Positions 1 to 64,000 of a stretch of 64,000 nt of DNA are shown one piece after another. How positions within the stretch are numbered: position 1 is the stretch's first letter; every line of letters begins with the position of its first letter. Made by a program: the position numbers and the translations under genes. Source of the DNA: Promethearchaeota archaeon (lineage in GTDB: Archaea > Asgardarchaeota > Lokiarchaeia > Sigyniarchaeales > SOKP01). The stretch spans positions 102,655-166,654 of the forward strand of contig JBHLPW010000001.1 of the NCBI GenBank assembly GCA_048939015.1. The letters run 5' to 3'. The notes beneath the pieces are model-generated. The model was not told where the DNA came from. It worked only from the letters and a program-made list of their open reading frames with translations, and made no database searches.

Positions 1-46
1 AAAAAAATTACCTTCAAATAGAATTAGAGTAAGATCTCCCTATACT

Positions 47-1180
47 CTATTTTTTCTTAATACTTTGTTCTTCTAATCTAATTTTTCTTTGCATTATTCT
101 ATCAAATAGATCGTCCATTGAAGGATAGGGGGTGAATTGTCTGTCTCGTTTTATCATTTTAATTGCTTCTGAGGGGCATTTTGAAGCACAATTTCCACAT
201 CCTATGCAACGTTTTCTTTTAACTAAAGATAAATCATCCTTTAGCTTTATAGCTTTCATGGGGCATATCTCTACACATGTACCACACCCAATACATAAAT
301 CAGAATCCACATCTGCATAATAATTTGCTACTACAACATCAGCAGGATTAGGGAGCATTAAATACTTTGACAAATTTTCACAGCAACAGCTACAGCAACT
401 ACATACAAATGAAAAATTTTGTGAATTATCTGGTTGTAACACAAGTCCTTCTTCTTGGTTTTTCTTCAATATTTCAAACGCTTCTTCTTTTGTTATTTCA
501 TGTCCCCGTCCAAGATCAATAGTTACTTGAGCCATCATACCAGCTGCCATACAAACTTCTCTACGGTTAGTAGCTTTACATGGATCTTCCAAAATGTCTT
601 TTACTTGTCTACAAACACAATTCATTATTGCGAATGGACCTTCAGAGGATTCAAGAATTTTAGAAATATTATCAAAATTACTAACGTTATGTTCAAATTC
701 TATACTTTTCTCAACTGGAATCGTACGTAATTGGGCAGCTCTCACTCTAGATGCTTCTGGTAAGTAACCTTGAGTATAATAATCATGAAAATCCTTAATA
801 AATTCTTTTGTAAGGTTATTTACTTGCCACTCAAACATACCTACTGCTAAAATGGCATTTCCATAATATTTCTTTCCTTCCTCTTTTTTAAAATTTATAG
901 ATCCTTTAGATACCATTCTATCTAAAAAAGTTTCTAACTCTTCGAGAGAAATTCCTGTCTCTTTTGCTCTTTCGTAAATAATTTCTATTGATTCTAAGTC
1001 TCTATCCCACCCGAATTTTAAAAACATAGCGATTTTTGCTTCTTCAGGTGTAAAAAGATGTTTTAATAAGCGAATATCTGCACCTGATTTCACAGAGGGA
1101 AATCCAACTGGCATTTTGTCTAAATGTTGCTGTAATTTCCTATATATGTCAGAATCTTCTATCATACCTAAATTTGCCAT
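47..1180 (-). CDS. 4Fe-4S dicluster (ferredoxin-domain) protein with N-terminal winged-helix-like region
   Basis: C-terminal CIGCGTCVEICP and CIGCGNCASKCP; central CxCR and CSCCSCCC motifs; paralog of 11578..12678. Confidence 0.85.
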   Translation of the reverse strand: MANLGMIEDSDIYRKLQQHLDKMPVGFPSVKSGADIRLLKHLFTPEEAKIAMFLKFGWDRDLESIEIIYERAKETGISLEELETFLDRMVSKGSINFKKEEGKKYYGNAILAVGMFEWQVNNLTKEFIKDFHDYYTQGYLPEASRVRAAQLRTIPVEKSIEFEHNVSNFDNISKILESSEGPFAIMNCVCRQVKDILEDPCKATNRREVCMAAGMMAQVTIDLGRGHEITKEEAFEILKKNQEEGLVLQPDNSQNFSFVCSCCSCCCENLSKYLMLPNPADVVVANYYADVDSDLCIGCGTCVEICPMKAIKLKDDLSLVKRKRCIGCGNCASKCPSEAIKMIKRDRQFTPYPSMDDLFDRIMQRKIRLEEQSIKKK

Positions 1181-1252
1181 TTTTTTAATCCTTAAAATAA
1201 TAAAATTTGAGATTAAATTATTATATGTTCTTTGTATTTATATTAGTTTCTT

Positions 1253-1759
1253 TTAATCATCCCAATTAACTATATGTTCTAAGAATGGCTTAATATTTTT
1301 CAATGATTTTCGTAAAAATAAGGGATATAATCTTATTTCCTCTAATTGGTCGATATCTACCCATTTAAAAATTAATTCAAGTTCTTTTCCATACAATCTA
1401 TCATTTTCCTCTAACATAGATTCTTTCCCAGAAAATTCTTCATTTTCTAAAATTAATGTAGTATCAGGATGAAATTCCATGAGATAAAAAATAGATAATT
1501 CGTGATGATTCTTTTCCTCAAATTTGAAAAAATTTTCTACAAAATAAAGAGGTCTAATTATTCTAATTTTAGCATTAAGCTCTTCCTTCATTTCTCTTAT
1601 AAGAGTATCCTGAGAAATTTCAAAAAATTCACACCTTCCCCCAGGTAAACACCAAAAATCATCAAGGATACTTCTATGTATAAGTAATTTATTATTTTTA
1701 ATGGCTACTCCAGCAACCCTGTAAGTAAACACATTATTTTCTTTTTCAAATCTTAACAT
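1253..1759 (-). CDS. NUDIX hydrolase
   Basis: Nudix-box-like PGGRCEFFEISQDTLIREMKEEL; start moved to ATG 1759 (MLRFEKE) because the upstream extension is AT-rich promoter-like sequence. Confidence 0.85.
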   Translation of the reverse strand: MLRFEKENNVFTYRVAGVAIKNNKLLIHRSILDDFWCLPGGRCEFFEISQDTLIREMKEELNAKIRIIRPLYFVENFFKFEEKNHHELSIFYLMEFHPDTTLILENEEFSGKESMLEENDRLYGKELELIFKWVDIDQLEEIRLYPLFLRKSLKNIKPFLEHIVNWDD

Positions 1760-1839
1760 TTGAATTAAAAGTAATAGAAAAAATTTAAAAAATTTGTATT
1801 TTATCAAATGATATTTAAAAAAAAAGGAAAGGGATAATA

Positions 1840-2631
1840 TTAGTCTCTGAAACCATAATATGCGTTAATGAGTAATAATAAAAGACCAACGACCGTTATA
1901 TCATAGCTACCTATTAGCGTTGTTATTATATAATCCCACCGAAAAGAGTAGCATAATAACGCTATAACAACCACTATTAACACAATGATCGATAGTATGT
2001 TTTTTCCTGTTCGCTTCCACCAACTAGGTTCTAACATTAATTTTTCAATTATTTGTGCCTGACTTAGTGAAGCATCCATATTTGCTATATCCTCCTTGAT
2101 TTTTTTCATTTCTCTGACTTTAAAAATTGATCTGAAAATTCCACCTATAATAAATAACGCAATAATTATCATTAAATCAAGTATAGTGTTAGTGGATTCT
2201 AACGATATTGGAGCGCCTCCATACCAATTAATCACCAGGAAGGTTATTAATAATATAATTAAGAGGATTCTTACTGAAAATTTTGGTAAGTACAAAGGTT
2301 TTTTCTCTTTTTTCACATTTATTAGTACTAATTCAGGATTCTTAATCTCATTAATTATTTCTCGTAATTCTTCGCGTTGACTTCTTCTTGCTTCAAAATA
2401 AAATGCAACAGCAATAAATATGACATTAACAACTAAACCTGGAACATTCTCACCAGATATGATATACCCAAAAGGAAACGTTACCAGCATAAGAGTAACC
2501 AAAGCTCTAACAGTTCCTCGTGGCATACTTAAAGGTTGTCCTTCTACTTTTCCATTTTCACTAAACCTAAAAATTATGCACCATATTAACAAAATTCCAC
2601 CAATAATAAAACTAATTATAAACTCATTCAT
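1840..2631 (-). CDS. Multi-pass membrane protein with internal duplication
   Basis: Several hydrophobic segments; repeated motif PLSMPRGTVRAL / PLYLPKFSVRIL. Confidence 0.75.
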   Translation of the reverse strand: MNEFIISFIIGGILLIWCIIFRFSENGKVEGQPLSMPRGTVRALVTLMLVTFPFGYIISGENVPGLVVNVIFIAVAFYFEARRSQREELREIINEIKNPELVLINVKKEKKPLYLPKFSVRILLIILLITFLVINWYGGAPISLESTNTILDLMIIIALFIIGGIFRSIFKVREMKKIKEDIANMDASLSQAQIIEKLMLEPSWWKRTGKNILSIIVLIVVVIALLCYSFRWDYIITTLIGSYDITVVGLLLLLINAYYGFRD

Positions 2632-2797
2632 TACAAACTCACTTCTGTATGTTTTTTTAACTTTTATAGAATAGGATAAAAATATATTATGATTAATTTT
2701 GATTTAATATTTTTAAGCCTTTGGTTGTTCTTTTTTATAATCTCTATAGAAATATATATATGGAATATCAATCGAGTTTACTAAAAAATCAAATTAT

Positions 2798-4219
2798 TTA
2801 ATTATTTTTTTTAGAGTTGAGAATATTTGCTCGTTCTGAAAGAATAAGATTAATTTTTTCTCGATCTTGGGGAAACCATTTCATTGCAACAATCCATAGT
2901 ATTGCGCCAGGAACTATACAGAAACAGACAATTAAAACAGTTAACTGATAATTCGTACTCGTTAAAACTAATAGAAAACCACATAATAAGGGGCCGATAC
3001 CTCTTCCAAATTGTTCTAGAAATTGGTTCCAAGAAACTATTTGACCTTGTGCTTCAGGTAAGTTAATTTGTTGTATTACCGGACTTTGATTCACAATATA
3101 TAGTGAAAAGATGCTTCTTGATGTAAAAAATAAGGTCCCCATCAACCACATTGTAGGTATTGTCATAATATAGGCTATATTTCTACCCTGTTCTGGGCTT
3201 AATGGAACCCATGGAACGAAAAAGAAAAGGGCAAAGGTGATTAAGCCTCCAATTATCGCGAGGACGATAATTGGTAATCTTCTAACCTGATCTTTCATAG
3301 CAATTTTATCGCTAACTCTTGATAAAAAAATTTGTCCTACTAATCCACCTGTTAAGCCAAAAATTACCATAAAGACACCTATTGAAAAGGGTGCTAAATT
3401 ATAGGGAGGATTCTGAACATAATTTAAAATTAAGAAATTTAGGCTACTCATAAGTATACAAGTAAATATTCCTTCGATAAGCGCAACAATGTTGGTTTTG
3501 CTAAGCATAGTCTTTCGCATCATTTTAATGTCAATTTGGAAATCATATTCAATATTGTCATCTTTAAGAATATGATACAATTCTTCCTGCTGAGCTCCTC
3601 TTTTTGGTTCTTCATTATGAAGTGCAAAAATTAATCCCCCAATAAGAATGAATAAGCCAATACCCCAAAAAAAGATCCTCCAAAGCCCAACTTGAACTAA
3701 GAATGTTGCAATCAACCAACCTATTATATTTGTCGTATTAAGTACTATTTGATAAACACCGAAAAATCTAGAACGATAATCTCGAGGAACTACATCATTA
3801 GATAATGAATTTATTGCTGGCCATGAACCTCCAGCAAAAAAACCAAAGATAGATATCAAAATTAAAAAGTAAAGCCATGTATCGAATCCACCTCCTTTAA
3901 CCGCAAACCCTAAAATTAACATAGAAAATCCTCTGAAGAGAGATATTACTATAATTATTTTCTTTCGAGAGTATTTATCAATCAATCTACCGAAAAGCAA
4001 CCCAGCAATGGATCCACTCCAAGATAAGGTGGTATATAAAAGCCCCATTTCCAATGCATGAATATCTGCAGGATCATTTGGCCAAATAATCTGAGCAAGA
4101 GGAACCACTAGAACAATCATAGCACCATATGCTACGCTTTGAAATCCATTTAATATGTAAAGAGGCCAGAAGATTCTATTGAATGTTCTATTTGGATTAT
4201 TATCTATCCCCTTAGCCAT
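2798..4219 (-). CDS. MFS transporter
   Basis: About 12 TM segments; motif A GRLIDKYSRKK; probable start ATG 4219 after GAGGA. Confidence 0.85.
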   Translation of the reverse strand: MAKGIDNNPNRTFNRIFWPLYILNGFQSVAYGAMIVLVVPLAQIIWPNDPADIHALEMGLLYTTLSWSGSIAGLLFGRLIDKYSRKKIIIVISLFRGFSMLILGFAVKGGGFDTWLYFLILISIFGFFAGGSWPAINSLSNDVVPRDYRSRFFGVYQIVLNTTNIIGWLIATFLVQVGLWRIFFWGIGLFILIGGLIFALHNEEPKRGAQQEELYHILKDDNIEYDFQIDIKMMRKTMLSKTNIVALIEGIFTCILMSSLNFLILNYVQNPPYNLAPFSIGVFMVIFGLTGGLVGQIFLSRVSDKIAMKDQVRRLPIIVLAIIGGLITFALFFFVPWVPLSPEQGRNIAYIMTIPTMWLMGTLFFTSRSIFSLYIVNQSPVIQQINLPEAQGQIVSWNQFLEQFGRGIGPLLCGFLLVLTSTNYQLTVLIVCFCIVPGAILWIVAMKWFPQDREKINLILSERANILNSKKNN

Positions 4220-4366
4220 TTTCCTCAGTTTGAATTGAAATGTTCCAAAGATGGTGAATAAAATGAGGTACAAAATTTTAATTTAATGAGGTAAGTTAAA
4301 TCTTTTGTATTGACACGTAATTAAAAAGAAACCCAAAGATGTATAAAAAATTAAAAAAAAAAAGAA

Positions 4367-4861
4367 TTAATGGTTATGATGATGGTCATGTTCATGACCA
4401 CAACCACAAGCATGAGGAGGATCAGGTTCACAACCTGTTTCAAGTATTTTAATTTTAAAATTTAAAACTTTACCTGCCATTGGATGATTTAAATCAATGG
4501 TAACTATATCATCCGTGACTTCTTTAATAGTAGCAGGAACTGGTTGACCTTGTGGCCCTATTAATAATATCATTAATCCCGGTTTTGGTTCTTGTTCTGG
4601 AGGAAATTGTTCTTTTGAAATAGATTGAGTCATTCCTTCTTTATAATCACCATATGCCTCTGGAGGATTCAATCTGATATTATATTCGTCTCCAACGGAT
4701 TTACCTATTACAGAGTTATCAAAACCTGGAATAAGTTGGCCAGCGCCTACTTCAAATTTTAGAGGAACACCTCCATTTAATTCAGTACTGTCAAATATTG
4801 TTCCGTCATCAAAAGAGCCTATATACTCTACTTTTATTATATCGCCTGTTTTAATTGCCAT
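4367..4861 (-). CDS. slyD: FKBP-type peptidyl-prolyl isomerase, SlyD-like, with His/Cys-rich tail
   Basis: VEYIGSFDDGTIFDS, GQLIPGF, DLNHPMAGK motifs; tail HACGCGHEHDHHHNH. Confidence 0.9.
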   Translation of the reverse strand: MAIKTGDIIKVEYIGSFDDGTIFDSTELNGGVPLKFEVGAGQLIPGFDNSVIGKSVGDEYNIRLNPPEAYGDYKEGMTQSISKEQFPPEQEPKPGLMILLIGPQGQPVPATIKEVTDDIVTIDLNHPMAGKVLNFKIKILETGCEPDPPHACGCGHEHDHHHNH

Positions 4862-4945
4862 TGTTTTTTCAATTTATAAAATATTTGTTGATTAAAGTGA
4901 AGAATGTTTTATTATTGAACCGATTATAATTTAATAATTTATGAT

Positions 4946-5554
4946 TTAAACCTGAGTTTTAATAATAGTGATAATTATATTTTTTAGAAACTCGATTAAT
5001 TCTTCATCCGTATCGAAGAATGGTATGATAAATAGATGACGATGAACGACTGCCTCAATGAGATTGAAAAAAAGTATGTTATTCTTAAGTAAAAGGTCCT
5101 CTGGTACACCTCGAAAGATTCCTTCTTTTTTATATATATGTAGTATATCTTTGAACATGTCATCTACGTAGGTTTTTATATTCGAAAACAATTCTTTATT
5201 AGCTAATATTGCTAGCTCATATGCTCGATGTATTTCATAATTTTCACGATGTGTTTTTAAATGATTTCTAATATATAGGTCAAATATCTTTGGCAGGTTA
5301 TTTTCTCCTATTTTCTTAAGAGCATTGATATCAAGGATCTTTTCTCCGGTATGTTCAAAAAATTTACTGGCTATTGAAGGTTTTCCTTTAGGGAAGTAGC
5401 GGTAAATAGTACCAATCCCTATATTTGCTCTATTCGTAATATCTCTTATATTTATATTCTGATACCCTTTTTCGTTGACTAAATCTGCAAATGCCTGAAA
5501 TACGAGTCTAATTTTCTCATCTTTATCTCTTGTAAATTTTTTTTCTTGATTCAT
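4946..5554 (-). CDS. TetR/AcrR family regulator
   Basis: HTH IRDITNRANIGIGTIYRYF; start moved to ATG 5554 because an operator lies in the extension. Confidence 0.88.
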   Translation of the reverse strand: MNQEKKFTRDKDEKIRLVFQAFADLVNEKGYQNINIRDITNRANIGIGTIYRYFPKGKPSIASKFFEHTGEKILDINALKKIGENNLPKIFDLYIRNHLKTHRENYEIHRAYELAILANKELFSNIKTYVDDMFKDILHIYKKEGIFRGVPEDLLLKNNILFFNLIEAVVHRHLFIIPFFDTDEELIEFLKNIIITIIKTQV

Positions 5555-5563
5555 AGTTAATAG

Positions 5564-5634
5564 TAACGGAACATTGTTCATAAAGTTTATATATTGAAAT
5601 CAATTTTATATTCTTGTGGAACATTGTTCCGTTA
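5564..5634. promoter_or_regulatory. Two TetR-type palindromic operators in a divergent promoter
   Basis: GGAACATTGTTCA at 5568-5580 and perfect palindrome GGAACA-T-TGTTCC at 5618-5630; flanking TAAC/GTTA makes the two sites inverted copies. Confidence 0.75.
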
Positions 5635-5666
5635 TTAGGAAACATTAAAATTTATGAGGAAAAGTT

Positions 5667-6563
5667 ATGAAAATTATTTGTGTGGATCAAGAGAAATGTT
5701 CTAAATGTCTTAATTGTATTAAACATTGTCCTGCAAGTTGTTATACAAATTCAACTAATGAAATAACGGGGGAAAAATCAATTGAATTTAATGATATTCA
5801 TGGTTGGTGTATTTCATGTGGTCATTGCATATCAGTATGCCCTGTTAATGCTATTAAATATGAAAGTTCAGAAACTACATTTGAATTTGAATATGCAAAC
5901 AAGCCATCATCAATAGTTCCTTATGAAACTCTTATAAAAATTATTCGAGCAAGACGTTCGATAAGAAATTTTAAAGAGAAGAATTTATCTAAAGAAGATA
6001 TTAAAGCAGTCTTAGAAGCCATGCGATATGCTCCTACATCCCATAATATGCAACAGGTATATTATATCATTATCACCGACCCAAAAAAGATTGAAAAATT
6101 GAAACAAGAAGCGATAAGATTAGTTAAATTTTACAGAAAAATAATCAAGTATAGTTTCTTCTTCAAATTATTTTTACCAAAGAATGTTAAAGAAGTCATA
6201 TTTGATCCGTCTATTAAAGAGGGAATGGATGATATGATCAAACAATTTGGAGAGGGAAAGGATGTAATCTTTCATTCAGCACCTGTCATAATAATCACTT
6301 ATGCTCCTAGTATGGGACCCACAACGTGTTTGGATTCTGCCATTGCACTAACTCATGGAATGTTTGCTGCTCAAGCACGTGATTTAGGGACTTGTTGTAT
6401 TGGGTTTTCTCATGAAGCACTTAGAAGGTATAAGCAAAATAATAAGTGGTTAAATATCCCGAAAAATATGGAAGTTACAGGTGTTTTAATACTTGGACAT
6501 CCTGATGGTCAGTATTTAAGAGCTCCTCCTCGAAAATCTGTGAAACTTCAATGGAATCCTTAA
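5667..6563 (+). CDS. Ferredoxin-nitroreductase fusion
   Basis: Two CxxCxxCxxxCP motifs, then RRSIRNF and APTSHNMQ nitroreductase motifs. Confidence 0.9.
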   Translation: MKIICVDQEKCSKCLNCIKHCPASCYTNSTNEITGEKSIEFNDIHGWCISCGHCISVCPVNAIKYESSETTFEFEYANKPSSIVPYETLIKIIRARRSIRNFKEKNLSKEDIKAVLEAMRYAPTSHNMQQVYYIIITDPKKIEKLKQEAIRLVKFYRKIIKYSFFFKLFLPKNVKEVIFDPSIKEGMDDMIKQFGEGKDVIFHSAPVIIITYAPSMGPTTCLDSAIALTHGMFAAQARDLGTCCIGFSHEALRRYKQNNKWLNIPKNMEVTGVLILGHPDGQYLRAPPRKSVKLQWNP

Positions 6564-6575
6564 TTTTTTTTTTAT

Positions 6576-8204
6576 TTAATTTGAGAAATATTTCTTAATA
6601 AATTCTAATCGAAATGATTCAGGATTTTTTTTATTTTTAGTTATAAACTCTTCATATTTTTTGTATAAACCTAACATGTCGTCATAAAGCGCCACATATT
6701 CATTATTGGGTTTTATCAATGCACTTTTATGAATATCAATAAATTTAGAGATTACATCATTCCAACTTTTTCCCTTTTTTTTAGAATCATAATAAGATTT
6801 AGCAGCTCTAAGTGCTGAACCTAAAGCTGCTGAATCTGAATAATCAAACATACGAACTTTTGCATTAAAAATATTTGCTAATACTTGGAGTATTGCTTCA
6901 TTGATAGAAGCCCCTCCAGTGGCGTATATTTCGGTAGGTTTTTCGTTAATCCATTCTGAATGAAGCCTCATAGATAAAAATTGAGCTTCGATTATACCCC
7001 TTATATTTCCTTCCATGTCATTTTCATCAAAACCAAATCGATGTACTTTGGGTTCTAATACTTGTGGTACAATCTCAGGAATAAAGTATGGTAACATAAT
7101 TTTTCCATAATTTCCTGAGGGTGTTTTGTTCAAAATCTCAGAAAATTTATCCCAATTTAAATTGAATTTACTTTTTATTTCTTCTCTAGCCAATGAACCA
7201 TTTTTATAGCAAATTAAACTCATATAATCCCCAGTTGGTGCCCCGAAGACATGTCCTTCCCCTTTAAAGTCAAGAGATAAATCTTTTAGATATCCAAAAA
7301 AGGTATCACTAGTTCCTAAACTAATTGCTACTTTTCCTTTTTCGATTACACCTACTCCAATTAGACTATTTGGATTATCTCCCGACCATGTAATTAGATT
7401 AGTGTCCTCGTTAAACCCAAATTTTGAAACAAAATAGTCTGATAAGTTTCCAATCGTAGTTTGAGATTCTGTAAGTTTTGGTAACTTATCGTTTAAATTT
7501 GGAGCTGTCGCTTCTAATGCGCGGTCAGACCATTGTTTTGTTTTGATGTCCATTAAATTCATACCCGCTCCATCGCCATGATCTATAGGAGCATTTTTCC
7601 CTAGTAGAACTGAAGCCATAAATGAACTTACTAAATGAATAATTGAAGTGTTATTATATTCTTCACGATGTTCTTGGTAAAATTTTCTTATTTGAGGTCC
7701 GGAAAATCGTTCAAAAGTATTTGAACCTAATAATTCTATTGTAGAAATTAATCCCCCTAAGTAGTCGCGGATTTCATTACATTGTTTAGATGTACTCGAA
7801 TCCATCCAAATGGGACTTGTATGGCGAGATAATGTAGATTCTAATTGTGTTTTAAGAGATTTATCCAATTGTAAGTTTTTTAGAGTTCTTTCAAATTTAC
7901 TATTCAAATAGACTGTTCCATGTTGTTGTGCAGATCCCGATATTGTCTTAATTTCATTAAGGGGAATATTATTATTAATAAATTCATTAAAGAGCATTTC
8001 TAATGCTTCTATCCACATAAGTGGATAAGAATGAATGATTTTATTATCACCCAAGACAATAACTCCATTTTTAGTTTGATAATGTGGTAATATTTCATCA
8101 AAATTGATACAATACCTAAATACAACTTTACCCATATTAAAATTTATAATAATACCAGTAAGGCTTTGAGTTGAACAATCCAAACCGAGAAACAATTCTT
8201 TCAT
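6576..8204 (-). CDS. FGGY carbohydrate kinase, xylulokinase-like (eukaryotic XKS1/XYLB type)
   Basis: GLDCSTQS, SGSAQQHG, WMDSST, ERFSGPQI, GDNP, SLGTSDT motifs. Confidence 0.85.
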   Translation of the reverse strand: MKELFLGLDCSTQSLTGIIINFNMGKVVFRYCINFDEILPHYQTKNGVIVLGDNKIIHSYPLMWIEALEMLFNEFINNNIPLNEIKTISGSAQQHGTVYLNSKFERTLKNLQLDKSLKTQLESTLSRHTSPIWMDSSTSKQCNEIRDYLGGLISTIELLGSNTFERFSGPQIRKFYQEHREEYNNTSIIHLVSSFMASVLLGKNAPIDHGDGAGMNLMDIKTKQWSDRALEATAPNLNDKLPKLTESQTTIGNLSDYFVSKFGFNEDTNLITWSGDNPNSLIGVGVIEKGKVAISLGTSDTFFGYLKDLSLDFKGEGHVFGAPTGDYMSLICYKNGSLAREEIKSKFNLNWDKFSEILNKTPSGNYGKIMLPYFIPEIVPQVLEPKVHRFGFDENDMEGNIRGIIEAQFLSMRLHSEWINEKPTEIYATGGASINEAILQVLANIFNAKVRMFDYSDSAALGSALRAAKSYYDSKKKGKSWNDVISKFIDIHKSALIKPNNEYVALYDDMLGLYKKYEEFITKNKKNPESFRLEFIKKYFSN

Positions 8205-8236
8205 TGTTATTATTTCCTTTCATAACATTGCATAAA

Positions 8237-8623
8237 TTATTTACGAAATCGTTCAATAAATGATTCAGATATTCCTCTTCTTTGAAGTAAGTCGAATTTT
8301 TTGGCTTGTCGAGTCGGCGATTTCTGATAGGCATTTTCAATAGCTCTCATAAACTGTAAACCATCATATGTTATCTCATACACTCCGTTTCCTTCTCTGC
8401 TAATCAGATTAACATCTCTTAATTGAGTGAGATGATTAGAAACCGCGGTTTTTTTTAATTCTAGTTCTTTTACAATTATACCATAAGACTGTGGCCCTTT
8501 TAAGAGTAATAAAAGAATCTGTATCCTCTTCTCATTACCCAGTGCTTTCAATATTTCTGAAATTTCTGAGAAGGAAAGATTAATGGATTTAATTAGATGA
8601 TCATGAACATTGGAGTTGATCAT
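8237..8623 (-). CDS. ArsR-family HTH regulator
   Basis: LKALGNEKRIQIL...KTAVSNHLTQL. Confidence 0.88.
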   Translation of the reverse strand: MINSNVHDHLIKSINLSFSEISEILKALGNEKRIQILLLLLKGPQSYGIIVKELELKKTAVSNHLTQLRDVNLISREGNGVYEITYDGLQFMRAIENAYQKSPTRQAKKFDLLQRRGISESFIERFRK

Positions 8624-9138
8624 TCTTTATCCTCCTTTTTTAATTTAATAGGGATATACCAATCCATTAATGAACTTTCATTATTTTCTCCCTTCCATCT
8701 ATTAGGATGGTAGGCTTGCATCATAAATGGGTACGAAGGTTCATACTCCGACTCCGGTAACCACTGAGAAAATATATATTCGGTTCCTTTCCCCATATAC
8801 TTCGATGTAAAGAATAAATACTGAGATTCTGGGAACACTTTATAAAACATTTCCATAGGAAAAAATTCTATGCTTTTTACTTCAATTCCAACAAAAATAT
8901 GAAATTTCTTATGTGTAGTATAGTCATCTGGCTCAATATGAACTTCGTATCCTTGAGTTTCTCCGTATTTGATTGAATCTAGGAAATCTCTGTATTTAAT
9001 ATATAAATTCATAAATCTTTCCCAAGTCTTACCAATTTCGTTTTCTCTATCCCAACCTTTTGCTGAATGAAAGGGATCACCATAAAAAACACATCCCAAA
9101 AGTTTGAATATTTTTGGCCCTAATACTTGAGGTTCCAA
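8620..9138 (-). CDS. GyrI-like small-molecule-binding protein
   Basis: EIGKTWERF, FVGIEV, IFSQWLPESEY, WYIPI pattern; ATGA overlap with the ArsR gene. Confidence 0.78.
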   Translation of the reverse strand: MEPQVLGPKIFKLLGCVFYGDPFHSAKGWDRENEIGKTWERFMNLYIKYRDFLDSIKYGETQGYEVHIEPDDYTTHKKFHIFVGIEVKSIEFFPMEMFYKVFPESQYLFFTSKYMGKGTEYIFSQWLPESEYEPSYPFMMQAYHPNRWKGENNESSLMDWYIPIKLKKEDKE

Positions 9139-9278
9139 AACTTCTGAAGAACTCCTTTTTGATAATTAAAATAAGGCTTTTCATATATTTAAATTTATTC
9201 ATTTTTTTTAGGGATTTATTCATATAATTTAAATACTAGAAAATCATTTTGTGGTTACCAACTAAATGGTTAAAAAAG

Positions 9279-9788
9279 ATGAAAGCACAAGAATATATAT
9301 TAAGACCGATAGGCAAGGTTAGAGTTAAAGGAGATGATCCAAAAACGGCAGAATATTTCTTGGATATCGAAAAACCCTACCGCTCGGCTTTAAAAGAATT
9401 AGATAAATGGTCTCACGTAATTGTTCTTTTTTGGGGCCATGAAATGGATAAGGATGAATATAGGAATGCTGAAGATTGGGCGGTGGATGTTCCATATGCG
9501 GAGGGTGCACCTAAAACAGGAATCTTCGCAACTCGCGCAGAATATCGTCCAAATCCAATCCTCATGACAACATCAGCAATATTGAATGTTGATATCAAAA
9601 ACGGACTTGTTCAATTAGCGGGGATAGATGCTTTTAATGACACACCAATTATCGATCTCAAGGCTTATTTTCCTATGTGTGATAGAGTAAGAAATGCTCA
9701 CATTGCACCTTGGTTAGATGGATGGCCAGAATATCTTGAAGATGGTATTGAATGGTGGGAGGAACAAGGATTCTTTAATTATGAATAA
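9279..9788 (+). CDS. TrmO/TsaA-like SAM-binding methyltransferase domain protein
   Basis: LRPIGKV, GIFATRAEYRPNPI, IDAFNDTPIIDLK. Confidence 0.88.
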   Translation: MKAQEYILRPIGKVRVKGDDPKTAEYFLDIEKPYRSALKELDKWSHVIVLFWGHEMDKDEYRNAEDWAVDVPYAEGAPKTGIFATRAEYRPNPILMTTSAILNVDIKNGLVQLAGIDAFNDTPIIDLKAYFPMCDRVRNAHIAPWLDGWPEYLEDGIEWWEEQGFFNYE

Positions 9789-9811
9789 AACTGAGATATA
9801 AAGGGAAAAAA

Positions 9812-10576
9812 ATGGTAAGAATTGTTGAAGTAAATGAAAAAAATATTGATGAACAAGAATTATTTTGTAAAAAAACCAAAAAAAAATTCCCAGGGTATCA
9901 AAATAAAGTTACATGGATGAAAGAAAGGTTCAAAGAAGGATTAAAGTATAAAGTTCTTTATGTTAAGGAAGGAAATAAGGAAACATCACGAGGGATGATT
10001 GAATATATTCCTGGAGAATATAATTGGCGTGGAATTCAAGCTGATGGGTGGATGGTTATACATTGCATTTGGGTTGTTGGAAAAGCTAAAGGGAAAGGAT
10101 ATGGAGACAAGCTATTAAAGATAGCAATTGAAGATGCAGAAAAGCTGGGAATGTACGGGATTGTAGCAATGTCCGCAGAGAAAGGAGGATGGCTCCCAAA
10201 GAAGAAGCTACTTTTAAATAATGAATTCGAAAAAGTGGATGAAATAGAACCATATTTTACATTATATGCTAAATATTTTAATATAGATGCCCCAAAACCA
10301 AAATTTAGCCCTTTAGATAAGAATAAGCAAAATGAATATTCAGAAGGAGTTACAATTGTTTATACTGATCAATGTCCGTATATCACTGATCTTGTGGAAG
10401 AGACGAAGGATATTGATAAAAAAGGAAGATTTAACGCTATTAAAGTTAATGAATGTAAAGGAGCGCAAGAAAATGGATTGTATCCCTATGGTACCTACTG
10501 TATTATATGCGATGGAGATATAGCTCTGTATCAGCATTCTACTAAAAAAACTATTACTTCCATTTTAAATCGGTAA
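9812..10576 (+). CDS. GNAT acetyltransferase with YoaP-like C-terminal domain
   Basis: CIWVVGKAKGKGYG acetyl-CoA motif; YTDQCPY. Confidence 0.82.
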   Translation: MVRIVEVNEKNIDEQELFCKKTKKKFPGYQNKVTWMKERFKEGLKYKVLYVKEGNKETSRGMIEYIPGEYNWRGIQADGWMVIHCIWVVGKAKGKGYGDKLLKIAIEDAEKLGMYGIVAMSAEKGGWLPKKKLLLNNEFEKVDEIEPYFTLYAKYFNIDAPKPKFSPLDKNKQNEYSEGVTIVYTDQCPYITDLVEETKDIDKKGRFNAIKVNECKGAQENGLYPYGTYCIICDGDIALYQHSTKKTITSILNR

Positions 10577-10615
10577 ATGATACACTATTATTTAATTTTA
10601 AAAAAAAAAAGAAAG

Positions 10616-11050
10616 TTATTTTATTTTATTTCTATCAACCACTTTAAGTTCTAAAACTATTTGCCCCCAACCACCACATTTTAATCCCACATCAAAACAG
10701 CTTGTTCGATTGAAAAGCATTTCATTTGGATCCGCCCCAATGTAATATAACTCATTAACAGAATGAATTAATTTATCCAATTCTGAAATTGCATAAATAC
10801 AAATCTTTTTAGGACATAAATTCGTTAATAAATTTCCAGCTCCATCAAAATAAAATTTATCTCCAACTTTGTGTTGGCTATTACATCCGTGAGATTCTAC
10901 AACCTCTACAATAATAGTTTTCCCTAACAATGGTGATGATTTTGACAGAACCTTAATATTTCGAGGACTATCAAGAAATATGCTTAGTTCATCATCATTA
11001 TATCCAAAATGTTCTTTCATATTTTCTTTCATTTCTTCACTAATTTTCAA
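10616..11050 (-). CDS. Cys-rich TIGR04076-like protein
   Basis: GCNSQHKVGDKF, ICIYA, CFDVGLKCGGWG pattern. Confidence 0.65.
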   Translation of the reverse strand: MKISEEMKENMKEHFGYNDDELSIFLDSPRNIKVLSKSSPLLGKTIIVEVVESHGCNSQHKVGDKFYFDGAGNLLTNLCPKKICIYAISELDKLIHSVNELYYIGADPNEMLFNRTSCFDVGLKCGGWGQIVLELKVVDRNKIK

Positions 11051-11066
11051 AAAAAATCACCTATTC

Positions 11067-11564
11067 CTATTCCTTAAAATAAAAAGTATAATCTCTAACA
11101 CATTCACCTTTATCATACATTAAACATCCATTTAATGCCGGAGTTACATTATAGTCGATTTTTAAAGCTTCAAACCAACCTTCAATTCTAGAATATATAG
11201 CGCACTGATAATTTTCAATTACACCCATTCGCGTAATACCATCATATGCCCAGCATTTGCTCATTTCGCAGCGAATCTTGTTTTTTTCAGGAAAAGTAAA
11301 TCTGAATTCCATAAAATCAGCTTTAAACACTTCCATTGCTTTATTCATGATATTTTGGAGATCAGCAAATTTTTCAATTTTTTCAAATTCAAATAATTTC
11401 TGAATTCTTTTGATTTCAATTTTTGACATGGATTTTACAGCCGCTTTATTAATTTTGTTCGTTTTCTCTATACCGCATTCCTGTAGGCAATGAAAAAACC
11501 ACATACCATCATGTGTCATCCAACACTTAATCAAAAGTTCCTTTAAATCATGATTTTGAATCAA
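11067..11564 (-). CDS. DUF6125 / ATC-hydrolase-like protein
   Basis: WMTHDGMWF motif and conserved Cys pattern. Confidence 0.7.
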   Translation of the reverse strand: MIQNHDLKELLIKCWMTHDGMWFFHCLQECGIEKTNKINKAAVKSMSKIEIKRIQKLFEFEKIEKFADLQNIMNKAMEVFKADFMEFRFTFPEKNKIRCEMSKCWAYDGITRMGVIENYQCAIYSRIEGWFEALKIDYNVTPALNGCLMYDKGECVRDYTFYFKE

Positions 11565-11577
11565 ATTTGTAATTCAC

Positions 11578-12678
11578 CTACTTTTTATTAGTTTGAGCTA
11601 ATTTTGCTTTTGCATTCATAATTTCTATATAAGTAGTTTTTGTATTTACAGGTGGTATTGTCTCTTTTATATTTTTTTCTAGTCTTATCGCGCTTTCGGG
11701 ACAAGTAGAAACACAAAGCCCACATCCTATACACCTATCAAGATCAACCTCACTTGTTCCATTAGTTATAGAAATTGCGTCCATATTGCATCGTCCCTCA
11801 CATACTCCACATCCACTACATAATTCACTTTCGATAAAGGCATGAAAATTTGATGCAAATAGTCTAGCGGGATTATTAAAACGTTTTTGATTTGTTAATA
11901 CTTCACAACAACACCCACAACAATTGCATATTACAAAAGGTCTTTGAGAATTAGAGGGTTGTGGAACTAATCCCGCTTCTTCAAAATCTTCTATTAATTT
12001 ATGAGCCTCTTCTTTTGATATTAGTTCAGCATCTCCCTTCTCATGGAACATCTTAGCTGCTGAACCAAAAGTCATACAAGTTTTTCTAAGTTTTGTCTTT
12101 TTGCATGGATCATCAATCATATCATGTGCTTTGCGACAGATACAGTCCATAATGCCAATTTCACTTGCCATATTTATTATATCTCTGATCTTATCATAGG
12201 ATGCAATATCTAAATTAATAGGAACAGATTCTTCGATAGGTATAGTACGAAGTTGAGGGATTCCTGGAACGTTATATTCTTTTTTAAAATAAGCTTCTTC
12301 AAAATACTGGAAAACATTACTAACCAATTCAGGAGTAAGACGCCCTAATTGGAACTCATAAATCCCTGGAACAAATGGAGCCAATAAAAAAAACTTCTCA
12401 CCGTTATTTTCTGCTCTTATTATAGTACCTTTTTCATACATCTTTTCTAATTTTTTATCTAATTCTTTCAACGATATACTATTATTCCTTATCCTACGGT
12501 GAATTTTCTTAAGTTCTTGAGGATTAAAATTCAGTTTCATCGCTAATTCAGCTTCTTCTATAGTAAATAATTGCTGTAATAATTCAAATTCAACTCCAGA
12601 ATGTGTTTTTGGGAGCCCTACAGGCATTTTATTAAAATGATCCAATAAATCGTAATATACTCTTTCGATTTCACTCAT
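11578..12678 (-). CDS. 4Fe-4S dicluster protein (paralog of 47..1180)
   Basis: CSGCGVCEGRC, CIGCGLCVSTCP, CNCCGCCC motifs. Confidence 0.85.
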   Translation of the reverse strand: MSEIERVYYDLLDHFNKMPVGLPKTHSGVEFELLQQLFTIEEAELAMKLNFNPQELKKIHRRIRNNSISLKELDKKLEKMYEKGTIIRAENNGEKFFLLAPFVPGIYEFQLGRLTPELVSNVFQYFEEAYFKKEYNVPGIPQLRTIPIEESVPINLDIASYDKIRDIINMASEIGIMDCICRKAHDMIDDPCKKTKLRKTCMTFGSAAKMFHEKGDAELISKEEAHKLIEDFEEAGLVPQPSNSQRPFVICNCCGCCCEVLTNQKRFNNPARLFASNFHAFIESELCSGCGVCEGRCNMDAISITNGTSEVDLDRCIGCGLCVSTCPESAIRLEKNIKETIPPVNTKTTYIEIMNAKAKLAQTNKK

Positions 12679-12777
12679 TTGGTATTCACCATTTTATGAG
12701 TGATAAAAATATTCTCCTTATAATGGTTTATCGATCAAAAACAACTAGATTTAAGTTGTAATTAGTATTGATGCATA

Positions 12778-13683
12778 ATGATGTCTGATTACTTACTAGA
12801 AGATTTAAAAATTTTCTTGAATGATGCAAATCTCACTACATATGAAATAAATGCATATCTAGTGCTTCTAACGTCTTCAAAAGCAAATCCTCCTTCTGCT
12901 AGACAAGTATCTTCACAATCTGCTGTACCAAGTGGTAGAATTTATGAAGTTTTAGAAGAGTTAAAGATCAAAGGTTTAATAGATATAATTGAGTCGCGTC
13001 CGAAAAAGTATAGAGCTTTCTCTTTAAATAAAGGCTTAGATAATTTAATCAAGTTTCAATCCATACAAAGCAAAAGAAAAATTGATTATTTGCATAATAA
13101 AGCGAAATTACTAGAAAATGAATTATATAATTCTGAAGTTTTGATACAAAAAGAACCATCGAAGATATTTTGGTCGACTACATTTGGGACAAAATCAATT
13201 CTTTCTTTATATGTTAAACATATAAATGAAGCAAAGCAAGAAATAATATTCAATGAATTCATAAACAAAAATACAGTAAAAGTAATACCTTTTGGAAAAA
13301 TGATTTATGAGCCTTTACGAAAGTCAGTTGACCGAGGAGTTAATGTAAAAGATTTATGGTCTTTTGAGTATGATGAACGTCCACTTACTAAAGAAGAAAA
13401 AGATCAAAATATTAGCATTTTCAAAGAGATAATTAAAATACAGGAAGATCTGTATGATTTATCACCAAATTTACCAGGATTTCAAATGAAATATACCTTT
13501 CATAGAGCTCCAACATATTTTGATATTATAGATAAAAAAAGAGTGATTTTTAAACTACAAAATCCCTTGAAACCTTTTCAAATCTTTGCTTGTATGAATG
13601 TTGTTGATCCCGGGTTAGCTGAAGAATTAAGAAATAAATTTCTAAGTATGTGGACATTTGAGGCAATAGAAATAAAAGAATAA
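12778..13683 (+). CDS. TrmB-family transcriptional regulator
   Basis: LTTYEINAYLVLL...VPSGRIYEVLEEL...SRPKKY; divergent from the Fe-S operon. Confidence 0.88.
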   Translation: MMSDYLLEDLKIFLNDANLTTYEINAYLVLLTSSKANPPSARQVSSQSAVPSGRIYEVLEELKIKGLIDIIESRPKKYRAFSLNKGLDNLIKFQSIQSKRKIDYLHNKAKLLENELYNSEVLIQKEPSKIFWSTTFGTKSILSLYVKHINEAKQEIIFNEFINKNTVKVIPFGKMIYEPLRKSVDRGVNVKDLWSFEYDERPLTKEEKDQNISIFKEIIKIQEDLYDLSPNLPGFQMKYTFHRAPTYFDIIDKKRVIFKLQNPLKPFQIFACMNVVDPGLAEELRNKFLSMWTFEAIEIKE

Positions 13684-13699
13684 AATCTTAGAAAAAAAA

Positions 13700-14362
13700 T
13701 TATCTATCTCTAGGAATCATTACTTGAGTGGTCTTCGGAGTGTGTTTTTTAATAAAATCAATGCTCTCTTTTTCTTCTTCAATCCAATGTATAGGGAATA
13801 AAATCTTTGGTTTAAATATTTTTACAGCTTCGACTACCTCATTAGGACTCATCATATAAGGTTCTCTAACAGTAAGGAATGCAATGTCAATATTTTTTAA
13901 AGTTTTCATCTCCGGAGTAAGACCAGAATCTCCTCCATGATAAATTCGAAAGTTATTAAATTCAATAACATAACCAAGCCATCCTGCGGATTCAGGGTGG
14001 GCTACTGTGGAATAAGCAGGAAGAGCATCAATCTTAACATTATTTAATTTCAATGATTCACCTGATTTTATTACATATATATTAAAGTCATGATTATGAT
14101 TCAACAATTCTTCTTTACAATCTATAGGGCATACAATAATTGTTGTAGGTTTGACTAATTTTTCCAATGTTTTGACTGAAAAGTGGTCATCATGCGAATG
14201 ACTTATCAGTATAAGGTCTGCTTTAATCTCCATACTTTTTTCTGTTAGATTAGCCGGATCAAAGTAGATTACACTTTGGTTATGAATTCTTATGCATGCA
14301 CCACCATAAATATGCGTGCTTTCCAACCATTCAATTTTGTTTAGGAATTCAGTTAAATCCAT
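13700..14362 (-). CDS. Metallo-beta-lactamase-fold hydrolase
   Basis: SHSHDDH, YHGGD, PIHW. Confidence 0.9.
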   Translation of the reverse strand: MDLTEFLNKIEWLESTHIYGGACIRIHNQSVIYFDPANLTEKSMEIKADLILISHSHDDHFSVKTLEKLVKPTTIIVCPIDCKEELLNHNHDFNIYVIKSGESLKLNNVKIDALPAYSTVAHPESAGWLGYVIEFNNFRIYHGGDSGLTPEMKTLKNIDIAFLTVREPYMMSPNEVVEAVKIFKPKILFPIHWIEEEKESIDFIKKHTPKTTQVMIPRDR

Positions 14363-14525
14363 GAGGTTTTAGATGATTATCTCTTTTTAAATTTTATTTA
14401 CTAAATTTAAAAGAGTTTAAATAATAAAAAGAAGGTAAATATTGAAAATTATAAATATATTTTTTGATATCATCTCTTTTGCATTTTCTTCAGAAACTCA
14501 GATAAAAGCATATAATTGAAACCTA

Positions 14526-15101
14526 TTATTTTATTGTTCCAAACGTTTCTAGTACTTTTTGACCCACTTCGTAAGCTTTTTTCATTATATTGCTTTTTTC
14601 ACGTACTGCACCACGTTTACCTACTCCTGGAGCTAATATAGTGTCTACTAATTGCATATCCAAATAGTTTAAAACATCTGTAAGGATACCAATTGTATGA
14701 CGTGCATATTTTGGATGTCCTCCTTCAAATGGAATGACAAGAATAATTTGCTTGCCTTTAAATTCTTGATGTTTAGGACAATACCATCTGTCTAAAAATA
14801 ATTTAAACTGTGCTGTTGGACCCCACCAGTATATGGGAGTACCTAGAACCCAGATATCGCTTAGCATCATTTTTTCCAGTAGTTCAAGCATATCATCATT
14901 ATGTATACAATTACCTGTTTTATAACAACTATTACAAGCTTGACATGGATTAATATTTAATTTATTCAATATAACTTTTTTAATTAAAGCTCCAGCTTTT
15001 TCTGCTCCTGATAAAACTTCATCTACTAAAATCTCGGTATTACCCCCTTTCCGTGGACTACCCACGATTCCTAAGACTTGACTCTTTGTTAATTCTACCA
15101 T
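14526..15101 (-). CDS. Iron-sulfur flavoprotein / NADPH-dependent FMN reductase family
   Basis: GSPRKGGNT, CQACNSC...C, TPIYW. Confidence 0.9.
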   Translation of the reverse strand: MVELTKSQVLGIVGSPRKGGNTEILVDEVLSGAEKAGALIKKVILNKLNINPCQACNSCYKTGNCIHNDDMLELLEKMMLSDIWVLGTPIYWWGPTAQFKLFLDRWYCPKHQEFKGKQIILVIPFEGGHPKYARHTIGILTDVLNYLDMQLVDTILAPGVGKRGAVREKSNIMKKAYEVGQKVLETFGTIK

Positions 15102-15231
15102 TTTGAAAATAGATAATTAATATGTTCTTTGGTTAATATATTATCCTCTCTTTTATCAATTTTATTAACAAAATGATAAAGAGATGATAATTAAAAAAAA
15201 AGTTATAATTATTATTTAAATAGAAGTCAGA

Positions 15232-15639
15232 TTAATCATATCTTTTATAAGTAAACACTAGCCAGAAAAATCCTAATACTCCAATTATAAAAGCAATTAA
15301 GATGATGTAGTTGATCCAATTTGTCCACCATTCGGTACCGCCCCATGTTAACATTATTGATAACGTCTGAACAGCCATAACACTTAATACAACTAAGCCC
15401 ATTCCCATAGCATATTCCTCTTCACGAAACATGCCAATGCCTGAGATTAAACACCAAAATCCAAGAACGATAGAAACTAAACCTGAAGATCCGAGAATAG
15501 CAGGAATGGATATAGCAAATCCTACATCAATCCCTAGCCACGCTAAGATATTAATTAGACCCATTAAGACGAAAAGGCCACCGATGATTATCATCAAGAT
15601 GTTTAATAATTCATTTGAATCTTTTTTTTTCTCACTCAT
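15232..15639 (-). CDS. Four-TM membrane protein, unknown function
   Basis: Hydrophobic ORF with ATG start. Confidence 0.75.
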   Translation of the reverse strand: MSEKKKDSNELLNILMIIIGGLFVLMGLINILAWLGIDVGFAISIPAILGSSGLVSIVLGFWCLISGIGMFREEEYAMGMGLVVLSVMAVQTLSIMLTWGGTEWWTNWINYIILIAFIIGVLGFFWLVFTYKRYD

Positions 15640-15784
15640 TTTTAATTCGACCTTACTTATTTTTAAGTTAATTTGAATGTTGAAGATGAATAGATGAAGT
15701 TTATATATAAACTTATTTCATTTATTTTATGAAAAAATAAATCAAATATTACTTCATTTGATAATTAAATTTAGTAAGTAATTT

Positions 15785-16159
15785 TTAATCTATATTTTTC
15801 TTCCTTGCGATCAAATACGCAATCAGAAAGATTATAAGTGTTATACCTGAAAGAATCCAGAAATATGTATAGAATATATTAATAATCATTATACCTAAGA
15901 CAACTGGTATCGCTGTTAGAAGTAATATATCTTTTCGTTCAATAGGTTTTCGATCTGCCCATATAAGAAGAATTGTCCATCCTAACATTAAAAATGCTCC
16001 TGTTCCTGTCTGATATTTATAGGAGATATCTGTGCTTACATTCGGCATTGAAATAGAAAATTCAAATAATACAGAAAGGATCATATCAAGGAAAACCAAA
16101 AAATCCAAGATTGCTCCATACCAATAAGTAAATCTAATATATAATAGTTTTATGTCCAT
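15785..16159 (-). CDS. Small membrane protein
   Basis: MLGWTILLIWADRKPIERK; GGTGG SD upstream. Confidence 0.75.
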   Translation of the reverse strand: MDIKLLYIRFTYWYGAILDFLVFLDMILSVLFEFSISMPNVSTDISYKYQTGTGAFLMLGWTILLIWADRKPIERKDILLLTAIPVVLGIMIINIFYTYFWILSGITLIIFLIAYLIARKKNID

Positions 16160-16255
16160 AAACTAGCCACCTTTGTAAATTTAGGATTATATATATAATT
16201 TGTATGAATAAAAAGAACTAAAAGATATTTATATTTTGAAATAATAAGAAAAAAA

Positions 16256-17029
16256 TTATTTGTTTGGTTTTATTGCGGAAAATGTATGAAATCCTCCCAC
16301 TTTCCTTTGTTCTCGGATTTTAAATCCATGTTTATTAATTAAATCAATCCAATATTTATATTTTTTAAAGACTAGACAAAAAATTCCACAATATGAAATA
16401 AGTTGCCAGGAACCACGGTTCCATTCTCCAATTTGTAAGAAACCTCCTGGTCTTAATACCCTATATGCTTCATCTAATGCTTTATCAGGTCCATCCACCA
16501 TATGAAGTTCATGGAGTACGGAAGAAAAATAAACAATATCAAACATTTCATTATCAAAAGGTATATCGATTGCAGAGCCGTATTGAAAAGTTGTTTTATC
16601 GTCAACTCTTTCCAAGCGTGCATTTTTTTGAATAGTTTCTAACGCGTTTCCTCCAATCGCAGCTTTATTATAAATATCAATTCCATAAAGATGGCCTCCA
16701 TTCTTTAGAGATTTAGCTATTTTAATTGCATGACGTCCTGTTCCGCAACCAACATCTAAAATCTTGGGAGATTTAATAGATATTGAGGGGTTATTCTCCA
16801 ATAGCTTCAATTTCCTGTAATTAAGGATTATATTCATCATAGCCATTCCAAAACCAGGCCATAAAAATAACAGTATAATTACAATTCCTGATATTATTAG
16901 AATTGAATTTAATAAACCACTTATGAAAAATCCATAAATAAAAGTAATCAATCCAAGTATACCTAGCACATTAAATCCAATAACTAGATTCTTCACGTAC
17001 CATCCATATTTCGGTTTTTCTTCTTTCAA
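16256..17029 (-). CDS. Class I SAM methyltransferase with N-terminal TM anchor
   Basis: ILDVGCGTG; RVLRPGG; two N-terminal TM helices. Confidence 0.9.
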   Translation of the reverse strand: MKEEKPKYGWYVKNLVIGFNVLGILGLITFIYGFFISGLLNSILIISGIVIILLFLWPGFGMAMMNIILNYRKLKLLENNPSISIKSPKILDVGCGTGRHAIKIAKSLKNGGHLYGIDIYNKAAIGGNALETIQKNARLERVDDKTTFQYGSAIDIPFDNEMFDIVYFSSVLHELHMVDGPDKALDEAYRVLRPGGFLQIGEWNRGSWQLISYCGIFCLVFKKYKYWIDLINKHGFKIREQRKVGGFHTFSAIKPNK

Positions 17030-17062
17030 GTTTAATTACCTTGATTTTAAATTATTTGTTAC

Positions 17063-17119
17063 TTGTGACTAAGTGTCGTGACTATTTAAATGTTTTTGTG
17101 TCATGACTATTAGTCACAA
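17063..17119. promoter_or_regulatory. Pair of inverted 20-bp operator sites
   Basis: TTGTGACTAAGTGTCGTGAC (17063-17082) and, on the minus strand, TTGTGACTAATAGTCATGAC (17100-17119); 17/20 identical; between divergent MTase and regulator genes. Confidence 0.7.
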
Positions 17120-17152
17120 CTCTTTTATATTTGAAATCCTATTTATTAATTA

Positions 17153-18028
17153 ATGACAGCCAAAAAAACTGAAGATTTCATAAAAGCTTTAGAAATAGCA
17201 GGACTAACTCATGATGAAGCTTTGTTATATTTTGCTCTTATACAACATGGTAAAAAGGGAACATATATTAAAGATTTAACTGACCATATTGATATAAAAA
17301 GAACAACAATATACTCTATTGTTAATAGACTTCATGAAAAAGGTTATGTAAGAGAAAATCCTAATTATGAGGGACCTAAAGGTGCGAAAATGTATGCTGC
17401 TATAAGTCCCGAGTTATTTATAAATAGAATAGTCAATAATAAGAGAATTGAACTCGAAAAACTTGATAAAATTAAAAAGGAAGTAATAAATCAATTAGAA
17501 ACAATATATTTAGAGAGCTTAGAATTTTCTTTAGATGAAATTGATGATTTTTTAAAACCATATTTAGCTCCTCTCTATGATAAAGGCTGGAAGGTGATCG
17601 AACATTTAGTAGAAAAAAGTAAGATCACATATGGATTCGAAGCTTATGATACTACTCTCTTAGTTCCAGCTGCTAAACTTGTAAAAGATGCTGGATTTAT
17701 AGTGACTAAATACAACAGAGATGTTGAAAATGATGTAAATATTTTAAACTATATGTATGATATGCTTTCAAGAAAAGGTAAAGAAGAAATTTTAGATAAA
17801 GGTATCGGAGTAGTGGATGTTAAATTAATAGAAAGTGATATTGAGCTTAAAGGCAAAAAATTTAAGGGCCATTTACCTAAATTTAAATTTGAGCACACAA
17901 ATGAGTTTGTCCAACTAACTGAAAGCGTAATGATTCCAATTAAGGATAAAATCTTTTTCTTATGGGCAGAAAATCATAATATAATCGAGGAATTAGCTAA
18001 TGTAATATTTAATATTGAAGAGGATTAA
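17153..18028 (+). CDS. TrmB-like HTH regulator with uncharacterised C-terminal domain
   Basis: GLTHDEALLYFAL...IKRTTIYSIVNRL; C-terminal domain similar to 52127..53365 and 55960..56871. Confidence 0.82.
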   Translation: MTAKKTEDFIKALEIAGLTHDEALLYFALIQHGKKGTYIKDLTDHIDIKRTTIYSIVNRLHEKGYVRENPNYEGPKGAKMYAAISPELFINRIVNNKRIELEKLDKIKKEVINQLETIYLESLEFSLDEIDDFLKPYLAPLYDKGWKVIEHLVEKSKITYGFEAYDTTLLVPAAKLVKDAGFIVTKYNRDVENDVNILNYMYDMLSRKGKEEILDKGIGVVDVKLIESDIELKGKKFKGHLPKFKFEHTNEFVQLTESVMIPIKDKIFFLWAENHNIIEELANVIFNIEED

Positions 18029-18034
18029 CATGAT

Positions 18035-18382
18035 CTATTTTAAATTAATAGTAAGTTTCTCCATATTGAGCTTCCATACTTTTTCTGGAGCCCTCTTACT
18101 TTCACTAGGTCTGTAATCTGACTCAATAATCCCGACACTTTCTAATTCTCTAAGATGATAATATAAAGATGGTTTCTTTAAATCCTTAAAATCTCCTTTC
18201 CCACACATTCCATGACACTGATTATTTCCATTATTATTCTCACTTACACTTTTAAGATGGTTAAAAATTTCATCTGAGGATTTTGGACCATCTCCTAAAA
18301 TGTCTATTATAACCCATCGAATGGGACAATGTAAAGCCTTAATATAAGTCTCTATATTTTCAAGATCTATTTCTTTTGTCAT
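18035..18382 (-). CDS. ArsR-family regulator with Cys/His insert
   Basis: IKALHCPIRWVII...QCHGMC...SLYYHLRELE. Confidence 0.82.
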   Translation of the reverse strand: MTKEIDLENIETYIKALHCPIRWVIIDILGDGPKSSDEIFNHLKSVSENNNGNNQCHGMCGKGDFKDLKKPSLYYHLRELESVGIIESDYRPSESKRAPEKVWKLNMEKLTINLK

Positions 18383-18530
18383 ATCCTTAAACCATCAAAT
18401 TCTTATAATATAAAGATTCTAGAAATATTTAAATATATGGTTTGATTAGTTTAATCTATCATTTAACTAATTAAATATATAATAAAAAACTTAATAATTT
18501 TTTTAAAAAAAAAAAATAAGAGGTAAAAAA

Positions 18531-18692
18531 ATGAAATTAAAAGAAACTGAAGAATGTGCATGTGATAAACCTAACATTAAAGAAAAGCATCCACAAGGGT
18601 GTACATTAAACCAAATAATTAAATGTCATGGAGATCAACCAATTAATGAGATTTTAAAGCATATTCAATTAGATGATGAAGAAAATAAATGA
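18531..18692 (+). CDS. Small 53-aa Cys/His protein (not in ORF track)
   Basis: GAGGT SD, ATG 18531, MKLKETEECACDKPNIKEKHPQGCTLNQIIKCHGDQPINEILKHIQLDDEENK*; first gene of the ABC operon. Confidence 0.75.
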   Translation: MKLKETEECACDKPNIKEKHPQGCTLNQIIKCHGDQPINEILKHIQLDDEENK

Positions 18693-18701
18693 GGTAAATT
18701 T

Positions 18702-19691
18702 ATGAGCGCAATAAAAGTTAGTAATCTATCGAAACATTTTAAACCTCCTAAAAGAAGCAAACCAGGGAAAATGGAATCAAACGGTCCGAAACAAAAAATG
18801 AATATGATACGAGCTGTGGATGATATTAGTTTTGAAGTTAAGAAAGGTGAAATTTTTGGATTTTTGGGACCAAATGGTGCAGGAAAAACAACTACAATCA
18901 GAATGATGACAGGCGTATTAAAACCTACAACTGGAAATGTGTCTATATTCGAGCATGATGTATGGAGAGATCAAATTCTAGTTAAAGAGATAACTGGAAA
19001 TGTTCCTGAGGAAGCAAATGTATATTTTGATATGTCAGGGTTGCAGAATTTAATGTTTATTGGAGAAATTTATGGAGTTCCTAAAAAAGATCGTCAAGAA
19101 CGAGCAGAAGCTCTACTTAAGAAATTTGAAATATATGAGAAACGCAATTTGAAAGCAATGAAATATTCAAAGGGAATGAAACAACGTTTATTATTATGTA
19201 TGGCGTTGATGAGTAATCCAGAGATATTATTTCTAGATGAACCAACAAGTGGATTGGATGTACAGTCTTCTCGTATAATTAAACAACTAATTAGAGAATA
19301 TAATGAAAAAGGGGTGACAATCTTTCTTACGACCCATGATATGGAAGTTGCAAATGAATTATGCCATAGAATTGCAATTATAAATCATGGTAGAATCATC
19401 AGTTTGGATACTCCTGAGAACTTGAAAATATTAACTCAAGAATATAAAGCAATCGATTTTTATTTAGCAAGTGGAGTAACTAAAGGAAAAGTTGAAGATT
19501 TAAGCACAATAAAAGAAGTTGAAGAAGTAAGAGAAGGCTTTCACGTAATTGTGGAGGACATTCATGAAAGTATATGTGAAATTGTTGATTTTATCAAAAA
19601 GAATCATCTAGTAATAAAGCAACTGAATACCCATGAACCAAAATTAGAAGATGCATTTTTAAAAATCATAGAAAGAGGTGGTCGAAATTAA
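18702..19691 (+). CDS. ABC-2/DrrA-type exporter ATPase
   Basis: GPNGAGKTT, YSKGMKQR, LFLDEPT. Confidence 0.93.
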   Translation: MSAIKVSNLSKHFKPPKRSKPGKMESNGPKQKMNMIRAVDDISFEVKKGEIFGFLGPNGAGKTTTIRMMTGVLKPTTGNVSIFEHDVWRDQILVKEITGNVPEEANVYFDMSGLQNLMFIGEIYGVPKKDRQERAEALLKKFEIYEKRNLKAMKYSKGMKQRLLLCMALMSNPEILFLDEPTSGLDVQSSRIIKQLIREYNEKGVTIFLTTHDMEVANELCHRIAIINHGRIISLDTPENLKILTQEYKAIDFYLASGVTKGKVEDLSTIKEVEEVREGFHVIVEDIHESICEIVDFIKKNHLVIKQLNTHEPKLEDAFLKIIERGGRN

Positions 19692-20475
19692 CAAGGAATT
19701 CTCAGTAATTAAAAAATCTAGCTTTAGGAATTTTAAGATGCAAATAAAACGATCCTTTACTGTTACCAAAAAAGATTTAAAAATATATTATAATAAACCA
19801 CCTGTTATAATCCAAGGAATATTTTTTCCAATTATCCTGTTTTTTGCTTTTACAGTAGGAAGAAACATATTACCGGTTTATCTCATTTCTGGAATAATAG
19901 CAATGGTTCTTTTTTTAACATCAACTTCATTAGGACCAATAATTTTTCCATGGGAAACTATGCGTGGTACATTTGAAAGATTAATAACTTGTCCGGTTTC
20001 AATTAAAACGATATTACTTGGTAGTATTTGGGGTTCATTTATATATGGTTTGTTATTCTCATCCATTCCCTTAATTTTGGGAATGATTTTTCTCTCCAGT
20101 GGATTAGCCATTAATTATTTTCTAATTATATTTGCTATGATTATTTCTGCTTTAGTTTTTTCTAGCTTTAGTTTGATCATCTCTGCTCCACCAACAAGGA
20201 ATCCAGGAAATACAATGATTTTACAAATTTTCATCAAATTTCCTTTACTATTTATCAGCCCCCTTTTTATGCCAATAAAGGAAATTCCAACAGCAATAAT
20301 ATCTCCACTTACATATTCTCTTGATATATTAAATATAGGGTTAGGAGAAGTAAGTGCTTTTGGTAATTTCGGTTTACTTATAGATATTTTGGTCCTATTA
20401 GTATTCGGATTTGGGTTTCTATTTTTGGCTTTTGCTATTCATCAGAAAACACTTGAGAAAAGATTTCAAGGATAA
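19678..20475 (+). CDS. ABC-2 type permease
   Basis: About 6 TM segments, GTFERLITCP, SPLTY; overlaps the ATPase stop. Confidence 0.9.
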   Translation: MVEINKEFSVIKKSSFRNFKMQIKRSFTVTKKDLKIYYNKPPVIIQGIFFPIILFFAFTVGRNILPVYLISGIIAMVLFLTSTSLGPIIFPWETMRGTFERLITCPVSIKTILLGSIWGSFIYGLLFSSIPLILGMIFLSSGLAINYFLIIFAMIISALVFSSFSLIISAPPTRNPGNTMILQIFIKFPLLFISPLFMPIKEIPTAIISPLTYSLDILNIGLGEVSAFGNFGLLIDILVLLVFGFGFLFLAFAIHQKTLEKRFQG

Positions 20476-20495
20476 ATAATAAACAAAAATTAACT

Positions 20496-20530
20496 AATAG
20501 TGGCTAACTGCCACTATTTATTATTTTTCT
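20496..20530 (+). terminator. Stem-loop plus T-rich tract after the ABC operon
   Basis: AATAGTGGC-taact-GCCACTATT (20496-20518) followed by T-rich sequence. Confidence 0.55.
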
Positions 20531-20692
20531 ATATTAAAATGTTAAATATATTCTAGTATCTAAAAACTTTAAGAGTGTTTTTGTAGACTCAAATTTCTTC
20601 TTTAATGCAGTTTTAGGTTAATTTCTGCCAACAACTATAAAAATATGAAATTCATTTATATCTTTAAAAATTTTTTAAAATTTATTACAATC

Positions 20693-22402
20693 ATGGTCAT
20701 GGATGGGGATACTAAAGGATATATATTAAAAGAGAGAATCTTTAAAGCTTTAAATTTTCCATCTGAAAAGACCATTTCAGCAAAATTAATAGCAGTTTGG
20801 GTAATTTTATCAAGTCTTATATATGGTACTATTGCAGTATTAGAAACTAATATAACTTTACTACAACAATTCTATGTTATTTTTATTGCATTTTCATGCA
20901 TTACTGGTTTTTCATTTACTTTAGAATATTTTCTCCGTATTTGGATTTATAATCAAAAAGCTATAAAAGAGAGTTCACTTTCAAAACGATGGAATTATTT
21001 TACAAGCATTACAGGGTTAATTGATTTTCTAAGTGTTATTTCATTTGCAACATTTTTGATAGGTATTTTTATTTATGAAGTACTGGATTATACACGAATA
21101 TTACGTTTAATAGTATTTCTTAAATTCGCTCGTTATTCTAGCTCTTTTCAAATTTTATTAGCTGTAATAAAACGAAAAAAAGAAGAATTATTGATTACTT
21201 TAATGCTTTCTTTAATTTTGATGTTTTTTGGAGCTATTTTTATATATATTGCTGAACATGAAGCCCAACCAGACAAGATTACAAATCTATTTAGTTCTAT
21301 GTGGTTTACAGCAATAAATCTGTTTACAATCGGATATGGGGATATTGTACCATTGACTCCATTTGGAAAAATAGTATCAGGAATTATATCCTTTATAGGA
21401 ATAACTTTATTTTTATTACCAGCAAGCGTAATTGTATCAGGATTTCTCGAAGAAATTGAAGAAAGGAAACCTTCTTCAGAAATTTGCCCCAACTGTAAAG
21501 AAGATATTCCAAAATCAGAGTTTATAATTAAATTAAGAAGAAAGAAGAATAAAAAAAAAGCTTCAAAAATTTCTTTAAAAGGGAATTATAAAAAGAAGAT
21601 ATACAAATCAATTCAATTTAATTTTCCTACTAAATTAGGGCAAAAGATCATATTTATTTTCTTTATAAGCATTATAACACTAAATATTCTGGCTATAATG
21701 GTTGGAACTAACCCAGAATTATCACTAGAACTTAGTAGCTTATTAAATTCTTTGTTGCTATTTTCAATCATTATATTTACTATTGAATATTTATTACGAG
21801 TCTGGTGTATTGTTGCTTCAAAAAAAACTAAATATAAAGATCCTTTTAAAGGAAGAATAAGATATCTTTTTAGCCCAATAGCGATTATTGATATGATTAC
21901 TCTTCTTACTTTATATTTTATGTTTTTTTTCAGTTATATTCAGATTTTAGTTTTATACCTCCAAGTATTAAGGATGTTAGTTATATTTAAAATTGGACAT
22001 TTTATTGATGTGTTTAGAGTTGCCCGTTTAATTTTTAAGGAAACAAAGCGGGAGTTTTTCGTTACTGTCATTATCTGCAGTATATTTCTTATATTTGCTT
22101 CTACAATACTTTATTATCTTGAGAGAAATGCTCAACCAACTAAATTTGGAGATATTCCTACTACGTTATGGATGGGAATTATCACATTTACTACTACAGG
22201 TTTTGGTGATGTATACGCAATAACTACAGGTGGTCGTTTTTGTACAATAGCACTAGCCTTTATTGGAGTATCACTTTTTATTTTACCTGCTGGTATTCTT
22301 GGATCCAACTTTTTTAGTACTATGCAAGCTTACCGCTATTATAAAATCTGTCCAAAATGTGAATATATTATAACAAAACCAAAAATTAAAATTAGAATTT
22401 AA
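20693..22402 (+). CDS. Tandem two-repeat (2x6TM) potassium channel
   Basis: Two ion-transport repeats with filters TIGYGD and TTGFGD, S4-like RILRL / LRML, each followed by CPxC. Confidence 0.88.
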   Translation: MVMDGDTKGYILKERIFKALNFPSEKTISAKLIAVWVILSSLIYGTIAVLETNITLLQQFYVIFIAFSCITGFSFTLEYFLRIWIYNQKAIKESSLSKRWNYFTSITGLIDFLSVISFATFLIGIFIYEVLDYTRILRLIVFLKFARYSSSFQILLAVIKRKKEELLITLMLSLILMFFGAIFIYIAEHEAQPDKITNLFSSMWFTAINLFTIGYGDIVPLTPFGKIVSGIISFIGITLFLLPASVIVSGFLEEIEERKPSSEICPNCKEDIPKSEFIIKLRRKKNKKKASKISLKGNYKKKIYKSIQFNFPTKLGQKIIFIFFISIITLNILAIMVGTNPELSLELSSLLNSLLLFSIIIFTIEYLLRVWCIVASKKTKYKDPFKGRIRYLFSPIAIIDMITLLTLYFMFFFSYIQILVLYLQVLRMLVIFKIGHFIDVFRVARLIFKETKREFFVTVIICSIFLIFASTILYYLERNAQPTKFGDIPTTLWMGIITFTTTGFGDVYAITTGGRFCTIALAFIGVSLFILPAGILGSNFFSTMQAYRYYKICPKCEYIITKPKIKIRI

Positions 22403-22419
22403 AAAAAAAATTTGGAAAT

Positions 22420-24120
22420 TTAGATAACTGATACGGTAATGGTTATCATTGATACGATAAAAGCGCTTATAATAGTGCCTGAGATTATATTTCCTGTTTT
22501 CCTATATAAAGCAACATACACAAAACTCGATAATAAAGTAGTAGGTATGGTAATGGGCAGATAAACTCCAAAATTGAAAAAACTTCCGAATAAAAAGCTA
22601 AAGAAAAGCAGAAATACTATCATATACAAAATCTGTTCACCAAAAGTAATTAATCCCGATATTATTTGTCCCTTAATTCCATCTTTAACTTTGTTTTGGA
22701 TTACTGTTTGGTTTAATAAACTGTATATAAGAAAAACAAAGAAGCATATCACAAAACATATAAAAATATATAGAACTTTAGTTAGAGATGGTATTATTGC
22801 AAAATAGTTTAGCCCTACTGATAAATAGATGATTATGAACAGAATTGGTGTTAAAATTGCACCTAAAAGTAATTGGTTAATGAAATTATTTCTACTCTTA
22901 AATGGCCCAATTAAAACGTTCTTTAATGGAGTGTCTACTTTCTTCCCGAGTCTCCAAAGTAAAATTAAAAATGCAAACATTTGACCACATAAAAGCATTA
23001 AAACATTTCCGGCTGTAAATAAAGGAAAGAAATATAAAGGCATAAAAATAAGAATTCCTGGTAAACCAAGTATTAAAGAATATGCAACTGCTCGTAATGC
23101 TAAATTAGTTACTGATATATCAGGCAACTCTATTTTTAAAATCACTTCGTCCTCTCGGTTTACTTTTCTAATTTTTAAAATTAATTTGTAAATCGGATCA
23201 ATAAGTAAAAAGAACAAACCCATACCACCAAATAGTTGAATTATCAAAATAACAAATCTTATGTTTACATAAAAGTTTTCATCAGGTTGTCTTACATCTG
23301 GAAATGTATTAATTACCCAATTTCTAGCTTCTCTTATAAAATCTTGATCCCAAGCAAGCAATAAATGATTAGTATTATCATCTAGGAAGATCATAGAAGC
23401 GTTACCGTCTTGGAAGCTTCCATAAAGTTTATTTACATCGATATTATCGGAAGTGGTATTGAGTCTTAACGCCATACCCTCTTTTAATCTTGATACAGTA
23501 GATACTTCATCAAATCGAGCTTGGATCATAAGAATATTTAAACTTCGATTAGAATTAGCTTTTATTGAATATTCGGGGTGATAGTCTGCTGTAGGTAGTC
23601 CCGTTCCAATTCCTATGAAACACTTAAAATCGGTATCTTCTGAAATAATCTGAATTCCTGGGTACCCTCCCATGGAATAACCTATATATCCAATATTATT
23701 TATGTCAACATCATCTCTAGAATTTAAATATTCTTTAATTGCTCTAACATCATCAATTATCTCTCCTCGATCGAGTTCCCCAAGACTTTGCCCGTGTCCT
23801 CTGAAATCAAATACCACGGCTATAAAACCTGCATTCGCTAATTCAATCGCGTATCCTTTCAATATTTCTTTATTTGCCATGACACCATGTCCTATTATAA
23901 TAGCTTTTTTATCGTTGTTGCCATTATATTTTTGATAAAAAGTTTCTTTTGGCTCAAATACATTAAAAGAGATAGTTACCCCATCCACTGTTTGAGTTGT
24001 TAATCCGTAGGTACTTTTAACACTCAGAGGTATAGTAAAGATCAAAACAGTTCCAGTTATGAAAACAATAAGGAAAGTAAAAATTAGCAGTATCTTTTTT
24101 CTTGTCAAAATTCTACTCAT
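22420..24120 (-). CDS. Alpha/beta hydrolase with C-terminal multi-TM domain
   Basis: DFRGHGQS, GYSMGG nucleophile elbow; hydrophobic C-terminal half. Confidence 0.87.
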   Translation of the reverse strand: MSRILTRKKILLIFTFLIVFITGTVLIFTIPLSVKSTYGLTTQTVDGVTISFNVFEPKETFYQKYNGNNDKKAIIIGHGVMANKEILKGYAIELANAGFIAVVFDFRGHGQSLGELDRGEIIDDVRAIKEYLNSRDDVDINNIGYIGYSMGGYPGIQIISEDTDFKCFIGIGTGLPTADYHPEYSIKANSNRSLNILMIQARFDEVSTVSRLKEGMALRLNTTSDNIDVNKLYGSFQDGNASMIFLDDNTNHLLLAWDQDFIREARNWVINTFPDVRQPDENFYVNIRFVILIIQLFGGMGLFFLLIDPIYKLILKIRKVNREDEVILKIELPDISVTNLALRAVAYSLILGLPGILIFMPLYFFPLFTAGNVLMLLCGQMFAFLILLWRLGKKVDTPLKNVLIGPFKSRNNFINQLLLGAILTPILFIIIYLSVGLNYFAIIPSLTKVLYIFICFVICFFVFLIYSLLNQTVIQNKVKDGIKGQIISGLITFGEQILYMIVFLLFFSFLFGSFFNFGVYLPITIPTTLLSSFVYVALYRKTGNIISGTIISAFIVSMITITVSVI

Positions 24121-24368
24121 ATGAATTTTCACATTTAATTTTTATTTAAAATATTATATTTAGTATTATTTATTCATTTAAATTAATTTTTTAACCAACC
24201 ACGATTAATTGATTACTATTTTTATGAAAATAACTTTCAATATCTTTAAAGAGATAAATATTTTCAAAAACTCTACTAAATTTCATAGATATATCTTATT
24301 ATTTAAATCATTATTTACCAATAATAAATTAGAAAAAAAGTTAGTGTTGGAATTTCGATTGAAATTCC

Positions 24369-25757
24369 TCATAGATTTAATTCTATTAATTTTTTTCTGT
24401 TAATATCTACCTTTTCTGGAGTTAATTTATAATAAAGGCCAAAAACTACAGCTGCTAGTCCCATTAATATTGCAGGTATTAATGCAAAGTGAATTTGGAT
24501 TCCTGTTTGAGCTATTGGCGTTATAGCATCTGGATCAAAATTAGTCAATATATGCACTAAACCAATACCTAATGCTTGAATAACAAATGCTGCGCGACTA
24601 AAAAATGTTTGAATTCCATTGTACATTCCTTCTCTTCGTTCACCAGTCTCAATCACAGCTTGATCTATTATATTTGCAAAAATAGGGCCCATCATAACCC
24701 AGAATCCTCCTTCTCCAGTCCCCCATATGAAAATCGCACCTATCATTAAATTATAATCTCTGATAAAGAAAAGGATAAAAGTAGTTATAGCCAAGTAAAT
24801 GGAAGCAATTAACATTGTCTGTCTATCATTGTTAGTTCTATGCGCTATTAATGACCAAACTGGCATTGAAAAAATTATACCTACTAGCATAACGGCCATA
24901 ACGATCATAATATCATCTTCCGATCTTAGGAATATAAATTCAGTTACATAAGGAATCGAACCAACCATTAGGGAAACTAAAGATTGATATAGCGTGAACG
25001 CAATTATGTATGCCATGAAATTTTTATGTTTTATACATTTTCCAAATTCTTTGAAGAATGATGTTCTTTCGAGTCCCTCTTCACAACTCTCTAAGTAGCA
25101 ATCTATACGGAATTGGTCTTCTCGAGTTCCGGGGATAGATAATACCAAAGCAGCCATACAGACTACAACTACAACAACTGCTTGCATAATATACGATCTT
25201 GGTAATCCAAAAGTATAAAATAAAGGCGGAATAAGAGCACCTAATCCCGTTCCAAGAGCACCTATCATTGTACTTAGTGTGGATGCATTACGCCTCTCAC
25301 TTCCACTACGAAACTTATCAGGAAATATAGAATAAAAGTTTACACCGAAAATTGATTGAAAAAAATCAAATACACAAGTGGTAATTACAAGCCATGTAAA
25401 AACTGTCCACATTCCTTCATTTGCGTCTATCAATGGAGGAGTAAAGATTAGGATATAACTAAGAATCCAAGGAATTCCTCCTATAAGGACCCATGGAAAT
25501 CTTCTTCCCCATTTCTTAGTAAATTTAAAGGGACGATCGGTTAAATATCCGATAAGTGGGTCATTAACAGCATTCCATATTGCAAATATGGTGTATCCTA
25601 TTATTGCAAGAATAGGATCTAAGTGTAATTCTCTTTCATAAAAGAAAAAAACTAAAGCTCCAAATGCCATTACAAAGAATTCATTAATAAATTTGCCAAA
25701 ACCATAAGATACCATACTCAATTTTGAGTGCGTAATTTCTTCAACTTGATTTTCCAT
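24369..25757 (-). CDS. GPH/MelB-family MFS sugar symporter
   Basis: NAVNDPLIGYLTDR...WGRRFPW; TGERREGMY. Confidence 0.9.
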   Translation of the reverse strand: MENQVEEITHSKLSMVSYGFGKFINEFFVMAFGALVFFFYERELHLDPILAIIGYTIFAIWNAVNDPLIGYLTDRPFKFTKKWGRRFPWVLIGGIPWILSYILIFTPPLIDANEGMWTVFTWLVITTCVFDFFQSIFGVNFYSIFPDKFRSGSERRNASTLSTMIGALGTGLGALIPPLFYTFGLPRSYIMQAVVVVVVCMAALVLSIPGTREDQFRIDCYLESCEEGLERTSFFKEFGKCIKHKNFMAYIIAFTLYQSLVSLMVGSIPYVTEFIFLRSEDDIMIVMAVMLVGIIFSMPVWSLIAHRTNNDRQTMLIASIYLAITTFILFFIRDYNLMIGAIFIWGTGEGGFWVMMGPIFANIIDQAVIETGERREGMYNGIQTFFSRAAFVIQALGIGLVHILTNFDPDAITPIAQTGIQIHFALIPAILMGLAAVVFGLYYKLTPEKVDINRKKLIELNL

Positions 25758-25876
25758 ACTTATCCTCTAATTTTCCATAAATAGTTTTATTTAATTCTTA
25801 AATAGTATAATTATTGAGCTTGAATAATATAAATCTTCATTTTATTATAAAAGCGAAAAAAAAAATGCCTTAAATT

Positions 25877-26797
25877 TCAAGTATTTGTTAGCATTGTAGA
25901 ATAATATTCTACGAGTTGATTTATAATTATATCTCCAATCTCTTTCACAACTACAACTCTACCACGATCTAATCTACGTAATGTTTTTAGGCAATTCCAA
26001 TGACCATACTTATCATTTTCTTTAGAACCCAAAATCTCACGATATTTTCCACCATACATTAAAAATCCTCCAAGACCTCCTAATGGTGGCCATTTTTGAA
26101 GTGCTTCATCAAAATTGTTTTCCAATTCATTATTCATTACTACTAGTTTTTTCCAATCAAGAACTCCTATCGCTGCAGCAAGAGAATGTTCAAAATGACT
26201 TGCATGGTCTTCACTAGTAACAATTTTTAGAAAAATTCTTCTAAGATCTTTGGGTTTTTGATCATCATTAGCAAGTTCAACTGCTAACTTATGTAATTCC
26301 CTTAATACTTTATCTGCTAATTTATCAGAAATGCCTTCAGTTGAGGATATGATGAGATTTTCTAATTTTAATTCTTTTCTTATTTTTTGACAATGTTCAG
26401 CTAAAGGGTTATTTCCCCCATGTCCAGAATATACAAATACATTTGAAGCAAGAAAACCCATGTCTTTATAAATTTCAATATGATATTTAAGAAAATCTTT
26501 AAACTTTTCAACCATTCCTTCTACAGGTATTGTTTTAGGAGACCAGTCTTTTGCTATTGGCCCCACATTGTCAGTAGACCATGGAATATGTGCTACATAT
26601 CTCCCTCCAGTCCTACATGAAATAAGATGAGCTATACGCTGCGAATGAATATCATCAATGTTTCGTGGTAGAGCATATCCATGTCCTTCTTCAGGATTAC
26701 CCACTGAAAATATTAACCATCTGCCTTCATCTTTGCCGTATGGTCCCCAATCATTCATTTTCCCCTCAAGGGAGATTCCATTTTCTTCACTATTCAT
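25877..26797 (-). CDS. Creatininase/ArfB-like amidohydrolase
   Basis: EEGHGYALP...DD, SGHGGN, DHASHFE; start moved to ATG 26797 to remove the overlap with degT. Confidence 0.8.
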   Translation of the reverse strand: MNSEENGISLEGKMNDWGPYGKDEGRWLIFSVGNPEEGHGYALPRNIDDIHSQRIAHLISCRTGGRYVAHIPWSTDNVGPIAKDWSPKTIPVEGMVEKFKDFLKYHIEIYKDMGFLASNVFVYSGHGGNNPLAEHCQKIRKELKLENLIISSTEGISDKLADKVLRELHKLAVELANDDQKPKDLRRIFLKIVTSEDHASHFEHSLAAAIGVLDWKKLVVMNNELENNFDEALQKWPPLGGLGGFLMYGGKYREILGSKENDKYGHWNCLKTLRRLDRGRVVVVKEIGDIIINQLVEYYSTMLTNT

Positions 26798-26889
26798 AAT
26801 TAGGATTATTTTTAAAAATATATTAAAATTTTTACAAATTATATTCCCATATTTAGTTGATCTTAACTTAATCGTAAATTTGATTAAAA

Positions 26890-28125
26890 ATGCCAGGACC
26901 GGGAATGGATTTAATTGGTAAAGAAGAAAAGGAAGCATTATTAGAGGTTATTGAATCAGGTTATTTATATAGATATGGTGATTTATCTGATCCAAACTTT
27001 AAAGCGATGGTATGGAATTTAGAAAAGGAATTTGCGAATTTTGTAGGTTCAAAGCATGCTTTAGCAGTAAATACTGGTACGTCTGCTTTATTAACAGCAT
27101 TATGGGCACTTAAGATAGGACCTGGAGATGAGGTAATCGTCCCAGGGTATACATTCATCGCTAGTATAACTTCTATTATATTTGCCCGTGCAATACCAAT
27201 ATTAGGCGAGATAGATAAAACTCTTACACTCGATCCCGAAGATGTTGCAGAAAAAATAACTCCTCATACGAAAGCTATTATGCTTGTTCATATGCTTGGA
27301 AATCCAGGTCATTTAGATGAGATTTCTAAAATTGCTAATGAAAATAACCTAATCTTAATAGAAGACTGTGCTCAGGCTTTTGGAGCTACATATAAAGGAA
27401 AATCTGTTGGCACATTTGGAAAGATGGGGGCTTTTAGTTTAAATGTTTATAAAACAATTACCGCTGGTGATGGCGGGATGGTAGTTACTGATGATGAGAA
27501 TTTATACAAGAGAGCTTTTGCTATACATGATCAAGGGCATTTACCTTTAAGACAAGGTGTAGAGCAAGGAAAAAGAACTGTTTTAGGGATTAATTTCAGG
27601 ATGAATGAATTAACTGCTGCTGTCGCTAGGGCTCAACTCAAAAAAACCCCACAAATTAGGGAGAAACTTCATCAAAATAAAGAATACTTAAAAAAACGTT
27701 TATCTACGATAAAAGAAATAGAATTTAGGGAAATTTTAGACAAGAATGGTGATGTAGGCACTTTATTGACATTTTTCTTATCCTCATCTGAAAAAGCTAC
27801 GAAATTAGCTAACGAATTAGGAACAACAACTATTGCCAAATCAGGCTGGCATGTTTATAATAATATGGAACATTTCTTAGGGAAAAAAACTGTAACTGAA
27901 GAAAACTGTCCTTTTTCATGTCCTTATTACAAAGGATCTAATATTGAATATACTAAAGGAATGTTACCTCAGACAGATAATTTGCTACAAAGAGCAATAA
28001 ATATTAGTGTAGGTGTTTCTGATGCAGGATTAGGTTCTGCGTTTGGAATTCGAATTACAAGTAGTAAAGACGAAATAGAAAAAAAAGCAGATATACTTAT
28101 CGATAAAATTAATAATATTTTATAA
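26890..28125 (+). CDS. DegT/DnrJ/EryC1/StrS PLP-dependent aminotransferase
   Basis: NTGTSAL, EDCAQA, SLNVYKTITAGDGG. Confidence 0.92.
   Translation: MPGPGMDLIGKEEKEALLEVIESGYLYRYGDLSDPNFKAMVWNLEKEFANFVGSKHALAVNTGTSALLTALWALKIGPGDEVIVPGYTFIASITSIIFARAIPILGEIDKTLTLDPEDVAEKITPHTKAIMLVHMLGNPGHLDEISKIANENNLILIEDCAQAFGATYKGKSVGTFGKMGAFSLNVYKTITAGDGGMVVTDDENLYKRAFAIHDQGHLPLRQGVEQGKRTVLGINFRMNELTAAVARAQLKKTPQIREKLHQNKEYLKKRLSTIKEIEFREILDKNGDVGTLLTFFLSSSEKATKLANELGTTTIAKSGWHVYNNMEHFLGKKTVTEENCPFSCPYYKGSNIEYTKGMLPQTDNLLQRAINISVGVSDAGLGSAFGIRITSSKDEIEKKADILIDKINNIL
27997..28125 (+). repeat. Direct repeat copy 1 (degT 3' end)
   Basis: 129 bp; 111/129 identical to 32795..32923 by manual count; first 34 bp identical. 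Confidence 0.9.
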
Positions 28126-28163
28126 AAAAAATTATCTATAGAAACTCTTAACGAGATTAAAAC

Positions 28164-28235
28164 TTAATCTCCCATTATTGTATTATTCAAAAAACCTATT
28201 CCCCTTGAGGTCGCTTTCCAACCACTTTCTAAGTA
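28164..28235 (-). pseudogene. 3'-end remnant of the wHTH gene at 33637..33969
   Basis: Translates YLESGWKATSRGIGFLNNTIMGD* versus YTESGWKATPRGIGFMSNAIMGY*; 57/67 nt identical over 28164-28230. Confidence 0.85.
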
Positions 28236-28270
28236 TTTATAATTTTATTTATAGTAGTTTTTCTGCTTAG

Positions 28271-28297
28271 TATGAAAAATATGAAATATATGAAAAA
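28271..28297 (+). promoter_or_regulatory. Three TATGAAA direct repeats (9-bp period), candidate AbrB-family operator
   Basis: TATGAAA at 28271, 28280 and 28289, upstream of the AbrB-ABC operon. Confidence 0.5.
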
Positions 28298-28350
28298 CTT
28301 TATTTGTTAAATGTATTTTTACTTTATAATTAGTTATTTTAGGGGAAAAA

Positions 28351-28608
28351 ATTATTTTTGGAAAACTAGAATTTTATGGTAGCGCAACAGTTGGAGAACG
28401 AGGACAAGTCGTTTTACCAATTGAATTGCGTAAAAAAATACAACTTGAAGCTGGTGAAAAGTTAATTGTTATGGGTAAAGAGGGCGAAAGTATTGTTCTT
28501 TTACTCAAAGCAGATTTTTTGACTCATCTTCTCAGTAAGATGGAAAAAGGGCAAAATGAGTTAAAGAAATATCTAATGGACAATCCTCTTTCCGTAGAAC
28601 CTAAATAA
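28351..28608 (+). CDS. AbrB/MazE/SpoVT-family regulator (probable ATT start)
   Basis: Frame extends upstream of the track start to FYGSATVGERGQVVLPIELRKK (AbrB signature); AGGGG SD then ATT at 28351 or 28354. Confidence 0.82.
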   Translation: MIFGKLEFYGSATVGERGQVVLPIELRKKIQLEAGEKLIVMGKEGESIVLLLKADFLTHLLSKMEKGQNELKKYLMDNPLSVEPK

Positions 28609-28647
28609 AAAGAAATAGAAACTAAATAAGTTAATGGTGATTTTAAA

Positions 28648-30879
28648 ATGAAAGTCAGAATGATTAAGTATTCAAAACATTACCTCATAATGATTGCTGT
28701 TTCTATTGCGTTGTTATTTGGACAAGCAAACTTTAACCTAACATTACCTGATTATCTCGCAAAGATAGTGAATGTAGGCATTCAGCAAAAGGGTATAGAG
28801 AATGCGGTGCCCGAAGCAATGCGGGGAATTGAAATGAACCATACTTTGCTATTTCTTACTCCAGAAAACCAGACAGACGTACTTGATGCTTATAAATTCG
28901 TGCAAAACGGTACTACAGAAGCTACTCATTATGTTAAAAAATATCCCGCTCTACTTAACCAATCTATTTATGTATTGACCGATTCTGATAGCAAGACAGT
29001 TGCACATTTAAACTCGATTATAGCCAGGGGACTCTTAACGGTATCTTTCGTCGAATTACTCATGGCAAATGATACTTTACGCATGTCTGTAAATTTTCAA
29101 TTAAATATTTCTCTCCCTGCTGGTACAGACTTATTTACATTTCTTAAAGCACAACCTATTGTAGTGGTATTGATAACTGCATTGGTTAACTCACGATTTA
29201 GCGCTCTTGGAGAAATTTTTATAATACAGGCAGCAATTCAAGTTGTAAGAGTTGAGTATGAAAAACTTGGCATAAATGTAGATCAAATGCAACTTAATTA
29301 CATGTTCTACTATGGTGGTTTGATGCTTCTTCTTACTATTCTTGCAATGGCATGTACAATTGGAGTCGGATATTTTTCTGCTAAAATTGCAACTGGAATG
29401 TCTCGTGATATGCGAAAGGATATATTTGAGAAGGTTGAAAATTTCTCGAGTACTGAATTTGATATCTTTTCCACAGCATCATTGATCACGCGCTCAACAA
29501 ATGATATAACTCAAATCCAAATGGCAATAATGATGATCATCCGTTTGGTGTTTTATGCTCCTATTTTGGGGATAGGTGGGGTAATACATGCCCTTGACTT
29601 AGCTCCCTCGATGTGGTGGATATTAGCAATGGCAGTAGGAATATTACTTTCCCTTATCCTAGTAGTCTTTTACGTCGCCTTACCGAAGTTTAAGAGCATC
29701 CAAAAATTAATAGATCGCCTTAATCTCGTAGCTCGAGAGAGTTTGTCGGGTTTAATGGTTGTAAGAGCTTTTAATAAACAAAAGGTCGAAGAAGATCGAT
29801 TTGATAAAGCTAATATTGATCTTACTAAGGTTTCACTATTTATCAATCGAGTAATGGTAATTATGATGCCAGTGATGATGATGTTGATGAATGTTCTGGT
29901 AATTGTTATCATATGGGTGGGATCACACGGCGTAGCTAATGCAAATATCCAAGTCGGTGATATGATTGCTTTCATGCAATACGCTATACAAGTGACTTTT
30001 GCCTTCCTTATGCTATCATTAATGTTTATCATCTTGCCTCGAGCTTTAGTATCTGTAAATCGTATTGCCGAGGTTTTAAAAGTTGATATAATGATCCAAG
30101 ATCTCGAAAATCCAAGACATTTTGATGAACCATTTAAAGGAGAAATTGAATTTCGAGATGTTTCTTTCTGTTATGCTGGAGCACCAGAGAATGCTTTATG
30201 CGACATTTCTTTTACGGCTTATGCAGGGCAATTTACGGCTATTATTGGACCCACTGGGTCTGGTAAATCTACGCTTGTAAATTTGGTCCCTCGTTTATAT
30301 GAGGTTTCATCTGGAACGATATTGATTGATGGCGTTGATGTGCGTGATGTCAGTCAACAAGAACTTCATGAAAAAATTGGATATGTTCCTCAAACAAGCG
30401 TGTTATTTTCCGGAACTATTGAAAGTAATCTCCTATTTGCAGATGAAAATGCGAGTGAAGATGTTCTTGAGTCATCAATAGAGACTGCTCAAGCTACTGA
30501 GTTCATAAGTTCTAAACCTGAAGGAATGGCTACTGAAATAGCCCAAGGTGGTAAGAATGTATCTGGGGGTCAAAAGCAGCGTCTTTCGATCGCTCGGGCA
30601 TTAGTCAAAAAAGCTCCAATTAACATTTTAGACGATAGTTTTTCTAATTTAGATTTTAAAACCGATATTGCGTTAAGAAAAGCCCTTCGAAAATCTATAT
30701 CAGCAAGTACTGTCCTCATAGTAACTCAAAGAGTTTCTACTATTAAAGATGCTGATCAGATTATTGTTCTCAATGAAGGAAAAGTAGTTGGGAAGGGTAA
30801 GCATGCTGAGCTCATGGAAGATTGTGCTATATATAGGGATATAGCCATTTCACAACTTGAATTGGAGGAATCATCATGA
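28648..30879 (+). CDS. Heterodimeric ABC exporter, degenerate-site subunit (TM287-like) with large extracellular loop
   Basis: TMD+NBD; GPTGSGKS, VSGGQKQR, Walker B ILDDS, switch Q instead of H. Confidence 0.92.
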   Translation: MKVRMIKYSKHYLIMIAVSIALLFGQANFNLTLPDYLAKIVNVGIQQKGIENAVPEAMRGIEMNHTLLFLTPENQTDVLDAYKFVQNGTTEATHYVKKYPALLNQSIYVLTDSDSKTVAHLNSIIARGLLTVSFVELLMANDTLRMSVNFQLNISLPAGTDLFTFLKAQPIVVVLITALVNSRFSALGEIFIIQAAIQVVRVEYEKLGINVDQMQLNYMFYYGGLMLLLTILAMACTIGVGYFSAKIATGMSRDMRKDIFEKVENFSSTEFDIFSTASLITRSTNDITQIQMAIMMIIRLVFYAPILGIGGVIHALDLAPSMWWILAMAVGILLSLILVVFYVALPKFKSIQKLIDRLNLVARESLSGLMVVRAFNKQKVEEDRFDKANIDLTKVSLFINRVMVIMMPVMMMLMNVLVIVIIWVGSHGVANANIQVGDMIAFMQYAIQVTFAFLMLSLMFIILPRALVSVNRIAEVLKVDIMIQDLENPRHFDEPFKGEIEFRDVSFCYAGAPENALCDISFTAYAGQFTAIIGPTGSGKSTLVNLVPRLYEVSSGTILIDGVDVRDVSQQELHEKIGYVPQTSVLFSGTIESNLLFADENASEDVLESSIETAQATEFISSKPEGMATEIAQGGKNVSGGQKQRLSIARALVKKAPINILDDSFSNLDFKTDIALRKALRKSISASTVLIVTQRVSTIKDADQIIVLNEGKVVGKGKHAELMEDCAIYRDIAISQLELEESS

Positions 30880-32723
30880 TGGGTCGACGTGGAGGACACA
30901 TGAGTGGTCCTGGTCCACAGGGTTCTAGGTTCGGAGTACGCGAAAAAGCAACCGATTTTCGTGGAACTATGGGAAAATTATTTCGGTATATGGGTAGATA
31001 TAAATGGCTAGTTTTATTAGTGTTTATTTTTGCAGCAGCTTCTACTACAGCAATCATTATAGGCCCAAAGATTCTAGGAACTGCTACCACGACTTTAGTT
31101 AATGGTATAATAGCTAAAGTTAGTGGTACGGGTGAAATTGATTTTGTTAAAATTGGAGGAATTCTACTAGAAGTGCTGATAATATATATTGTTTCAGCAG
31201 CTTTTGGTTTTATCCAAGGGTGGATTATGGCAAATATTTCCACTAATGTTGCTTACCGACTCCGTCGAGATATTTCGGAAAAGATTAACCGCTTACCACT
31301 TAAATATTATGATCAAACAACTCATGGAGAAGTACTGTCTCGTATTACGAATGATATCGATACAATAAACCAAACATTGAGTCAGAGTCTCACATCAATT
31401 ATTACATCAGTAGTTACGGTTGTTGGTATCGTAATTATGATGTTAAGTATAAATTGGATAATGACATTAGTTGCACTGGGGATGCTTCCCCTGACATTGC
31501 TACTAATAGGCGTTATCATTGGTCGATCACAGAAGTACTTTAAACAACAACAAGATTATTTAGGACACGTTAATGGACATGTAGAAGAAATGTATGGTGG
31601 CCATATCGTAGTAAAAGCTTTCAGCGGAGAGGAAAAAAGTGTTGAAAAATTTAAAGCATTAAATGATAAATGGTATAAAGGATCATGGAAAGCTAATTTT
31701 GTCTCGGGATTGATGATACCAATCACGTTTTTCATCAGCAATTTAGGATATGTTGTTGTTACTATTCTTGGCGCTTATTTAGCTATCCAGAATGTTATAA
31801 CCATAGGAGATATTCAAGCATTTATCCAATACATCCGTTCATTTACTCAGCCTCTTAGCCAACTTGCTAATGTCACAAATGTTCTCCAACAAACAGCTGC
31901 TGCAGCAGAACGTGTATTTAAATTCCTTGAGGAAGAAGAAGAAGTCGTTGAAGTCTCCGAGCCTATTAAGTTAAAGCAAGTCAAAGGGTTAGTAGAATTC
32001 CGTAATGTGACTTTTGGATATAGTCCAGATAAGATAGTCATTCATAACTTCTCCGCAATAGCTCAACCTGGACAAAAAATTGCAATTGTGGGTCCAACGG
32101 GTGCAGGTAAAACCACATTAGTCAAATTGCTCATGCGTTTCTATGAATTAAATAGTGGAGCAATTTTAGTAGACGGTCATGACACTCGAGAGATGACTCG
32201 AGAAGATTTGCGGCAAATGTTTGGTATGGTACTTCAAGATACATGGCTTTATAATGATTCCATTATGAATAATATCCGCTTTAGTAATCAAGATGCTACT
32301 GATGAAGAAGTACGAGCTGCTGCAGGTATAGCTAATGTTGATCACTTTGTAAAAACCTTACCTGATGGATATAATATGATAATCAACGAAGAAATAACAA
32401 ATATTTCTCAAGGTCAAATGCAATTGCTCACAATCGCTCGTGCTGTTCTTGCTGATCCACCAATACTCATCCTCGACGAGGCTACCAGCTCTGTAGACAC
32501 ACATACAGAGATATTGATTCAAAATGCTATGGATGCCTTAATGGAGAATAGAACAAGCTTTGTCATTGCTCACCGGTTATCTACTATTCGAAATGCTGAC
32601 TTGATCTTTGCAATTCGGGATGGAGAGATTGTGGAGCAAGGTACCCATAAAGAACTGCTAGCCAGAAATGGATATTATGCCGATTTATATAATAGTCAGT
32701 TTGAAGTATTAGACTCTACTTAA
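30876..32723 (+). CDS. Heterodimeric ABC exporter, consensus-site subunit (TM288-like)
   Basis: GPTGAGKT, ISQGQMQ, ILDEAT, IAHRL. Confidence 0.92.
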   Translation: MMGRRGGHMSGPGPQGSRFGVREKATDFRGTMGKLFRYMGRYKWLVLLVFIFAAASTTAIIIGPKILGTATTTLVNGIIAKVSGTGEIDFVKIGGILLEVLIIYIVSAAFGFIQGWIMANISTNVAYRLRRDISEKINRLPLKYYDQTTHGEVLSRITNDIDTINQTLSQSLTSIITSVVTVVGIVIMMLSINWIMTLVALGMLPLTLLLIGVIIGRSQKYFKQQQDYLGHVNGHVEEMYGGHIVVKAFSGEEKSVEKFKALNDKWYKGSWKANFVSGLMIPITFFISNLGYVVVTILGAYLAIQNVITIGDIQAFIQYIRSFTQPLSQLANVTNVLQQTAAAAERVFKFLEEEEEVVEVSEPIKLKQVKGLVEFRNVTFGYSPDKIVIHNFSAIAQPGQKIAIVGPTGAGKTTLVKLLMRFYELNSGAILVDGHDTREMTREDLRQMFGMVLQDTWLYNDSIMNNIRFSNQDATDEEVRAAAGIANVDHFVKTLPDGYNMIINEEITNISQGQMQLLTIARAVLADPPILILDEATSSVDTHTEILIQNAMDALMENRTSFVIAHRLSTIRNADLIFAIRDGEIVEQGTHKELLARNGYYADLYNSQFEVLDST

Positions 32724-32767
32724 AGAAATTTTTATTTTTTTCTTTTTAAATTAATTCATTTAGTTTT

Positions 32768-32791
32768 TTTTAGGGGGTAAACCCCCTAAAA
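32768..32791. repeat. Perfect GC-rich inverted repeat at cassette boundary
   Basis: TTTTAGGGGGT-AA-ACCCCCTAAAA, 3 bp before the degT repeat copy. Confidence 0.8.
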
Positions 32792-32794
32792 TCT

Positions 32795-32923
32795 ATAAAT
32801 ATTAGTGTAGGTGTTTCTGATGCAGGATCAGGTTCTGCGTCTGGAATAAGAATTACAAGTAGTAAAGAGGAGATTGAAAAAAAGACAGATTTTCTCATCA
32901 ATAAAATTAAAGAAATTATTTAA
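32795..32923 (+). pseudogene. Displaced degT 3' end (direct repeat copy 2)
   Basis: INISVGVSDAGSGSASGIRITSSKEEIEKKTDFLINKIKEII* versus the DegT C-terminus; no start codon or SD. Confidence 0.88.
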
Positions 32924-33000
32924 TTGAAAATATGGACTATTTAAATCTTTAATAGTATTTACTCCACCTTTTTATTATAAAGAAAGGAAAAACAATTAAA

Positions 33001-33627
33001 ATGACAAGAAGTATAGTAAAAATTTTATTAGGAACGATTTATAAACCCAAATCGACTTTTAAGGATGAAAAACTAAATAATTCCTTAATATATTCATATA
33101 TTGCTAGTTTTATGATTGCTATACCATATTCAATTATTTATTTAATAATGTATATTAAAGCAGACATAAGTACCTATTATTTTCTTTTTGGACCATTGAT
33201 TTGGACAATTTTTGTATTTATGATTGTGTTTATTGTCCGATATCTTACAAATTATTTCGGAAATCTCTGGTCTAAGAATAAATCATTGGATAATGATATA
33301 GCTACAACAAATGTAGTTTGTCTTGGAATATGTGTACCTAATTTGTTTATTTTAACAGTAGACTTTCTTAGTATTGTAACTGCTCCTAATATAGAAGTAA
33401 CTAATTATGCATTAGGATTTCCACCTAATTATTTGATACCTTCTATTGTTTCGAATATCGTATTTTCAGCTGTTGGAGTATGGATGACAATACTAACAGC
33501 ATATGGATTATATAAAATGAAAGAACTTAATTTTGGAAAGACTTTGCTAACAACAATAATAGTACTTGCTCCTATAGTGTTTTACTTGATATTTTTCATA
33601 TATCTTGAAAGTCATCAACCCTTTTAG
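33001..33627 (+). CDS. Yip1-like five-TM membrane protein
   Basis: N-terminal IYKPKSTF, about 5 TM segments, C-terminal GLYKMKELNFGK pattern. Confidence 0.6.
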   Translation: MTRSIVKILLGTIYKPKSTFKDEKLNNSLIYSYIASFMIAIPYSIIYLIMYIKADISTYYFLFGPLIWTIFVFMIVFIVRYLTNYFGNLWSKNKSLDNDIATTNVVCLGICVPNLFILTVDFLSIVTAPNIEVTNYALGFPPNYLIPSIVSNIVFSAVGVWMTILTAYGLYKMKELNFGKTLLTTIIVLAPIVFYLIFFIYLESHQPF

Positions 33628-33636
33628 GTTATAATC

Positions 33637-33969
33637 TTAATATCCCATTATCGCATTACTCATAAAACCTATTCCTCTTGGGGTTGCTTTCCATCCGCTT
33701 TCTGTATACATAATGTAAAATAATTGTTCTAACATTGATAAATGATATTTTAAAGTATCTTCCTCTTCCTGAAATTTATTTTTTATTTCCTCAAATGTTT
33801 TTATATCGATTCCAATAAACTTCAATAGGTCTCTTCTCGCTGGATTCATCATAGTTCTATAAGCGCGACTGTGATCTTCTTTGTGGTCCACATTTTTAGT
33901 TAACTTTAAAAATTCATCCATTTCTTTTTCAGTTAATTTACACTTTTCCATGATTTCTTTCATATCCAA
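33637..33969 (-). CDS. Winged-helix (ArsR-like) protein
   Basis: NPARRDLLKFI...LKYHLSMLE...WKATPRG; GAGGTGA SD. Confidence 0.8.
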   Translation of the reverse strand: MDMKEIMEKCKLTEKEMDEFLKLTKNVDHKEDHSRAYRTMMNPARRDLLKFIGIDIKTFEEIKNKFQEEEDTLKYHLSMLEQLFYIMYTESGWKATPRGIGFMSNAIMGY

Positions 33970-34034
33970 TTTTTAATCACCTCATATGAGATCATAAATC
34001 GTATCTCTTTAATTTTATTGATTTCAATTTTTAA

Positions 34035-34125
34035 TATATTGTCATTTTAATTTTTTTGCAAATATTTAAATATACCAATCTCTTATTTTTTCTTATATTG
34101 TCATTTTTAATTTTTTGCAAATATT
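34035..34125. promoter_or_regulatory. Two near-identical 32-bp direct repeats upstream of PadR (candidate operators)
   Basis: TATATTGTCATTTTAATTTTTTTGCAAATATT (34035-34066) and TATATTGTCATTTTTAATTTTTTGCAAATATT (34094-34125). Confidence 0.7.
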
Positions 34126-34141
34126 ATAAAATAATGAAGTA

Positions 34142-34756
34142 ATGGTCATGTCTGAAAATTATCCCTTAAAACATCGAGCTTTTGTGATTTTAGGCTTAAT
34201 TAATGAAAAAATGCACGAAGGTGGATGTCATGCTTATGATATTAATAAAAGAATTGAAGAACGTGGAATGAGAGATTGGACGAATATAGGAGCGGATTTC
34301 TCCTTTTCTACAATATATAGAACGTTAGATAGATTAGAAAATAATCAGTTAGTAGAGAGTTTTGAAGAAGAAATTGATAATAGGATAAGGAAAAACTATA
34401 TAATTACTGAATATGGATATAAGATCTTAAAGAAAAAGGTTTATGATGTTTTATATAATTATATAGGGAAAATGGATGAAGACTTTTATGTAGCATTTTC
34501 AATGTTTCCAATTTTAAGCCTTGAAGAGCAAATTGAAGCATTTAATCATGCTATAGAAATTATAAAAACACATCGAAAAGAACTTGAAAAAATGCTAGAC
34601 GAAATGTTATTGAATTTTTCAAAAATGCCAATTAATGTCACAGGACTCTTTATACATCCAATTAAAATTCTAGAAGCTGATGAAGATTTTTTTGAGATGG
34701 TGCTAGATGAGGTTAAAAAAATTGAGGGAAAAATTAATCCTGATGATTATAATTGA
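34142..34756 (+). CDS. PadR-family regulator
   Basis: ILGLI...HAYDI...STIYRTLDRLE...RKNYIITEYG. Confidence 0.88.
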   Translation: MVMSENYPLKHRAFVILGLINEKMHEGGCHAYDINKRIEERGMRDWTNIGADFSFSTIYRTLDRLENNQLVESFEEEIDNRIRKNYIITEYGYKILKKKVYDVLYNYIGKMDEDFYVAFSMFPILSLEEQIEAFNHAIEIIKTHRKELEKMLDEMLLNFSKMPINVTGLFIHPIKILEADEDFFEMVLDEVKKIEGKINPDDYN

Positions 34757-34777
34757 ATTGAATAAGGTAATTAAGAA

Positions 34778-35914
34778 ATGAAACACATAGTTAAGGATTT
34801 TGTACATCGAATTGGTCATCATTGCGAATCATCTTCAATGAGAGATTTATTCGAGTATTATGGATTTCCAATGTCAGAGCCAATGGTTTTTGGGTTAGAC
34901 GCAACAATGGGATTTGGATTTTTTGATACAACAGGCCAGACTTCCTTTATGCCTGAATCAGATATCCCATTCTTCTTAGGAGGTAAACAAGGGACAATTG
35001 AACCTAATAGTTTAGCGTGTCGGTTGTTAGGTATTACACTAAGAAAACAATCATTCACGAATTCGGATAAAGCTTGGGAGGAGTCTAAGAGTATGCTAGA
35101 TCAAGATATACCACTTCTATTAAGAGTGGATATTGTGTATATGCCTTATGAAGGTTTTGATGAAGAAATGGAGGAGGCTCATTTTGGTGGGCATGCAGTA
35201 GTTCTAGGTGGTTATGACGAGGATAAAGAAGTAGCATATATAGGCGATACGGAATTTGAGGGTTTTCAAGAGGTTCCGATCGATATCCTTAAGATAGCGA
35301 GGAGTTCAACCTATGGACCGAAATTTTTGCATCCTGGAAATACCCAATTTTCTATGACTTGTCGAGCTGATGGAAAACATCCACCTTTCGCAGCAGGTGT
35401 TAAGTTAGCAATTCAAAAAGTAGCGAATAATATGCTACGTCCTTCTATGAATACTAATGGTATTCAGGGATTGAAACAATTTGCAAATTCTTTGCTTACT
35501 TGGGAAGAAAAATTAAATAAAACAATCACTAACTCCAAAGGAAAAGAAATTTCACTGGCACGATTGATGTTTGAGCTTACCCATGGATATATAGAAACAT
35601 GGGGTACGGGAGGTGGGTCATTTCGAAAGCTATATACAGAGTTTCTAGAGGAATTATCGGTAAATCCTGAGTTAAAGGAAGGTCCTAGAGCATGGAATTC
35701 AGAAGAGATCAACATTCTCGAAGAATGTATCCCTTTAATTAATGATTCTGCTCAAAATTGGACTCTAATTGCAGAAACATTAAAGAATGCGGGTGATGAA
35801 TATAAAGATGATTGTATTAATCATGTAGATTTTGGTGAATTGCATAGTATTGTGCTTCATATTCTTTCTAGGGAGGAGGAATTATTTAAAAAATTATTAA
35901 AAATTAAAAATTAG
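34778..35914 (+). CDS. BtrH-like (papain-fold) cysteine peptidase, DUF4872-type
   Basis: HCESS (catalytic Cys), SEPMVFGL, HFGGHAVVLGGYD, GTGGGSFR. Confidence 0.82.
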   Translation: MKHIVKDFVHRIGHHCESSSMRDLFEYYGFPMSEPMVFGLDATMGFGFFDTTGQTSFMPESDIPFFLGGKQGTIEPNSLACRLLGITLRKQSFTNSDKAWEESKSMLDQDIPLLLRVDIVYMPYEGFDEEMEEAHFGGHAVVLGGYDEDKEVAYIGDTEFEGFQEVPIDILKIARSSTYGPKFLHPGNTQFSMTCRADGKHPPFAAGVKLAIQKVANNMLRPSMNTNGIQGLKQFANSLLTWEEKLNKTITNSKGKEISLARLMFELTHGYIETWGTGGGSFRKLYTEFLEELSVNPELKEGPRAWNSEEINILEECIPLINDSAQNWTLIAETLKNAGDEYKDDCINHVDFGELHSIVLHILSREEELFKKLLKIKN

Positions 35915-35924
35915 GTGAAAATCA

Positions 35925-36353
35925 ATGGTTGATAATAATTTAACTGCCCCTTGTGGAATTTATTGTGGTGCTTGTAGGTCATATTTAATAAGAAAAAAAA
36001 ACCTTTTAGAAGAGAAAGGTCTTAAATATGGATGTCAAGGTTGTAGAATCCGTAATAAGAATTGTTCTTTCATCAAGAAGGATTTTCCCCCAATTAGAAA
36101 AAATGAATTGGAATACTGTTATGAATGTGAAAAATTCCCATGCGATAATTTGAAAAAAATTGATAATACTTATGTGAGTAGGTACAATGTTAGTCCAATT
36201 AATAATTTAAAGAGACTTAAAGACATTGGAATTGAATCTTGGCTCAAAGAGAAAAAAAAGCTATATACTTGCCCAGAATGTGAAGGGGAGATTTGTATTC
36301 ACGATGAGGAATGCTATGAATGCGGATTAAAAATAAATCCAAATATAAAATAG
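35925..36353 (+). CDS. DUF3795-type Cys-rich protein
   Basis: APCGIYCGAC, CQGCR, YCYECEKFPC, C-terminal Zn ribbon. Confidence 0.8.
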   Translation: MVDNNLTAPCGIYCGACRSYLIRKKNLLEEKGLKYGCQGCRIRNKNCSFIKKDFPPIRKNELEYCYECEKFPCDNLKKIDNTYVSRYNVSPINNLKRLKDIGIESWLKEKKKLYTCPECEGEICIHDEECYECGLKINPNIK

Positions 36354-36365
36354 GAGGCAAATAAA

Positions 36366-37532
36366 ATGGTAAAAATAATTATAGATGATTTTAAACATAT
36401 GGCAGGAGCGAACTGCCAATTGTCAAGTCTGAGGAAAGTACTTGCGTATTATGATATAGATATTTCAGAACCTATGCTCTTAGGTTTATGCTCTGGATTA
36501 GGATTTTTCTATTTCTACATGAAAAATCTACCATTTCCCATGATATTAGGATTAAGTGTTAAAAAAACTGAGGTGTTTGAAAGAATATTGCCTCGTTTAG
36601 GAGGAACTGTAAAAATTACCGAAACAGCTTCAGTAAACAGCGCACATAATAATTTAATAAATTTATTACAGAATCGACAACCAGCAATTACTTTTGTAGA
36701 TTTTGCTTATTTACCTTACTTTTTTCCAGAAGGTACTCCCATACCTAATGAAAATTCAGGACATTTTGGAGCCCATACTATAGTAACTTATGGTATAGAT
36801 GAAGAGAAAGATAAGGCACTTATTTCAGATAGATATGCAAATCCACATGAAATGACTTATACCCAACTTAAAGCTGCTAGAGGAAGCAAGTTTGCACCAT
36901 TTCCTGCGAAAAACAAGCTAGTAGAATTAGTATTGCCAAAAAAAGTGAAAGATATTAAACAAAGCATTCCAGTATCGATTAAAGCAAATGCAAATTTTAT
37001 GTTTAATCCTCCAATACGTAATATGGGTTTAAAAGGATTTCAAAAGTGGCAGGAAATGCTCCCCACATGGACAAACTTTAGTGATAATGATCTCTTGTAT
37101 GGTTTAGTCAGTGTGTATATTTATATGGAGACTGGAGGTACTGGTGGTGCTATGTTCCGCATATTATATCGAGATTTCTTGAAAGAAGTAGGAGAACTCT
37201 TGAAGAATGATAGTCTTCTAAAAGCTGCTGATGTTTATGATGATATTATAATAAAGTTAAGAGAAGTAGAACATTTAATATTACCAGATGACCTACCTAA
37301 TATAGCAAAATTAAGAGCACTATATCAAAAAAGTGGCGATATTACGGAAAAGGGAGAAAAAGATTATCAAAAGCAATTAGCAGAGCTTGATAAACAAGTT
37401 GAATCAGTTTTAAAAGGTGCTCTGAAAGAAACAAATGCATGGAGAGAACGAATTCCTCAAATAGATAAAGGAATTCAAGAATGGAGTGATTTAGAAACAA
37501 AAGCTTGGGAAATTATAAAAAGTGCGCTATAA
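36366..37532 (+). CDS. Second BtrH-like cysteine peptidase
   Basis: GANCQLS, SEPMLLGL, HFGAHTIVTYGID, GTGGAMFR. Confidence 0.82.
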   Translation: MVKIIIDDFKHMAGANCQLSSLRKVLAYYDIDISEPMLLGLCSGLGFFYFYMKNLPFPMILGLSVKKTEVFERILPRLGGTVKITETASVNSAHNNLINLLQNRQPAITFVDFAYLPYFFPEGTPIPNENSGHFGAHTIVTYGIDEEKDKALISDRYANPHEMTYTQLKAARGSKFAPFPAKNKLVELVLPKKVKDIKQSIPVSIKANANFMFNPPIRNMGLKGFQKWQEMLPTWTNFSDNDLLYGLVSVYIYMETGGTGGAMFRILYRDFLKEVGELLKNDSLLKAADVYDDIIIKLREVEHLILPDDLPNIAKLRALYQKSGDITEKGEKDYQKQLAELDKQVESVLKGALKETNAWRERIPQIDKGIQEWSDLETKAWEIIKSAL

Positions 37533-37550
37533 GGGAGTGGTGAAAAAGAT

Positions 37551-38222
37551 ATGTCTGAAGAAATTTTAAAAGAATTGGATGCTGAGGGACTTCGATCTGT
37601 TTTTTTAAAATATACTAGAAAAGCATTTGATAGTCTCCCTGAGATAGATAAACCTCGCATCCTTGATATCGGATGCGGTACAGGTACGGTCAGCTTAGAG
37701 TTAGCAAAATTGAGTAATGGAGAAATATTCAGTATTGATATTGATCAAAAGGCTTTAGATAAATTAAATCAAAAAATTATCAAAAAAGGACTCTCAGACA
37801 AAGTAAAAGTGTATCATCGTTCGGTATATGATACAAAATTTGAAGATAAGATGTTTGATATTATTTGGGAAGAAGGTGTTATTCATCTTCTTGATTTTAA
37901 GAAAGCTATAACTGAATGTAATAGAATACTTAAGGTAAATGGTTACATGATTTCAGGAGAAGCAGATAATTGGGCAGATAAGAAACTGAAGTACTATCCA
38001 AAATTTGGATTTAAACTCTTGAAACAAATACCTTGGGCTAAAGAATGTTGGTGGAAGGAGTATTATGCACCATTAGAAAAAAAAATAAACGCATTGCGCA
38101 AAAAGTATGATAATATTGATGTTATTGAAGAAATAAAACGTCATTTAACAGAAATAGAAATGGTAAAAAAAAATACAACCGGATTTGAATGTACGACTTA
38201 TATATTACAGAAAATAGGATAA
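37551..38222 (+). CDS. Class I SAM methyltransferase
   Basis: ILDIGCGTG; FDIIWEEG. Confidence 0.9.
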   Translation: MSEEILKELDAEGLRSVFLKYTRKAFDSLPEIDKPRILDIGCGTGTVSLELAKLSNGEIFSIDIDQKALDKLNQKIIKKGLSDKVKVYHRSVYDTKFEDKMFDIIWEEGVIHLLDFKKAITECNRILKVNGYMISGEADNWADKKLKYYPKFGFKLLKQIPWAKECWWKEYYAPLEKKINALRKKYDNIDVIEEIKRHLTEIEMVKKNTTGFECTTYILQKIG

Positions 38223-38225
38223 AAA

Positions 38226-40745
38226 TTGGAGTTAAAAATGGATGTAATAAAAGTAAGAGGCGCTAGAATACATAATTTAAAGAATATAGATGTTGATATT
38301 CCTAAAGGAAAGCTAATTCTTATAACAGGTGTATCTGGATCAGGAAAATCAAGTTTGGCTTTCGATATTATCTTTGATGAGGGAATGAACAGATATCTTC
38401 AATCAATTGGTTTCCCACCAAAATTCGATGATGAAAAACCATTTGATATGATTGATGGATTAAGCCCAACTGTGGCTGTTGAGCAAAGAACTACACGCGT
38501 ATTTAATCCAAGATCGACTGTAGGAACGAAAACTGGTATATATGGTTTAATACGCATGTTATATGTAACAGAAGGGATCCTAATCTGTCCAATCTGTAAG
38601 GAACCGGCGAACCAAACTACGCTAGAATGTGATATATGTGGAATGATTGTAGAACGTAAACAAATCAAGCATTTTTCCTTTAACGAACCTTCTGGGATGT
38701 GTTTAGAATGTAAGGGAAGAGGTTATAAAATGCTTCTTACTGAAGAAATGATCGTTCAAGATTATAATAAAAATCTTATTCAAATAACAAAAGCAGGTTC
38801 CGCTGTTTTTGCAGATCAAATCAGATTTGTGGAGCAATTACCAAAATTTTATAATTTTGATATAAAAACACCTTTTAAAGATTTACCAGATGAAATTAAA
38901 CAGGTATTTCTGTATGGTAGTGGGAGAAAACTTAAATTTCAATGGGAATCAAAAACTTTTACTGGTGAATTGGAGCGAATTTTTGAGGGTATTATTCCCC
39001 ATATTAAAAGGGCTTTATCAGAAAGCAAAAGTGCCTATAGAAGGCATAAGATCCATAGTAATTTTATGTCAAAAAAGAAATGTGATGAGTGTAATGGATA
39101 TAAAATTAATGAGCAGGCTCGTGAGATAAAAATTAGAGGGAAACATATAGGGGAATTAGCCATGATGCCAATTGATGATTTAATTTTATTTTTCGAAAGT
39201 CTTTCTGATCAGGATATTAAAACAATCCAAGGAAAATCTATTTTAAAGAGTATACTACAAAGTCTTAATCGAATGGTCAATGTTGGATTAAAATATTTAC
39301 ACTTGCATCGAACATTACCTACGTTAAGTGGGGGTGAGCTTCAGAGATTATCGTTAATGACTCATTTAGATGGTGGGCTAGATTCATTAATTTATATATT
39401 AGATGAACCGAGTATGAGTCTACATGAACTTGAAAAAGATTCACTAATTAAAATTCTAGAACAATTAAAGGATTTAGGAAATACAATTATTGTCGTTGAA
39501 CACGATAAGCGCTTTATTGATATGGCTGATATTATAATTGATATAGGTCCAGATGCAGGTATTGATGGGGGTGAAATTGTTTATCAAGGGTCACTTGAAG
39601 GAATTACAAAGAAAGAAGATTCCTATACAGGTCAGTTCCTCGCTGGGAGGATTTCATTACCAGAAAAACCATCTACTCCCATTAAAAAATCAGATTCTGA
39701 CACACAGTATTTGATTCTCAAGAATGCTAACACAAATAATTTAAAAGATGTAACAGTTAAATTTCCTTTAGGGTTAATGGTAGGTGTTGCAGGCGTCTCA
39801 GGTTCTGGAAAGAGCTCTCTTATTCTAGATACTTTAGTTCCTTTATTAATTCCTCATTTTAAAAGAGGGGCTAAAAACCAAAATCAGAAAAAGGAAGAGA
39901 ATGGTGAGGAAAATGGAGAAGAGAATGAGGAAGATTTATTAGAATATTCTGGACAAATTGAAGGATGGGAGAATATCGATGGAGTCATTATTGTCAATCA
40001 AAAACCTATATCGCGTGTGCGTACTTCTACCCCATGTTCATTTATAGGGATATGGGATAAAATTCGGAACTTATTTGCAAAAACGGCGGAAGCAAAAAAA
40101 CATAAATATACTGCAGGACATTTCTCTTATAATTCCGATCGTGGTCGGTGTCCTGCATGTAAAGGTCAAGGGGTTCAAGATTTACAAGTTTCATTTCTTA
40201 CTAGTTTTGAAATACCATGCAAAGAATGCAAAGGATTAAGGTATAAACCTGAAATTTTAGAAGTAAAATATAAAGGAAAATCAATTTCAGAAGTATTGGA
40301 TATGACTGTTAATGAAGCTAAAGAATTATTCAAATCACAGGAAAACATCTCAAAAGTTCTTAACATTTTAGATGAAATTGGAATGGGTTATATTGAGCTT
40401 GGTCAACCCGCTCCTACTCTAAGTGGAGGAGAAGCACAACGAGTAAAATTAGCTAAAGAGTTAGGAAAAATAAGAAAAAGTAATTCACTTTATATTTTAG
40501 ATGAACCTACTGTTGGATTATCTTTTTATGATGCATTAAAACTTATGGATTTACTTGATAAGTTAGTTCAAGAGGATAATACTGTACTCATAATTGAGCA
40601 TGATCCAGAAATACTCTCGTATTGTGATTATATAATCGAATTAGGACCTGAAGGAGGCCCAAAAGGAGGAGAAATTATAGCAGAGGGTACCCCAAAAGAA
40701 ATTAAAATAAATAAAAACTCCAAAACTGGTCCTTATCTTAATTAA
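38226..40745 (+). CDS. UvrA-like ABC ATPase lacking the UvrB-binding domain (DrrC/class II type)
   Basis: Two NBDs (GVSGSGKSS x2; LSGGELQR, LSGGEAQR), Zn fingers; only a short spacer after the first CxxC; alternative ATG start at 38238. Confidence 0.88.
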   Translation: MELKMDVIKVRGARIHNLKNIDVDIPKGKLILITGVSGSGKSSLAFDIIFDEGMNRYLQSIGFPPKFDDEKPFDMIDGLSPTVAVEQRTTRVFNPRSTVGTKTGIYGLIRMLYVTEGILICPICKEPANQTTLECDICGMIVERKQIKHFSFNEPSGMCLECKGRGYKMLLTEEMIVQDYNKNLIQITKAGSAVFADQIRFVEQLPKFYNFDIKTPFKDLPDEIKQVFLYGSGRKLKFQWESKTFTGELERIFEGIIPHIKRALSESKSAYRRHKIHSNFMSKKKCDECNGYKINEQAREIKIRGKHIGELAMMPIDDLILFFESLSDQDIKTIQGKSILKSILQSLNRMVNVGLKYLHLHRTLPTLSGGELQRLSLMTHLDGGLDSLIYILDEPSMSLHELEKDSLIKILEQLKDLGNTIIVVEHDKRFIDMADIIIDIGPDAGIDGGEIVYQGSLEGITKKEDSYTGQFLAGRISLPEKPSTPIKKSDSDTQYLILKNANTNNLKDVTVKFPLGLMVGVAGVSGSGKSSLILDTLVPLLIPHFKRGAKNQNQKKEENGEENGEENEEDLLEYSGQIEGWENIDGVIIVNQKPISRVRTSTPCSFIGIWDKIRNLFAKTAEAKKHKYTAGHFSYNSDRGRCPACKGQGVQDLQVSFLTSFEIPCKECKGLRYKPEILEVKYKGKSISEVLDMTVNEAKELFKSQENISKVLNILDEIGMGYIELGQPAPTLSGGEAQRVKLAKELGKIRKSNSLYILDEPTVGLSFYDALKLMDLLDKLVQEDNTVLIIEHDPEILSYCDYIIELGPEGGPKGGEIIAEGTPKEIKINKNSKTGPYLN

Positions 40746-40763
40746 ATAAACGTAAGGAGTAAG

Positions 40764-43700
40764 ATGGTAATAAAAATTCGCGGTGCTCAGGAAAACAATT
40801 TAAAGAATGTTAATGTTGACATCAAAGATGGACTTACTGTGGTAACTGGAGTTTCTGGTTCAGGAAAAACTTCACTTATATTCGATATATTGTATAAAGA
40901 AGCTCGTCGGAGGTTTTTAGAAGCATTTTCAGTCAGTAAGGATGAATTGAAATTAAATCCTGCAAAAGTAGAGTTTATAACAGGATTAGGACCTACGATC
41001 GCACTTGGACAAAATGTTCTTAACCGAAATCCAAATTCTATCTTAGCATCTGCTATAGGTCTTATTCCACTTTTAAAGATTTTATATGCTAGGTTTGGGG
41101 ATAGAAAGTGCCATGTATGTGGAAGCAAATTATCAGTCTTAAAAGAAGATGAAATAATTGAAAAAGTCGATGGATTGAGAAATATAGAGCCATTGCTAAT
41201 TTCTGCACTTTTAGTAAGGAAAGTAAAAGGAAGTCATCAAACTTTAATCAAACTTCTAAAAAAGCAATTTGGTATTGAAGCAGTATTAGTAGATGGAAAA
41301 CCTATAAGGTCGAAAATAAATCCAAAAATTGCTCATGACATTCAAATTCAAATTGGTCAAGTTACTAAGGACAGCAATCTTAACGAGATTCGAGATATCC
41401 TTAAAATCATTAGCTCACTAGGGGCAAATTCATTAATTATTGAAGGTCAAACAGTAAAATCTCTCATCTCCCGAGTTCCTGCATGTGTGGAATGTGGCAC
41501 TTGGTTTGGTGACCTTGAACCAACACATTTTAAAAAAAATTGTCCCCATTGTAAAGGAAAAGGTTGTAAAGAATGTAATGAAACAGGATATCATCCATTA
41601 GCATCTAATGTTACCTGGGAAGGTATTCAATTCCCACAGTTATTAACAAAATCGGTGGGAGAGTTATTCACTTATTTCTCTAAAGAAGATTTACCAATCA
41701 CGAGTAGAATATTTCAAGAAATTAAGAAACGTTTACTTGCTCTAAAATCTGTAGGTTTAGATTATTTAAATTTGGATCGAGTTTCTCCAACTTTATCAAG
41801 AGGGGAATCTCAAAGAGTTCGATTAGCTATTGCGTTATTAAGTGAATTAGAAGATATAACTCATGTTCTTGATGAACCGACAATTGGTCAGCATCCTGCT
41901 GATATTGCACGATTATTACCTGTATTTCAGAACCTTGCTGGACCAGTAATTTATATTGAACATGACCAACAAGCTGCAATAGTTGCAGATAATGTGATTG
42001 ATATCGGTCCTGGCGCTGGAGGTGATGGTGGTGAGATTATATTTACAGGGACACCTGCTGAGTTATGGAAGGCGGATACACCTACTGGTAAATTTTTTAG
42101 TTTAAGAGCTAAGGTACAAATTCCTAAGCATAGACCTAAACCTCAATTGTTTTTTACAGTTGATAAAGCTAGCATGCATAATCTTAAGAATATAACTTGC
42201 AAGATCCCAATAAATCGTCTAACAGTAATCACAGGGGTATCAGGTTCAGGAAAAAGTACTTTAGTCGAAGATGTATTATTTCCTACACTAAAAGGAAAGG
42301 AAACTATTGGTTGCGATGGAATAAAAGGTCCAAAATTGAAACCTATAATGGTCGATCAAGGACCTATTGGAAATAATCCTAGATCTAATCCTGCTACTTA
42401 TACCAAGATTGCTGATCTCATTAGAAAAATTTTTGCTAAAGCTACAAAGTTTAGTGCTACTTATTTTTCATTTAATACTTCAGAAGGTCAATGTCCCACT
42501 TGTAATGGGATGGGTGCCCTTGAGATTAAAATGAGATATTTACCTTCTAATTGGATCACTTGTCCAGATTGTAATGGTCAGAGATTTTCTGAAGAGATTT
42601 TAGCTGAAAAGGTTCTATTTGAAGACAAAGAACATTCTATTGCAGATTTCTATGATCTTCCAATTTCAGAGGTTTCAAAGATTCTTGATAAAGAACAAAG
42701 ATTATCTATTGGAGATCTAAATTCTGTAAGACAGATGTTAAATGCTCTTAATGATATCGGTTTGGGATATCTTTCTTTAGGTCAACCTTCACCAACTTTA
42801 TCTGGAGGTGAAGCTCAACGGATTAAATTATCTAAGTACCTTGGAAGGAAGTCTTTAAAAGGCAATTTAATTATTCTTGATGAACCTTCAACAGGATTAC
42901 ATCCTCAAGATTTAGCAGGACTTCTAAAAATTTTAAATAATTTAGTTCAAAATGGAGCCACGATTGTTATTGTAGAACATAATATTGATATAATTAAAGC
43001 TGCTGACTGGATTATAGATTTAGGCCCTGGTTCTGGACCTAACGGTGGAGAAATAATATATCAGGGTCCCCTAAATGAGTTTATGGATGTAAATGGATCT
43101 CTTACAGCACGAGCTTTAAAGAAAGAAGAAAGGACAATACCTCTAATCGAAAAAGCAATTAAGAGAAGAGAGAGTTCAGAAAATATAATTATTCAAAATG
43201 CTCATGTTCATAATTTAAAAAACGTAAATGTTGAAATACCAAAAAGAAAATTAACGGTTATCACAGGAGTATCTGGATCAGGTAAATCTAGTTTGATTAT
43301 AGATACACTTGAAACAGAAGCAAGACGAAGATATTTAGAAACCTTGTCGATGTATGAGAGACAAAGTACTAAAGAAATTAATGAAGCTCTTGTAGAAGAT
43401 GTTAAAGGTTTAGGCATCACCGCATTAATAATTCCTGAAAAATTAATACATGGTTGGTATTTAAACCTTCGAAATACTATTGGAAAGGTAACTGATATAA
43501 ATCTCCATTTAGCGAATATTTTCTCATATATGGGGGAAAGAACTTGTCCTAAATGTAAAGAATGGATGAAAAGAGATGATAAATGGTATTGTGAAAGATG
43601 TGATATCTCATTACCTTTTGCTAAACCAAGACATTTCATATCTACTAATTATTCTGCAGCTTGTCTTAAATGTCATGGAGTAGGGTCATCTCAAGTTCCT

Positions 43701-45635
43701 AACCCAAATAAATTAATAATTCATCCTGAAAAACCATTATGTAATGGCGCCATGTATTCACCAGGATTTTTTCCAAAAGGATATTTATGTAAACCCTATA
43801 ATCATGGTTACTACATAGTCCAAGCTCTCGCAACACGTTATTGTTTTGATCCTTTTTCAACTGCTTGGAATGATATGCCAGACAAGGCAAAAAATGCATT
43901 TTTATTTGGAGATAACGAACCTTTAGATATTGAATATGAAAATAAGAAAGGTCAGGTTTATAAGAGACTAGAAAAATTTCTAGGCTTCTATAAACACTGG
44001 TTAAGAGATTGGGATGTAGGAGGAACATATACTGATAAAGAGATATGTGATGAGTGTCATGGAATGAAGTTACGCCCTCAATATTTAGCTATCTCCCTTT
44101 TTGGATATAATATTCCTCAGTTATGCGAGAGACCATTGAAAGAACTCTATGAAATTCTTAAAAAAGGAAAGAATGATGTTAATACTCCAAGGTTTGTGAA
44201 AAATAGTTTTAAAATCATTTCAACTCGTTTGGAATTTCTAATAAAAACAGGATTAGGATATATTAATTTAAATCGAGTTGCTGAAAGCCTATCTGCTGGA
44301 GAGGCTCAGAGAGTAAGGTTAGCTGGACTATTAGGGAGTGATTTGACATCCTTAACTGTTCTACTTGATGAACCCTCAAGGGGTCTACATCCTTCAGAAC
44401 TAAAAACATTAATAAATGTTCTAAAAGAACTATGTGAAAAAGGCAATACAATTATAATAATTGAACATGATCAGCTATTTATGGAATTTGCTGATTATAT
44501 TATTGATATGGGACCTGGAGCAGGGGTTAACGGCGGTAAAATTGTAGCTAAAGGAACTTTAGAACAAATAATGAAATTTAATACTATTACGGGAGATTGG
44601 ATAAGTGGAAGGAAGAAATTTAAATTATCAAAGAAAAATAGAATACCAAAGAAATGGTTAAAGATTTTTGGAGCTAAGGAAAATAATCTAAAAGGTGAAT
44701 TAGTAGAAATTCCTCATAATTTATTAATAGGGTTATGTGGAGTTTCAGGTTCAGGAAAAAGTACTTTGTTAATTGACACATTGGGAAGAGCTTTAGTACC
44801 TATTAAGCATACAACTTCAGTATCTAGAGAGCCTATTGATCCCGGGGAATATGATAAGATTAAAGGTGCCCTACCACAAACAATACTTATTGATCAAACC
44901 AAGGCAAAAATGGGAAGTCCTCTTAAATTTTTAGGATTAGATACGCCTATAATTAAAATTTATGCTGAGAGTGAAGATGCTAAGCTATTGAATTTAGATG
45001 AAAAAATACTAAAAAAAAGATGTTCTGTTTGTAATGGGCGGGGTGTTATCAAATTAGACATGAGATTCTTACCTGATATTATCGAAACTTGCGAAACTTG
45101 TAAAGGCTCCGGGTACCTCGCTGAAGCATGGAATGTGTATTATAAAGGTGTTTCACTGCCAGAAGTAAATAATTTAACCATTGATGAAGCACTACAGTTG
45201 TTTAAAGATTTTGAAACAATTACTACTAAATTAAGTTATGCAAAAAAAGTAGGGCTGGGTTATTTACAATTAAATCAACCCGCTCGTACTCTTTCTGGAG
45301 GAGAGGCCCAAAGGCTTAAAATAGTAAAGGAATTTTCTAAGAAATCTAATAGAGAAACGCTTTATATTTTAGATGAACCTACTATTGGGCAGCATATGGA
45401 AGATATTTCTAATTTAATTGATGTGTTACATCTTTTGGTTAATTATGGTCATACTGTAATTGTTATCGAACACCACCCGCATGTTTTAGCATCTTGTGAT
45501 TGGATTATAGAATTAGGACCAGGAGCAGGACCAGAGGGAGGTCGAATCATTGCTAAAGGTCCACCTGAAGAAATAGCTAAACTGAACACACCCACCGCAC
45601 CTTATTTAAAAAAAGTATTGGAGGGAGAAATGTGA
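40764..45635 (+). CDS. Double-length UvrA-like protein (four ABC NBDs)
   Basis: Four GVSGSGK Walker A motifs and four signatures (LSRGE, LSGGE, LSAGE, LSGGE). Confidence 0.9.
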   Translation: MVIKIRGAQENNLKNVNVDIKDGLTVVTGVSGSGKTSLIFDILYKEARRRFLEAFSVSKDELKLNPAKVEFITGLGPTIALGQNVLNRNPNSILASAIGLIPLLKILYARFGDRKCHVCGSKLSVLKEDEIIEKVDGLRNIEPLLISALLVRKVKGSHQTLIKLLKKQFGIEAVLVDGKPIRSKINPKIAHDIQIQIGQVTKDSNLNEIRDILKIISSLGANSLIIEGQTVKSLISRVPACVECGTWFGDLEPTHFKKNCPHCKGKGCKECNETGYHPLASNVTWEGIQFPQLLTKSVGELFTYFSKEDLPITSRIFQEIKKRLLALKSVGLDYLNLDRVSPTLSRGESQRVRLAIALLSELEDITHVLDEPTIGQHPADIARLLPVFQNLAGPVIYIEHDQQAAIVADNVIDIGPGAGGDGGEIIFTGTPAELWKADTPTGKFFSLRAKVQIPKHRPKPQLFFTVDKASMHNLKNITCKIPINRLTVITGVSGSGKSTLVEDVLFPTLKGKETIGCDGIKGPKLKPIMVDQGPIGNNPRSNPATYTKIADLIRKIFAKATKFSATYFSFNTSEGQCPTCNGMGALEIKMRYLPSNWITCPDCNGQRFSEEILAEKVLFEDKEHSIADFYDLPISEVSKILDKEQRLSIGDLNSVRQMLNALNDIGLGYLSLGQPSPTLSGGEAQRIKLSKYLGRKSLKGNLIILDEPSTGLHPQDLAGLLKILNNLVQNGATIVIVEHNIDIIKAADWIIDLGPGSGPNGGEIIYQGPLNEFMDVNGSLTARALKKEERTIPLIEKAIKRRESSENIIIQNAHVHNLKNVNVEIPKRKLTVITGVSGSGKSSLIIDTLETEARRRYLETLSMYERQSTKEINEALVEDVKGLGITALIIPEKLIHGWYLNLRNTIGKVTDINLHLANIFSYMGERTCPKCKEWMKRDDKWYCERCDISLPFAKPRHFISTNYSAACLKCHGVGSSQVPNPNKLIIHPEKPLCNGAMYSPGFFPKGYLCKPYNHGYYIVQALATRYCFDPFSTAWNDMPDKAKNAFLFGDNEPLDIEYENKKGQVYKRLEKFLGFYKHWLRDWDVGGTYTDKEICDECHGMKLRPQYLAISLFGYNIPQLCERPLKELYEILKKGKNDVNTPRFVKNSFKIISTRLEFLIKTGLGYINLNRVAESLSAGEAQRVRLAGLLGSDLTSLTVLLDEPSRGLHPSELKTLINVLKELCEKGNTIIIIEHDQLFMEFADYIIDMGPGAGVNGGKIVAKGTLEQIMKFNTITGDWISGRKKFKLSKKNRIPKKWLKIFGAKENNLKGELVEIPHNLLIGLCGVSGSGKSTLLIDTLGRALVPIKHTTSVSREPIDPGEYDKIKGALPQTILIDQTKAKMGSPLKFLGLDTPIIKIYAESEDAKLLNLDEKILKKRCSVCNGRGVIKLDMRFLPDIIETCETCKGSGYLAEAWNVYYKGVSLPEVNNLTIDEALQLFKDFETITTKLSYAKKVGLGYLQLNQPARTLSGGEAQRLKIVKEFSKKSNRETLYILDEPTIGQHMEDISNLIDVLHLLVNYGHTVIVIEHHPHVLASCDWIIELGPGAGPEGGRIIAKGPPEEIAKLNTPTAPYLKKVLEGEM

Positions 45636-46666
45636 CTTGGATTCCACTTTTATTGACTGATCCATCGCCTTGTTTACGATATTTAGTATTAACTGAATTG
45701 CTAAATCTTTCCAAAGATGAAGAAGAAGTACAAGAATTATCAGAAATGAGAGAATCAGACCCGTTCGTTAAAGATTTAATAAAATTCCAAAAATCGAATG
45801 GAGCTTGGGATTCATTAGGGCTAGATAGAATTATAACTAGTGAAAACCTTCAAATAGCATCGATAGCATTACAAAGACTAGGATATTTCGGATTCAATTC
45901 GTCACATCAGGTGGTACAGAGAGCTGCAGAATTTATATTTTCAAAACAAAAAGATGATGGATCTTGGCCAATGCCAGGTAAAAAAGTACGCACAGATGAA
46001 GAAATTGGATATCAAATGATGCCCATTCAAACTGCTATTCCCCTTTTAGGATTAGTCATGTGTGGATACTCAACTGATGAAAGGGCTGAGAATGGATTTG
46101 AATGGTTGATGAAACAACGTTTAGAAGATGGAGCATGGCCTGTTGGATTATCTGCAGGTAATTATGGTGGAATCGCAGGATATCGTCGACTTGCTCATTC
46201 AAGGTGGGGTTGTCGGTCTAGTACAACAACAGTTCTTAGCTGTCTTGCGTATCACCCTAAACGTAGAAATAGTAATGAAGCTAAACGAGCGTTGGATCTA
46301 ATACTTGGAACTAATCTAAAATTAAGAAACAATCTTGGTTTCGTGATTGCACGTCTTCTTGGACTAGAAAAATCTATAGGACAAATAACTTTTATGGCTA
46401 AATTTGATATAGCACATATCTTAAATCTCTGTTGGAGAATTGGAGCGAATCAAGATGATGAGAGAGTTTTTGATTTTATAGAATTCGTAAAATCAGAACA
46501 GGGAAAATTTGGATTATGGGATTATATACCGAATCCACAAGCTACACGTTGGTTAACATTTGACTTGCTTAAATCACTTTCCAATATAGACAAAAACATA
46601 GAATGGATTTCTGAGGAACCACGTACTCCTTTTCAATCATATCCTAAAAAAATAAAAAGATTCTAA
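45632..46666 (+). CDS. Prenyltransferase/squalene-cyclase repeat (QW-repeat) protein
   Basis: QKSNGAW, QKDDGSW, RLEDGAW, QGKFGLW repeats; no DXDD seen; GTGA overlap with the UvrA-like gene. Confidence 0.78.
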   Translation: MTWIPLLLTDPSPCLRYLVLTELLNLSKDEEEVQELSEMRESDPFVKDLIKFQKSNGAWDSLGLDRIITSENLQIASIALQRLGYFGFNSSHQVVQRAAEFIFSKQKDDGSWPMPGKKVRTDEEIGYQMMPIQTAIPLLGLVMCGYSTDERAENGFEWLMKQRLEDGAWPVGLSAGNYGGIAGYRRLAHSRWGCRSSTTTVLSCLAYHPKRRNSNEAKRALDLILGTNLKLRNNLGFVIARLLGLEKSIGQITFMAKFDIAHILNLCWRIGANQDDERVFDFIEFVKSEQGKFGLWDYIPNPQATRWLTFDLLKSLSNIDKNIEWISEEPRTPFQSYPKKIKRF

Positions 46667-46719
46667 AAAGATCTATAAATATTTCACATATTCTATTAAT
46701 TAACATTAAAGGTGAAATT

Positions 46720-47133
46720 ATGAAAACGTCTCTCCATCATGCTCATCTTTTTGCTTCGAATCTTGATGAAAGTATTAAATTTTACCAAGAGATGTTTGGA
46801 GCAAATGTTTTATTTGATTTGAAAATGGCAGGAGCAAGAAATGTAATGATAACAATAGGATCTTCAAAAATTAATTTTTATGATCAACCCCCAAAAGACC
46901 AAGGGCGTGGCGCTATTCATCATTTAGGGATTGAAACTGACGATTTAGAAGCACTTGTTGCACACATGGAAAAAAAAGGCTTTCAATTTAGAAAAGAAAT
47001 AAAAACTTTCGGTCCTTTAAGGTATGTGATGGCAGGTGCTCCTGACAATGTGCTTCTAGAACTTTTTGAAGTAGTAAAAGATAAGGTTTCAGAAGATCAA
47101 TATAATCAAATTTCAACTTTGGATCTTTTCTAA
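46720..47133 (+). CDS. VOC/glyoxalase/bleomycin-resistance family protein
   Basis: LHHAHL, IHHLGIETDD, PDNVLLELFE. Confidence 0.88.
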   Translation: MKTSLHHAHLFASNLDESIKFYQEMFGANVLFDLKMAGARNVMITIGSSKINFYDQPPKDQGRGAIHHLGIETDDLEALVAHMEKKGFQFRKEIKTFGPLRYVMAGAPDNVLLELFEVVKDKVSEDQYNQISTLDLF

Positions 47134-47205
47134 TAATACAATAGTCTTTTTTTTTCATCTATTATTCTATCATTTTAAGAGAAATTATTAATTTTAAATT
47201 CTAAT

Positions 47206-50064
47206 ATGAAAGAAGTTAATATCGCTTTAAATGAATTATTTAGTGTAAACCAAAAACTTACATTTTTAATTGGTGCTGGGTGTTCTGTAGATCCTCCTTC
47301 AAGATTACCGGCTGGACGTCCGATGATGGATGCGATCATTCAATATACTTGTATCGAATCAGAGATAGAAAGAATTTCTCAATTAGAAAATCTCCGTTTT
47401 GAAGCTTTAGCTGAAATAGTTCGAGATAATATTGACGAGGATTTGAAAATAATTGATTATTATGGTGAATGCGAAAATCCAAATATTCAACACTTCTTCC
47501 TTGCTGAAATGATTAACAATGGCAATTTTGTAATGACAACAAATTTTGATTTTTTAATAGAGTACGCATTACTTCAAATTGGAGTACCTAAGGAAGAATT
47601 AAAGATAATTATAACTCAAAAAAATTTTGAGAAATATAAAGATCCCGAAGACCTATATACGAGGGGATTAAAAACACTTTACAAGATTCATGGTTCTAAA
47701 AAAAATATTATAAAAAATAAAGATACTGCTAATACTCTGGTAGCTACAATTCAAGCATTTGGTTCAAATAAAGAGGGATTAAATGTTTTTCAAGTTGAAC
47801 CCTTTAAACGTGAACTTTTTGATAATATCTCAAGAAACCGTTCATTTGTAATTATGGGTTATTCTGGGAGTGATGATTTTGATGTTGTTCCAACGATAAA
47901 AGCTCTTAAAAACATAAAAAATGTTATCTGGATAAATTATATGAAAGATGATGCAAATAAAGCCCATATTTTTGAAATTGATGAGGAAACCTTGAAAAAT
48001 TATGATAATCTAAGTAAAGTGAATCAAATTCTTGCAGATATTAAGCGAATGGATTTTGCTGAACATATATATCGAGTTGATGTGAATACATCTCGTTTCA
48101 TAAAAGACATTATGAAAACTGAGCCGCCCATTAACCAAGGTGAAACTGAAGCAAATCCATTAGAATGGCTTAAGCTTAATTTTGATAAACCTAGTGAATT
48201 TACGAAATATTTTATACCTCATAAAATATACCTTGAATTAGGTATGTTTGATGATGCATTGAGATGTGCAAAAGAAATGATCAAATTATTATCTGATACA
48301 GATAATTTAGAAAATAAATCAGTGATTTTAAGTAATATTGGATTTATCAATTACAATCAGAGTAATTATGAAGAAGCCTTAGAAAGATATCAAGAATCCA
48401 TTCAAATTGATGAAGAGTTAGGTTTAGCATCTAAAAAGCCGGGAAGTTATGCTAATATTGGAAAAATTAATGAAGAACAGGGTAAATATGATAAAGCGTT
48501 AAAGTATTATGAAAAAGCCTTTAAAATAGCAGAAGAATTGAATGATGATCAAAGAAGAGGTTTATATTTAATCAATATGGGAAATACACTTCAAAATTTA
48601 GGAAAATTTGATGACTCACTAAATAATTATCAAACTGCTTTAAAACTTACTGAAAAAGTTGGAGATTTGTCAGCAAAATCAAAGTGTTTAAATGATATTG
48701 GAAGCCTTTACTATGATAAAGGAGATATTAATAATGCTCTAAAATATTATCTAGATTCTCTTGCAATTGATGAACAGTTAGCTAACTTTCCAGGAATCGC
48801 TGTATCATACAATAACATCGGTTTAATACATTATGATCTTGGAGATGATTTTGAAGCCTTAAAATGGTTTGAAAAAGCGCTTGAATTAACTGAAAGAATT
48901 GGGAATTTAACAAGTAAGGCTATTAGTCTAAATAATCTTGCATTAGTATACCAACATCTTAAAAAGTATGAAAAAGCTTTAGAGACATTCCATAAATCTC
49001 TTGAGATTAAAGAAAAGCTTAAAATTGAGGCTGATAAAGCTGGAGTATTTAATAATATCGGAAATGTTTATTTTGATCAAGAAATGTACCCAGAAGCTTT
49101 AGACTGGTATGAAAAGGGGCTTGATTTGAATAGAAAAATTAAAAATCTACCGGATATTGCTGTATCATTAAATAACATAGGTACAGTTTTTGAAAGACAA
49201 AAAAATTTTTCTGATGCAATAAAGCATTATAAGGAAGCTACGGGTATATTTGAGCAATTGGGAAATCAACTTTCAATTTCTATTATTATGAATAATATAG
49301 GAAATAGTTATAGAGTTCAAGGAGAACACATGAAAGCATTAGAATACTATAAGAATTCATTAGAAATTACCGAAAAAATTGGTAATCAAATGGAAAAAGC
49401 TACCACTTTGAATGCGATTGGGCAGTTGCATACTGACTTAGAGAATTATGAGGAAGCATTATATTCATACGAAAATGCTCTTAAAATTTATACAGAATTC
49501 AATAACTTACCCGATAAAGCTCTTTGTCTCAATACTATTGGATTGATTAATAATGCTACAGGAAATTCGTTGATTGCGCTTGAAAAATGGAAAGAATCAT
49601 TAGCAATTAGTGAGGAACTAGAAAATGTAGAATGGCAAGCTATACTTCTGAATAGTCTTTCAAAAACATGCGAAGAATTGAAAGAATATAATGCAGCATT
49701 AGAATATTATTACAAATTGATGAACGTTCATGAAATCCTTGGTGATATTGCAGAAACTGCAACCGATTTGAGTAATATAGCAAATATACATAACAAGTTA
49801 GGTAATCAAAATGAAGCAATAAAAATATATGAAAAAGCAATAGAAATTTCAAATGAATTAGAAGAAAAATTTCAAAAAACTAAAAAATCCAAATATAATA
49901 ATAGAATTGGAATGATTTATTTTAAACAGGGAGAATATCAAACAGCTTTCGAAAAATTTAATATTGCTCTGAAATTTTTAGAGGAAATTAAACTCGATGA
50001 TTCACCGTTGGCAACAAACATAAAAAAAAACATCAGTATTACCCAAAAGAAGATAGAAAATTAG
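47206..50064 (+). CDS. SIR2-like domain plus long TPR array
   Basis: FLIGAGCS, TTNFD, KIHGS, GYSGSDDFD, then about 15 repeats of about 40 aa (NNIG.....G....AL..Y..AL.I). Confidence 0.88.
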   Translation: MKEVNIALNELFSVNQKLTFLIGAGCSVDPPSRLPAGRPMMDAIIQYTCIESEIERISQLENLRFEALAEIVRDNIDEDLKIIDYYGECENPNIQHFFLAEMINNGNFVMTTNFDFLIEYALLQIGVPKEELKIIITQKNFEKYKDPEDLYTRGLKTLYKIHGSKKNIIKNKDTANTLVATIQAFGSNKEGLNVFQVEPFKRELFDNISRNRSFVIMGYSGSDDFDVVPTIKALKNIKNVIWINYMKDDANKAHIFEIDEETLKNYDNLSKVNQILADIKRMDFAEHIYRVDVNTSRFIKDIMKTEPPINQGETEANPLEWLKLNFDKPSEFTKYFIPHKIYLELGMFDDALRCAKEMIKLLSDTDNLENKSVILSNIGFINYNQSNYEEALERYQESIQIDEELGLASKKPGSYANIGKINEEQGKYDKALKYYEKAFKIAEELNDDQRRGLYLINMGNTLQNLGKFDDSLNNYQTALKLTEKVGDLSAKSKCLNDIGSLYYDKGDINNALKYYLDSLAIDEQLANFPGIAVSYNNIGLIHYDLGDDFEALKWFEKALELTERIGNLTSKAISLNNLALVYQHLKKYEKALETFHKSLEIKEKLKIEADKAGVFNNIGNVYFDQEMYPEALDWYEKGLDLNRKIKNLPDIAVSLNNIGTVFERQKNFSDAIKHYKEATGIFEQLGNQLSISIIMNNIGNSYRVQGEHMKALEYYKNSLEITEKIGNQMEKATTLNAIGQLHTDLENYEEALYSYENALKIYTEFNNLPDKALCLNTIGLINNATGNSLIALEKWKESLAISEELENVEWQAILLNSLSKTCEELKEYNAALEYYYKLMNVHEILGDIAETATDLSNIANIHNKLGNQNEAIKIYEKAIEISNELEEKFQKTKKSKYNNRIGMIYFKQGEYQTAFEKFNIALKFLEEIKLDDSPLATNIKKNISITQKKIEN

Positions 50065-50093
50065 GATCTTATTTTTAATATAATCACCTTTTT

Positions 50094-50525
50094 TCATTCC
50101 TTTTTGTTAACTTTATCTGAATGATTATAATCATTATCTAAGAATTGATTTATTATTTTATCAATTTCCTTTCCAACATCAGAGGCCAAGCCAGGATGAT
50201 CTTCAACTGGAACATCAACTCCCATTATAGGCGTTAAGATCTTATCTTCTTCATCGATAACATCATATTCTTTTAAAATTTTTTTTTTTATTTCTATATC
50301 TTCATCATTCGATAACCAAAACATGCCTTTAGGACAATTAATTAAGATTTTAGTAACCAAATGAATCTGATAATGACAACTTGAACATTCATAATAATAT
50401 TCATCATCAAGTATTTTTTTGAATAATTCTGGATTTAACCATGTATTAATTGATGCTTCCCAGATAATTCGAAAAGATTTTTCACAGTGAGGACAAATTA
50501 TTTCTTCACTAGTTAAACGTGTCAT
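50094..50525 (-). CDS. CpXC-type zinc-ribbon protein
   Basis: CPHC...WEASIN...CSSC. Confidence 0.7.
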   Translation of the reverse strand: MTRLTSEEIICPHCEKSFRIIWEASINTWLNPELFKKILDDEYYYECSSCHYQIHLVTKILINCPKGMFWLSNDEDIEIKKKILKEYDVIDEEDKILTPIMGVDVPVEDHPGLASDVGKEIDKIINQFLDNDYNHSDKVNKKE

Positions 50526-50605
50526 TATTCTTATCTACCCACTTTACGCAATAATATTTATTAATTTTGTTTTATTTTTATTTTTGTTTTAGTATCATAA
50601 CATAG

Positions 50606-50635
50606 TTGTCACCATTACGTGACAAGATTTAAATA
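50606..50635 (+). promoter_or_regulatory. Palindromic operator abutting the TATA box of the actin gene
   Basis: TTGTCAC-cattac-GTGACAA (50606-50625), then TTTAAATA at 50628-50635. Confidence 0.7.
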
Positions 50636-50690
50636 TTATTATTTTTATTCTAATTATAAAACAATAAAAAACAAAAGAGGTGGTTTTAAA

Positions 50691-51836
50691 ATTTCAGTCA
50701 ACGGGGATTTTAGAAAAAATAGAGCAATAGTTATAGATAATGGAACGGGAATTTCAAAAAATGGATTTGGAGGAGAGGATCAACCTCGTTCAGTATTCCC
50801 TACGGTCATTGGAAAACCAAAATATGGAAATATCATGCCTGATGTAAAGGATTATAGCCGAGAGTGGTATATCGGTGAGGAAGCTATGGAGTTGAAAGGA
50901 ATCATGAACTTACAGTTTCCAATTGAACATGGTGTTGTTGAAGATTGGCCCGCAATGGAAAGAATATACCACTATACATTTTATACTGATCTAAGGGTTG
51001 ATCCTTCAGAATTCCCAGTATTATTAACAGAAGCTCCTCTAAATCCGAGATCGAATAGAGAAAAAATGTCAGAAATAATGTTCGAAACATTTAATGTTCC
51101 TGCTCTTTATATTGCAACCCAAGCAGTCTTATCACTTTATTCTTCTGGTCGAACTACCGGATGTGTAGTAGATATTGGGGATGGAGTTGCACATATTGTA
51201 CCTATTTTTGAGGGATTTGCATTAAGTCATGCGATTCAACGAATAGATCTTGCAGGAAGAGATGTTACAACATATCTACAGAGACTATTACGTCAGAATG
51301 GATATTCTTTTTATACATCTGCAGAAAAGCAGATTGTAAGAGATATAAAAGAAAAACTTTGTTATGTTGCTATTGATCCAGAAAAAGAAATTTTACTTTC
51401 AAATAAGGTAGCAGGGATGGCTAAGAATTATATGCTTCCTGATGGCGAAACTGTTACAATTGGAGTTGAAAGATTTTTAGCTCCAGAATGTTTGTTTAAT
51501 CCTTCTGTAGTCGGGAAAGAATTAGCTCCTTTAGATGATGTTGTAGTTGGGTCAATATCTGAATGTGATGTTGATTTACGAAGAGAACTTTATAGTAATA
51601 TTGTCCTTTCAGGAGGCTCTACAATGTTTCCTGGTATTAAAGAGAGATTAACGCGAGAAATAAAAGAACAGATTCCTGAATCCATTGATGTAAAAATAAT
51701 AGCTCCACCTGAAAGAATGTATTCAGTATGGATTGGTGGATCTATTTTAAGCTCTCTAAAGACATTTGATAGAATGTGGGTTTCGAGGAGAGATTACAAG
51801 GAAATGGGTCCTCAAGTGATACATCGGTGTTTTTAA
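50691..51836 (+). CDS. Actin (lokiactin-like), probable ATT start
   Basis: IDNGTG, EAPLNP, GRTTG..VDIGDG, LPDG, SGGSTMFPG, SVWIGGSIL, C-terminal HRCF; GAGGTG SD at 50677-50682, 8 nt before ATT 50691. Confidence 0.95.
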   Translation: MSVNGDFRKNRAIVIDNGTGISKNGFGGEDQPRSVFPTVIGKPKYGNIMPDVKDYSREWYIGEEAMELKGIMNLQFPIEHGVVEDWPAMERIYHYTFYTDLRVDPSEFPVLLTEAPLNPRSNREKMSEIMFETFNVPALYIATQAVLSLYSSGRTTGCVVDIGDGVAHIVPIFEGFALSHAIQRIDLAGRDVTTYLQRLLRQNGYSFYTSAEKQIVRDIKEKLCYVAIDPEKEILLSNKVAGMAKNYMLPDGETVTIGVERFLAPECLFNPSVVGKELAPLDDVVVGSISECDVDLRRELYSNIVLSGGSTMFPGIKERLTREIKEQIPESIDVKIIAPPERMYSVWIGGSILSSLKTFDRMWVSRRDYKEMGPQVIHRCF

Positions 51837-51869
51837 ATGGTTTTGAAAAGAATTAATTATAAAGGGTGA

Positions 51870-52070
51870 ATAACAGTAAAAATAGAAATAATAGATGGTA
51901 TACCTTGCATTACGCTAGATGAAGGTATAATTTTATCTCAAAAAGATTTGAAAAGAAAATCAAATAAAATAATAATGCCAGAATTTTTCACAGAAATACA
52001 AGAATCTAAAGAAAAACAATATTATGATAAAGTATTGGATGAAATTAAAAAGAAATTTGGTGAAAAATAG
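51870..52070 (+). CDS. Small hypothetical protein (about 62-66 aa) between actin and the profilin-TrmB gene; non-AUG start
   Basis: GGGTGA SD at 51864-51869, then open frame ITVKIEIIDGIPCITLDEG...KKKFGEK*; exact start uncertain. Confidence 0.55.
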   Translation: MTVKIEIIDGIPCITLDEGIILSQKDLKRKSNKIIMPEFFTEIQESKEKQYYDKVLDEIKKKFGEK

Positions 52071-52126
52071 GCACAAAATCATTTTTTTTGTTAATTTAAT
52101 TATAAATGAAAGGTTGATTATAAATT

Positions 52127-53365
52127 ATGGAAAAAGTGACAGAAGTTCTAGATGAGTTAATAAAATCTGAATCAAAGACTATAGCAGCAGCAATAATTGA
52201 AGGAGAAAAAAAAATAGAATATTCAACTGAGAATTGGGATATTAGTGGCGACATTGATGAGATCAACTCAGTTTGGAAATCTAAAGAAAAAGGTACTCTG
52301 ATAATCTCAGATATTAAATATATAATTATCCAACGTACTCCTGAAAGATTAGTTGGGGTAGATCCTAATGAAAAAGGAGGAATTTTGGGATTTAAAGATG
52401 ATGAGAGGAAAATTATCTGTAAGATTGCTCCTGATGGATTAATGCGTCTTGGAATGATGGAAGCATCAAAAACTTTAAGTAAGTTAAGTTCAAAAAAACC
52501 ATATATGGATCTTGATACTCCATTAGGCAAAGTAGAAGAATTAAAGTGGGCAACTCCTAGAATACTTCTTGATGATACAAACAATTTGCAAGAGCTTGGG
52601 TTATTAAAATTCGGATTAAGTATTGAGGAAGCTAAGGTATATTTAGCATTATTAGAAAGTGGGAAAGAGGGAGCTAAAGTTGGTGAGTTGAATGAGGCTC
52701 TCTCTATTAAACGAACTACAATATATCGGATAATTGATCGTTTGATTAGTAAAGGTTGGATATTTAAATTACCATTGGTACCTAAGAGTGCTCAAGAATT
52801 TATTGCTAGACCCTTAAATGATATATTTGATGAAAGAATTCAGGAAAAAGAAGAAGAACTTAAGATTTTAAAGAGTTTTCGTTATATCATGGGTGAAACT
52901 CTTGAGAACGGATGGATAGATATCTCCCAAATAAAGAAAGAATTTCATCTATATAGTGAAAATTCATTTGATTTTAATTCTCTTGGAATTACTGGTAAAG
53001 AAAAGGATTGTGGTCTTATTATTTTTGAATATGATAAAAAAGTAGAGGAGGAAGTCATAATTAGAGCGGCATTGCAACTTTCTTTAGAAAAAATGAGAGA
53101 ACCAATACATCCTGATCTTAATATAAAAGAATTTACAATTCCCGATTTGGAAGACATTAAAATTGAGGATACAAAAATTCAAGACTACTTAGGTATGACA
53201 ATGTTTTTCAAGTTTAAAGATGGAACCAATACGGGAAATAATCTTGGATTAGATTGGATTGTAGCAGCTAGACATGTAGCTGTTCCTATTGATAATAAAA
53301 TTTATGTAGTATGGGGTTCTGAAGAGCAATTTCCAATTATATTGAGTATTATTTTAAAAATTTAA
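52127..53365 (+). CDS. Profilin-like domain fused to a TrmB-like HTH regulator
   Basis: aa 1-~125 AAAIIEG...STENWDISGD...IKYIIIQRTPERLVG...GGILG resembles Asgard profilins; aa ~155-230 FGLSIEEAKVYLAL...IKRTTIYRIIDRL; C-terminal domain with CGLIIFEY. Confidence 0.78.
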   Translation: MEKVTEVLDELIKSESKTIAAAIIEGEKKIEYSTENWDISGDIDEINSVWKSKEKGTLIISDIKYIIIQRTPERLVGVDPNEKGGILGFKDDERKIICKIAPDGLMRLGMMEASKTLSKLSSKKPYMDLDTPLGKVEELKWATPRILLDDTNNLQELGLLKFGLSIEEAKVYLALLESGKEGAKVGELNEALSIKRTTIYRIIDRLISKGWIFKLPLVPKSAQEFIARPLNDIFDERIQEKEEELKILKSFRYIMGETLENGWIDISQIKKEFHLYSENSFDFNSLGITGKEKDCGLIIFEYDKKVEEEVIIRAALQLSLEKMREPIHPDLNIKEFTIPDLEDIKIEDTKIQDYLGMTMFFKFKDGTNTGNNLGLDWIVAARHVAVPIDNKIYVVWGSEEQFPIILSIILKI

Positions 53366-53375
53366 GGTTTTTATT

Positions 53376-53930
53376 ATGACTGCGCAAATACCTGATGAAT
53401 TTATAATAAATGGCGAAATTTTTTCATTAGTAGGTTTAAAAGGTCAAGGATTATATAAACCTGAGGATTTTGGAATAAAACCTTTATTTAATTGCACTGC
53501 TTGTTGGCGAGGCTTTGTTATGAAATATATATTCATGGATAATAAATTATTCCTTAATGAATTACTTGTAAATGCTACTAATCTGCCAAAAATCAATAAT
53601 CTCAGCCCTGAAAACGGTAATGGGTTATTTAAATATCATTATAAAAATTTAAAGCTACAAACCAATTTTACTGGCAAAGTTCTTCTTGCAAAAGATTTTA
53701 TACAATCTATGTATGTTCACATGGGTTTTCAGAGACCAATGGCATTTAAGACGGTTATTGAAATTGAACTTAAACATGGAGAAATCATTAAATTGAAAGA
53801 TCTCTCTAAATGGATCGAGGAAAAAAGGAAAATTGATGTTAATAAAGGTGCAAAACCCGAAACTGACTCAAAGGAAGACATTGAGAGATGGGTCAAGCAA
53901 ACTTTTTCGCTTGATTATGATTTAAAGTAA
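53376..53930 (+). CDS. Conserved hypothetical protein (CTACWRG motif)
   Basis: MTAQIPD...CTACWRG...YVHMGF. Confidence 0.75.
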   Translation: MTAQIPDEFIINGEIFSLVGLKGQGLYKPEDFGIKPLFNCTACWRGFVMKYIFMDNKLFLNELLVNATNLPKINNLSPENGNGLFKYHYKNLKLQTNFTGKVLLAKDFIQSMYVHMGFQRPMAFKTVIEIELKHGEIIKLKDLSKWIEEKRKIDVNKGAKPETDSKEDIERWVKQTFSLDYDLK

Positions 53931-54041
53931 GAATGTGTATTACTATTACTCATAAGCATTTTTATTTTAATTTTCACAATTCTTCTTATATATAAAAATT
54001 GGAGAAAAATTTTTTATTAGATACAAAAAGTAGTAATTCTG

Positions 54042-54590
54042 ATGGAAGAATGGCTAAATTCAAAGGGAGAAAGTATACTTAGAGAATATGGTATTAAAAG
54101 TGGACAATTTTTATTAGATTTTGGATGTGGATCAGGTGTATATTCTTTAATTGCTTCAAAAATTGTTGGAGATAAAGGTAAAATTTATGCTCTTGATTAT
54201 GATGAGGATCCTCTAAAGGAGTTATTTGATAAAATTCAAAATCAAAATATTAATAATATTGAAATTATAAAAACTTCGAAAAAAATATCGATTCCCTTGA
54301 ACTCTAATTCTCTTGATATAATATTAATGTATGATGTTTATCATTTACTTGATAATGATGATCGAATCAAGTTATTGAACGAAATATATAGGATTTTAAA
54401 ATTAAATTATGGCATTCTCTCTTATTTTGCTACTCATATAGGTTCTTATGGAATTAATTTGATTAAAGTCCAAGAACAAGTAAAACAGACTGGTTTTGAA
54501 TTAGTCGAGCAATTTAAACGCCCAATGTTTCATTGGAATTGGATTGAGGAAGGTACTATTTTGAATTATAGAAAAGTAGAAAAAAAATGA
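54042..54590 (+). CDS. Class I SAM methyltransferase
   Basis: LLDFGCGSG; YDVYH. Confidence 0.88.
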   Translation: MEEWLNSKGESILREYGIKSGQFLLDFGCGSGVYSLIASKIVGDKGKIYALDYDEDPLKELFDKIQNQNINNIEIIKTSKKISIPLNSNSLDIILMYDVYHLLDNDDRIKLLNEIYRILKLNYGILSYFATHIGSYGINLIKVQEQVKQTGFELVEQFKRPMFHWNWIEEGTILNYRKVEKK

Positions 54591-54630
54591 TTAAATCTTC
54601 CTAAAGTAAAAATCTCGATGCTAAAGGATT

Positions 54631-55098
54631 TCATTCAAAAATTTTAATTTCAGGATGTTTTTTTGCTTCCTCAAGTATCGATCCTTTTGCGATGAATCCA
54701 ATTGCCAAATGACTACCTCTTCCAGAAAGTAAAATATCATTTTTATTAATACTAAAAGCGTTTAAAGTTCTTTCCGGCATAATTATACTTATATCTTCTT
54801 GGATCTTTAACCAACAATATTTTTTATTTTTAATTTCAACAATTTCACCTTCAGGTGTTTTATAATTAGCTAATGAAGGATTTTTTTCCATGGTTTCATT
54901 CATAATTGAATTTCTTAAAATTCTTATGGAACTTAATCCAAATCCACCTGAAGTTTTACTGCCTGAAAATAGGATGACAGATTTATCAAGTGATAAGTTA
55001 TACTCTTGAAAAGCTTCGGGAGGAATTTTAATTTTACCTTGATTTCCTACTTTTGACCATCCAAACACATACTTTCCGCCCTTTGCAATCTGTGGCAT
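54631..55098 (-). CDS. Hypothetical protein with duplicated AbrB-like repeats
   Basis: SKVGNQGKIKIPPEAFQEY and SIIMPERTLNAF repeats. Confidence 0.65.
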   Translation of the reverse strand: MPQIAKGGKYVFGWSKVGNQGKIKIPPEAFQEYNLSLDKSVILFSGSKTSGGFGLSSIRILRNSIMNETMEKNPSLANYKTPEGEIVEIKNKKYCWLKIQEDISIIMPERTLNAFSINKNDILLSGRGSHLAIGFIAKGSILEEAKKHPEIKIFE

Positions 55099-55116
55099 TA
55101 TTTCTTTCCTTATTTT

Positions 55117-55821
55117 TTAGTACGTTTTATTATATACCTTGATATCAAAAAGATCGGTTTTTAATTCGTAATTATTTTTTAGATTTGATTGGTCTAATAT
55201 TTGCGTCAATTCTTTCGGTGTATATCCCGCATTAATCGAAGTCTTCCAGCCAATTCTCATAAATTTAGGTATAAACAATTTTACTATATGAAAAATTACT
55301 TTTGCTCCTAGTCCAATATCTCGACGACCATCAGAAATACAAAAAACTCCATGTGATTTCAAAACTCTAGAAATCTCGTTAAATATTTTTATAGGATTCT
55401 CCCAATGATGAAGGGTACCATTTCCAAAAACTAAATCAAATGAATTATCCAGAAATTGATACATATATTCAGCATTTCCATGAACATAAGAAATTTGCTG
55501 ATCGACACCTTCATCCTTTTTATTTTTATTAGCTACACGTATCATATCTTTAGAAAGTTCAAGTCCAATTATTTTTAATGAAGAATTTTGTTTTGCGATC
55601 AAAATTCCAATCCATCCTGGTCCTGGTCCAATCTCTAAAATTTTTGAGCCATCTTTGACATTAAATTTACTAAGTATAAATTTTATTAGACGTCGATATT
55701 CTCCTGCCATTTTTTTACACGCATTACTATATTCTTCTGTTGTGAAATCAATCTGATCTAATATTGCTTCCCCTTCGGGGATTCTTTCAATAATTTTTTT
55801 ACTTTTACTCATAACTATCAT
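55117..55821 (-). CDS. Class I SAM methyltransferase
   Basis: ILEIGPGPG; LHHWENP; start moved to ATG 55821 because the promoter lies in the extension. Confidence 0.88.
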   Translation of the reverse strand: MIVMSKSKKIIERIPEGEAILDQIDFTTEEYSNACKKMAGEYRRLIKFILSKFNVKDGSKILEIGPGPGWIGILIAKQNSSLKIIGLELSKDMIRVANKNKKDEGVDQQISYVHGNAEYMYQFLDNSFDLVFGNGTLHHWENPIKIFNEISRVLKSHGVFCISDGRRDIGLGAKVIFHIVKLFIPKFMRIGWKTSINAGYTPKELTQILDQSNLKNNYELKTDLFDIKVYNKTY

Positions 55822-55885
55822 TTTATTTGTTTTTTTAAATAATCTAAATATATAAAAACAAGAATCATATTTAAATAAGAGTCTA

Positions 55886-55917
55886 TTGTCGTCCAATCTC
55901 GACAACATATTTATATA
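55886..55917. promoter_or_regulatory. Palindromic operator TTGTC-N10-GACAA between divergent TATA boxes
   Basis: TTGTCG-tccaatct-CGACAA (55886-55905); TTTATATA at 55910-55917; TATTTAAATA at 55868-55877. Confidence 0.65.
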
Positions 55918-55959
55918 TTAAAAAAACTAATTATTTAATATATAATCTATGAATAAAAG

Positions 55960-56871
55960 ATGAAAAATAAGGAAAAAGAAGTATTTAATCAAAATTTACA
56001 AGAGTTTGGTTTGACTGCTGAAGAAGCTATAGTCTATTTAACACTTTTAGAAAGGGGACGTAATGGGGATATGGTTGGAAGATTAAAAAATGATCTTCAA
56101 ATTGCACGCACAACTTTATATGGAATATTAGAAAAACTAAGAGAAAAAGGTTGGATTGAAATAGTAGAAATTAGAAAGCAACCTCGAAGGATGAAATTCA
56201 TAGCTAAAGCCCCCTTGGAAGTTTTAAATAAAACTGTTGAAAATTTAGAACTAAAAGTTAAGACTCTTAAAGAAAAGAGATTGTATATTGGGGATAATCT
56301 AGATAAATTATATCAAGAAAAAAAAGAGTTGACGATTGATACAATTCATCCTGGTTCTCAGAAATACATAAAGCCACTTTTTGCTAAAAAATGGAAAGTA
56401 AAATCAGAAGTTATTGAAACCTCAGAATCTCTAGCTCGAATAGTATATGACTATGAACTAATCGGCTATAAAGAAAGATTTACGCAGGAATGCGGTCTTA
56501 TTATTTTCGAGTATAATTACAGTAGAAATATAGAGAATGATGATAATTTAATTCGAGCCAATTTAAATCTTCTAAAAAGCAAAACAGAATATGAAATAAG
56601 AAATAAAGCTAAAAATAATGAAATACCAGATTTTGAAGATGTAAAACTTGAAGATACTGAATTGGATGGTTTTTTAGGAGCATTTGTATATATTAAATTT
56701 AAAGAAGGTTCAATTGTTAGAAATTTAACTAAAGAAGAATGGGTTTTGATTGGAAAAGAAGCAGCAATTCCTACTAAAAATAAAATATTTCTAATTCATG
56801 GCGAGGATAAAAACTTTCAATTTTTAGAAGATACCATTATTAATACTGAAAATTTTCATCATTTAATATGA
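55960..56871 (+). CDS. TrmB-like HTH regulator (paralog of 17153 and 52127)
   Basis: FGLTAEEAIVYLTL...ARTTLYGILEKL; CGLIIFEY domain. Confidence 0.85.
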   Translation: MKNKEKEVFNQNLQEFGLTAEEAIVYLTLLERGRNGDMVGRLKNDLQIARTTLYGILEKLREKGWIEIVEIRKQPRRMKFIAKAPLEVLNKTVENLELKVKTLKEKRLYIGDNLDKLYQEKKELTIDTIHPGSQKYIKPLFAKKWKVKSEVIETSESLARIVYDYELIGYKERFTQECGLIIFEYNYSRNIENDDNLIRANLNLLKSKTEYEIRNKAKNNEIPDFEDVKLEDTELDGFLGAFVYIKFKEGSIVRNLTKEEWVLIGKEAAIPTKNKIFLIHGEDKNFQFLEDTIINTENFHHLI

Positions 56872-56936
56872 GTTGATAAATAGGAAAAACTAGTAAACTA
56901 ATTCTATCCAATTTTCCGTTTCAAGATAAATTTTTT

Positions 56937-58223
56937 TTACATTATACTTTCCATTTGATTTAGATTAGAAATTAAATTAAGTACAGTTTTTTCTCTATTA
57001 TCTAAAACTTCAAGTGCTATTTTTAATTCCTCAGGATCTTTAATCCATCCTTTTGCATCATCTATACTTTTATGAAAATGATCTGCTAGTCTCTCTAAAA
57101 TCTGTATAAACCAAGGTAATTTCTTTAAAACAGAAAGAGAATCATGCTCTTTTTGATTGAGTATATTAATTAATACTTTTTGCATCTCATTTTCAAATTC
57201 GGTAATGGCTTCTATATATTTTTCTAATTTCAAGCCACATCTTTTCGCAAAAGTGTTATTCATCCACTTTCTTGCTAGTAAACCTAAATCATTTATCTCC
57301 TGATTAAGTTTTTCTGCAAGTACAAGTACATTTTGGAAATTTTCACTAATCTCTGAAATAAAAAATTTTAAGTCAGCTTCACTTTGTATTTTTTTCTCTT
57401 TAACTGAGTTCTGTTTCTCTGTTGGATTAATAAAACCTAATTTTAATAAAGGGGAAAATGGTTCGGCTATTTGACCGTGATATTCCTTTGCATATACAAT
57501 AGTGTATGCCCATCCTGCCGCACAATGATCTGCTGGCATTAATCCATCATAACCTGGGTTGATTCCTTGATTTTTGAATTCTTCCTCAGTCATACCATAT
57601 TTTGGTGCTAAAATATGACTATATTCTTGTAGTCCCGGTGTGTCAATCATTCCAGGTCCAAACACGAAGACTGAAATATTGGTGCCATCTAATTCTGAAG
57701 CAAGCGATTCTCCTATTGATTTCAATGCTGTTTTAGTCGCAAAATAGGGCGCCATATATGGCCATCCTTCTGCAGAGGTTACGGTATTTATAACACCGTT
57801 ATTTTGCTTAATCATATAAGGTAGAAAAGTTTTAATGGCATGAATAGCCCCACGAATGTTAACATTATACACTTTATCCCAATCTTCCATGACTATTTCA
57901 TTAATACTACCTGTTGATGTTGTATATGCATTATTAATTAGAATATTTACTTTTCCAAATCTTTGAATAACAATCTTCTCTAAGTTTTTAATATCATCTT
58001 CTTTAGAAACATCTGTTTTCACGAATAACGCATCTCCACCTTCTGAGGAGATTAAATCTTCAACCTCTTTTCCATAATCATTTATTTCGGCGATAATTAC
58101 TTTTGCTCCTAACCAAGCTAAAGCTCTTGCGAGTTCTTTACCAATACCTCTGCCTGCACCAGTAATAATAGCAACTTTATTTTCAAGTTCATTTTTAGAC
58201 AAACCTAATTTTTCAATAAACAT
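56937..58223 (-). CDS. SDR oxidoreductase with long helical C-terminal extension
   Basis: TGAGRGIG, INNA, YFATK; about 150 aa helical tail. Confidence 0.88.
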   Translation of the reverse strand: MFIEKLGLSKNELENKVAIITGAGRGIGKELARALAWLGAKVIIAEINDYGKEVEDLISSEGGDALFVKTDVSKEDDIKNLEKIVIQRFGKVNILINNAYTTSTGSINEIVMEDWDKVYNVNIRGAIHAIKTFLPYMIKQNNGVINTVTSAEGWPYMAPYFATKTALKSIGESLASELDGTNISVFVFGPGMIDTPGLQEYSHILAPKYGMTEEEFKNQGINPGYDGLMPADHCAAGWAYTIVYAKEYHGQIAEPFSPLLKLGFINPTEKQNSVKEKKIQSEADLKFFISEISENFQNVLVLAEKLNQEINDLGLLARKWMNNTFAKRCGLKLEKYIEAITEFENEMQKVLINILNQKEHDSLSVLKKLPWFIQILERLADHFHKSIDDAKGWIKDPEELKIALEVLDNREKTVLNLISNLNQMESIM

Positions 58224-58266
58224 TTGATAAACACCAATTTTTTATACTTAAGATTAAATAATTAAT

Positions 58267-58316
58267 ATGACTATATAAATGCTTTGGTCAATGAGTCATT
58301 CAGTCATTTAGTCATA
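58267..58316. promoter_or_regulatory. AGTCAT half-site array in divergent SDR/TetR promoter
   Basis: Three AGTCAT copies at 8-bp period (58294-58315) plus an inverted ATGACT at 58267. Confidence 0.6.
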
Positions 58317-58351
58317 AATTTTTAAATCAAAAAATCTTTAGTATTATTATA

Positions 58352-58978
58352 ATGCCTAAAGCATTTAGCACAGAAGAGAAAAAAATTATTAAAAATAATA
58401 TAATTGAAAAAGGTACTGAATTTTTCGGTACTTATGGATTAAAGAAAACAAATATTGAAGATATAACTAATGCTGTAGGAATTGCAAAAGGTTCTTTCTA
58501 TTCATTCTATAATTCCAAAGAAGAATTATTTTTGGATGTTCTAGGACAAGCAGAAAAAGAGATAATAAAAAAGGTAACGCATTTGTTAAAAAAAATGAAG
58601 AAAGATCCTAAGGGAACCTTTAAAGAATTTATACTCTTTCATATTAATGCTCCAAAAGAAAATCCAATCATACAACAAATAGCCAATAAAAAAGTAAGAG
58701 ATTACCTTATTAGAAAACTACATAATAATCCAAAACTAGAACAAAAGCTCCAAACCTATGAATATCTACCACAATTTATTGAAATGTGGCAAAAACAGGG
58801 ATTAGTGATAAATAAAGATCCCGAAATTCTAGCAGGTATATTGAAATCTATATTTACAATTGGTTTAGATGATGAGACAATAGAATATATTGGTAGAAAA
58901 AAATTTCCTGAAATTATTGAAAATCTAATACATATAATTGTTGAGTATATGATTATTTCTGATTCTGATAAGAAATAG
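58352..58978 (+). CDS. TetR/AcrR family regulator
   Basis: GLKKTNIEDITNAVGIAKGSFYSFYNSKEEL. Confidence 0.92.
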   Translation: MPKAFSTEEKKIIKNNIIEKGTEFFGTYGLKKTNIEDITNAVGIAKGSFYSFYNSKEELFLDVLGQAEKEIIKKVTHLLKKMKKDPKGTFKEFILFHINAPKENPIIQQIANKKVRDYLIRKLHNNPKLEQKLQTYEYLPQFIEMWQKQGLVINKDPEILAGILKSIFTIGLDDETIEYIGRKKFPEIIENLIHIIVEYMIISDSDKK

Positions 58979-59072
58979 AGCTTTTTTGATTTTTGAGGAA
59001 TTTAATAGTAACCATTTTTAAGAATAATTTTCTACATACTAAAAGATTATATCATGAACTATCATTAAAAAT

Positions 59073-59663
59073 TTAAATCTCATCTTTAATTTCTCTATAA
59101 AAGTCTAAAATTATTTTCTGCCTTTTCTCAGCAATCTTTTTTGAGATATCTAGATATAACCTATCTTTTAATTTGAGTATTTTTTCCTCCAGATGATTTA
59201 TAACATCAACTATATTACCTTTATTCTTAATTGTAAAGCCAATTGTCCTATATAAACCAATAGCACCAAGAGCATCCAATTTATCGGCATCAGACAATAT
59301 TTGTGCTTCAAGAGTCTGCGGATTTGAATTATTTGAGAATGAATGTGAGCTTATAGTATGAATTATATTCTTGAAATCTTCTTGAGAAAGTTCAAAGTTA
59401 TAAGAATTTAAGAATTTTGAAGCAATTTCAGATGACAACTCAGCATGATTCTTATTAGAAGTTTTTATTCTTTTATTATTTCTTCCAATATCATGTAATA
59501 GAGCAGCAATTTCTAGTATCAATAAATTAGCACCTAAATTTTTTCCTATATGAAGACATAAATTCAGAATACGCTCAGTATGTAAGAAACCATGAATATC
59601 ATCTTGTTCAGAATTATCAAGAGCAAAATTTCTTACTTTTGATATAAAATTCTTATCTAACAT
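59073..59663 (-). CDS. HD-domain phosphohydrolase
   Basis: HGFLH, LLHDIGR, DADKLDALGAIG. Confidence 0.92.
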   Translation of the reverse strand: MLDKNFISKVRNFALDNSEQDDIHGFLHTERILNLCLHIGKNLGANLLILEIAALLHDIGRNNKRIKTSNKNHAELSSEIASKFLNSYNFELSQEDFKNIIHTISSHSFSNNSNPQTLEAQILSDADKLDALGAIGLYRTIGFTIKNKGNIVDVINHLEEKILKLKDRLYLDISKKIAEKRQKIILDFYREIKDEI

Positions 59664-59680
59664 TAAAGAATAATCTTTTT

Positions 59681-61090
59681 TTATGCTATTAAATCAACAA
59701 TAAAATTATAAACAATTGGTCCTACATATATTAATAGCAAAATAAATACAATGAGAGCAAAAATTCCGAATAAACCCCATAAAATTTTAGATAATTTACT
59801 TGGTGGTTTCCAATCTTTATATTTACTCTTACTTTTTGAGATTCTTTGATTTTCTTTAGAAAGAGCTTTATAATACTGTTGGATTCCTTTATCTGTAAGA
59901 TATTGTTTATCATCTTTCTGATATATCATCCCCTTTTTTTTCATCAAGTGTAAAATCCTGAGAATATTAAGTTTTTCAATTTTCGAAAGTCCAAATATTG
60001 CCCATACACCGAAAATTTCATATCCTTTTTTAAGAGCTTCAAAAAAAGTTTCATTAAGTTGCTGCTCCGATAGATTTTCTTCTTGAATCACTACTAATAT
60101 CCAATGAGCTATTTTTAATTCAAATGATTTATCTAAACTGAGTTTAAAGCTATCAATGTCAATATCTTCTCCAGATTTGATTAATGCAAATAGTGTTTCG
60201 AGACCATCAAATATAATTAAACCTGCAATTATTATACCAATAATAGAATCTATCCAATAAATGCGAAACAATGCAAAAATCAATCCAATTATTACTCCAA
60301 ATGATAACCTAATATTATTTACATTATCTTTCGCATCAGAGAGTAAAGCAAAATTAGCTTGTAATTTTCCAACAAAGTTCTTTAACACTAACAACATTAA
60401 ATTTATTAAAATTGATAAAAACATTAATAAGAATGAAAAATAAGAGGGATTTACACTATTAAATTGTATCAATGAAAAAATAGAACTAATAATCAAGTCT
60501 GCCCCAGTTATTAACATTAAGAGAATAATTACAATTGCTCCTAATCTATCTTTCTTTAATTTAATGCTTATCATAATGATTAATATCTTAATTATATCCG
60601 TGAAGTTCTCAATACCTTCATTAAATAAAGCATCGCTTCCTGAATTCAATCCAGTAATTATTTTCAATGAACTCATAAATATTAAACAAACTAAAGAGAA
60701 AATCAAGACAATTTTTTCACTAAAAAAAAATGCAATTGCTTTATTTGTAACTAAATTAACATTTTTGGATTTCGTTAAGACCTCATTTCCTTTTTCTGTT
60801 AGAGTATATTTATTTTTTTCTTTTTGGATTAACTCTTTATGGATTCCTTCTAAAAGTATATCCTCCAATTGAGTCTTTGTTAATCTAATATTATCAAATT
60901 CATTAACATAAAAATACTTAAAATAATCATAAATCTTCTCTGGAGTATTTTCACCTTTCTCAATAGCATAAATTAATGCGTATAAAGGAGAACCATTTGG
61001 ATCACCCTCTAAAATTTGAGTGACTTCATAAGAAAGTTTAGTAATCCCTTTATGTGTTTTTCGAAAATCTTTTAATTTTACACGTTCCAT
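59681..61090 (-). CDS. Cation-efflux (CDF)-like TM domain flanked by two winged-helix-like domains
   Basis: SDALFNEGIENFTD and FALLSDAKDN motifs; wing motifs YTLTEKG and YLTDKG. Confidence 0.72.
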   Translation of the reverse strand: MERVKLKDFRKTHKGITKLSYEVTQILEGDPNGSPLYALIYAIEKGENTPEKIYDYFKYFYVNEFDNIRLTKTQLEDILLEGIHKELIQKEKNKYTLTEKGNEVLTKSKNVNLVTNKAIAFFFSEKIVLIFSLVCLIFMSSLKIITGLNSGSDALFNEGIENFTDIIKILIIMISIKLKKDRLGAIVIILLMLITGADLIISSIFSLIQFNSVNPSYFSFLLMFLSILINLMLLVLKNFVGKLQANFALLSDAKDNVNNIRLSFGVIIGLIFALFRIYWIDSIIGIIIAGLIIFDGLETLFALIKSGEDIDIDSFKLSLDKSFELKIAHWILVVIQEENLSEQQLNETFFEALKKGYEIFGVWAIFGLSKIEKLNILRILHLMKKKGMIYQKDDKQYLTDKGIQQYYKALSKENQRISKSKSKYKDWKPPSKLSKILWGLFGIFALIVFILLLIYVGPIVYNFIVDLIA

Positions 61091-61409
61091 TTCTCAGTTA
61101 GATTAAATTCAACAAATTAACTATTATGATTAATAGAAATGTTTAATGTAATAAAAATTACTTCCAACCATCTCTTCTAGAATCTCTTACGATTCTACAC
61201 AAAGAAAATTTTAAAAAAAAAAATTAATAATTTTTTAAAGCTTACCCATTCTCTTAAAAAGTAAGTTATGAAGGGAATGATTGAGTTATATTATTATTTT
61301 CAATTTACGATAATAAAGATGAACATTTCATAGTACTAAAAATTATAACAATGACCTTTTTGAGCCATCTCTCATTTTTTGTTTATTAAAACAAAAACAT
61401 TTTTATAAA

Positions 61410-62405
61410 TTAATCTCTGTTTTCCCATTTCTTAAAAGAACCAAATGCTTCAGTTTTTGAAATTACTTTTTTTGAATTTTTATTAAAATGAATTGAGATG
61501 TAATAAGAGGAGATTTCTCGTTTAAATGATTTATACCGAAGATGTTGTGAAAAACTTTCGGCTAGGATCAAAACAACATTAACAGAATCCTTATTTTCAT
61601 GAATAAAAGGAAGAACATAATTCCATTTATGATAAAATCTGTACTCTTGACTAATTTGATTAGCTAATTCAAAAAAGGTAAATTCATCTGAAACATTTGA
61701 AATTGTTTGACTGATTAAATCTTGTTTTTTAGACGAACATACAAATTTTTTTGTTAAATTAAAAGTGGTAGATTCATTGTCCAAAACTTTCTCATAAATG
61801 AAATAATAAAATGGAAGAAGACCGGGAATATATTTCTGATTTCTAGGAATTTTAAGCTGTATTATAATTCTCAAAAAAGTTCTAATCCCAAAATATATTA
61901 GATAAACAAAAAGATAAAAGAAAGCAAGATTCATAAGAATTTGATAATAAGGTAATGTAAAATAAAATGCAATTAAAACCAGAAGATTCATACAAGAAAA
62001 AAACATCAATATTGGATTCACAGCTCTATCAGCAATTAATCTATACTCTCTTTTTGAGATCGGATAAAAAATTGGTATTTTTGAAGCAGCAAATAAATCT
62101 AGTGAGACATGGATACTATATCCTATGAATCCAGCAAACCAGATCTCAATTAAAGAGACATTTCTAAATGTTGATATAAAAAAACCAACGATTCCAGTAA
62201 ATACTAATCCTATAATATAAGAATGAGAACCAGCTTTATGAGAAAGAAAATACACTTTTCTTATTTTTTGAAGCGGTCCTAAGAAGACGTCAAAATCTGG
62301 TAAAAATGTCATAATCCACATAAGGATAATAGCTTCTGGACTTAACTTGGTTAGTGAAAATAGACCTGCTAGAACCCCTATAAACATATGTGTGAAAAAA
62401 TCCAT
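61410..62405 (-). CDS. Membrane-bound metal-dependent hydrolase (YbcI/YdjM-like)
   Basis: MDFFTH, LPDFD, HKAGSHS, HVSLD. Confidence 0.85.
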   Translation of the reverse strand: MDFFTHMFIGVLAGLFSLTKLSPEAIILMWIMTFLPDFDVFLGPLQKIRKVYFLSHKAGSHSYIIGLVFTGIVGFFISTFRNVSLIEIWFAGFIGYSIHVSLDLFAASKIPIFYPISKREYRLIADRAVNPILMFFSCMNLLVLIAFYFTLPYYQILMNLAFFYLFVYLIYFGIRTFLRIIIQLKIPRNQKYIPGLLPFYYFIYEKVLDNESTTFNLTKKFVCSSKKQDLISQTISNVSDEFTFFELANQISQEYRFYHKWNYVLPFIHENKDSVNVVLILAESFSQHLRYKSFKREISSYYISIHFNKNSKKVISKTEAFGSFKKWENRD

Positions 62406-62469
62406 ATAAGTTTTAACAATAAGACAGTTTATTTATAGAATTCGATTAAAGTTTATAGGAAACAATCCT

Positions 62470-62513
62470 ATTGTCAACCTTTCACTAGCATTTTTTGAAA
62501 GGTATCATTCAAT
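62470..62513 (-). ncRNA. Candidate eukaryote-like SECIS element (K-turn hairpin) in the 3' UTR
   Basis: Minus strand AUUG-AAU-GA-U-ACCUUUCA-AAAAAUGCUAG-UGAAAGGU-U-GA-CAAU: AUGA/GA core, 8-bp upper stem, apical A-run, 4-bp lower stem. Confidence 0.75.
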
Positions 62514-62514
62514 T

Positions 62515-62979
62515 TCATAAGCTTTTTTTAGATTTAAAATAATGGGCAAACTTGATATTCTCTTTTCCATAAGTTCTCATAATCACTGTTTTAAATTTAC
62601 CATAATCGAGTCGTTCTTTCATAACATCAGCTCATCAATCAGCATGGACTACTATTGTTATTTCACTATCTGGATATAAATTAAAATTAATATTTTCATG
62701 TAAAGGCATAAATTCTTTATTTGGTCCGTAAGCATTTACCGCACAATCATCGTAAATTGCGTTCTCCTCAGCATCCCATATTAATTGAAGATAACTTTTA
62801 ATCAATCCTTTATAAATAGGAAAAATGGATTTTTCAGGATTTTTATAATAGATATCATCTATTTTACTCAAAGCGTCTATTATTGAGCCATTGTCAGCAA
62901 TTTTTAAGCTAAAATCAAGCCCGTTTGATAACTTATTTTCTGGATCTGGAGCAAAAATAGTTAATTTAATATTTTTGAT
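62515..62979 (-). CDS. Candidate selenoprotein: beta-grasp (MoaD/Urm1-like) domain with tandem UGA-UGA and a 38-aa extension
   Basis: GGGGTGA SD at 62988-62994, ATC start 62979, 114 aa to ...SEITIVVHAD, TGA 62637-62635, TGA 62634-62632, then ADVMKERLDYGKFKTVIMRTYGKENIKFAHYFKSKKSL, TGA 62517-62515; SECIS-like hairpin downstream. Confidence 0.65.
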
Positions 62980-63024
62980 TTTTTAAATCACCCCTATAAA
63001 ATAAAAAAATAAAAGTTATATTAG

Positions 63025-63321
63025 CTAAATAAGTCCTTTAACTCTAAGAAGTTTCGGTAATTCTTTTTTAAGTGCAAAAGTAGAGGAGAATCTTTTCTCT
63101 CCATCCACTACAACACATTTACTATGCAAATTAAGTTTTCTGGCTTCTTCTGAATTAAGATTCTTAGTATCATAATCAATATGTTTAATATAAGGAGTTA
63201 GTTCAACAAATACTCGATTCATAAATTTATCCCATTCACAAGCACACGCGTCTAATGGAACAAAAATTTCCACCTTTAATTTATCAGTTTTAGTTTCTTT
63301 ACTTACTTTTATCACATCCAA
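63025..63321 (-). CDS. Small thioredoxin-fold-like protein with CAC motif
   Basis: KVEIFVPLDACACE-helix...CVVVDGE pattern. Confidence 0.65.
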   Translation of the reverse strand: MDVIKVSKETKTDKLKVEIFVPLDACACEWDKFMNRVFVELTPYIKHIDYDTKNLNSEEARKLNLHSKCVVVDGEKRFSSTFALKKELPKLLRVKGLI

Positions 63322-63324
63322 GAT

Positions 63325-63504
63325 CTATTCATTTTGATGAAGTCCTTTACATCTATCAGAACCACAATGAATGTGTTTTGGTTGATAATTTGGGTTATCT
63401 TTATTACATGTAGATTCTGAGAGACTGCAACTCGAATGAAACATATCTGCTAAAGCTTCTTTTATTATGTTAGCGATTTGTTCATCCATTTCTATTTCAT
63501 TCAT
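63325..63504 (-). CDS. Small 59-aa Cys/His-rich protein (not in ORF track)
   Basis: MNEIEMDEQIANIIKEALADMFHSSCSLSESTCNKDNPNYQPKHIHCGSDRCKGLHQNE*; ends 3 nt before the next start. Confidence 0.7.
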   Translation of the reverse strand: MNEIEMDEQIANIIKEALADMFHSSCSLSESTCNKDNPNYQPKHIHCGSDRCKGLHQNE

Positions 63505-63876
63505 TGCTACTCAATAAAATACTTGGTAATTTTTCAAGTTTTCTGTAATTTCACTAATAATCTATTCTAAAATTAAAAATATTAGGATTTCTAAAAACTT
63601 CTTTTTCCTAAATACTTACTTAAAAAGATTTCCGATAGTATAACTGGAGCCTCCACTTCTAATAAAATAAACTTTAATTTATATGTAGTCAACGTTAATA
63701 TTTTTACCACTAAAATCCTTTATTTGATTTCATATTTCATAAGAAATTTAAAAAAGGGGTAAATAAAACTTATTCTTCCAATTATAAAAATAAATTTTAA
63801 TTTTTCAAATAATTATGCTATCTAGAAACTAAATTCATTAAAATATCTCTTATCATTGATAATTATATGTGAGAGG

Positions 63877-64000
63877 ATGATGAATATAAACATCTCTGAG
63901 TTTAAAGAAAAATTTTATGAGTATACAAGCAACAGGAAATATAAGGAGACAATTTTACTTGTAGAATCAGCTTTGGAAGAAAATATCCCTCCTGATAAAT
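63877..64000 (+). CDS. Partial ORF, possibly a corrinoid-protein cap domain
   Basis: MMNINISEFKEKFYEYTSNRKYKETILLVESALEENIPPDK... runs off the window end. Confidence 0.45.
   Translation, partial: MMNINISEFKEKFYEYTSNRKYKETILLVESALEENIPPDK

Follow-up and report, generated by a model that had tools for sequence, protein, structure and literature searches.

The promoter of an accessory actin gene in a Promethearchaeota archaeon carries an inverted repeat, TGTCAC-N6-GTGACA, that is likely to be the dedicated, single-copy operator of a profilin-TrmB fusion protein encoded 1.5 kb downstream, and actin itself may take part in the control. We show the sequences themselves, that they are unique and conserved, and that they occur together with the regulators; binding by the fusion, the sign of regulation and the sensing of actin are inferred. 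We refer to the whole 64,000-nucleotide stretch of DNA that we analysed (JBHLPW010000001.1:102655-166654) as the window. The cassette within it runs in the order operator, TATA box, Shine-Dalgarno element, actin gene, small open reading frame (ORF), oligo-T run, fusion gene and gene for a 184-aa protein. These features and the neighbouring divergent gene are as follows.

50094 to 50525, divergent from actin: CpXC gene (Pfam).
50606 to 50625, no strand assigned: actin-promoter operator, read in the sequence as TTGTCAC-CATTAC-GTGACAA.
50628 to 50635, plus strand: TATA box TTTAAATA of the cassette actin, read in the sequence; promoter function inferred, no RNA data.
50677 to 50683, plus strand: Shine-Dalgarno-like GAGGTGG, 7 nt before the ATT start.
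50691 to 51836, plus strand: cassette (accessory) actin, 381 aa (Pfam Actin, E 3.5e-128; PDB actins, E 1e-157 to 1e-177).
51870 to 52070, plus strand: small ORF of ~66 codons, with a homologous ORF (...DGIPCI...ESKE..YY.KVLDEIKKKFGEK) in 13 of 16 cassettes.
52082 to 52089, plus strand: oligo-T run of eight (T8), separating the small ORF from the regulator gene.
52127 to 53365, plus strand: profilin-TrmB fusion, 412 aa (matches to PF01978 and to profilins), ~1.5 kb downstream of the operator.
53376 to 53930, plus strand: conserved 184-aa protein, following the regulator in 11 of 16 cassettes (synteny).

The operator core is an 18-bp inverted repeat at 50607 to 50624, and the outer T and A that flank it vary among the 16 cassettes of the genus. 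Two nucleotides, GA, lie between the 50606-50625 palindrome and TTTAAATA; the gap from the core to the TATA box is 3 nt, so that the BRE position overlaps the right arm. The preliminary description had placed this palindrome, and a second one considered below, 2 nt and 4 nt before their TATA boxes, had quoted the recognition helices IKRTTIYRI (52127) and ARTTLYGI (55960), and had suggested that a site over the BRE would fit activation or repression. On reading the sequence we found both palindromes, both distances and both helix strings to be as described, and the BRE position held as geometry, the sign of regulation being inferred. No BRE consensus could be derived for the window's genome, which showed just a slight preference for A at -3. 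That the TATA box is a working promoter element is likewise an inference, with no RNA data and no mapped transcription start.

TGTCAC-N6-GTGACA is present in a single copy in the window's genome, and no copy with one mismatch was found anywhere in that genome. It holds 29 copies with two mismatches. We considered these as further targets and rejected them, as none of the 29 abuts a TATA box.

We looked across 54 congeneric genomes for the exact core, using the reversed pattern as a control. The core was present once in 17 genomes and absent from the other 37, and the reversed control was found in none of the 54. Sixteen of the 17 copies sit just upstream of a cassette actin, and an independent protein search recovered the full-length fusion in exactly those 16 genomes; the core was missing from 37 of the 38 genomes that lack a full-length fusion. 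The 17th copy lies on a 2.4-kb contig of G060 that carries no actin, and it is likely to be either a chance match or an assembly fragment. When we read the promoters of canonical actins, we found no exact motif: in each cassette genome the motif occurs once, at the cassette actin.

The same arrangement is kept in all four distant metagenomic cassettes, whose fusions are 47 to 53% identical to that of the window. Two of the four have an exact core, a third departs from it at one base (TGTCAT) and the fourth reads TGTGAT-N6-GTGACA; an extra TGTCAC half-site lies by the TATA box in two of them, one with an exact core and the one with the TGTGAT arm. Overall, fusions only 40 to 53% identical to that of the window retain the site, either exactly or with one or two changes plus an extra half-site. 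The prediction that the site would be conserved upstream of orthologous, fusion-linked actins thus held in 16 of 16 genus cassettes and 4 of 4 distant ones. It follows from these results that the proposed use of the actin palindrome by the fusion as its operator is supported in silico, physical binding still being inferred.

We also scanned 185,579 species genomes (596 Gb) for the composite of operator and TATA box, TGTCAC-N6-GTGACA-N3-TTTAAATA. It occurred 20 times. Eighteen of the matches lay 54 to 192 nt before an actin gene, and wherever the locus reached far enough, the fusion was present after that actin. Of the other two, one lies at the end of a Promethearchaeota contig and one in a Lachnospiraceae genome, about as many as chance would give. 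The composite is a practical marker of the cassette, with almost no false positives across sequenced prokaryote genomes.

Two cautions apply to these counts. The matches listed for the genus and those of the all-species scan were collected by means of the exact pattern itself, which makes them partly circular. The evidence that escapes this circularity is that the genomes defined independently by the fusion all carry the core and that matches nearly always precede an actin gene. In addition, the 16 cassette genomes are not independent trials, because co-occurrence partly reflects inheritance of a single cassette.

Alignment of the 16 cassette promoters showed which positions are held fixed. 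Both arms were identical in every pairwise comparison (100%), and the TATA octamer was 88% identical; identity fell to 45% in the spacer, of which there are 15 versions, and was again 45% in the upstream flank. Fixed arms around a varying spacer are the signature of a site bound by a dimer. The TTTAAATA octamer stands at the same offset in 14 of the 16 genus cassettes; of the exceptions, G047 has TTTATATA, and in G021 the offset is displaced by 3 nt.

The distance from the TATA box to the actin start codon is 53 to 60 nt, or about 175 to 192 nt in other cassettes. We observed that the operator and TATA box lie 175 to 200 nt before the actin start, rather than ~55 nt, in about a third of cassettes; those with the long spacing are G047, G065, G021, G063 and G069 in the genus, together with L124, L130, L131 and L140. 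The long spacing may imply a partly conserved 5' leader (...AAAAAGTTTTGTTAAA...) or an insertion.

A referee might ask whether the palindrome is a protein-binding site at all. It could instead be a structural or recombination element at the left edge of a mobile cassette, or the hairpin terminator of a neighbouring gene. In favour of this explanation, the cassettes occupy differing genomic neighbourhoods and the operator is the first conserved element in them, and a simple terminator scan lists the palindrome as a stem-loop. Against it, the genome holds no second copy with which the palindrome could pair, even allowing one mismatch; the TATA box stands at a constant distance from the palindrome in 14 of 16 cassettes; and a varying spacer between fixed arms is unlike an RNA stem with a functional loop. 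Nor does the terminator reading fit the surroundings: both palindromes scanned as stems, but the T-runs after them are not conserved and the upstream genes vary, and this candidate was rejected. We consider the structural explanation very unlikely and keep to the operator.

The preliminary description had allowed that the site might control the divergent CpXC gene instead of actin. This alternative failed and was rejected, as no more than 8 of the 16 cassettes have CpXC next to them.

The target had been called simply actin. That identity held, with the correction that the gene is an accessory paralogue with an ATT start at 50691. Most genomes of the genus encode a single actin that hardly varies among them and begins with ATG (MAEEE...), and the fusion-bearing genomes have a second actin in addition, directly upstream of the fusion. 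The window's actin is 84% identical to the genus-wide actin and 83 to 96% identical to the other cassette actins; it is a spare copy and not the housekeeping gene. We did not find the genus-wide ATG-start actin in the window's own assembly (G000), which is 94.9% complete; the other actin matches there were two actin-related proteins only, at ~40% identity. Either the assembly misses the housekeeping actin or the spare actin is this organism's sole conventional one; both are possible.

The start codon of the cassette actin was assigned to the ATT at 50691-50693, and the GTG at 50619 merely heads the longest ORF (50619-51836). This assignment was made because of in-frame stops at the orthologous loci, which lie 6 to 21 nt upstream in 9 of 16 loci and 6 to 42 nt upstream in 12 of 16, with no ATG, GTG or TTG between those stops and the actin start. 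The next canonical start in the cassette actins is usually codon 49, beyond the essential DNGTG loop. A Shine-Dalgarno-like GGTG core precedes the start in all 16 cassettes, most of them having GAGGTGG, and the distant cassette L123 has TTG at the codon where the window's actin has ATT. A weak start codon on a transcriptionally controlled actin raises the possibility of a second, translational layer of control.

Between actin and the regulator, the small ORF has ATG or GTG starts in relatives; in the window's genome that place is occupied by ACA-GTA, with no canonical start, which might reflect an odd start or decay. It is followed, at the position of 52082, by a T run of at least 5 and usually 8 to 14 nt in every one of the 16 cassettes, which could be a partial archaeal terminator, its role being inferred. 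Beyond the regulator, the 184-aa protein matched no Pfam family and no PDB fold; the atlas clusters closest to it consist of bacterial proteins without a name, and its AlphaFold model is rich in beta structure (pLDDT 73).

We also observed remnants of the fusion gene. G005 (L032, G005:C4 7026-7346) and G054 (C1:80514-80813) retain just the last ~100 fusion codons, interrupted by stops, and have neither a cassette actin nor the operator. We read both as cassettes that have decayed. Next to the remnant in G005, the methyltransferase genes and the 55960-type regulator are intact.

The fusion consists of a profilin domain (residues ~1-106), a flexible linker, a TrmB winged helix-turn-helix (wHTH; 159-214), a long helix (230-255) and a C-terminal alpha/beta domain. 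Residues 159-214 matched PF01978 at 45.7 bits against a Pfam gathering score of 25.6. A phmmer search of the N-terminus against the PDB returned 5yed and 5yee (E 2.5e-9), 5zzb (4e-9), 5zza (2e-6) and 7pbh (2e-4). The sequence match to Loki profilin-1 and -2 spans the first ~85 to 100 residues and the fold alignment ~130; the best Foldseek matches of the N-terminal domain were LokiProfilin1 and 2 (5yee, 5zzb; E 1e-8, target TM 0.73 to 0.76), with eukaryotic profilins next in the list. The Pfam profilin model did not match this domain, and because it is silent the profilin identity rests on the PDB sequence matches and the predicted fold.

Confidence in the AlphaFold model of the fusion was uneven, with a pLDDT of 62 for the whole model, ~80 for the profilin domain and below 50 over residues 107-281. 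The wHTH, the linker and the helix after the wHTH are thus low-confidence; that helix (230-255), where a TrmB-type dimerisation helix would sit, is predicted at a pLDDT below 50. We looked for the sugar-binding C-terminal domain of TrmB, TrmBL1 and Tgr in residues 255-412 of the fusion and 110-303 of its paralogue 55960 and found no Pfam match at E values up to 5. Both proteins have a TrmB-like DNA-binding head on a different body and are not sugar-sensing TrmB proteins. The recognition helix, KRT[TH]IYRI, is invariant in the 16 orthologues, and the profilin part is the least conserved portion of the fusion. Whether a genome has the KRTT or the KRTH variant showed no clear pattern of covariation with the operator arms.

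The fusion always lies downstream of the operator-bearing actin, in the 16 genus cassettes as in the distant metagenomic ones. It is the only DNA-binding protein of the cassette, and this, together with the single target per genome, fits a local regulator encoded in the cassette itself. The fusion family comprises at least 165 clusters of full-length relatives in public data, where they are annotated merely as helix-turn-helix proteins of Promethearchaeota. Our literature searches aimed at the fusion turned up no publication on either the protein or its operator.

We modelled residues 1-140 of the fusion in complex with the cassette actin. The best control scored 0.00 and the model 0.70, a mark that 58 of 80 solved complexes attain, as do 2 of 110 mismatched pairs. 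Contact agreement between runs was at least 97%, the partner pLDDT was at least 81, and the interface was the barbed-end cleft of actin. It is possible that this prediction echoes the solved Loki profilin-actin complexes (5YEE/5ZZB) and does not report binding by this copy.

The evidence on the profilin head bears on a rival explanation, in which the fusion does bind the operator, the signal is a small molecule or another partner acting through the C-terminal domain and not actin, and the profilin head serves in localisation, in poly-proline binding or in nothing. Three observations favour it: a paralogue with the same C-terminal domain has a comparable operator and no profilin head; characterised TrmB proteins sense ligands via their C-terminal domain (PMC4158304); and the profilin part is where conservation is weakest. 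Against it, the fusion always adjoins an actin gene, the profilin fold is intact, and the complex model places the domain on the usual face of actin at a score far above control, though with the reservation just given about the solved complexes. We judge this rival unlikely as a whole. It remains possible that the uncharacterised C-terminal domain binds an unrelated ligand that is the real signal, and the case for actin sensing, which is inferred, rests on the intact profilin fold, the fixed linkage to actin and the complex model.

The second palindrome named in the preliminary description belongs to a paralogue of the fusion, and a third TrmB-like gene also lies in the window.

17153 to 18028: third TrmB-like paralogue, 291 aa, recognition helix IKRTTIYSI.
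55117 to 55813, minus strand: SAM-dependent methyltransferase (Pfam methyltransferase domains).
55886 to 55905, no strand assigned: second operator, TTGTCG-TCCAATCT-CGACAA (TTGTCG-N8-CGACAA), between the divergent methyltransferase and 55960 genes.
55910 to 55917, plus strand: TATA-like TTTATATA of the paralogue gene, 4 nt (CATA) after the second operator.
55960 to 56871, plus strand: paralogous TrmB-like regulator, 303 aa, without a profilin head (PF01978, 43.0 bits).

The methyltransferase frame is open to 55908, and from our reading of the sequence the gene probably starts at the ATG at 55813. Over its residues 12-294, the 55960 protein matches residues 153-410 of the fusion at 33% identity (E 5e-37); the fusion is a profilin domain joined to a complete 55960-type regulator.

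TTGTCG-N8-CGACAA occurred once per genome in all five genomes that have a 55960 orthologue of at least 80% identity, and in all five it lay 4 nt before TTTATATA. Elsewhere in the genus this pattern gave one intragenic match, in a coding region of G061, which is likely due to chance; the reversed control gave two. In orthologues at ~50% identity, of which two are in the genus and one lies beside a distant cassette, this position is taken by TTGTCA-N8-TGACA[AT]. The recognition helices (IKRTTIYRI in the fusion, IARTTLYGI in the 55960 type and IGRTTIYAI in the ~50% orthologues) group as the operators do, with a common RTT.Y core. More distant paralogues have palindromes of the TGTGTC/GACACA type 3 nt before the TATA boxes of their own genes, and the 17153 gene of the window belongs to this group. 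The 55960 protein is likely to be autoregulated from the second operator and to co-control the divergent methyltransferase from it, binding again being inferred.

The claim that the actin and 55960 promoters carry the same palindrome held in part. The frame TGTC-N10-GACA is common to both, and we propose that it is shared because the regulators are paralogous, but the inner arm bases differ consistently: all 16 cassettes of the genus, and most of those further away, have TGTCAC, whereas the site of the paralogue has TTGTCG or TTGTCA. The two sites are likely to be related but distinct operators, each with its own regulator, and cross-binding is unlikely. The third paralogue has conserved repeats of its own at its own promoter, which suggests a private operator for each family member. 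We note that its palindrome spans 17096-17119, with repeats (TTGTGTCATGAC...GTCACAA) around its TATA box and a GTGAC...GTGTC...GTGAC group just upstream.

The preliminary description had also proposed a genome-wide scan for TTGTC-N10-GACAA, with a background frequency counting as refutation. Within the window there are two matches against 0.05 expected, the pattern having been chosen post hoc. Across the genome (4.86 Mb, 29.9% G+C) we found 3 matches against ~4.5 expected from base composition, other spacings giving 0 to 5, so the expected enrichment failed; this was the sole in-silico refutation test not passed. The third match, on contig C59, has one good arm and lies in a gap between two same-strand genes with no abutting TATA box; it is likely a chance occurrence. 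The signal above chance belongs to the refined motif pair and not to the loose pattern.

The likeness of the two sites leaves room for another rival, that the 55960 or 17153 protein reads the actin palindrome, with one small regulon formed with or without the fusion. The outer TTGTC/GACAA arms and the 20-bp frame common to both sites favour it, as does the RTT.Y core common to the recognition helices. Against it, a 55960 orthologue (at least 50% identity) is present in only 5 of the 16 cassette genomes, all 16 of which have the operator, a distribution that rules out the 55960 protein as the one that reads the actin site in general. The inner arm bases separate the two operator classes consistently, and G005 has a 55960 orthologue and its operator but no actin cassette and no TGTCAC site. 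We regard this rival as very unlikely, and we continue with the fusion as the reader of the actin operator.

A further observation concerns origin. In the distant cassette L123 (3501-6686, a metagenomic contig) two genes come directly after the fusion: a divergent methyltransferase and a TrmB-like gene of 300 aa whose operator is TTGTCA-N8-TGACA. The window has the same pair of genes, 2.5 kb beyond its fusion. A duplication of the neighbouring regulator gene, together with capture of a profilin gene, may have given rise to the fusion.

In the mechanism that we propose, a dimer of the fusion would read the two arms with its winged-helix heads (recognition helix KRTTIYRI), and the promoter-proximal monomer would sit on the BRE, where TFB must dock. 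The bound fusion would exclude TFB and repress the spare-actin promoter. The N-terminal profilin domain would bind monomeric actin and alter occupancy of the operator, so that output of the spare actin would follow the actin pool. We lean, weakly, towards the actin-loaded form as the repressing one, which would give negative feedback.

Of these steps, repression by exclusion of TFB is an inference that we favour by a modest margin. It is favoured because the paralogues have the same layout at the promoters of their own genes, a setting in which regulators usually repress themselves, because the TATA box is a strong, invariant consensus, and because actin is additionally throttled by its non-AUG start. 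In the TrmB family, whether a site represses or activates depends on its position, and autoregulation has been described (PMC4158304, PMC4706686): sites downstream of the TATA box repress, and sites upstream of the BRE/TATA can activate (PMC4158304). In vitro, TrmBL1 repressed nine of nine downstream templates and activated two of three upstream ones (PMC4706686). Our choice is a weak one because upstream sites activate in TrmBL1, and activation from the upstream position is the main alternative and a serious one, to which we give clearly less credence than to repression.

The suggestion that the fusion closes an autoregulatory loop is partly open to doubt, since an oligo-T run lies between actin and fusion in every cassette. 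Given this conserved run, the fusion may not be transcribed from the regulated promoter, and the loop would then run only via the actin protein. Without RNA data, transcription of the fusion from the regulated promoter and from a promoter of its own after the oligo-T are both possible.

A bolder reading, for which we find the evidence evenly poised, is that Loki-type Asgard archaea have a feedback from the cytoskeleton to a gene, in which a DNA-bound regulator gauges monomeric actin and sets transcription of the second actin gene from a single dedicated operator. If true, it would be a prokaryotic counterpart, assembled from different parts, of the eukaryotic control of transcription by G-actin. 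On this reading the profilin-less paralogue would represent the ancestral state, the sensor having been built by domain fusion, and the system would illustrate clearly how a one-component regulator can acquire a protein sensor in this way. To our knowledge, how Asgard archaea regulate their eukaryote-like cytoskeleton genes has not been established, and if binding proves to depend on actin, we are aware of no earlier case in which the state of a prokaryotic cytoskeleton is read out at a promoter. With an exact 18-bp site, one regulator and one target promoter defined, binding can be tested directly.

The cis-element is itself a TrmB-type operator; what is new is the system, a one-component regulator with a putative protein-binding sensor head and a cytoskeletal target, both binding and sensing being inferred. 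In the TrmB family, dimers recognise inverted repeats; in Pyrococcus, TrmB occupies the BRE/TATA of malE (TACT-N3-AGTA) and represses, and TrmBL1 and Tgr read TATCAC-N5-GTGATA (PMC4158304). The cassette resembles TrmBL1/Tgr and the glycolytic motif of Thermococcales in having a PF01978 winged helix and an inverted repeat at or beside the BRE/TATA. It differs from them in one base of the half-site (TGTCAC rather than TATCAC), in a spacer of 6 nt rather than 5, and in having one target per genome in place of a sugar-metabolism regulon; the fusion has an N-terminal profilin domain, an actin target and no detectable TrmB sugar-binding C-terminal domain.

The profilin head is alike in fold to the stand-alone Asgard profilins (Loki profilin-1 and -2 and Odin profilin; 5YED, 5YEE, 5ZZB, 5ZZA) and docks, in the complex model, on the actin face that they use. 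As free proteins of 120 to 140 aa, those profilins regulate filament assembly, whereas here the domain is the head of a DNA-binding protein. In animals, MRTF (MAL)-SRF is a system in which a regulator binds actin monomers, actin genes are among the targets and G-actin feeds back on their transcription. The logic that we propose for the fusion resembles it by analogy, sensing being unproven here, and the parts are unrelated: MRTF-SRF relies on RPEL motifs, nuclear import and export and the SRF MADS box, and no homology is implied. Local repressors of the MarR and TetR style offer a likeness in design, with a single high-affinity palindrome by the regulator's own cluster and a dimeric winged helix. 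The cassette differs from these in that its promoter is an archaeal BRE/TATA and not a sigma-70 promoter, and in that the presumed signal is a protein, actin, and not a small molecule.

Follow-up and report, generated by a model that had tools for sequence, protein, structure and literature searches.

A gene on the minus strand of the window (the whole 64,000-nucleotide stretch of archaeal DNA analysed here) almost certainly encoded a genuine selenoprotein with two adjacent selenocysteines (Sec). It occupied positions 62979-62515 and specified 154 residues when both of its internal UGAs were read. A Sec-Sec selenoprotein had been proposed in the first-pass annotation, and the proposal was supported by the conservation of the two TGAs, the in-frame selection on the extension behind them, the covariation of a 3' hairpin and the presence of the Sec machinery in the genome. 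There was no direct evidence of selenium in the product. Our best explanation of the whole locus went further. Namely, this 154-residue protein belonged to an unlisted selenoprotein family and carried a metal(loid) site of one Cys and two Sec that served efflux; this fuller account was held with moderate confidence only.

The protein was read as two parts on either side of the tandem UGA. Residues 1-114 (62638-62979) formed the predicted beta-grasp domain. The codon GAT (Asp114) was followed by TGA 62637-62635 and TGA 62634-62632, the putative codons of Sec115 and Sec116, and then by a C-terminal extension of 38 codons (62631-62518) that was modelled as helices at residues 117-120, 126-137 and 145-148. 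The true stop was the TGA at 62517-62515, and homologs mostly had TAA or TAG at the same place. Eukaryotic SECIS elements obey spacing rules with respect to the UGA that they serve, and by inference from these rules the final TGA could not be recoded because it abutted the SECIS and was too close to it. Metagenome contigs from the probable source sample were identical to the window over 62459-63100, and no variant was listed in them at the TGA-TGA (62637-62632).

The beginning of the gene was less conventional. The called open reading frame of 78 aa began at TTG 62871, and the full gene probably started at the non-canonical codon ATC 62979-62977. This start was inferred because the modelled strand beta-1 (residues 2-9) needed the codons from 62979 on. 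The ATC aligned with the ATG start of distant homologs, and most homologs from the same genus had ATT at this position. A Shine-Dalgarno-like sequence, GGGGTGAT (62994-62987), preceded the ATC with a spacer of 7-8 nt, and the pattern RRGGTGAT was kept upstream in the same-genus homologs. Between this sequence and the ATC lay an in-frame TAA (62985-62983). The GTG inside GGGGTGAT was a possible start codon in relatives, but it was unusable in the window gene since the TAA followed it. That the start of the window gene must be non-canonical (ATC or ATT) was a point against the Sec-Sec reading. The layout given in the first-pass annotation was borne out in every element: the Shine-Dalgarno sequence, the TAA just beyond the ATC and the ATC itself at 62994-62977, as well as the TGA-TGA (62637-62632) and the 38 open codons behind it (62631-62518).

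Homologs were matched in 51 of 61 relatives, and the matches of the family carried two in-frame TGAs. In each of the 57 homologous loci the U-U pair fell in one aligned column, even where identity was only 20-30%. A scan of the phylum found the family in 139 of 400 genomes, with two TGAs in every match listed, and all but one weak match among the positive genomes lay within one class. Of the genomes sampled from the window's taxonomic family, about 87% had the protein, which was also found across the class. Six of the genomes with the gene were assembled as a single contig, and some of these may come from cultures. Within the genome itself, TGA terminated only 14% of the long open frames (413/2986), and TGA-TGA was found after 8 of the 413 frames that ended in TGA. 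The conservation of the putative Sec codons was thus judged to be more than chance. Moreover, the true stops of the homologs varied among TAA, TAG and TGA while both internal TGAs were invariant.

The predicted extension was under the same kind of constraint as the domain. Its dN/dS was 0.13 in frame, close to the 0.125 of the domain, whereas the other two frames gave about 1.26. It contained an invariant Tyr147 and a nearly invariant Arg123, seven residues past the Sec pair. Comparison of the homologs showed the 38 codons to be coding and under purifying selection in the frame of the domain. Relatives that lacked Sec had C-(I/S/T)(T/S), or C-V-S in one case, and none of them had Cys at either Sec position. 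An absence of Cys substitutions had been named beforehand among the outcomes that would refute the selenoprotein, together with an unconserved extension and hairpin. The former was formally met, but the TGAs were invariant and both the extension and the hairpin were conserved. Cys homologs exist for most selenoproteins, which is usual but not defining, and their absence did not weaken the case here because the TGAs themselves were invariant.

A hairpin of the type I, eukaryote-like K-turn kind was predicted at 62516-62466 on the minus strand, starting at or overlapping the stop codon, with an AUGA...AAAAA...GA core. Helix 1 was AUUG/CAAU (62513-62510 paired with 62473-62470), an AAU bulge followed, and the G.A/A.G pairs were made by AUGA 62508-62505 and GA 62475-62474. 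The upper stem had 8 perfect base pairs (9 positions including a U-U), and the apical loop AAAAAUGCUAG had 11 nt (62495-62485). The distance from the second UGA to the AUGA of the SECIS was 123 nt. Lokiarchaeia have a published type I SECIS consensus with an AUGA_GA core and an AAAAA loop (PMC11227280), and the window hairpin met the Asgard type I criteria in its AUGA_GA core, in the length of its upper helix (set at 9-11 bp), in the unpaired A's with which the apical loop opens and in its location in the 3' UTR. The K-turn, 8-bp stem and unpaired As described earlier were present exactly as quoted, and their interpretation as a eukaryote-like SECIS agreed with the published consensus and with the elements behind the VhuD and VhuU genes of the same genome.

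Compensatory changes were seen in 7 of the 13 pairs of the hairpin. In its alignment 93% of cells paired, compared with 40-51% when the partner was slid. A covariance model built only from the hairpin of this family (R1) scored the window element at 73.8 bits and placed the hairpin just past the stop in about 40 loci. The more distant homologs kept the AUGA...AA...GA frame in 15 of 17 cases, on lineage-specific stems. When R1 was run on the VhuD loci of the same genome, the SECIS was the best match (26.8, 19.6 and 16.1 bits), and on VhuU it reached only 9.6 bits. By comparison, the putative SECIS of the family was shown to be of the same class as those of VhuD and VhuU. R1 was too family-specific to list all SECIS elements genome-wide, and a simple pattern finder returned 31 matches in the whole genome, many of them surely chance at 30% G+C. 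A second small hairpin, AUAGGA/UCCUAU (62455-62471, minus strand), came right after the SECIS and overlapped its lower stem. Its AGGA was conserved; conservation among relatives stopped just past it, and the metagenome contigs diverged at 62452.

Rfam matched no family at the gathering score over the whole window, and around the hairpin, with E up to 10, it gave no SECIS family and only chance snoRNA and miRNA matches. This blank result was expected, because standard SECIS models have also been blank on the SECIS elements of Loki (PMC4989117).

Most of the machinery for Sec was found in the genome. A tRNA-Sec with the anticodon UCA was located next to SepSecS (375 bits), a SelB-like gene was present on the same contig (236 bits), and SelD with an in-frame TGA occurred in two copies. 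Of the components that the first-pass annotation had asked to see confirmed, only PSTK fell short, with a weak candidate of 27.6 bits.

It was conceivable that the TGA-TGA was simply a tandem stop, that the downstream frame was a separate small gene starting at ATG 62622, and that the hairpin was a K-turn serving some other purpose, for instance to bind L7Ae or to keep the transcript stable. Indeed, in the window an ATG stood four codons past the TGAs and opened a 35-aa frame, K-turns are common as protein-binding motifs, and Rfam had no SECIS match. However, in all 57 loci, even at 20% identity, the two parts followed each other in a single frame without any spacing, and the distant homologs had no start codon after the U-U. 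A tandem stop would also leave both TGAs invariant where real stops varied among TAA, TAG and TGA, and the hairpin matched in kind the elements that follow VhuD and VhuU. We therefore found this reading scarcely credible. Still less could be said for a genome-wide reassignment of TGA to a standard amino acid (Trp or Gly, code 4 or 25), which would make the pair Trp-Trp or Gly-Gly. Public gene calls end such genes at residue 114 or print Trp-Trp, as in some relatives, and a Gly-Gly would suit a MoaD-like tail. On the other hand, the window was densely coding under table 11 with open frames of up to 1623 aa, TGA terminated 413 of the 2986 long frames, and a dedicated tRNA-Sec (UCA) lay beside SepSecS. 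Codes 4 and 25 were already refuted by codon usage, and we gave this reading practically no weight.

With the Sec-Sec selenoprotein retained, its domain was compared with known folds. An AlphaFold2 model of the window protein, built with Cys in place of Sec, had a pLDDT of 91 and a pTM of 0.87. The top Foldseek ranks were SAMP1, Urm1 and MoaD, and structural alignment gave Z scores of 7.2 for CysO, 6.5 for SAMP1 and 6.0 for a MoaD-related protein. VIA-align superposed residues 3-116 of the model on residues 2-90 of CysO and on residues 1-81 of E. coli MoaD, so that the alignments ended at U116 and at the last Gly of the carriers. The model thus showed residues 1-114 as a MoaD/SAMP/CysO-like beta-grasp and placed the predicted Sec115-Sec116 at the site of the terminal Gly-Gly of sulfur carriers, as had been suggested earlier by eye. 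The extension was modelled as helices with a pLDDT of at least 90. Pfam, searched with E up to 1, had no family for the selenoprotein, including ThiS/MoaD.

Each member of the family had exactly one conserved Cys in addition to the two Sec. In most of the family this Cys stood directly before the Sec pair (G-C-U-U). In the subgroup of the window (HAD-U-U) it was at residue 79, and Cys79 was the only Cys of the window protein. The rule of one Cys was strict: all 30 members with C-U-U had Val, Ile or Leu at the other site, and all 27 members with D-U-U had Cys there. A position of Cys79 near Sec115 follows from the beta-grasp topology, although the distance was not measured in the model. It was inferred, without binding data, that the Cys + Sec + Sec triad was a site for a soft metal or metalloid. 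Arsenite came first among the candidates because As(III) is coordinated by three chalcogen ligands, as is the case in ArsD and ArsR.

The gene neighbourhood was in line with such a site. Upstream of the selenoprotein gene, on the same strand, was a gene whose protein had a thioredoxin fold and an invariant C-x-C (Cys26 and Cys28; 63028-63321, minus strand; model pLDDT 87). All the top Foldseek matches of its model were thioredoxins, and a PDB sequence search with the C-x-C profile gave nothing meaningful. Of the 57 loci, 32 carried this gene, and in 30 it immediately preceded the selenoprotein gene on its strand. Further upstream, a Cys/His-rich protein of 59 aa (63328-63504, minus strand) was found in 15 loci, and fused forms with the C-x-C protein occurred in some relatives (loci L029 and L052). 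Of 37 same-family loci, 24 had an acr3 gene no more than 1.3 kb away; the Acr3 neighbour reached the equivalog cut-off of TIGR00832 (288 bits), and an ArsR/SmtB regulator was beside it. In a second family the order was arsR and then the selenoprotein gene, with acr3 divergent, and in a third group a CDF transporter was directly upstream of the selenoprotein gene. Several distant homologs had unrelated neighbours. In the window's own genome acr3 was not found anywhere in the assembly, and the contig ended about 500 nt upstream of the module. Among the relatives without Sec, one adjoined a NifU_N gene and another had in its vicinity an HMA-thioredoxin protein as well as a gene that matched the Hydrolase family (PF00702); these were hints only, and most of the contigs were too short.

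The gene context pointed to the handling of arsenic or another metal rather than to the selenium-carrier or diselenide-redox role suggested at first, with the function remaining an inference. Under this proposal, the triad would bind the soft metal or metalloid, and the selenoprotein would buffer the bound ion or pass it on to an efflux pump. The C-x-C thioredoxin-fold protein and the small Cys/His protein encoded upstream would act jointly in the hand-over, and the module would work within an ArsR-controlled acr3 operon in most relatives and behind a CDF transporter in others. A metal(loid)-binding role, which rested on the neighbourhood alone, had in our estimation an even chance of being correct. 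The more specific idea of a Lokiarchaeia-specific, selenium-based metallochaperone system, in which an Se2S site on a beta-grasp captures arsenite or another soft metal(loid) for delivery to Acr3 or CDF pumps, remained tentative and fell somewhat short of that.

Two other functions were considered for the same selenoprotein. The first was a redox enzyme in which the Sec pair alternates between the selenol state and an oxidised state, either a vicinal diselenide or a selenylsulfide formed with the Cys, and is re-reduced by the C-x-C protein. A candidate reaction was arsenate reduction in acr3 operons without arsC, by a relay like that of thioredoxin-coupled ArsC, in which three residues (Cys10/Cys82/Cys89) take part. 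The immediate partner had the thioredoxin fold and carried C-x-C where the active site lies, one Cys and two Sec were conserved, and the nearly invariant Arg seven residues past the Sec pair could bind an oxyanion. There was also no arsC-type gene among the conserved neighbours scanned, and no Grx-type ArsC was found in the window's genome. However, three LMWPc-family genes elsewhere in the genome could be ArsC, no P-loop or other known arsenate-binding fold appeared in the fold search, and the link to a CDF divalent-cation pump in other lineages fitted binding better than arsenate reduction. Moreover, the Sec-less relatives kept only the Cys, so that the ancestral chemistry would need one thiol and not a redox pair. 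A redox enzyme was thus unlikely, although it could not be dismissed. A strict ubiquitin-like or sulfur/selenium carrier, with the extension as a propeptide cut after Sec-Sec and the exposed C-terminus activated by an E1-like enzyme, was far more improbable. The beta-grasp was closest to CysO, SAMP1 and MoaD, the Sec pair sat at the terminal Gly-Gly site in the structural alignments, and some carriers of the CysO and SAMP systems are synthesised with an extension that a JAMM protease cuts off. Yet the Gly-Gly itself was absent, there was no ThiS/MoaD match in Pfam with E up to 1, and the extension was as constrained as the domain and confidently helical, unlike a disposable propeptide. Since this conserved helical extension of 38 residues followed the pair, the tail was not free and the protein could not be a working carrier of the MoaD type. 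In addition, no E1-like or JAMM gene was found among the conserved neighbours scanned, which did not exclude a partner elsewhere.

The metal(loid)-binding selenoprotein preferred here had no counterpart among the known families. Published lists of Asgard selenoproteins (PMC11227280, PMC4989117) comprise five to seven families and were compiled from homology to families already known or to Cys homologs. The absence of Cys homologs would explain why this family was missed. Searches with Pfam and NCBIfam found no homology to the seven Asgard families (SelD, HdrA, VhuD/FrhD, VhuU/FrhA, Prx-like, AhpF-N and DsbA-like), and no NCBIfam model matched the selenoprotein. It was very probably an unlisted selenoprotein of Lokiarchaeia-type Asgard archaea, absent from the published lists consulted, and the earlier statement that it matched no known archaeal selenoprotein family held against both the searches and the lists. 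No precedent for adjacent Sec or tandem UGA was found in the literature, neither an earlier prokaryotic case of adjacent UGA-UGA recoding nor a selenoprotein family without a Cys counterpart. The family would extend the Asgard selenoproteome. A small membrane protein with the motif G-G-G-G-U-G-C was a second candidate for an additional selenoprotein family. The Asgard Sec machinery is studied as an intermediate between the archaeal and eukaryotic systems, and the decoding of two adjacent UGAs with a single short SECIS lying against the stop would be a demanding task for it. A ubiquitin-like scaffold that carries a vicinal diselenide or an Se2S site would be new chemistry and, if the ars/CDF context holds, the module would give sediment archaea a way of handling arsenic or metals that depends on selenium and has gone unrecognised.

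In comparison with the sulfur carriers MoaD, ThiS, CysO, SAMP and Urm1, the selenoprotein had the same fold and its reactive pair was at their terminal Gly-Gly. In contrast to them, it had no Gly-Gly, no free C-terminus, no match to their sequence families and no E1-like partner among the conserved neighbours scanned, and its chemistry would take place on side chains (selenols) rather than on a C-terminal thiocarboxylate. The SECIS had in common with the other Asgard type I elements (VhuD, VhuU, HdrA and PrxL genes) its core, the length of the upper helix (about 9 bp), the AAAAA start of the loop and the 3' UTR location, but it was unusually close to the stop, had its own loop and lower-stem sequence and was followed by a second hairpin. 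By analogy, the G-C-U-U motif may be likened to the G-C-U-G tail of thioredoxin reductase and the C-terminal Cys-Cys of mercuric reductase, where neighbouring Cys or Sec residues are carried on a flexible loop. In such a position just after a Gly, the neighbouring residues of the motif would be well placed to close into an eight-membered ring when oxidised, or to act as chelators of a soft metal. However, those tails are the true C-termini of large flavoenzymes, while the motif of the family was internal to a small stand-alone protein and contained two Sec.

A possible functional parallel was offered by ArsD, as well as by ArsR and ArsA with their three-Cys As(III) sites, which are likewise found in ars operons by an arsenite pump and use three soft ligands close in sequence. 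ArsD has a thioredoxin-like fold and binds through Cys12-Cys13-Cys18, including a vicinal pair. Unlike ArsD, the selenoprotein was a beta-grasp with Sec as two of its three ligands and had no match to the ArsD profile. The C-x-C neighbour with its thioredoxin fold was ArsD-like in outline, yet it had no ArsD match either. The pump also differed from that of ArsD systems, being Acr3 or CDF, and the conserved neighbours that were scanned included no ArsA. Proteins with several Sec are known in SelL and in the Lokiarchaeal PrxL.1 (U-x-x-U), both with a possible diselenide (PMC4989117). Similar to the present family, they use one SECIS for two closely spaced UGAs and a diselenide is plausible; in contrast, they have thioredoxin folds, Sec two positions apart and Cys homologs, whereas the family had adjacent Sec on a beta-grasp and no Cys-Cys homolog was found. 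Finally, selenoproteins of metal resistance are known from bacteria, for example MbdU (double, with a C-U motif), SaoB/SaoC and Sec-containing ArsM and ArsC (reviewed in PMC13188914). The family had no NCBIfam match, and the domain of life, SECIS type, fold and motif all differed, but they too have Sec as a probable metal(loid) ligand within a resistance operon, as we proposed for the archaeal Sec-Sec protein.

The Sec-Sec selenoprotein proposed in the first-pass annotation, decoded via a 3' SECIS, was very well supported by the TGA pair, the extension behind it, the SECIS element and the Sec machinery of the genome. On the minus strand, 114 codons ran from an ATC, the apparent start codon (62979-62977), to a GAT followed by two adjacent TGA codons (62637-62635 and 62634-62632). 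As had been claimed, the frame then stayed open for 38 codons (62631-62518) up to a terminal TGA (62517-62515). An SD-like motif, GGGGTGAT, was located at 62994-62987, and an in-frame TAA (62985-62983) lay between it and the ATC. The gene seemed to start at AUC/AUU: one of these codons was found 7-8 nt 3' of a conserved GGTGAT in the window (62977-62994, minus strand) and at the same place in the related loci L012-L030. The GTG within this motif was in frame in the relatives and could serve as a start; in the window it was followed by the TAA. Two relatives had an ATG nearby. The region 62459-63100 was identical in contigs of the probable source metagenome, and no variant of the TGA pair was found among the related metagenome contigs compared.

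When the read-through product was used as the query of a six-frame search, 51 of 61 related genomes gave matches. Two TGAs were present in the matches of the family, and the alignment continued across both and through the whole extension, at identities as low as 20-30%. The U-U pair occupied one aligned position in 57/57 loci and was followed by 31-53 codons. Since these homologs usually ended in TAA or TAG at the end of the extension, the third TGA of the window was a real stop. The dN/dS ratio calculated from 26 orthologs was 0.13 in the extension and 0.125 in the domain, compared with ~1.26 in the other two frames. Thus, both the pair and the extension were conserved. A separate gene downstream of the TGA pair was excluded because distant members had no start codon after U-U. 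When 400 genomes from the phylum were scanned with a profile, the family was found in 139, with all but one weak match in a single class and two TGAs in every match listed; it occurred in 117 of the 134 genomes of the window's own taxonomic family.

The hairpin quoted in the first-pass annotation was located directly 3' of the terminal TGA. Its helix 1 (AUUG/CAAU) and AAU bulge were accompanied by tandem G.A/A.G pairs (AUGA at 62508-62505 and GA at 62475-62474, minus strand), a stem of 8 perfect pairs and an 11-nt loop, AAAAAUGCUAG; the AUGA was 123 nt from the second UGA. In 28 aligned hairpins, chosen by a strict pattern, compensatory changes were observed in 7 of 13 pairs, and pairing was found in 93% of cells versus 40-51% with slid partners. 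The percentage was biased because the selection pattern demanded a stem, while the compensatory changes were free of this bias. A covariance model built only from hairpins of this family (R1), without any VhuD elements, located the element 8-31 nt 3' of the stop in ~40 loci. In three VhuD loci from the window's genome, its best match was the element right behind the gene (26.8, 19.6 and 16.1 bits). In 15 of 17 distant homologs, the hairpin had a wholly different stem sequence and kept the AUGA...AA...GA frame; it was located at or just past the stop, whose UGA was sometimes part of the AUGA. On visual comparison, an 11-nt A-rich loop ending in UAG was shared with the VhuD and VhuU elements. 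The architecture of the hairpin matched that reported for eukaryote-like SECIS elements of type I in Lokiarchaeia (PMC11227280). We conclude that it is a SECIS, of the eukaryote-like kind originally proposed.

Several further features of these elements were observed. The stop UGA of a VhuU-like Sec peptide (contig C95 of the window's genome, ~28170-28215; L095:1869-1920) doubled as the UGA of the AUGA core, and in several distant homologs of the Sec-Sec family the stop UGA likewise lay within the core (offset -1). A second short hairpin, AUAGGA/UCCUAU, followed the SECIS of the window (62455-62471, minus strand), and G+C-rich ACCUUGC.. hairpins were present behind the VhuD and VhuU elements (L104, L106, L095); these second hairpins could be terminators or could extend the SECIS. 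Another candidate for a selenoprotein missing from the published lists was encoded outside the window, a single-pass membrane protein of 82 aa (contig C121:12653-12949; L096:1654-1950). Its in-frame TGA, in the motif G-G-G-G-U-G-C, was kept in 10/10 matches within the genus, and a SECIS-like hairpin behind the gene scored 29.6 bits with R1.

The genetic code of this organism is standard. Under table 11, the window had a high coding density, with ORFs of up to 1623 aa; genome-wide, long frames ended in TAA (72%), TAG (14%) or TGA (14%), and TGA-TGA occurred at 8 of 413 TGA stops. The 4.86-Mb assembly contained Sec machinery: a tRNA-Sec (61 bits, anticodon tca by ARAGORN) adjoining SepSecS (375 bits), a SelB-like gene on the same contig, and two SelD genes with an in-frame TGA. 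It also encoded four VhuD-type genes with two TGAs each. The close relatives were Promethearchaeota/Promethearchaeia MAGs, Asgard archaea of the Loki lineage.

Most of the family had the motif P-D-x-G-C-U-U, and the window's subgroup had H-A-D-U-U together with a Cys at residue 79. All 30 C-U-U members had Val, Ile or Leu at the other site, while all 27 D-U-U members had Cys there, and most proteins contained a single Cys. This complementarity counts as a single observation because it reflects one evolutionary switch. The relocated Cys was probably still beside the Sec pair, as inferred from the start of beta-grasp strand 3 flanking the end of strand 5.

Searching 1.84 billion representatives with a profile yielded just 91 proteins, most of them gene calls ending at the first TGA and a few showing W-W (code-4 calling). 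Among public calls such as P0008, P0030, P0041 and P0049, some gave Trp-Trp for the TGA pair, and the majority of the rest were cut at residue 113-114; therefore, the family was mis-annotated throughout the databases. Full-length Sec-less relatives kept the Cys and replaced U-U with I/S/T and then T/S, or V-S in one case. No Cys-Cys form was found among the relatives from this search, which probably explains why surveys based on homology and on Cys homologs overlooked the family. It matched no Pfam or NCBIfam model and was absent from the selenoprotein lists of PMC4989117, PMC11227280, PMC9723677 and a 2026 review (PMC13188914), in agreement with the initial failure to assign it to a known archaeal selenoprotein family. 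The C-V-S relative was encoded 5 nt upstream of a NifU_N (IscU-like) gene (L134:1274-2216), on a contig that also carried an Arf-family GTPase gene.

Upstream of the selenoprotein gene, the window encoded a 59-aa Cys/His protein (63328-63504, minus strand) and a 98-aa protein with an invariant C-x-C (63028-63321, minus strand), modelled with a thioredoxin fold. The two ORFs shared one frame, apart by TAG and one codon (63325-63327). The proteins were fused in some genomes: in L029 and L052, a single ORF of 135-137 aa combined the CxC domain with a Cys-rich N-terminal part; the fusions and the shared frame suggest that they act together. Downstream were a YdjM-type membrane protein, a wHTH-CDF fusion and an HD protein. 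An ACR3 arsenite pump reaching the TIGR00832 equivalog cut-off was encoded directly upstream on the same strand, with a divergent ArsR/SmtB regulator alongside, in 24 of the 37 loci from the window's taxonomic family. A second taxonomic family had arsR followed by the selenoprotein gene, with acr3 divergent, and a third group had a CDF transporter directly upstream. In two distant lineages (L088 and L091), the neighbors of the gene were a ferredoxin and a tungsten-type aldehyde:ferredoxin oxidoreductase instead of a pump. Since the window's contig ended ~500 nt upstream of the module and acr3 was not found anywhere in the assembly, the arsenic link for this genome was by orthology only.

The three soft ligands, a partner with a thioredoxin fold and the repeated occurrence of pump and regulator genes nearby suggest that a soft metal or metalloid is bound or handled by redox chemistry. 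We infer that the selenoprotein may perform this role, with arsenite as the first candidate. The main rival is a redox enzyme, for example one reducing arsenate with the CxC protein as the reductant. A true carrier role was suggested by the fold itself. The AlphaFold2 model (36-sequence alignment; pLDDT 91, pTM 0.87) consisted of strands 2-9 and 21-27, helix 33-46, strands 79-84 and 105-111, a lower-confidence loop with U115-U116, and helices 117-120, 126-137 and 145-148. Foldseek ranked SAMP1, Urm1 and MoaD at the top (E ~3e-3, probability 1.0), and the best match from an independent all-against-all aligner was CysO (Z 7.2), ahead of SAMP1, HVO_2177 and MoaD relatives. On the model side, the aligned ranges stopped at residue 116, and on the carrier side at the final residue (CysO 90, E. 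coli MoaD 81), in line with the earlier by-eye placement of U-U opposite the Gly-Gly of MoaD. However, the Z values were moderate and therefore evidence of shared fold, not shared function, and the ThiS/MoaD profile did not match the selenoprotein. A carrier role, which would come after proteolysis, is unlikely, and we favor handling of a soft metal or metalloid by a protein that shares the fold of MoaD and other sulfur carriers but whose tail, in contrast to theirs, is not free.
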